Below, piece by piece: positions 1-32,000 of a stretch of DNA of 32,000 nucleotides (position 1 is its first letter; each line of letters opens with the position of its first letter). Location: contig NW_008806277.1 of assembly GCF_000400465.1 (NCBI RefSeq), positions 360,001 through 392,000 of the forward strand, read 5' to 3'. A program made the translations under genes and the position numbers. The notes beneath the pieces were generated by a model. The model was not told where the DNA came from, did not search any database, and saw only the letters and a program-made list of their open reading frames with translations. The DNA is from Wallemia ichthyophaga EXF-994 (Eukaryota > Fungi > Basidiomycota).

Positions 1-607
1 CCATAACGTCGTCAACAGCGTCAGACATAATTTCCTCTTTCATGTCCATTGAGGATGATTCACGTTCGAAATCGTTCATGATACGGGTAATTTGAGGGAG
101 GTTGAGACTTCTATTCATCATAGCCATGCTCTGGTGGTGTGATAAGAAAGATGACGACATGAAAGCTATCAACACACCTTTGTTGCACCTTTCATAGCCT
201 CAGACATTTGCTGATTCGATCTGAGTGTTTGGATACGCAGACTAACAGCTTGTAACTGAGTGCGCATCTGATAAAACTTCTGGATGTATTTCCTAGTCCG
301 AACGAGATCCTTGGCCATGAGTTTGGTTGGTGCCTGGAGGATGTGTTGAGTGAGTGTCTACAGGGGATAAACAAGTACCTACCATTTGACCATTCTTGGC
401 GCTCTTCTTAATATCGCTGATCAATTTGCTCTCCTGTCCCTCCAGCTTGCCACGCTCTCTGTCCAACTCGCGCTGAGCTTTCTCCAGTGCACGCTGATGC
501 CGTCTCAGCCGTTCTTGGGGAGTGAGTGATTTACCAAATAAACTTTCCTATAGGTTTTATGAGTTTTTCCATTTTTACTTTTTATTTCAACCTACGATTA
601 TATTCAT
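1..607 (-). CDS. DID4: ESCRT-III subunit Vps2/Did4 (CHMP2A), 3' end truncated by window edge
   Basis: Hand-spliced exons 607-596, 547-383, 333-178 and 130-<1, all with GT-AG introns, give MNIIESLFGKSLTPQERLRRHQRALEKAQRELDRERGKLE...AKDLVRTRKYIQKFYQMRTQLQAVSLRIQTLRSNQQMSEAMKGATKSMAMMNRSLNLPQITRIMNDFERE. This is the recognisable Vps2/CHMP2A Snf7-family N-terminus. It is not in the ORF track. Confidence 0.95.
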
Positions 608-634
608 TGTGGTTGTTGATTGATAACGAGTGTC

Positions 635-1270
635 ATGACTGCTATTTGCATTTATTCCGGCAGCTCAGACGGTTCTACTCCGATATACAAAGACGTTGCC
701 CGGCAAATTGGTTCTACGCTTGCCGCACACAACATTCCACTCGTTTACGGCGGCGGTGACGGTGGTCTGATGGGTCAAGTAGCCCGTAGTGCGCTGAGCA
801 GCGGTGGACACGTCACGGGCATCATACCGCGCGCGATGGTGGCTGTGGGCGAGAAGGGTGAGCGCGGCAGCACCAGCCATACCACTCTCCCCTCCCACCC
901 AAACCTCGACTCTATCGTCGTCGATAGCATGCACGAGCGCAAACTGGCCATGGCTCACCGTTCCTCCTCTTTCATCGCCCTTCCTGGTGGTTTCGGCACT
1001 TTCGAAGAACTCCTCGAGGTGACCACGTGGTCTCAATTGAATATCCACGCCAAGGCGGTCATCGCCGTCAATGTAGATGGCTTCTTCAACCCCCTCAAGC
1101 ACCTCATCGCTTCCGCTGTTGACGCCGGTTTCATAAGCAGCAAGAACGCTCATCTCATCCACTTTCTGGATCATCCCCTCGATGGTGACTGGGGCTTGGC
1201 TGCTATAGACGCTTGCAAAAACTACTCACCCACTGGCGAAGAGTATGCCTTTGATTGGTCGCGGGTGTGA
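635..1270 (+). CDS. LOG1: LOG-family cytokinin riboside 5'-monophosphate phosphoribohydrolase (often annotated lysine decarboxylase-like)
   Basis: Intronless ORF from ATG 635 with ICIYSGSS, LVYGGG..GLMG, SMHERK and the PGGFGTFEE signature (PGGxGTxxE). Confidence 0.95.
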   Translation: MTAICIYSGSSDGSTPIYKDVARQIGSTLAAHNIPLVYGGGDGGLMGQVARSALSSGGHVTGIIPRAMVAVGEKGERGSTSHTTLPSHPNLDSIVVDSMHERKLAMAHRSSSFIALPGGFGTFEELLEVTTWSQLNIHAKAVIAVNVDGFFNPLKHLIASAVDAGFISSKNAHLIHFLDHPLDGDWGLAAIDACKNYSPTGEEYAFDWSRV

Positions 1271-1365
1271 GGTTGAGACATTTTTTTTTTTCTAAGACAT
1301 AACATGTATTCTAAGATAAATAGATATTCATTTGGTCACTTGGGTGAACACCAGAAAATACTACA

Positions 1366-4300
1366 CTACGTCGTCGTTGTCTTGAACACCCGGCTCACCT
1401 TGTTCGTCGTCACAGCAGCACCGACGCCGACAGCGAGGAGGAGAGCGCCATCCGAGGCGAGTAGGGCGACGGCCGCGAGCATAAAGCGAGGAGCGAAGAC
1501 CTGCGACAAGTTACAGTTAGGTAAAGTTATTCCGCAAAATCGAGCAGCCATCGCCACCACATCTACCCACCTTCCACACCATAAGATGTCTACGGAAGTA
1601 TCCCGCTGCCCCCATGGCCGCGAGAGCTATAGCTGAGTGATAAGCCAGGAAAGCGCAAGCGGTGCGCAAGAGATGTGTATCCAACGGCGCGCTCCCATTC
1701 ACTCTCGGCGCCCTCTTCCAGTAGATGAGCAGAGGGAGGAAGGTAGCCGGCAAGACGAATCCAGCGAGGGTGTTCGCACCAACGAGGAGAGGCGCATAAG
1801 GATAAGACAGTGTAGGGAAACCCACAAACGCCGCCTTCCACTGCAGTGTGCTCAGTACAGCCTGGTGGCCGGTAGCGTAGAAAACGAGATGACCAAGTTG
1901 AGCCAGCCAAGCCGCACGCCAGAATGGCGGTGAAGGGGTGGGTGGTGTGCTCATTGCACCGTTTGCTCCCTTTTTGTAGCGCTGTGGACGTCGGATTAGC
2001 TTCGCTAGGGCCCCAGCATCATTTTGCGCATCACTTAGCTCCAGGAAGGCGAGCAGTGCAAGCAACGCTACACATAGCGATATCTGCCCAGTTGGGAGAG
2101 TTGGTATGTACAGCAACGCGAACATTACCAGCGCGTATTGCAGGTAGTACGCCCCGTAGCTGTTGCTGAATCCTAACACACTCACTTGGCGCGTGGTGGG
2201 GCGAGGTTGTGATGATGGTTGTGAGTGTGAGTGCGACTCTGTCTCTGTCTTTGTCTCCGTCTGCCCCTCCTCGCGTACCTCCACGCATAAAGCGGAGAAG
2301 AACCAGAAAGATACACCGGCTATAGCGACGAAACACATATTAGAGCGAGCGAGGGTAGTTTTGAGTGTGGTGAGAGTAGAGTAAGGGATGTACTTGGACA
2401 GTTGGGGCAAAACAGCAAACTCCACGGCGTCCACTAGCCAATAAAGCGAGGCGGCAGCGAGAGAGGCAGCGAACGCCGCGACAAACAGCTGAGCGCTGCG
2501 GGTAAAGGAGGCTGTTGCAGATAGTGCGGCGCGCACGATGCCATACATGGTGAGTGCAGCGGGGAGGAGGGCAGCGTACACCCAGCGTGGAGCGAGTGAG
2601 CTAGAAGCAGTTGCGTAGAACGTCACCGCACACCATCCGCCTAACTCCTCGCGACACACAGTCGAGCTGGCGAGAGCGCGCAGTGCAACCGCACTCACTA
2701 ACGCACTCCCCCCAAGCACCTTCTGCAGACGCGCTTGCGGAGCATTCACACACCCCACCAGCGAGAGCAGAATGGGCGTCTGGAGCAGCACTAGCACCAC
2801 TCGGTCCTCCCATAGGATGTATGAGTTGGAGAGGAACGCGGCGAGGTGGGCGAGGAGAGTGGCGGAGGTGTAGAGGGCGTGGAGGATTGTGCGCAGCGTG
2901 GGACGCTCGAGTGAGAAACTAAGGGGGGAAGAGAGTGGGAGAGGGATGGCCCAGCATACGCACCCCTCCACTGCCAGACACAGCGCTAGAACGACACTCT
3001 CCCATCGGCCGCGCAACAGCGCCAACGAGAAGACAAATGCAGCTGCAGTGTACGCCGGTAATACGCGCGCAGCTTCCCGCGCCGCACTGCTCATCCATAC
3101 GCAGCTGTCCGCTCTGCCCGTCCTGCTGTACACTCCCAGCAGCAGCACGAGCGAGAGACCTACGACTAATACACCTGCCGCCATAAGCGTCTTGTCGAAC
3201 TGAGCCCAGATTCCGCGGCAGCTGGAGAGCGTGGAGGCGAACAAGTCAGCGTAGAGCGCGTGCGAGTGGGTGTGAGTGTTGGCCTTGTCGTGCCTGCTGC
3301 TTCTCCAGAAACGTGAGCGCTCCTGCTGCGCCAAGTCTACTTGCGCGTCCCCTGCACCCCGCTTAGCCGCGTCCAGCTTCTCCCTGAGGGTAGACAGGAA
3401 AGGTTCTATTTCGTGGCCGCTGCTGCTCTGCGCATATGCGCACAGATAGCTCCAGATCTGGTCAGCGGTGGTGTCGAGCGCGCTGAGGAGCCATGTTGGA
3501 AACAGCTCCGGGATCACCCCGCCCAGGCTGTTGAAGGGGATCGGCAGACCGAGACGGAGAGCGAGCGAGGGGAGGATATCGATCTGTTGAGTGGTGCGTA
3601 CGGAGCCGTGGTGGGGGAGAGCGGCAGCGTTAGCGCGTGCGTTTGCGCTCGTCAGCGGGGTGCGCCCACTGTACATCCAGAGAGCAGCGCTGGTCTCCAG
3701 CAGCGAGTCGCCGCCGTGGTCGCCGCGGCTGTCCATGCCGTGATCGCCCATTACGACGAGAAGAGTGTCGTCGTCGAGAGTATCGACAACACGGCGCAAC
3801 ACCGCGTCCATTTCCTCCAATTTCATCCGCATCACGGCATGCGCCGGCCCAACGCGATGGCCGACATGATCGACACCGAGGAAATGGCCGAATATCGCGT
3901 CGTACCCGTGCGCCATGAGGCGGGGGAGATGCTCTTTAACGCCAGCATCAACTGAGTGGAGATCCTCGACGTTGAAGCTGTCGTACGGGAGCTGCTCGTC
4001 GAATGACCCCGGGAAGACGGTCATCCAGGTGTCGTCGCCGACGAAGGCTGTCGACTTGTGCGCGCGCTTCAACTGCCCCAGCAGAGAATCCTCGGATATC
4101 GATTCCCCGCTAAACGCATTGCCTACGTCGATAAAGGTCGGCAGGCTGCCAGTCATGACGCCTTTGATGCGCTGGAGAGTGGTCGTAGGTGGATCGGCGT
4201 ACGTGTGGAGGATAATCGAGTGGTCCGGGTGCTGCTGGGATAGTTGTGCAGGGAGTTTGAGGATGTTGTGGTAGTATTCGCTGTATTCGGGCGAATCCAG

Positions 4301-4504
4301 CGGCTGTGGGACGACGAAATCAGCCCGCAACGCGTCTATAATCAGAATAATGGCCTTGGAGTGTGTCGCTGGCGGTGCGGCTGCGTTTGGCACCCCCACT
4401 TGCTCAAGCGTCACCCGGTTCAACAGGAAGCCGCGACTAAAGAGCCAGAGCCCGGCCACATGCAGCACAGTCACCAAAGCAAGTATCCCTGTGACAGCTC
4501 TCAT
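1366..4504 (-). CDS. GPI13: GPI ethanolamine phosphate transferase 3 (Gpi13/PIG-O), about 1022 aa
   Basis: Exons 4504-1571 and 1500-1366; the 70-nt intron GTGGGT...CTAAC...GCAG joins RRHLMVWK to VFAPRFM. Contains IIDALRADF, PPTTTLQRIKG, GSLPTFID, HFLGVDHVGH and GDHGM motifs followed by a multi-TM C-terminal half. Confidence 0.95.
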
Positions 4505-4595
4505 CCGATACTCAACTGTCTTTCTATTGTGAAGCCTACGTGAGTGTACTGCACAAGTGATAAGACACGTTACAAAAACACAAATGAATCAAAAT

Positions 4596-5495
4596 TTATC
4601 GCCTCTTATGGTTTATGGACATTTGCTGCCTTGGCTTGCGGTAGTAGCTTCTCTCCCTCATTGGAATCCAGCGCTCTGGGTCGATTGGAGTGTTTTTGTT
4701 GGCGTGTTTGCTGTGCATTGCGTGAATTCTCTTCTTCTTCTGCTTGTTCAGCTTGGTGCTTTTGCCATGGCTCACAGTAACGCTGGATATATCCACAGCT
4801 GGTGCTTTGTAGTTTTCCGGGAAAGGACCGGGGTTCTTCTCGAGGACATCGAGTGGAGGGATATCGAGAGTTTCCATAGCATCAATGTAGCCATGCTTAT
4901 GGAAGTCCAAGCATTCTTTGGATGCCTTGAGATTGGTTGAGATGTCTGCGTATTCCTCGCTGTCCTGTGAACTGTGTGAGCCTGACAGCCCTACCAACCA
5001 AACCAACTCACACCACTCAAATCAGACAACAGAGACTGGTACAGATCCACTGCGCCTTGATAATCACCTTGCCTGTAGAGCTGAATTGGTTTGTGAGTGA
5101 GGGTAATGAGACGCACACACACAAACCAGCTGGGCCTTGAGGATGAGCCACTTTCTAGAGGTGTTAGAAGGGTTCTCGACAACGTTCTCGGCCGCCTTCT
5201 CATTCTTACGCCTGTACTCTGAATACGCCCATTCGAAGCTGAATTTCGACTGCTGAAGAGAGTCCAAAGCTAAATCAAAGCAATCCAATTGCAGTAGTAG
5301 GAATATCCTCGTCTTAATAAGCTCATCACTGCGATTATCCAATCTCAACAGCTTATTCGTCGTTTTCAGTGCGTTTTGATAGTGTGAGTTGAGGATTTGC
5401 TGGTAAAGTGATTTGAACAGCGCTGGAATCCTCACACTGGAATCATTTTCAGGCTTTGGTGCTGATTTTTTGTATTTAACTGTCTTCTCGATCAT
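4596..5495 (-). CDS. SRP72: Signal recognition particle subunit SRP72, short form, about 268 aa
   Basis: Exons 5495-5127, 5080-5012 and 4964-4596. N-terminal TPR-like helices (AQLLYRQGDYQGAVDLYQSLL) and the C-terminal SRP-RNA-binding motif IDPERWIPMRERSYYR after a basic KKKR stretch. Confidence 0.88.
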
Positions 5496-5511
5496 CGACG
5501 TTGATTTAGAG

Positions 5512-6343
5512 ATGAATACAATACCCGAGTGGAATTTGAGCAATTTATTCGACAAGACGGAGAAATGTCTTATTATTCTAAACTGCCCGATACAGCATTG
5601 GAAATTGTTTAAAAGCATTTGGGATGCAGGTGGGTTACATCATTATATCTGGAACGCAAACACACACACACACAGCCACCCTCAGAATCTGCGTCGATGG
5701 CGGTGCAAATAGGCTACTAGACGCTGCTTCTAAGCACGCTGATCCAGTCTCCTTCACTCCCCACCTCTTAGTCGGCGATTTCGACAGTTTAACAGCCCAA
5801 ACCAGGCAGTTCTACACACATCTCAACGTCGACATGCATTTTAATCCAGATCAACACTCAACGGACTACATGAAAGCTTTCAACTACGTTCCCCGCCATC
5901 ACATCGTCAGTGGCTCCATTTGAGCCAATTTTCACCCCCTTTAACACACCATCCAGGCTATAACATTCGGTGGCTTGAGTGGGAGGCTTGACCAGACTGT
6001 CCATACCCTCAGTTATACACGCTCTCAACAGAACAAACGCGATAGAGCCGTCTACGTTATCTCAGAGAACAACATCGCTTGGTCTTTATCACCAGGCACA
6101 CACCATATACGCGCTGAGCTCGACAAATTCGGCGAATGCTGTGGAATCCTCCCCATTGCCACAAAGTGGGCAAGAGTGACCACCCAAGGCCTGGAATGGG
6201 ATTTGGGCGGACCTGGATTAGAAGTCACCGGCTTTGATGGGATTGTGAGCTCATCAAACCATCTCAAGAGTGAGCTGGTACAGCTTACCACCGACGAGCA
6301 CATATACTTCAACGTTGAAATACGTGACTCACTTTTGTCTTAA
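5512..6343 (+). CDS. THI80: Thiamine pyrophosphokinase, about 244 aa
   Basis: Exons 5512-5629, 5676-5905 and 5957-6343. Motifs LIILN.P, DGGAN, GDFDS, DQHSTD, GGLSGRLDQ, GLEWDL and SSSN. Confidence 0.95.
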
Positions 6344-6433
6344 GCTGGCCACAAAGCATCGGTCATTCATACTCAATACACCCTTTCCCATTGTATTCAA
6401 AGCAAGTATTCCTTCATTCACTTGATCATCACC

Positions 6434-8091
6434 ATGTCTACTCATTTTCACTGCAAAATTCCGTAAGCTGGGCTTGTACATAACTTGTGTGTTATGTACT
6501 CCCCATACAAGCTATCTCACCTTGTTGCAGTCACTCAAAACTCGCTAAAGTCACCCTATTCGACGGCAAAGCACAGGTTCACAGGGAATTTAAACCGCAC
6601 ACGCGCATTTACGCAGACACTCTCTACACTCTCAAGCTCTCCAGCCTCCCTGAAACTCTCGACGCTGAGTCTCTGCATGTCAGCGTAGGTGGCCACGAAA
6701 TCCAGGTACTTCAACAGGACCAATCGGAAGACAGAGAAGAAAGCGAGACAACGTTAAATATAAGAGACATCGCAAGAGAAATAGAAGCCAAAGAGCTAGG
6801 CAAGAGCGTTGTGCACCATCAGATGGAAACGTTGCGCAGTTTTGGGCAGAAACCGGCGTCGACGGATGATTTGGACAAGTATCTATCGATGGTGTACACG
6901 AAAATGAGTCGTTATCATGCACATATCAAACAACTCGAAGATGACATCGCTAGCTCCATCGACCACAAGCGTGCATTGGAGCAGTCGGCTGGTATATACG
7001 GGAATGGATATGGAGATGGAGTGAGGAAGAGCAAAGTATGCACCCTCTCCTTCAAGCCACTTGCGAATATAGACAAGGTTACATTCACTATCTCGTACTG
7101 CGTCTTCAACGCGAGCTGGCGGAATTTCTACCGCGTCAAAGCAGATAATGCGGCGATTCAAGTTGATTATATTGCGAAAGTATACAATGATACGGGGGAG
7201 AATTGGGAGGATACGACGCTCGTGCTGTCGACATCTACGCCCAATCTCAGCGCCGAGATACCAGAATTGAGACCAATCAACGCGCAAATCAGATCGCCTT
7301 ACGTGATTGGGAAGGAGAGTCTAGCTGCAGAGAATATGGTATACCGTGCTATGCCAGCAATGGTAGCTACGTCTAGTGTACAGAACAACACTATCAGCAC
7401 TGCATTTACAATCAACGGTCTCACAACAATCCTGTCTAACAGTCACGTCCATAAAACTGTCAAAATCGATACAATTTCCCTGCAGGCTGATTTGAATTGG
7501 GTGTTCGTGCCTTCCCTCTCGGATAGAGCTTATCTGGAAGCAGAAGTCACCAATACCACCGACATGCCTCTTTTGGGTGGTGAAGCGCTTATTTTTATGG
7601 ATGGAGAGTTGGTCTCTCGCAGTTACATCCCCGAAGCGCCATCCGCAACTAAATTCCAACTGAGCCTGGGTGTCGATAGGAATATGAAAACGCACAAGAA
7701 ACACAACGTCGATCGCTACAACGGTATTATCAATAAGGGATTACTTGATAGATTCAACACTGACACGAAAATGCAATCTAGATCTATCAGCACAGTGTAC
7801 GAAGTGCACAACATGAGACAACAAATCGATTGTCCACCTGCTCAAGTTGTTATTAGAGATCAGGTGCCTGTCAGTGTCGATGAGCGTGTGCGCGTCCTTT
7901 TAAACACACCAAAGGAGCTGGCGAGAGATAAGGATGACGATAACGATTGCAATATGTCTGAAAATGTTGAGTGGATTGATAAACAGGATGGCTTCTTCAC
8001 CTGGCGCTTCCCTCTTGAAAACACTTACGTACACGACGTGTGTCTGGATTATGAAATACAATGGCCTGCTAATGAAGAATTGGAGGTTTAA
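6434..8091 (+). CDS. DUF4140 (N-terminal) / DUF4139 (C-terminal) protein (MuiA/TIGR02231-like), about 529 aa, function unknown
   Basis: Exons 6434-6462 and 6531-8091 (GTAAGC...TTGCAG intron). N-terminal VTLFDGKAQVHR...LPETLDAESLHV, a coiled coil, then ISYCVFNASW..FY, NDTGENWEDTTLVLST and FQLSLGVD, which fit the family pattern as I recall it. Confidence 0.8.
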
Positions 8092-8152
8092 TGAGAAAAG
8101 GAAATGAGACATGTAAATTTTCATTTTATAACAAAAAGTATAAAGGGAGTGA

Positions 8153-8634
8153 TTAGTGGTGAAGTTCGTCAAGGGGAGCGCCTTGGTAGTCTAGTTTGTA
8201 GACAACGCCAGATTCAGGACAGCGGCCGATACCGTCGTTCTTAGTGATGTCAAGGGTGAGCCAGACGGTGTCATTCGAGTCAGCGGGGACTGTAGGTGGC
8301 GTGAGTAGGGTGAAATATTTCACAAGCCAAACTAACATCCAGTAGAGCCAACAATGCGAATTGGAGTGAGAGAAGGAACCATGATTGGGTCTTTCATAGT
8401 ACCCATTCTATCAACCACTAAAGGAGACATATCGAACATTTCATTGCCTTGAGCTTTGGTCAATAATTCAATTCTCTCAATTCCAGTTGCTTGGGCTTCA
8501 TCCGTAGGCACAGTACCAGATTCAGCGCCTGGACCGTAAACAGAAGGTGGCTGAGCAGAGTAAAAGCGTGAAGCCAATTGAGTACGTGGAGCGCGTTGAA
8601 TAGCTGGGAATGACTTTGAGAATATTCTGAGCAT
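8153..8634 (-). CDS. COX4: Cytochrome c oxidase subunit Cox4 (COX5B family), about 144 aa, with a degenerate zinc site
   Basis: Exons 8634-8337 and 8289-8153. Mitochondrial presequence MLRIFSKSFPAIQRAPRTQLASRFYS, then GTVPTD..QATGIERIELL, GTMKDPIMVPS and RIVGSTGFPADSNDTVW...RCPESGVVYKL. Confidence 0.93.
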
Positions 8635-8706
8635 TTTATTTAGATTTTGGTTGTCGGCGTTGAACCTTGGAAAGAGGGAAATATTTTATTATTCAAGACG
8701 GCCATC

Positions 8707-10797
8707 ATGGGACAGACAATTTCATCTGCTTTATCTGGTGGTATTTCATCAAATAAGAGAGCTAGAGACGAGGATTCCAATGATACTTTTCCCAGCTCAA
8801 ACGACTCAAAGAGAGTTAAAGTGGACGATGACGGCGACGACGATAGCAATGGAGCAGTAGATAACGTGAATTATAAGGCTGATAAAGATGACAAGGAAGA
8901 CGGCGAAATTTCTGAGTCTGAGGATGCTAAGCCTGTTAATATATTACAAGAACGATTAGATAAATTGAAATGGCAGTCAAAGCAAGCTTCACAGCATTCA
9001 GTTGGACATAATCCACAGGTGCAGTTGGGCGTACAGGTAGGGGCAGACGCAGGGGCACAGGCAGTAGCACAACCACAACCATATGTACAGCCACAGCCAC
9101 TTCCAAATCCTCAACACCTCCCACACTCTCACTCTCACTCTACGAGATATCCTTACAATACCAATCTCCCTAATGTACCTTTCAGTGAGTTTTTACCGTG
9201 TAAATTGGCCACTCTAATCCAATTTCAGCAAATTACGACGTAGAACTGGTTAAAAGTGGTCTAATTAATGGCTTGTCTTTTGAATTTCTACAACAAGAAG
9301 GCGTTGATATCAATTTACTCAACTACTCTGCATCTTTGATCCATTCAACCCCTTCAAACACCCTAGAAGCAGGCCAAAGCACGCGTAAACCTCCAAAGAA
9401 AGGTGTAAATTTGGAAATATTCAACCAGAACAAGCAACTCTTCCAAAGAGATCCAAAGACCCTTACGAAAGCTGAGAGGAAGGAGAGAAAGAGAATTGCA
9501 AGGTTAACAAAGAACAAAGTAAAAGACGAGAGCGACAAGAGGAAGAATAAAAGGCAAACTCAGGCAAAACCATCGACTTCAAAATCATCAGCTGATGAAT
9601 TTTTGAATAGCCTCGCACTCTCACCTCACAGCCAATCTGCCACATCTGCCACATCTGCCAGCTTAGTTGAACCTCCTTCACAAACGTTTAACGCATCACA
9701 GAAACCGCACAATATACAAACACACACACACTCAAGCAAAACACCATATTTGAGATCTAAACCAACTGAAATAATAATCACCCCAAGTGATGATGATGAT
9801 GATGATGATGATGAGTTTGAGAATGTTGATGACACTTCCAAAAATCTCGACTCAACACGCTCCATGGAAAAGATTCCTGAGTGGGTTGTTGGTAGATTAG
9901 CTCCTATTGCTTCAACTAGCACTCCTACACCTCCACCTCCACCCATGTCTCTATCTCAAAGAGCAGCACAGGGCGATGTTAAAGCTCAAAATGAACTCAA
10001 GAGGAAGGAGAATGAAATATACGAAATGCAATTAAAGATCAAGCAGATGGAAATCAAGAGAGAGAAGCAGAAACTGGAAGCTATGATGATGGGAAGGATG
10101 AAAGGAGGTGTTGGCAGTAGTATCAGTACAAAGAATACATCAAGTAATACTGGGAACAATTTCAACGATGATACCACGATAACTACGAGCACATACACTC
10201 AAGTGGAAAGTTTTGCGCAAGAAAAACTGATTGAGACTAAGAAAACCAAGGAAACCAAGGAAACTATTGAGGTTGAGCGTTTGGGGGGTGCTGAGGATGT
10301 CGTTGAAGAGCCAACTGACGATGCTGGTGACGATACTCTTAATATTAAGAACCTCGAGGATGCCCCAGACGCTCAAGAAGCCTTTGAAATGTCAAGTAGT
10401 TTCCAAGACGGTGGTAATAAACCTGTTTAACTAGCAAATAAGGTCACCTGCTAACATTCAATCAAGATACAGGTACTAATTTTGCATCTACTAACAACGT
10501 AAGTGAATATAGGCTACTAGGGTGAGTTAATAGAGTTGATAGACTGAATTTGAAAGTGTTTTTGAAAAGAATCCATCGCTACTGCAGTATGTGGAGGATT
10601 TTGATGACGATGACTTACGAAAGACGGTACGTTCGCAAAGTAAGATGTTTAGTGAGAGGAGAATGTGTAAGTATGAGTTGCCATTAGGTGGGAAATGTAA
10701 AGATAGAGAGTGAGTCTGTCTTTATCGCCAACCGAAAGCAAAAATTCATAGCGGAACACTTTATAGTTGTAATAATATACATTTACATGAATTATAA
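8707..10797 (+). CDS. Low-complexity nuclear protein with a C-terminal zf-C3H1 (Red1/ZFC3H1-like) zinc finger, about 627 aa
   Basis: Exons 8707-9184, 9229-10410, 10473-10498, 10543-10709 and 10767-10797 stay in frame and end in MCKYELPLGGKCKDRDCNNIHLHEL* (C-x9-C-x4-C-x3-H). The N-terminal part is acidic/basic low complexity with EDGEISE. Internal splice sites are less certain. Confidence 0.65.
9790..9812 (+). repeat. Coding (GAT)n microsatellite encoding a poly-Asp run
   Basis: About 7-8 tandem GAT units in the Red1-like gene (SDDDDDDDDE). Confidence 0.8.
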
Positions 10798-10810
10798 GAG
10801 ATGAATTGAT

Positions 10811-11148
10811 CTACTGGGGTTGTTGTTGTAGCTTTTGCAGCTGCTCTGTAACAAGTTTCGAAGTCTCAAAATATTTTCCAACGCAGCGATCCAAGCAGAC
10901 GCCTTCAGCTTTATTAAGATCACTGTCCTTGTAGTTGGATTCAATGCACTTTTTATGACAGCTGTTTACGAGTTTTGACTGTTAAGTCGTGTTAGCTATG
11001 TGCGTATGTATCACCACCACGAACGCACGAATAAGTCTGTAATCATTTCAATCTCAGTGGTGGCTGAGTTAACGACCTCTGATTGGCCAATTTGAGCTGA
11101 TGGATTCGCAGCGCTGCCGCCGCCGCCGCCGCCGAATAAAAAGGACAT
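10811..11148 (-). CDS. TIM10: Mitochondrial intermembrane-space chaperone Tim10, 95 aa
   Basis: Exons 11148-11029 and 10978-10811 give MSFLFGGGGGGSAANP...EIEMITDLFSKLVNSCHKKCIESNYKDSDLNKAEGVCLDRCVGKYFETSKLVTEQLQ, with twin CX3C motifs. It is not in the ORF track. Confidence 0.95.
11116..11133 (-). repeat. Coding (GGC)6 microsatellite encoding poly-Gly of Tim10
   Basis: Six GCC units on the plus strand read as G6 in the TIM10 frame. Confidence 0.85.
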
Positions 11149-11189
11149 GACTGAGAAGAGAAATCCGTGTCTTCTTGGTTACGAACGCC

Positions 11190-13911
11190 ATGGACCAAAA
11201 AATTAATTCAGCGAGTAATTCAAATCCTAGCATACCAATTCATAGAAATAGATTCTTAGACTTGAATCCGCACTCAATTTCTGCTTTGGCGTTTCCACCA
11301 CCGCCCAAACACGCCAAAGATAGTGAATGGCTTGGATTTGGATTGTTAGCCGTTGGAAAGAGCAATGGGGATATTGAATTGAAGCATTACGTAAACACAG
11401 CCACACACTCTCAGCTTAGCGTTAAGAAGCAGCCACCGGGCAAAGGCTGGGTTCTTGATAAGGTGGGAGAGTAGTTTAATTAACCTTACTCTACTAAATG
11501 CTCCACCTTTAGATACTCCCCGCTCACTTACCTTCGGGTAAAATTCATTCGTTATTCTTCACGAGAAGACACCCAGCACCCCCACACGCAGGCACATACA
11601 CACACGCTATTTCATCACTCAACCCATACACTTCAAAGCACCTCAGATTATTCTCTAGCAGTGGTACAAATACCGTTATTGAATGGGATATAAACACTGG
11701 TAAAATTTTAAACAAACTATCCTCCGATGGTGGAGCTATTTGGTCAATGTGCTCATCACCATCCACCAACTCACTCGCTCTAGGCTGCGCTGATGGTCGT
11801 ATTAGGTTGGTTGACCTTCAAAACAACCAATTGCAAGTTTCAAGAGTACTCGCTCATGTACCCACTCGATTATTATCCATTGCTTGGTGTAGATCCTCAC
11901 AAGATAACGATGAACAGAAGAATGGCTGGGTCGTTGCTGGTTGCTCTGATTCCAGTTTAAGAGTCTATAATCTCGAAAATGGTCGCGTAAATGACCGACT
12001 CTCCGTCGATAAAACTAACCATGAACACACGTTGATCTGGTCTGTTAACGTCCTCGAAGATAACACCATCATCAGTGGTGATAGTCTCGGTAATGTGATT
12101 TTCTGGGATAAACAATCATCTTCCCAGATATCCTCCTTTAAATCTCATGAGGCTGATGTTCTTACAACTTCTGTCTCATCTGACGGCAAAACTGTTTTTA
12201 GCGGTGGTATAGATCAAAGAGTCTCTCAATTTACAAAGGTGTCCATTTCTGACGATCGCCTCGATACGAAGTTCTTCCAATCTGGTTCGAGGCGTATACA
12301 CACTCACGATATCAACGCTATCTCGGTTTGGCCTCCTCAAGGTACCCCTGACAACTTTGCCTTAAGCAGCCAAGTACCTGTAGTAGTCAGTGGTGGTATC
12401 GATCCCCACATGAATCTTACACCGGGTGGTATACCTCTCAACCGTAAAGTTAAAGAAAAGCAGCTTGAAATCTCACTCGTCAACCCTGTCTCTTCATCCA
12501 AAGCTGTAACTTTCGCAGATAGCTGGCATAAACGCTCGCCTTACGTCCCTCTTAATGGTAGAGGTAGTGTTAGCGTTTGTAGAGCAAGACGGTGGGTGAT
12601 AGCCAGACGTGATATGGGTCTTAGTGTTTGGAGGATCAAGTCTGCCGATGAAGACTTCGGAGAGGGTGGTTATGACAAGGTATTAGATACCGAATTTAAG
12701 GTTTGTTTGCTGCATTTTTACTTGCTTCGCTAACTCTGCTGCTATAGTTCCGCACCCATCTCATATCTCATTCTGTCTCCCCAGATGGTCACATGCTGGC
12801 TGTCAGTGATGCGTACGAAACCAAACTGTTTACGCTCGCTCAAAATGGTCCTCCAATTCCTAAAAAGGTGAAGCTGGACAGCTCACTTCCAGGAGCTAAT
12901 TACATAGAGTTCACACCAGATTCCAGAAGAATCATCATGGCCTTATCAGGCGCATCGTCAGTAGTCGTTTATGACTTGGAAGACGGAATACCTAAGCTTC
13001 TCAAGGAGTGGAGTAACAAATCATCGTCTGTGCGCAACATTCGTAGAATGCCTGACAGGAAGTCGACAGCCTCAATGGACGTAGATATGAGTGAAAGTGA
13101 TGATGAAACAGATAACGATAACAAGCTCGAATCCTCAGTGCACACATTGGCTTGCTCTAGGGATGGCCAGTGGTTGGTAATAGCTGATTATGCCTGCAAT
13201 ATCCAGATATACAACCTGGATTCAATGCAACACCATGCCACTTTACCAAGCCTGAGCGATTTACCAGCAGCTATCAAATTTCATCCATTGCATCAGTCGC
13301 TGCTGATTATCGCACTTCCTAACTGTTTAATTAGTTTCTATGATGTGGAGAAAAAGTCAACTCCAGCTTGGTCTAAGCAGCTTAATGAGTCTACCATGCC
13401 GGAGAGCTACGTACAGATAGTTGACCCGCTGCAGGGTATCATACTTAATCCTGATCCTTCAACCCTTCCACCGCAATTCCACGGCGTCGACTCGAATGCC
13501 AGCACGCTGGACTCACATAGCGATAGCAAGCTCATCGCTTACGGTGCTACGTGGATGTGTGTAATCAAGTATATGGCAAATGACACGGACAGCAATCGCA
13601 AAGCACTGTCCAAATCATCCAAATCGAACAAACGCAAGATGAATAAGCAGGATAGGAATAAGATGGCTACCGATTTAGCCAACGTCAAGAAGCAGATGGG
13701 CGACGCTGCGAATGGGATCATATTCCAAGAGGATGAAATTCTTCAGCGTGCGGAAGAAGCATCATTCTTTAAGATGGTTAACAGATATCAGCCAATCGCT
13801 TGTGCAGACTTTATCGGTCCTTCTGAACTGATGGTGGTGGAGAGACCACAGTCAGACTTTGTCACTGATCTTCCACCTGCATTCTATAAGCACAAGTATG
13901 GTCTGTCATGA
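11190..13911 (+). CDS. UTP4: U3 snoRNP / SSU processome WD40 protein Utp4 (cirhin), about 874 aa
   Basis: Exons 11190-11462, 11513-12700 and 12748-13911. N-terminal IHRNRFLDLNPHSISALAF, multiple WD repeats (SGDSLGNVIFWD, HEADVL, HTHDI) and C-terminal YQPIACADFIGPSELMVVERP. Confidence 0.92.
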
Positions 13912-13982
13912 GGTTGTGTACTGGACTCTAATTGATTATTTATTGTTTATTGTTATAGAGAATAGATGTGTGATTGATAGGT

Positions 13983-16204
13983 TTACAGTAATTGAGACAT
14001 TTTTATTGGCTTGCGCACTGCGTTTGAGAATCCTTCAAAGTATTTATAGTGTGGGGGTATGTATGTGCTAGTTGATGCTTTGTTTAAGATATCTGCTTTG
14101 GCTGTTGTGAGCTCTCGACCGAAGAAATCTGTCGGGCTTGCGTCATTCACAGCAGCTGCATCAGCAGTAGGCGGAGCACCGTACTTGTCGCTCAGAGACT
14201 TCTTCTCCCTCTTCACTTTCTCCGTCTTCCGACGCACCTTCTCACTATTGATTTCCTTAGATAGGAGCTGCTTGGTGGAGAAGGTTGATAGGGAGGTGTT
14301 GGAGTAAAGTTGAGAGAGCACGTCAATCGCTGGATCCATTTTGATTAATGTTTTGTTATCTTCATCCCTGTCAATCTTCAATTCAACACCTAGATCGACA
14401 CATATCTGCACCGCTCGCTCCATTCTCCTCCGATCACCCTCAGTAGAGACCTGCGCATTAGTTAGTTTCAAATTGATAGCCAGGATTTGCATGAGGAGTG
14501 GACACAACTCTATAACAAGAGTATTGAGGTCGTAGCATCTATACAACGAATGAGGTAGTGAGAGTTTGAAACTTTTTGCCATATCTGCATTATTAAGACG
14601 CTCAACGTACTTGTCATAGTCTGTACTGCCAGCTACGCCTATATGACCATTGTTAATGTTTGCGAACTGAAGGTGAAGCTTGGAGAGGTGGTAAGGTGTG
14701 TATGTATCACCCAAACCATTCCGCGTGTCTGCATCAACCAGCGCATCTATGGCTGTGAGATATCTGTCCCATCTACTGTCATTCACTCGCGCTTTAAGGT
14801 ATGATTCGTAACACGATTGTGAGATCTTGTCGTATTCTCCACACTCCACCATCGTGTCTATCGCAGGCTTAATCGAAGGCGTCTTGCTTTTCTCTAATTT
14901 AAATATCTGCTGTATGACACTTGCTACACTTCGACTCGAGTCTTTGGTGTTAATCTGTATAGCCGTTTGGAGTTGCATCGAGTTGTGTTGGATGAACTAG
15001 TAGCGTGGTGAGTTACCTCGAACAGGGCACTAACCTAACTTACCTGTAATGTATTTAGACAGTTGCGAATATCTCCACCAGAGGATTCCGCCAACATGTT
15101 GAGGGATTTAGTATCAGTTTGGATATTTTCCTCGTTGCAAATGTCCTTGAGACGCGTAACTGTAGCTAGGGTCGATGGTGGCTTGTATCTCACTATTCTC
15201 GATATAGGTCTGAGAGAGCGTAAAGAGGGTGTGTATAAATCATTGCATATGCAAATGATCGGCCTGAGAAGTAGACGAGGTTGAGTAGTACCATTTTTAC
15301 GCTTTTTGGGTACGTAGTCTGTAGCTAGATTGATCAACTGTCTCACGAATCCTCCACTACCTTCTCCAGTTGCACCGTCTATCTCATCTACCAACACTAA
15401 TGTTGGTCTTTTATCGACAGTGCCATCGAAAGTAATGGGATTAACATCTAATGCCGATTTGAGCTTATCGTCTACAGTTCTAGCTGACCTGTCGTCACTG
15501 GCGTTGACTTCAAAGACGCGATAACCGGCGTGTTTGGCTATGATGTATGCTAGAGTAGTTTTACCGAGACCTGGTGGACCGCTGAGGAGAAGAAGACGTT
15601 CCTGTGGTCTACCTAAGTTATGTGGATCACGATAAGCGTAAGGTTCAGCATCTCTTTTGCGTTTGTAGGTGGAATCAGCTGTAGTTTTGTTAAATACGCA
15701 TCTATCCCATTCTTTCAACCAGCTCATTACTTGTCTGTTGAGTCTGTCATCGCCCATTAGATCAGTGAACTTATTGGGCTTGTACTTGTCAGTCCATAGT
15801 TGCGTTTCAGATGGATTTTGAGAGTGAGTGGATGAAATAGAGGTGGAAGTGGAAGCTTTAGCGTCTAACTCTGATAATAACTTGTGTACTGGTTTAGCCA
15901 AATAGCTTGAACGCGGTTCAACGTCGTTCATTGTACTTGTACCATCAATCTTCTTCTTACGGCCGAATGAGATTGGAGTGCCTGATGTTGAAGTTGCTTG
16001 GATTGGTGCGAGTCTGATTGTGTGAGGAGGGAGTGGTGTTTGTCGTGCTGGTGATGTTTGCGGACCTGGATCTGCCGGATCTGCCGGATCTGCTGTCTTA
16101 GGATTCAAGAATCTATTGCTCATTTGTACATCATCATCTTCTTCTTCAAGCAAATTAAGTGAATTTGACGCGTCCCAGGACCTTTTATCACCTAAAATGC
16201 TCAT
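13983..16204 (-). CDS. CTF18: Ctf18, large subunit of the alternative RFC clamp loader, about 724 aa
   Basis: Exons 16204-15044 and 14996-13983. LWTDKYKP, Walker A GPPGLGKTT, EVNASDDR, Walker B DEIDG, RPIICICNDLY, GDIRNCLNTLQ and C-terminal EGFSNAVRKP. Confidence 0.95.
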
Positions 16205-16209
16205 ATTTT

Positions 16210-16215
16210 ACGCGT
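16210..16215. promoter_or_regulatory. Possible MCB element (ACGCGT)
   Basis: Exact ACGCGT in the 101-bp AT-rich CTF18/HECT divergent gap. A single hexamer is weak evidence. Confidence 0.25.
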
Positions 16216-16305
16216 TTTTAGATTTTTAGATTTTCGAATTGATTAGCGTATAAGATCAAGCTAAGGCTGTTATCTCCAAACGACCAAGTGCACGAATAAT
16301 TTTAA

Positions 16306-19300
16306 ATGCAGCCTTATTTTACAGGCAGCCACAGGCAACCACGCAGAGTGCAAATCTCTGGCTCCAACGCCACCCAGAAGTCAAGCAGTCGTGTACTCGA
16401 AGACGCACGTCATCAACGTCATCAAAGGGAGTTACACAGGCAGAAAGAGGAATACGCCGTGTTTATTCAAGTGGGTTTCTAGTCACCCTCTTTACACCCT
16501 ATAACACCCCATTCAGTCTCGATGTAGATGTTTCATCACCCAGAAATTGCTTCACAACGAGAATTTCCTTGAATTTCAAAACCTCTCTCTCTCACCTTTT
16601 AAAGACTACACCCGTCTGACTAGATTGATGTCTTTTTCTCGCTTTGATAGCCCCGATGTCATTCGCTGGATCGATATAACGAATCACTCTTTAGATAGCT
16701 TCGTCGGGGTGGATGATAGTTTGATTCTGTTATCTCTACTCCAAGTTATCAGGCTCGACGTCATTGATCACCCTTCCCTTCGTCCTCTCCTTCTCAATTT
16801 GTCTCAAATTCCAAAAATGAAGACTTTTCTCCTTCAAGTCAGGGTTATATCCCGTTTAGTAGAAAAGCTAGAACAAGTGGTGAGTACAGCGGGATCATTT
16901 CACCCAGCTTACAATAATTACAGCCACATGACATCAGCAAATCCAATCCCATGGTAAATAACTTGATGGATCAACTATCTCATCTTATCAATCATTTTGC
17001 ATCCCTCGACGAAATGCTCTACTTCCTGTCCATCCCCCACTTGCCTACAAGAATACCGATAGCCTACATAGCTCGTATCTCTGCTATCTTACCATTCAAT
17101 CTCTTGTTAGCCCACTCGCTCACCCTGGAAGCTAATAACCTACGTTCACAGTGGTCACTCGAACGACGTATATCATTCGTTGGTAACTTGCTTACGTTTT
17201 GTAAAGCAAGAATCACCACATGGACTAAGGATCAAGTCAATAATTGGCTATTACTCCTGTCGAATGAGGTGATTGCACTTCCTGAGCTTAGCGAGTTAAG
17301 TAAATCCGAAACTAAACGTACTGTCTTTTTAGACTCGGATGATGAGGATAATGAGGATCTGGTACAATTAAAACATGGAATTCATCCTCGTCTTCTCAAG
17401 AGACTGGATTTGCTTACTGATAAATCACACATCACCACACTCATCACTTTATCAAACAAGTTTTCATCCATCAGACAACAGCTCTTTAATTACCTAGCTA
17501 TCACAATAGAAAAGTATCCTCACAAACGTGATGATCTGATCCACGCCATACTTTACACCCCCTCATCATCGTCGTCATCTCGTAGTGTTGGTGGACCCGG
17601 TGTCATACGCGAGCTCTGGAGAGCGTCCGTCCGTGGTAGTCCCTTGGCTAGAGTATCCCTATCTTCGCCAAGAGGGTTTGTCAAGTTTCTCGGTAAACTG
17701 TCAGAAAGAAAAGATGATCAAAGCAATTTGCTTAGTTTCATTCTTCTAGTATACTTGTATTCAAGATTGCTGGTCACACTCCCTGATGCAGACTTCCACG
17801 CACCAAACTCCCCTAATCAGGCTTTGTCAATCGACGAAGTCATCAGCTTGTCTTCTATACTGCGCAATGTCACATTTGCGCTGTATACTGCAGAGAACAT
17901 ACAAAGCGATACATTACCAGCTTTGGGATTCAGAATGATGTCTGTTAGATCGATACTTACGAAACTTGCTCGACAAATACATCAGCGCGACTCGAGGAAA
18001 CAGTTCACTACCCCAGGACATTGGCTCATGACGTCTGAGCTCGACTTAAGAGCATTCTGCGATGCTGTCATTGCCGAAGAAAGGAAGCTTGAAGATGAAG
18101 ATAGCGATGTTGAGATGATGGATGTCGATATGCGCAGAGGTGGTCTAAGAAGGTACAGAAATACAAAGACGCTTTCGAAGCAGCAATTGGCCCAGATTTC
18201 TCCAAAGCTAGGTATACTGAACAACATCCCCTTCGTTATTCCCTTCGATTCTCGTGTAAGTGTGTTTAGGGAACTCATCAGATACGACGAAATTCGCAAC
18301 AACGTCGATAGTATATTTGATAGAGTCAAGGCTGATATCAGGCGTGATAATGTTGCTGAGGATGGATTTAACCAACTCAACATACCAGGAGATCAACTGA
18401 AAGGAAAGGTATTTATTCGATTCTTTGATCAGTGGGGTAATTTGGAAGCTGGTGTCGACGGAGGTGGTCTATTTAAGGAATTTTTGACAAGCTTGGCTAA
18501 AGAAGTATTTGACACTGATAGAGGGTTATGGCTTTCTAACGAAAAACGTCTGCTGTATCCAAACCCTCACTCATACGCCAAGGAACCCTCGCAGCTAGAC
18601 TGGTATCGCTTTCTAGGTAAGATTATCGGAAAGGCACTCTATAGTGGTATACTGCTCGATATAGGCTTCGCCGAGTTTTTCCTTGCCAAGTGGAACGGCA
18701 GACAGTCTCACCTCGATGACCTTGCGTCACTCGATCCTCAACTCTACGATGGGTTACTGTATCTGAAGAATTACCCCGGCGATTCACAAGATTTGGCATT
18801 AACGTTCGCGGCATCTGAAGAAGAGTTTGGAGTAACGCGTACAATGGACCTCATTCCAAATGGACAGAACATCACAGTGACGAGAGACAACAAGATACAG
18901 TACATACATCTCGTATCGCACTACCGTCTCAATACACAAATAGAGCCACAGTGCAACGCATTTTTCCAGGGACTGTCTAGTATCATTGATAACAAGTGGT
19001 TGAGGATGTTTGATCAGCAGGAGCTAGGTGTATTGATTGGAGGTGCTGAAAGTGATATTGAGTGGGTACTTGGTCTCATTGAAGCATCAACTAACATCCA
19101 AAAAACAGCCTCGATGACCTCAAGAAGCATACCGTGTATAACAACTACAGCGAAGCAGATGAGGTAGTAATTAACTTCTGGTCGGTTGTTCGTTCGTTCA
19201 ATCAGCGTGAGAAGGAGCTGCTGCTTTCGTTTGTTACATCTTGTCCCCGGGCCCCTTTACTTGGATTTAGGGAGTGAGTGAATAATTAGCTAAAAAGAAG

Positions 19301-19532
19301 GACGCTAATAAAATCGCAGACTGAGGCCGTTCTTCGCTATTTCGAAAGCATCAGAGGATGATTCGTGGCTACCGACAGCTAGTACATGTGTCGTACGTAA
19401 TGGATTTATTGATAGCACGGGTACTTACGCACGCAGAATTTGCTCAAATTGCCGGCATACTCGAATAAGGAGAAGCTGAGGGATAAGCTATTGGCGGCAA
19501 TAACATCAGGCTCAAGATTTGAGATTACATAA
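16306..19532 (+). CDS. HUL5: HECT E3 ubiquitin ligase, Hul5/UBE3C-like, about 999 aa
   Basis: Exons 16306-16470, 16517-16879, 16924-19061, 19109-19273, 19320-19392 and 19437-19532. N-terminal FTGSHRQPRRVQISG plus an IQ-like motif, NNIPFVIPF, GVDGGGLFKEF, and catalytic LPTASTCVNLLKLP. Confidence 0.9.
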
Positions 19533-19807
19533 GAGTTTATTTGTATCCATAAATTGACAGCACAGAGACAGCAAAGTGACAGAATTGAATATTTGCACCA
19601 AGCTAAATAAAAGACAGAGCGGTTTGAGCAAAAACATATAATGATCTCGACTCAGATACCGAAATGTGCCTTTGTACCTCAATCACGTCGACCTGAGCGC
19701 TGCGCCTAGTATTCGCTGACGTTGAATTTCTTCTCAACCATCAACACCGGCAAGTAGAGGGATTCTATTGCCTTGTAAAATTATTCTTATTCCTATTTCC
19801 TTGGATA

Positions 19808-22446
19808 ATGTCAAGTGAAAATATCGCTGGTAATTCAATGCCGGTCGATAAGCCACCAACACAGCAAAGCAAGCAAGAAGACTCTCCGGGCCTAAACACA
19901 GGAACAAATGGAGCTGCCGGAACTCCCCAAGACAAACGGGTACAATGGTCTGAAGGTGACCCAATTCCCACGGACACAGAGGGCCCTGGCGACGACGACC
20001 CCAACGACGAGACCAAAAAGCAGCAGATTGAGGATTTGAAAATGTAAGTTGGTTGTTTCAATACAAGGACTGTCAGCATCCTGGGATTTCATTCATGCCT
20101 TTCACATTCCAGTGATCGGTGCTAGGCCAAAGCCACCGAAGGCAAGGACGGAAGAGTGAATGATGCGTTGAGGCAGTCCTTGCTGTTTCTTTTGAACTGT
20201 ACTGATGGACTATCCCGAAATTTTCAGGAAGCTCCAGGGAGGCAATAAGAATGCTCAGGTCCCCGCCGGTCGAGAGACGGATCTTCTTCCCCCAGGACAG
20301 CAGACGAACACTGCGCGTTTCGACCAGTATTTGAACTTTGAAGGCGCAGATGGCGAGTTTACCATCCCGGAAGGGGAGACGGAGGGACTGCCCTCGCTCG
20401 CAGCGAGAAAGAGGATCACTAAGGACAAGTCTAAGGTTGGCAACTGGCTGGGCAAGATCATGAAGCCCAACGAGGGCATTGATCAGAAGGACGTCGAAGC
20501 CAATATCGAAGAGAACAGATCGGAGATGTCATCAGACGAAGACGAAATGCCGCCTCCAGCGACAACTGGTCCTACTAGTGTACTGGGTGGTTTGATGGCT
20601 TTAAAGGAGGCTGATAAGTCTGGCAGCTCAACTCCTACGACTAGCGAAAAAAGCATGCCATTATCAGACAGTGATAAGGACCTCAACGAGAAAGACGACG
20701 AGAAGGACGACTTGAAGCCGCCTCAGGGACCAGCTATTGTAGTTGACGAGGAGAAGCAAGCGCCCCAGATCACGCCAACGCCAAGTCACGCCGATTCAAA
20801 TTCTGAGACTCCAACCCTCGTTCAAACTCCAGGTGGCTCTACTAAGCCATCGTCATCACTCAGTCATTCGTTCGCCAAGTACAACCCAGCAGCACTCGCC
20901 GCAAAGGGTATGCATAAAGGTGTACACAGTGCTATGTCAGTCGCTTCTACACCAGGTAAGATGGCTGAAAAGGTTTTCAATGAAGCCAGAAAGACACCTT
21001 CGCAGAAAGCAGAGCGCAGGAGAAGGCGCAAAGAGCAGAAGAAGAATGAGATTATGCTCAATCTGGCTGCTCTTATCGAACGTCAGGAGTTCCTCCTTAA
21101 GCTCACACGTGCATTGATGATGTTTGGTTCGCCATCACATCGTCTCGAATCGGTCATCCAAAACACAGGAAAGTTTTTAGAGGCGCCTGTTCAATGTATG
21201 TTTACTCCTGGTGTGATGACAATGTCATTTTCGGATCCAAGTACTCGCACTTCAGATACAAAGTTCATCAAACAGGCTTCTGGTCTTGATTTGGCTCGAT
21301 TGCCAGATACACACGCTCTTTATTCGGATGTTCTTCATGGTAAGATAAGCGTTACTGAGGCATCAGCTAAGCTTGATGAAATTATGCTCTCACCACCAAC
21401 ATACAACGCTTTCACTACTGTTTGTATTGGTATGTTGTGTTCAGCTTCTATCACGCCAATGGCTTTTGATGGATCATTCATCGATGCACTCATGGCGGCT
21501 GTACTCGGTGCTGTTCTTGTTATTACGCAAATGCTGGTAGCTAAGAAGGACACGTTTAGTAGCATTTTTGAAATCCTTATCGCATCATTCAACTCTTTCA
21601 TAGCTGCATGTTTGGCTTACAGTCGTTACTTCTGTTTCAAAGCTGTTGTTTCTGGTTCGATTGTGTTGATCTTGCCTGGATTCATTATTTTATGTGGATC
21701 TTTGGAGTTGACTTCACGTAACATTACATCGGGCTCAGTACGAATGTTTTACGCCATTATCTACGCTTTACTCCTTGGATTCGGACTCGGATTTGGTGCA
21801 CAATTGTGGTACTTGTTTACTGGTCAAGTTATTGACTCTACAGACGACTGCTCTGCAATTCAATCCGTACCTGGTCAAAACTGGTACATGAGACATGCAC
21901 CAGATGAGTACAATATTCTATTGGCTCCATTGTTCGTATTAGGATTGGCTTTGCGTAATCAGACTCGTATTATCAGCTGGGAATTAATACTCATGATATT
22001 GATCGGCTGTACAGGGTACACAGTCAACTACTTCTCTAGTGGGTTTACGTCAATTTAATGGTGTGACTCTAACAACATTTACAGCAAACAACAATCGTTT
22101 TGAAGGTAGGGCTGACATATCATCAGCTCTCGCTAGTTTCACTGTTGGTATAATTGGAAATGTTATTGGTAGGCTATCTCCACACTCTGCTTATGTGTTG
22201 ATGGTTCCTGGTATTCTTTTCGTCCTTCCATCTGGATTCGGACAATTTGGTTTGCTTAGTTTCGCCAACGTTGGAGGTAGTGAAAGCAGCAGTGCGGCAC
22301 AACAAACGAGCGCAACACAAGCAATTGCGCAGAACTTGATCAGTATCGCTAATGGATTGACTGTTGGACTTTTCCTTAGTTCGGCACTTATCAACCCAGC
22401 TAGTTCATCATCTAGACGTAATCAAGCAGCCAACTTTTCATTCTAG
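19808..22446 (+). CDS. PRM10: Prm10-like ThrE/DUF1212 family membrane protein (putative threonine/serine exporter), about 812 aa
   Basis: Proposed exons 19808-20043, 20126-20155, 20228-22038 and 22085-22446. Long hydrophilic N-terminus, LMMFGSPSHRLE, GSIVLILPGFIILCGSLEL and about 10 TM segments. The 5' exon structure is tentative. Confidence 0.85.
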
Positions 22447-22698
22447 ACGTGGTGAGGTGGTTGATGATAAAAATTTCACTATCAAGAATAAAGCAAATAA
22501 AAATAGAAAACTAAAAAAACAATCTTAGATGGAATACTATACGTTTTATAACTACTGATGACTTTCATTTCCCAAATAATTTGTTCTTTTGCTTATTATC
22601 CAAAGTAAATACACATGTTTTGTAAACTGTTTTTAATGTTTTTTGTCTAAAGAACAAGTATTCACTCGATGAAGATTCTCAGACCAACACCGCCAACA

Positions 22699-23472
22699 AT
22701 GTCTCTAGTAAATGTGTTCGTTACATCCCCAGATACCCACTCAGAGCGGCGATTTGTTCGAACGATAACGATAAATGAGCTAAAGGGACGTCTAGAGTCG
22801 ATAGTCGGGATACCTTCACAAAACCAGAAGATAGTGATGGATGGCGTATGGCTTACGAATCCAGCAGCGACATTAGTAGAGGCAGGAGTGAGGGAGTTAT
22901 CTGAAGTGATTGTGGGTTTGCTTATGGTTTAGTTTGTCATTTTCATTAGAATCCTAGGTCAGTGACTTGACAGATGTTAATAATGAGCGTGCAGGGGAAT
23001 TTACAGATGTTTCACGAGTAGAAAAGTATGATATGACAGATGAGGAGTATTTAAATCGTGGAGATACAGTTTTAGCGTACAAGAAGGCGAATGAGATTGG
23101 TAGATTTAGCAAGGCAGCCGCAGAAGCGGAGAAGGAGCAAGTACCGAGTGACATAAAAGTCGGAGATCGGTGTAGAATACTCCCAGCGACTTTAGATGAA
23201 ATTATTAAACTTGGTCACGTTAGGTTCATTGGTAAGGTGGGCTTCCAGTATGGGATTTGGATTGGAGTTGAGCTTGATGAGCCAGTGGGGAAGAATGATG
23301 GGAGGTAAGTCGATTGAGAGGTGTATTGGATATCTTCTGACATCCATTCAGCGTTCAATGCGTTCGATACTTTGAAACTAAACCGAAGCATGGCAGCTTT
23401 GTGAAGAGTGATAGAATAGAAATCGGGGAATTTGAAGAAGAAGAGTTGCTTAGTGACTTGGAAGAGATGTAG
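22699..23472 (+). CDS. ALF1: Tubulin folding cofactor B (Ubl + CAP-Gly), about 226 aa
   Basis: Exons 22699-22911, 22958-23304 and 23352-23472. SERRF Ubl domain, DTVLAYKK and CAP-Gly GIWIGVELDEPVGKNDGSV...RYF...KHGSFV. An alternative in-frame ATG lies at 22669. Confidence 0.92.
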
Positions 23473-23489
23473 AAAGTTTAAATGATGAA

Positions 23490-23769
23490 TCAATCCTGAT
23501 TATTCTGGAGTTTGTCGAGTTGTTCTCTCCTCGAAAGTTGTCTCTCGTAGTCTGCGACTCTATCTTTCTGTTCTTTCTTGAGCTGAACACGCTGATGATC
23601 TTTGATTACGCCTTGGAACATATTCTAAGCGTTGGTTAGAGTGTTTATTGGAATCGTACATAACACCACCTACATCCCTTTCAACTTCCTGTGAGTAATG
23701 TACAGCGAATACAGTGACTGCGCTGAAAACTACGCTTCCAATGAAAACGCCTTTAGCTCTCGTTGACAT
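23490..23769 (-). CDS. PET117: Cytochrome c oxidase assembly factor Pet117, about 76 aa
   Basis: Exons 23769-23674 and 23624-23490 give MSTRAKGVFIGSVVFSAVTVFAVHYSQEVERDNMFQGVIKD..., matching the Pet117 pattern (MS..SK..L...TV..VH..Q......M..GV..D). Confidence 0.85.
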
Positions 23770-23830
23770 AATTTCAAATTTGGGCTTCAATTGGACCAAC
23801 GAGGGCTATTACTCTTCAAGTTGAACTACG

Positions 23831-24648
23831 ATGTGAGTTTGGCGTGTTAAAAATGAAAATAAATAAAACTCACGCCAATCAAAGGGCATCACGTTTCATT
23901 GCTCAAAGATCTGGTGAATATCGTTGTAATTGAATTTGGACTGTGCTCACTCCACCAATCAGCCTCAATCGCTCGCTTGGGTCAGCAGCCAATCAGAGCG
24001 GCAGTTGGTGCACGCCAATACTCTCAAAAGCCATCAGCTCCTGCACCTGCTGAAAAGGCCTCTTCAATCATCGACAGCCTCCCAGGTAACTCACTCGTCT
24101 CAAAGACTGGCTCAGTTGTTCTCGGTTCAGGTCTTACAGCTGCAGCTATCTCATCGGAGTTATACGTCGTTAACGAGGAATCCTTGTTAGCCATTGGTTC
24201 CCTCATCTTGTTCGCGTACATTGCAAAGATTGCACGTGAACCTTACAACAGCTGGGCTAGCACTCAAATTGAAAAGATGAAATCAGTTCTCAACACTTCC
24301 CGTAAAGCTCACACTGACGCTGTTCAATCACGTATCGATAACGTTGGTGAATTGAAGGATGTCGTTAACCTTACAAAGTCTTTATTCGCTTTGTCAAAGG
24401 ATACGGCTAACACCGAGTCAAAGGTGTTTGAACTCACCCAACAGAACGCTGTAAACACGGAAGTCAAGTCAGTCCTTGACTCGTGGGTTCGCTTCGAATC
24501 TCAACAGAGAGAAAAGGAACAAGCTTTACTTAGCGAGACCGTTATCAACAACGTCAACAAGCAAATCTCTGACGAGAAGTTCCAAAAGGATACCGTCGCT
24601 CAGGCTGTTGCTGACATTGAGCAACTCGTTAAGGAGAAGAAAATTTAA
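23831..24648 (+). CDS. ATP4: Mitochondrial ATP synthase subunit 4 (b), about 238 aa
   Basis: Proposed exons 23831-23832, 23885-23913 and 23963-24648 give presequence MASRFIAQRSASIARLGQ, then KASSIIDSLPGNSLVSKTG, SSELYVVNEE and VLDSWVRFE. The start site is ambiguous (see findings). Confidence 0.93.
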
Positions 24649-24657
24649 TCTGGCTTT

Positions 24658-25445
24658 TTAGTTTCTAACAAATATATGAAAATGATCAACTTCTTTGACA
24701 GATTGCAAGTGTGGCGGGTTGAGGAAGTAAGCTGTTTCTCTGCAGTTGGGAAAGGTTGATTGGATCCATGAGTGTATCTCTTGAGCGCCGTCTTGAGCGG
24801 GGTATTGGTTGTTATTACCCCCCGTGAACCCATAAAAGCCATTGCATAAGGCTTGAGTGTGGTTTGATTCATCTTTGAAGAGATCCTTGTGGATCAAAGG
24901 CAATCTCGACCCTATTTGGAGTGTTAGCAAGGGTTGAAAGGGTGCAAATGATGCAATCCAACATACAACAAACCCAATGCTCAACATATTCAATATCATT
25001 GTGAGGAATTGCGTATCCCCAATCATTCCTGAGTAATTTGTGATTATGTGTTGTGTTTCTAGTAAAGTATGCTTCTTGTTGTGGTAGCTGTCCAACCCAA
25101 CCTAGACGTTGAGTGAGTATGAAGGATGCTGTTTTCAAAATTTAGAGTTGTCTCAGAGATAAAAAGCCGAGGAACCCACGTATTGATCCGTACAAAGTGA
25201 TTATCTTAGTCCTCCAATCATCATAGGCGTGTTGATGAAGGGGATGTCTACGCAAGAGTGATAAATTTCTATACAATTTAGCGTGCGTAAGTGTAAATGA
25301 GGCATACTCACCCAGTACCTGTAAGATGCTTATCAGTAAGAAGCTATCAAGAAGATCGCCACCAACTAATAATTCTCTTTATATCTTCCCAATTGAAAAG
25401 CTCGGGATAATTCTTGTAATCAGATTTTGACAAGTCTAGTTCCAT
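24658..25445 (-). CDS. DUF3605 family protein (Gig1/Ypl067c-like, HIT-related), about 196 aa
   Basis: Exons 25445-25367, 25318-25312, 25268-25180, 25128-24967 and 24911-24658 give WEDIKRIISTGNLSLLRRHP...YDDW...YGSI, LRNDWGYAIP, EHWVCWSRLP and YFLNPPHLQSVKEVDHFHIF. Upstream in-frame ATGs lie at 25514 and 25535. Confidence 0.85.
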
Positions 25446-25515
25446 TCTTAGTTTAGTTTGGAATGCTAACCTCTTGAGCGTGTCCCACCAACAATTATCT
25501 TGATATCCACACATA

Positions 25516-26791
25516 ATGCCTAAATCTGGTTTCATGGGTGAGTTAATCCTGTTTAGTGTACAGCTCTCTCACACATATGCTAGGCCTTGATGCTTTCGGC
25601 AAAACACTCGAAGAGGGTAGAATCAGACATAGCTTTGGTGGCTACTTGACTATAATCTGTGCCATTCTCATTTCTCTCCTCACTTTCCACGAGTTCCGCG
25701 ATTACACGTCGATCGACTTGAAACCGCGAATCCAAGTTGATCAATCGAGGTCTGAGCAGCTTCAAATTAACTTCAATATCACTTTCCCAAGAGTTCCCTG
25801 CTACCTCCTCTCTATGGACGTTATGGATGTTAGCGGTGAGCAAGTACGTGACCTCAGACATGCGATCGTGCGTACAAGACTTTCTCAATCTGGTGAGCCC
25901 TTGGATGGTATGAAGACGGCTGGGATGAGTGGTTACCTCAATGAGAAAGCAAAACCACGCGAGTGTGGTAGCTGTTATGGTGGTGTACCACCCAACGAGG
26001 AGGGCTGCTGTTATACTTGCGACCAAGTTCGCGACGCTTATGTTAACCAAGGGTGGTCTTTCGTGAATCCAGACGGTGTTAAACAGTGCGTAGATGAACA
26101 TTGGGCAGAGCGCGTTAAAGAGCAGAGCAATGAGGGTTGTAATGTTGCTGGTCTGGTTGATGTTAACAAGGTGGTCGGCAACTTCCACATCAGTCCAGGT
26201 CGTTCATTCCAATCAAACGCTCATCATATCCATGACCTTGTCCCATACCTCAAAAACACAAACACGCATCACGACTTTGGTCACCAACTTCACCATTTCA
26301 GCTTCAAGTCGACAAACGAGCCTGCGAACAGCGAGGAGCTCAAGTCGCTACTTAATATCAACGACCCTCTCAGCAATACCAAAGCACACACCGAAGTGTC
26401 CAACTATATGTTCCAGTATTTCGTCAAAGTAGTCTCAACTGACTTTGATTTCTTGAATGGGGATAAGTTCAATTCACATCAGTACTCTGCAACAGCACAT
26501 GAGCGCAATTTGGATGAGAAGGGGATCTACGCAAAGGATACCCATGGTCAGACTGTGATGCACGGTATCGAGGGATTCCCGGGTGTTTTCTTCAATTACG
26601 ATATCAGCCCGCTTCGGGTGATATACACGGAGACTCATCGCTCTTTGGCTAGCTTCCTCACGTCGACATGCGCCATTGTCGGTGGGGTGCTCACCGTTGC
26701 GTCACTCATTGACGCAGGCGTCTTTGGCGCTAAACAGAGAATGGGTGGAAAGGCGACAAGTCATAGCTCAGCCGATGGCAAATTGCTTTGA
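25516..26791 (+). CDS. ERV46: COPII vesicle protein Erv46 (ERGIC3), about 409 aa
   Basis: Exons 25516-25537 and 25584-26791 give MPKSGFMGLDAFGKT. Cys-rich CGSCYG...CCYTC..VR.AY...GW, EGCNVAG..VNKVVGNFHISPG, GFPGVFFNYDISP and C-terminal GKLL. An alternative start lies at ATG 25577. Confidence 0.95.
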
Positions 26792-27308
26792 TAAACATAC
26801 AAAAAGAGTTGCATTGAGTGATATCATTTGGGTTGTGACTGGTGTCACATATGTGATTTGTGTGATATGAGATGACAAGCGAATTGACAGAAAGAATGAC
26901 AGTGACAGTATAGCTGCGGAATAGCATAAAAATTCTATTCCACGCGCTCATGCTACCCTTAAATTACCACTTCTTACATATAATTAAGTATTCAAGTTGA
27001 GAAAAGGGCTGTGCGTCGTGTGCCCTGTGTTCCCAAAGTGCCCTGATGAGGCATATAGTAAATATTTTGCTGTGATTTACTTTAAGGCCATGCGATCTGG
27101 TTTAGTTTATTGCTTTATTTGATCAGCGGCCCCGAATCATGGCCATGGTTATCAGCCCAGTTTGGCTATAAATGGTCGGGCTGATGGATTTGGCAAGTGA
27201 TCCGCGCGTAAACAAGGCAAAACAGAATATATCTGCAGATGAAAAAGGAAGTCGGCAGGGGCTAAGCCCAATTCTACCCTCTCGCTGCAAGGAAAGGGGT
27301 GAAAATAT

Positions 27309-27390
27309 TCAGCCGATAGATTAATGTACCTAAGTAAGATGTCACTTGGATAAACCGATAAAATCAGATCTACGCCTATAACTATCATCA
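27309..27390 (-). ncRNA. Candidate box C/D snoRNA (unconfirmed)
   Basis: Minus strand shows TGATGA (27390-27385), CTGA (27367-27364), GTGACA (27345-27340) and CTGA (27312-27309) over 82 nt in an otherwise geneless gap. I could not identify an rRNA target, and the terminal stem is weak. Confidence 0.25.
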
Positions 27391-27523
27391 GTAAAAGTAT
27401 TTTTTAATTACTCTGCTCAAATAGGAAAGTAATTAATCGTGGTGATTCAAAAACGATTTCATTTTTCAACACGCGTTTGACTCAGTTTATAAAGTACAAG
27501 CAAAGTACACGTAATACCAGACA

Positions 27524-29848
27524 ATGACTATTGAATCGAATGCACAGAATACACGACCAGAGGATGCACCACCGCCTACCAACAACGGGGACACAGAGCA
27601 CCCAGAATACACTCAGCCATTAGAGCAAACAGATCGCTCCAGCAACTCACTCTCCCTCTCGAACTCGGACGAATTAGAAAATCTCGCTACACCTCCACCT
27701 AGGACTCGGAGAATCGCCTCTGCGAGTCAATCATACGGTCTGCGTAACGATGCACAAGAAACACCAACGCGCGCAACCAGCGATGAAGATGCTGAACAAG
27801 CGCTCAACAATAGCACTGTGGACGCTGATACTGTGGCAGTTGCGCGTGGGGAACTCGGCGGTAATCTCGGACCGTATGCGGTGCGTGCAGAATAACAAAA
27901 ACATCCGATCTCACACACAGCACAGCAAGCAGCAGAAATAGCACCGAGCAGGAGTAATCTCAGTTCTATATTCACTGCGCCCATTATGCAGAATGATGAT
28001 TCTCGCTATGGACGCTACAGCACCATCTCAACCGATACAGAGTACAAAGACAATCCATATCGCAACTCAATTCCCGTAGAGATACTCCAGCAGAAACAGG
28101 ATGTCAACCAGAAACAGGATATTAACACCAACGACAACATTACACCACTCAAGAGCAAAATCCCATTCAAGAATGTGCTTTTCTGGGATAATCTTAAAGA
28201 TGACACTGATATGGAAGACGATAATCTGCACACATTCGATCCGTCATACAACCAGAAAGACGGCAGCGGCTTCTACCCGTTCAGCGGGAGGGGGTGGCTC
28301 AACGCGGGTCTGATCACGATACTTATCGCGGCGTTGCTGATGCTTTTTGCCGGATGTGAGTGGGGTGCCGTGGAGCTATGATGTCTTTCTAATTCTTCCC
28401 ATGCAGACCCAATTCTATCGCGCTTCCGCGACACTGAGCCTGTCAACGACGGCGGGTACAATCTTGGCGGTATCAACGCGACGGGCCAGGTACCCGTCCT
28501 ACCAGGCGTGCGCGGGCTAGTTGACGAAGACACCCCCGACTCTGTCAAGCACCGCGTCGGAACAGTGAGTCCATGGCTTTTTCACCGCACAACCACTCAC
28601 CTACCCAACTAGGACGGAAAGGACTACAAGCTTGTTTTCTCCGATGAGTTCGAGCAGGAAGGCCGCTCGTTTTTCCCTGGCGAAGACCCTTATTTCGAAG
28701 CTGTCAATTTGTGGTACTGGCCCACGGGCGACATGGAATGGTACACGCCAGAGCAGGTGCGCACGCGCGACGGCAGTCTGCAGCTGACGATGGACGAGCA
28801 CACGGTCGGCAATCTGAGCTACATAAGCGGCATGGTGCAATCATGGAACAAGCTGTGTTTCACAGGCGGCTATATAGAATTCTCCATTCAGCTGCCTGGC
28901 CGTGGTGACGTGTCTGGTTTCTGGCCGGGAGCATGGACGATGGGAAATCTCGGGCGACCAGGCTACGGTGCGACGACGGAAGGCACGTGGCCTTACAGCT
29001 ACGATAGCTGCGATGTCGGCGTCATGCCGAACCAGACAAACGAGGCAGGCACCGCCCCCCAAGGTGCCCTCACTAGCAACGGCGGCGGCCAGCTCTCCGT
29101 GCTTCCAGGGCAGAAAATCAGTAAGTGCACCTGTCCTGGCGAGGACCATCCAGGACCGCGCCATGACGTGGGTCGCGGTTCACCCGAAATCGACGCTCTT
29201 GAGGCTCAGACTGATTTCGAGCGTGAGGGTGGTGCTGTGTCACAGTCGAGTCAATTCGCACCGTTCGATTTCGCCTACGACTGGCGCAATGGTTCGGGTT
29301 ACACGGATATCTACGATCGGTCTGTAACGGAAATGAATAGCTATAAAGGAGGTGTCTACCAAGAGGCTGTCTCAGGTGTCACCTTTCTCGGTAACGACGC
29401 ATACGAACTCACCGAGCAGGAATTTATGACTTTCGGCTTCGAGTACTCAGCTGATCCCAAAACACGCGATAGCAACTACGTGACGTGGTTCGTGGATGAT
29501 GAAAAATCATGGACTATGCATGCAGCGTCTGTCGGGCCAGATGAGCGTGTTGACATCGGTCAGCGTCTTGTCAGCGAGGAGCCCATGTCAATCATAATGA
29601 ACTTTGGTATGGCTGAAGGATTCGCAAACCCTGAAATTGATAAGCTGCAATTTCCAGCGACAATGTCAATTGATTATGTCAGGATATATCAACCTGAGGA
29701 CAATATTAACATTGGGTGCAATCCGCCGGATTACCCAACAACAGACTATATCAATGATCATTTAGAAGCCTACCAGAACAATAATATTACACAGTGGGAA
29801 GATCTTGGGTATAGCTGGCCCAAGTCATCACTGAATGGGGACTGCTAG
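27524..29848 (+). CDS. KRE6: Kre6/Skn1-like beta-1,6-glucan synthesis-associated GH16 protein, about 726 aa
   Basis: Exons 27524-27880, 27926-28355, 28407-28564 and 28613-29848. Cytosolic N-terminus, TM ...LLMLFAGYPI, LVFSDEF, SWNKLCFTGG, GFWPGAWTMGNLGRPGYGATTEGTWPYSYD, EIDALEAQ and MSIDYVRIYQ. Confidence 0.93.
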
Positions 29849-30022
29849 GATGTTAGAATTCAAAACGTCTGAGCACTACATCGGATCAGCCTTCTTTTCT
29901 TTTCTTGGTGGTTACAACATCCAATAATGAACAATAGCAACACCCTAAACAACAACTACACGCTCATTCTACACTACTGTATATTATATAATTCATGTAC
30001 TGAAATACATAGCTTGCAAAAC

Positions 30023-30943
30023 TCAACTAATACAATTATGATATAAAGAGACAATTTGCTCGTCTGGTAATTTGACAATTTCGACCTTCTCCTTTTTTGC
30101 AAGGAGTTTGAGGTTGTAAACCAATTTGCTCTCGTTGTCGGGTAGGAAGAGAGGATGTCTGCTGTCAGGGAATAGAGTGATCCAATCATCGTTGTTGAAG
30201 TTGAATTGCTTGAGGTATATTGATACGAGCGAGTTTGGCTTGAGTTTGAAGCCGAACATGGGCTCTTTGCCTTTAGATTCGCGTATTTTGATGGAATCGA
30301 TGCTGTCAAAGTCTATGATGCGCGCAACGTGCAGTGTCGACGACGTTGGTTCTACGAGGAGAACAAGAGCGTCTTGTTTGTATAGAAGGTGCATATTGCG
30401 ATTTGTAGCACCTTCTAAGGAAGACTTTCCAAAGAATGACTTGTATAAGGGGATAATATGCTCTGAGAGATAAATCTTGTCTAGATTGGTCTTTACGGAG
30501 AACTCCTGCCAGTGTTTAGAGATGATAGGGTTCTTTATAAGTGTGAGGTGGCTGTTTTGCGTTGTTTTCTGGGTTATTGAAGCACTTGTCGGTGTTGTAG
30601 TTACAGGGTAAGATTTGGGTGCTGTTGATGGACCTTCACGTGCCATTTCATCGGCCATTTCAGCCGCGATTTCAGGATCCCTCCACTTCCTCTTTCTACC
30701 AGGATTCCTAGAATTCCAAGGATTCCAACTAACATCCGAATTCATTCCATTAACGGTAACAGACGTGTTCACTTGGTCATTAGAAACCAAATTAATTCGC
30801 GGCTTAAACTTATTTATGATCTCATCATCCGTGTTCTCGTCACTTAGATTAAAATTTAAAGGCAATTGAATTAATTTATTCTTCGTCTTGTTATCACTAG
30901 TCGTATACTGAACTTCAACTTGAATTTCTATTGATCGTGCCAT
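30023..30943 (-). CDS. Hypothetical protein, 306 aa, intronless
   Basis: 921-nt ATG-initiated ORF filling the gap between the KRE6-like gene and RNR2. It has an RKRK basic patch and a globular-looking C-terminal half. I do not recognise a family. Confidence 0.75.
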   Translation of the reverse strand: MARSIEIQVEVQYTTSDNKTKNKLIQLPLNFNLSDENTDDEIINKFKPRINLVSNDQVNTSVTVNGMNSDVSWNPWNSRNPGRKRKWRDPEIAAEMADEMAREGPSTAPKSYPVTTTPTSASITQKTTQNSHLTLIKNPIISKHWQEFSVKTNLDKIYLSEHIIPLYKSFFGKSSLEGATNRNMHLLYKQDALVLLVEPTSSTLHVARIIDFDSIDSIKIRESKGKEPMFGFKLKPNSLVSIYLKQFNFNNDDWITLFPDSRHPLFLPDNESKLVYNLKLLAKKEKVEIVKLPDEQIVSLYHNCIS

Positions 30944-31030
30944 TCTTCACTCTCAAGGTACTTGAAAGACAAAAGAAATCATCATAAATAAAATACAATT
31001 GTGAATATTTTCACGTGGTCATTCTAAAAT

Positions 31031-32000
31031 CTAGAAGTCTGCGTCGAGCGTAAACTCCTTACCTTTACCTGCTGTTTCGTCCGCTTTAACACCTGCCTTT
31101 GCATAATCTGACACTCTCTTCTCAAAGAAGTTGGTCTTGCCTTGAAGTGAGATCATTTCCATAAAGTCGAATGGGTTTGTTGAGTTGTAGTACTTGTCAT
31201 TACCCAATGACACCAACAGCCTATCAGCGCAGAACTCGATATACTGACACATTAACTTTGCGTTCATACCTATCAGCGCTACAGGGAGGGCATCTGATAA
31301 GAACTCCTGCTCAATTCCAACTGCTTCAACGATGATCTTCTCGACGACCTTTGGATGTGGTCGACGGTTGAGATGTCCAAAGAGCAAGCAAGCGAATTCC
31401 TGAGAGTGTTTGTTAGATGTGAGTGTTTAAAGTTGATAAAACTCACAGTATGCAAGCCTTCATCACGTGATATTAACTCATTCGAGAATGTCAATCCTGG
31501 CATCAAACCTCTCTTTTTTAACCAGAAAATGGATGCAAAGGAGCCACTAAAGAAAATTCCTTCAACAGCAGCAAATGCAATTAACCTTTCACCAAATGTA
31601 GCTTTATCGTCATTAATCCACTTGACAGCCCAATCAGCTTTCCTTTTAATGCAAGGGATTGTTTCAATTGCGTTGAACAAGAAATCACGTTGTTCAGGTT
31701 CAGGTATGTAAGTATCGATCAGGAGTGAGTAGGTTTCACTGTGAATGTTTTCCATCATGATTTGGAAACCATAGAAACATCTTGCTTCAGCGAGTTGAAC
31801 TTCACCGGAAAATCTTTCAAGTAAATTTTCATTTACGATGCCATCAGAGGCAGCGAAGAAAGCAAGAACATGACTAATGAAGTGCTTTTCGTCTTTGTTG
31901 ATCTTGTTTGTCCAGTCAGTGATGTCTTTGGATAAGTCCATTTCCTCTGCAGTCCAGAAGGAAGCCTCAGCCTTCTTATAGAATTGCCAGATTTCAGTGT
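31031..32000 (-). CDS. RNR2: Ribonucleotide reductase small subunit (R2), 5' end truncated by window edge
   Basis: Exons >32000-31447 and 31399-31031. [32 protein letters not shown] (radical Tyr), [24 protein letters not shown] and C-terminal FTLDADF. Confidence 0.97.

What the first reader, a model, noticed from the sequence alone, without database searches (positions are those of the whole stretch)
8153..8634. Cox4 (COX5B) has lost three of its four zinc ligands
Seen: the spliced protein reads RIVG-S-TGFPADS-N-DTVW...R-C-PE-S-GVVYKL, with Ser TCT at 8346-8344, Asn AAT at 8275-8273, Cys TGT at 8221-8219 and Ser TCT at 8212-8210. Established: fungal Cox4 has VG-C-TG.P.DS-H...R-C-.E-C-G, which binds Zn through Cys/His/Cys/Cys, and Cys-ligand substitutions in yeast Cox4 block cytochrome c oxidase assembly. 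The rest of the protein (presequence, splice sites, flanking residues) looks intact. Three separate conservative replacements argue against sequencing error or decay. Inference: this lineage has a zinc-free Cox4 stabilised by compensatory contacts, and the lone Cys may be redox-active. Any link to zinc economy or hypersaline life is speculation.
Basis: partly seen in the sequence, partly recalled or inferred. Interest (0 to 1): 0.82.

Follow-up and report, generated by a model that had tools for sequence, protein, structure and literature searches.

The report
Zinc-free Cox4 subunit in Wallemia
The salt-loving fungus Wallemia ichthyophaga encodes a normal-looking, strongly conserved Cox4 (COX5B) subunit of cytochrome c oxidase in which three of the four zinc-holding residues are replaced; similar losses arose independently in Malassezia and two yeasts, so this subunit's structural zinc is probably dispensable.

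Summary
The minus-strand gene 8634-8153 (one 47-nt intron) encodes a 144-aa COX5B/Cox4 protein. At the positions of yeast Cox4 C111, H119, C134 and C137 it has Ser97, Asn105, Cys123 and Ser126. The window is Wallemia ichthyophaga EXF-994.

- **Not an error:** the identical protein occurs in at least 14 independent assemblies.
- **Conserved in the genus:** the same S-N-C-S set is found in W. hederae, W. mellicola and an AT-rich Wallemia-like metagenome species.
- **Under selection:** dN/dS is 0.05-0.09 with saturated dS, and two of the four sites carry synonymous differences.
- **Not a pseudogene:** it is a functional orthologue and most probably binds no structural zinc.
- **Not unique to Wallemia:** among about 190 fungal Cox4 sequences and 74 metagenome loci nearly all are C-H-C-C. 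Malassezia sp. CBS 17886 and a second Malassezia species have S-F-C-S, probably acquired separately. Two unnamed yeast lineages have C-Q-D-S and C-L-C-S.
- **Shared pattern:** ligand 4 is Ser in all five lineages, and Cys3 is kept in four.

No paper describing this was found. The redox-Cys and hypersaline ideas are unsupported. I could not properly test for a canonical paralogue, and zinc content is untested.

The parts
8153..8634 (-). COX4 (COX5B family) gene of Wallemia ichthyophaga EXF-994, locus J056_003441, protein EOR02879.1, 144 aa
   Evidence: Spliced translation. PF01215 at E 4.7e-39. Exact protein match to EOR02879.1. 0 mismatches to KE007227.1.
8337..8634 (-). Exon 1 (codons 1-99 plus the first base of codon 100). 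Contains the presequence and Ser97.
   Evidence: tblastn of the spliced protein hits 8634-8338 at 100% identity.
8560..8634 (-). Probable mitochondrial presequence, residues 1-25 (MLRIFSKSFPAIQRAPRTQLASRFY). It has 4 Arg and 1 Lys and no acidic residue, and R-F-Y|S fits the R-3 processing motif.
   Evidence: Inspection of the translation. The cleavage site is inferred from general knowledge of MPP motifs and was not tested.
8290..8336 (-). Intron, 47 nt, GTTAGT...CTACAG, phase 1. Retention would truncate the protein at ...STGC*.
   Evidence: W. mellicola has an intron at the same position. The unspliced ORF product P0003 is a 100-aa truncation.
8153..8289 (-). Exon 2 (codons 100-144 plus stop). 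The former zinc-knuckle half, with Asn105, Cys123 and Ser126.
8344..8346 (-). Ser97 codon TCT, at the position of Zn ligand 1 (yeast Cys111)
   Evidence: The metagenome Wallemia-like species has TCA here, a synonymous change.
8273..8275 (-). Asn105 codon AAT, at the position of Zn ligand 2 (yeast His119)
8219..8221 (-). Cys123 codon TGT, the retained Zn ligand 3 (yeast Cys134)
   Evidence: W. mellicola has TGC here, a synonymous change.
8210..8212 (-). Ser126 codon TCT, at the position of Zn ligand 4 (yeast Cys137)

Best explanation
This is the functional, probably single, Cox4/COX5B orthologue of Wallemia. It is imported into mitochondria through a normal presequence and sits on the matrix face of complex IV as in yeast. 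Its C-terminal zinc-knuckle module has become zinc-independent. The Zn(Cys3His) centre has been replaced by Ser97, Asn105, Cys123 and Ser126. I infer that their hydroxyl and amide groups take over the hydrogen bonds to the knuckle backbone that the thiolates and metal formerly organised, helped by extra hydrophobic packing from Wallemia-specific I92 and V128. The change happened before the sampled Wallemia species diverged and has been held by purifying selection since. Shown here: gene identity, the ligand replacements, their conservation and selection, and independent recurrences in other fungi. Inferred: absence of zinc, the way the fold is stabilised, and assembly into complex IV.
For: Family and fold: PF01215 at 133.5 bits. 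There is 48-53% identity to solved fungal Cox4 chains. The AlphaFold model has pLDDT 95-97 over residues 80-140, and its best Foldseek matches are S. pombe and S. cerevisiae Cox4 (E 2e-12 to 5e-11, TM 0.63-0.68). Ligand loss: Ser, Asn, Cys and Ser align with yeast C111, H119, C134 and C137. The mature protein has only 1 Cys and 2 His, both His at the extreme C-terminus. Residues near the site that could serve as ligands (D103, D106, E125) are equally common in zinc-binding homologues, so no rebuilt site is visible. Reality and selection: the identical protein occurs in at least 14 W. ichthyophaga assemblies. The same S-N-C-S set occurs in W. hederae, in W. mellicola on 23 contigs and in a metagenome species with GC3 of 19%. 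NG86 dN/dS over the mature domain is 0.05-0.09 with dS 1.4-2.7, and there are synonymous differences at Ser97 and Cys123. Overall divergence of Wallemia Cox4 from other basidiomycetes (57-59% identity) equals that among zinc-binding basidiomycete Cox4s, so there is no relaxation. Precedents for viability: Malassezia sp. CBS 17886 and a second Malassezia species carry S-F-C-S, while M. furfur, M. vespertilionis and M. nana are C-H-C-C. Two yeast lineages carry C-Q-D-S and C-L-C-S on 14 and 12 contigs.
Against: No metal measurement exists. AlphaFold confidence is inherited from an alignment of zinc-binding homologues and says nothing about stability without zinc. I could not rigorously exclude a canonical second COX5B gene in Wallemia, because no fungal genome collection was searchable. 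The profile search returned only S-N-C-S Wallemia proteins, but that list was visibly incomplete: it omitted sequences that were in the query alignment. Yeast Cox4 ligand mutants are reported to be defective (Coyne et al. 2007, from memory; the paper is not held), so a zinc-free Cox4 needs compensation that I have not identified convincingly. Expression and splicing were not checked against reads.
Confidence: 0.75

Rival explanations
1. The protein still binds a metal ion through a re-arranged site, for example Cys123 with carboxylates (D103, D106, E125) and/or the C-terminal His-His tail. In that case zinc or another metal is retained with different chemistry.
For: Cys3 is retained in 4 of 5 ligand-poor lineages. 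A His-rich C-terminal tail (HH or HHH) is kept in Wallemia and is widespread in fungal Cox4. Acidic residues flank the site.
Against: The acidic residues and the His tail are equally present in zinc-binding homologues, where they are not ligands, so nothing new has been recruited. Ser and Asn are very poor zinc ligands (general knowledge). The tail is modelled with pLDDT below 50. One lineage (P0061) has also lost Cys3.
Confidence: 0.12
2. The retained Cys123 has acquired a new role as a redox-sensitive or regulatory thiol.
For: Cys123 is conserved across Wallemia with a synonymous TGT/TGC change. The equivalent Cys is kept in both Malassezia S-F-C-S lineages and in the P0120 lineage.
Against: Retention is equally explained by packing of a buried side chain next to the near-invariant Arg122 (96% of C-H-C-C sequences). 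P0061 replaced it with Asp. There is no partner Cys in the mature protein and no functional data.
Confidence: 0.1
3. This copy is a decaying or non-functional paralogue, and a canonical zinc-binding COX5B elsewhere in the genome does the work.
For: The absence of a paralogue could not be tested on a genome. Some fungi in the metagenome scan carry several COX5B-like loci (Ga0307515 contigs).
Against: dN/dS is 0.05-0.09 across species pairs with saturated dS, and the C-terminal 45 residues are identical between species whose dS is 1.5. The presequence, splice sites and reading frame are intact in four species. Only S-N-C-S proteins carrying a Wallemia name were returned by two searches.
Confidence: 0.03
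4. Sequencing, assembly or gene-model artefact.
For: None found.
Against: The gene sequence is identical in independent assemblies, with a single synonymous variant in two of them. The same residues occur in three further species with different codons and intron structure.
Confidence: 0.01

Closest known systems
S. cerevisiae and S. pombe Cox4 (mammalian COX5B), the zinc-binding matrix-side subunit of cytochrome c oxidase (PDB 6hu9_d, 8c8q_D, 2odx)
   Same: Same Pfam family, same length and domain order, and 48-53% identity. The predicted fold matches. Conserved motifs are shared (GPGA..GTVPTD, ATG[IL]ER, GTMKDPI, R-I-V-G-x-T-G-x-P-x-D-S, R-C-P-E-x-G-x-V-Y-K-L), as are the presequence and the C-terminal His tail.
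   Different: Three of the four zinc ligands are replaced: Cys to Ser, His to Asn, Cys to Ser. The C-x2-C-G knuckle reads C-P-E-S-G. A Zn2+ is seen in yeast Cox4 (PMC8361435; PDB 2odx 'Zn(II)Cox4').
Cox4 of Malassezia sp. CBS 17886 (WFD29360.1) and of an unnamed Malassezia in ENA metagenomes (L027-L031)
   Same: Ligands 1, 2 and 4 are lost and Cys3 is kept. Ser is at positions 1 and 4.
   Different: Phe instead of Asn at ligand 2. A different subphylum (Ustilaginomycotina against Wallemiomycotina). Close relatives (M. furfur, M. vespertilionis, M. nana) still have C-H-C-C, so these are independent events. The two Malassezia cases use different Ser codon families at ligand 1 (TCC and AGC) and do not group together in a tree built without the ligand columns (2% bootstrap, against 85% for L027 with M. 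nana).
Zinc-independent ('C-minus') paralogues of bacterial zinc-ribbon ribosomal proteins (L31, L33, L36, S14)
   Same: Recurrent evolutionary loss of the Cys ligands of a small structural zinc-ribbon or knuckle, with the protein still functioning in its complex (PMC5912738; Makarova et al. 2001 from memory).
   Different: Those are extra paralogues switched on under zinc limitation alongside a zinc-binding copy. Here the only detected copy is zinc-ligand-free, no regulation is known, and the protein is a eukaryotic respiratory-chain subunit.

Membership tests
COX5B / fungal Cox4 (Pfam PF01215) | Sequence match to the family profile above the curated threshold | tested here: met
   133.5 bits against a cut-off of 31, E 4.7e-39, covering profile positions 16-129 of 129.
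COX5B / fungal Cox4 (Pfam PF01215) | Fold of solved Cox4/COX5B chains | tested here: met
   The AlphaFold2 model has mean pLDDT 84. Top Foldseek hits are 8c8q_D and 6hu9_d, E 2e-12 to 5e-11, TM 0.63-0.67. Caveat: the model is driven by an alignment of zinc-binding homologues.
COX5B / fungal Cox4 (Pfam PF01215) | Tetrahedral structural zinc site (Cys-His-Cys-Cys in fungi, Cys4 in animals) | tested here: not met
   Ser97, Asn105, Cys123 and Ser126 sit at the four ligand columns. The same columns are C-H-C-C in 169 sequences. Only the ligands were tested, not metal content.
COX5B / fungal Cox4 (Pfam PF01215) | C-x2-C-G-x2-[FY]-K-L knuckle signature (PROSITE COX5B pattern, recalled from memory) | tested here: not met
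   The sequence reads C-P-E-S-G-V-V-Y-K-L, so the second Cys is Ser.
COX5B / fungal Cox4 (Pfam PF01215) | N-terminal mitochondrial targeting presequence | tested here: inconclusive
   Residues 1-25 have 5 basic and no acidic residues and an R-x-Y|S motif (by inspection). No predictor or import assay was run.
COX5B / fungal Cox4 (Pfam PF01215) | Orthology: the only COX5B gene of the genome, evolving under constraint | tested here: inconclusive
   Constraint is met, with dN/dS 0.05-0.09. Single-copy status is not proven. Only S-N-C-S Wallemia proteins were returned, no second copy lies in the 32-kb window, and no Wallemia genome could be searched.
COX5B / fungal Cox4 (Pfam PF01215) | Stoichiometric subunit of assembled complex IV, required for its stability | not testable with these tools
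   Needs proteomics or cryo-EM of Wallemia complex IV, or complementation of a yeast cox4 deletion.
Zinc-sparing 'C-minus' paralogue systems (bacterial ribosomal-protein type) | A zinc-free copy coexisting with a zinc-binding copy and induced by zinc limitation | tested here: inconclusive
   No zinc-binding copy was detected in Wallemia, though the search was weak. Regulation is not testable. I treat this as an analogy, not as membership.

The most novel reading that the evidence does not exclude
The structural zinc of Cox4/COX5B, conserved from yeast to mammals and treated as required, is dispensable. It has been discarded at least four or five times in fungi along a constrained, convergent path: ligand 4 always to Ser, ligand 1 usually to Ser, Cys3 usually kept. 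In this reading the losses are adaptive zinc sparing, or protection of complex IV assembly from metal stress. They would suit lineages from metal-restricted or low-water-activity niches, such as Wallemia in brines and dry foods and Malassezia on skin. The niche of the Metschnikowiaceae-related yeast is not known; its contigs come from the same KERN20-1 metagenome series as a Wallemia-like fungus. The retained Cys3 would serve a second, zinc-independent role.
Probability: 0.15. Interest if true: 0.75.

Novelty: new variant of a known kind. Interest (0 to 1): 0.55.

Why it matters
Cox4/COX5B is the only metal-containing subunit of cytochrome c oxidase outside the catalytic core. What its zinc is for has never been settled beyond 'stability'. 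Natural, selected, zinc-ligand-free versions in several independent fungal lineages are ready-made experiments.

- **Swap experiments:** ligands and neighbouring residues can be exchanged between Wallemia or Malassezia Cox4 and yeast Cox4. This would show what makes the zinc dispensable.
- **Physiological cost or benefit:** such swaps can show whether a zinc-free complex IV behaves differently under zinc limitation, oxidative stress or high salt.
- **A eukaryotic parallel:** the case resembles the loss of zinc ribbons in bacterial ribosomal proteins, but in a mitochondrial protein.
- **Annotation:** rules that require the C-x2-C motif will flag these proteins as atypical.

Tried and rejected
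1. Sequencing or assembly error is rejected. The gene is identical in 10 examined assemblies apart from one synonymous SNP.

2. Pseudogene or relaxed constraint is rejected by dN/dS of 0.05-0.09 and by normal overall divergence.

3. A second copy in the window is absent by tblastn.

4. Paralogue search in Wallemia genomes was not possible. The genome collection is bacterial and archaeal only. The profile search returned only 116 of 4285 candidates and missed members of its own query alignment, so its negative result is weak.

I used P0001 and P0299 instead and did not try another route for the Malassezia metagenome protein.

6. A shared origin for the Wallemia and Malassezia losses, by HGT or common ancestry, is rejected. 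The two belong to different subphyla, canonical Malassezia relatives exist, all Malassezia group at 91% bootstrap, and Wallemia with CBS 17886 groups at 0.4%.

7. I looked for parallel compensatory substitutions shared by Wallemia and Malassezia and found none. There are only lineage-specific rare residues: Wallemia T90, I92 and V128.

8. Apparent L-H-C-C, H-H-C-C and S-N-C-C patterns in the metagenome scan were tblastn read-through into introns, where a second HSP shows the canonical Cys at ligand 1. In L062-L065 that position lies in neither HSP, so ligand 1 is simply unread there.

9. Literature: eight searches found no description of a zinc-ligand-free COX5B/Cox4. Coyne et al. 2007 is not held, so details of the yeast ligand mutants rest on my memory.

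10. I could not name the P0061 and P0120 organisms. The nearest named Cox4 to P0120 is from Sungouiella (Candida) intermedia at about 65% identity.

Full report
**Observation.** On the minus strand an ATG at 8634 opens exon 1 (8634-8337). A 47-nt GT..AG intron (8336-8290) follows, and exon 2 runs from 8289 to the stop at 8155-8153. The spliced product is 144 aa and ends ...PIRIVGSTGFPADSNDTVWLTLDITKNDGIGRCPESGVVYKLDYQGAPLDELHH. The protein matches Pfam COX5B (PF01215) at 133.5 bits, E 4.7e-39. It aligns over its whole mature part with solved S. pombe and S. cerevisiae Cox4 chains (E 1e-30 to 1e-28). Counting along the printed yeast precursor alignment, Ser97, Asn105, Cys123 and Ser126 fall on yeast Cys111, His119, Cys134 and Cys137. 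As I recall, these are the Zn ligands reported for yeast Cox4 (Coyne et al. 2007). The paper is not held, but the bound Zn2+ in yeast Cox4 is confirmed by PMC8361435 and by PDB 2odx 'Zn(II)Cox4'.

**Whose gene, and is it real?** The window is Wallemia ichthyophaga EXF-994, scaffold KE007227.1, with 0 mismatches over 4482 bp. The protein is exactly EOR02879.1 / J056_003441.
- The identical protein is encoded on 14 contigs, essentially one per assembly. Ten loci were read, and their gene sequences are identical except for one synonymous C/T at CDS position 201 in two strains.
- W. hederae (P0300) and W. mellicola (P0002, 23 contigs) carry the same S-N-C-S set. So does an AT-rich Wallemia-like species from ENA metagenomes (L007, GC3 19%).
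- Intron structure differs between them. W. ichthyophaga has intron 1 only, W. mellicola has introns 1 and 2, and the metagenome species has intron 2 only. These are therefore independently evolving genomic copies.

**Selection.** Pairwise Nei-Gojobori estimates over the mature domain (116 codons) give dN 0.10-0.15, dS 1.4-2.7 and dN/dS 0.05-0.09.
- Over the full length dN/dS is 0.13-0.14, because presequences evolve faster.
- Two of the four sites carry synonymous differences between species: Ser97 TCT/TCA and Cys123 TGT/TGC.
- The 45 residues from RIVGSTG to KLDYQG are identical between W. ichthyophaga and the metagenome species despite saturated dS.
- Wallemia Cox4 is no more diverged from other basidiomycete Cox4s (57-59% identity) than those are from each other.

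The gene is therefore functional, and the new residues are themselves under constraint.

**How unusual is it?** A full HMMER scan of 1.84 billion representative proteins gave 667 homologues. I tabulated the best 150 together with proteins from two further searches.
- Among the 190 sequences with a residue at all four columns, 169 are C-H-C-C.
- The deviants collapse to a few lineages:

| Lineage | Ligand pattern |
|---|---|
| Wallemia | S-N-C-S |
| Malassezia sp. CBS 17886 | S-F-C-S |
| P0061, a yeast-like organism from SRA assemblies (intronless gene, 14 contigs) | C-Q-D-S |
| P0120 clade (12 contigs; nearest named Cox4 is Sungouiella intermedia, about 65%) | C-L-C-S |
| One read-derived fragment | C-H-C-G |

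- A scan of metagenome contigs gave 74 loci. Nearly all are C-H-C-C once intron read-through is allowed for.
- That scan also found five contigs (L027-L031, up to 181 kb) from a second Malassezia species with S-F-C-S.
- M. furfur and M. vespertilionis are canonical. M. nana is too, once its missed intron is read.

**Independence of the losses.** Wallemia (Wallemiomycotina) and Malassezia (Ustilaginomycotina) belong to different subphyla.
- I built a neighbour-joining tree from 101 columns, leaving out the four ligand columns. All Malassezia group together at 91% bootstrap.
- The metagenome Malassezia pairs with canonical M. nana at 85%. It pairs with CBS 17886 in only 2% of replicates.
- The two S-F-C-S lineages use different serine codon families at ligand 1 (TCC and AGC). 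Each is one step from TGC but two steps from the other.

The identical S-F-C-S state therefore probably arose twice within Malassezia, although a 100-column tree is not decisive. Across the five ligand-poor lineages, position 4 is always Ser (TCT, AGT, AGT, AGT, TCG). Position 1 is Ser in three. Position 2 is N, F, F, Q or L. Cys3 is kept in four.

**Mechanism (inferred).**
- With one Cys and only two His (both in the disordered C-terminal tail), the mature Wallemia protein cannot form a Cys/His zinc site.
- The acidic residues near the site are just as frequent in zinc-binding homologues, so no replacement site has been recruited.
- The most likely state is a metal-free knuckle. Ser and Asn side chains would keep the hydrogen bonds to the backbone amides of the two turns, and added hydrophobic residues would help the packing. 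I92 is found in 1% of C-H-C-C sequences and V128 in 0%.
- The AlphaFold model is confident (pLDDT 95-97 over residues 80-140) and superposes on fungal Cox4. That confidence comes from zinc-binding homologues in the alignment and does not prove stability.
- The presequence looks normal by inspection: five basic residues, no acidic ones, and an R-F-Y|S motif.

**Rivals.**
- An alternative metal site (Cys123 with carboxylates or the His tail) is possible but has no specific support.
- A redox role for Cys123 is pure conjecture. Its retention is as easily explained by burial next to the near-invariant Arg122.
- A hidden canonical paralogue is unlikely given the selection data, but I could not exclude it on a genome. 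Only S-N-C-S Wallemia proteins were returned, and one search was incomplete.
- An artefact is excluded.

**Comparison with what is known, and novelty.** This is a bona fide COX5B/Cox4 by sequence, fold and constraint, but it fails the family's hallmark zinc site and C-x2-C signature.
- The nearest analogous phenomenon is the recurrent disruption of zinc ribbons in bacterial ribosomal proteins, whose zinc-independent paralogues are used under zinc limitation (PMC5912738). Here, though, the zinc-free form appears to be the only copy, in a eukaryotic respiratory complex.
- Eight full-text searches found no report of a zinc-ligand-free Cox4/COX5B in Wallemia, Malassezia or elsewhere. The library lacks most subscription journals, so this is absence of evidence only.
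- I rate it a new variant of a known kind and of moderate interest. Given yeast mutant data it would surprise a cytochrome oxidase specialist, and it is directly testable by metal analysis and yeast complementation.
- The link to hypersaline life is not supported. The same loss occurs in skin commensals and in a yeast related to Metschnikowiaceae.

Noticed in passing
window 6487-8091 (+) and upstream; loci L015-L024: The gene convergent with COX4 encodes DUF4140/DUF4139. In the public annotations it is modelled as a 638-750 aa protein that also carries thiamine pyrophosphokinase domains (TPK_catalytic, TPK_B1_binding). This is either a real fusion or two merged gene models.
   Followed up: no
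P0015 / P0160 (Saitoella): The Saitoella complicata Cox4 model reads RCFDGSVYKL where S. coloradoensis has RCFECGSVYKL. That is a loss equivalent to one codon, and it removes ligand 4. It could be an assembly error or a further natural ligand loss.
   Followed up: no
L099 1501-2100 (Malassezia nana CP119892.1): The annotated M. nana Cox4 (P0276, 116 aa) is truncated because an intron was read through. The downstream exons encode a canonical ...VIGCTGYPADSH...RCPHCGS... C-terminus.
   Followed up: yes
window 8290-8336; L001 3317-3364 and 3452-3496; L007 about 1800-1860: Intron gain and loss within the genus: W. ichthyophaga has only the first COX4 intron, W. mellicola has two, and the AT-rich metagenome species has only the second.
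   Followed up: partly
L007-L008 and L009, L011 (ENA 'KERN20-1' metagenomes): The Wallemia-like S-N-C-S fungus and the C-L-C-S yeast (P0120 clade) both come from samples of the same KERN20-1 metagenome series. A shared habitat for two ligand-poor Cox4 lineages may be coincidence.
   Followed up: no
L067, L073, L086, L088-L095, L097, L098 (metagenome Ga0307515): One JGI metagenome holds a dozen distinct COX5B-like loci. Two look degenerate: L090 with C-H-C-Y and L098 with stops. This suggests many fungi, or a paralogue or pseudogene expansion in one genome.
   Followed up: no
window 8153-8161 (C-terminal His-His) and homologues: A short His-rich C-terminal tail (HH, HHH or H-x-HH) recurs in fungal Cox4 from Saccharomyces to Wallemia, including the zinc-ligand-free forms. 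Its role is unknown to me.
   Followed up: no
window 8647-10430 (+): The divergently transcribed upstream ORFs (198 and 385 aa, one containing MGQTISS...) have no Pfam match. The annotated product is 552-559 aa and also has no domain hit.
   Followed up: no
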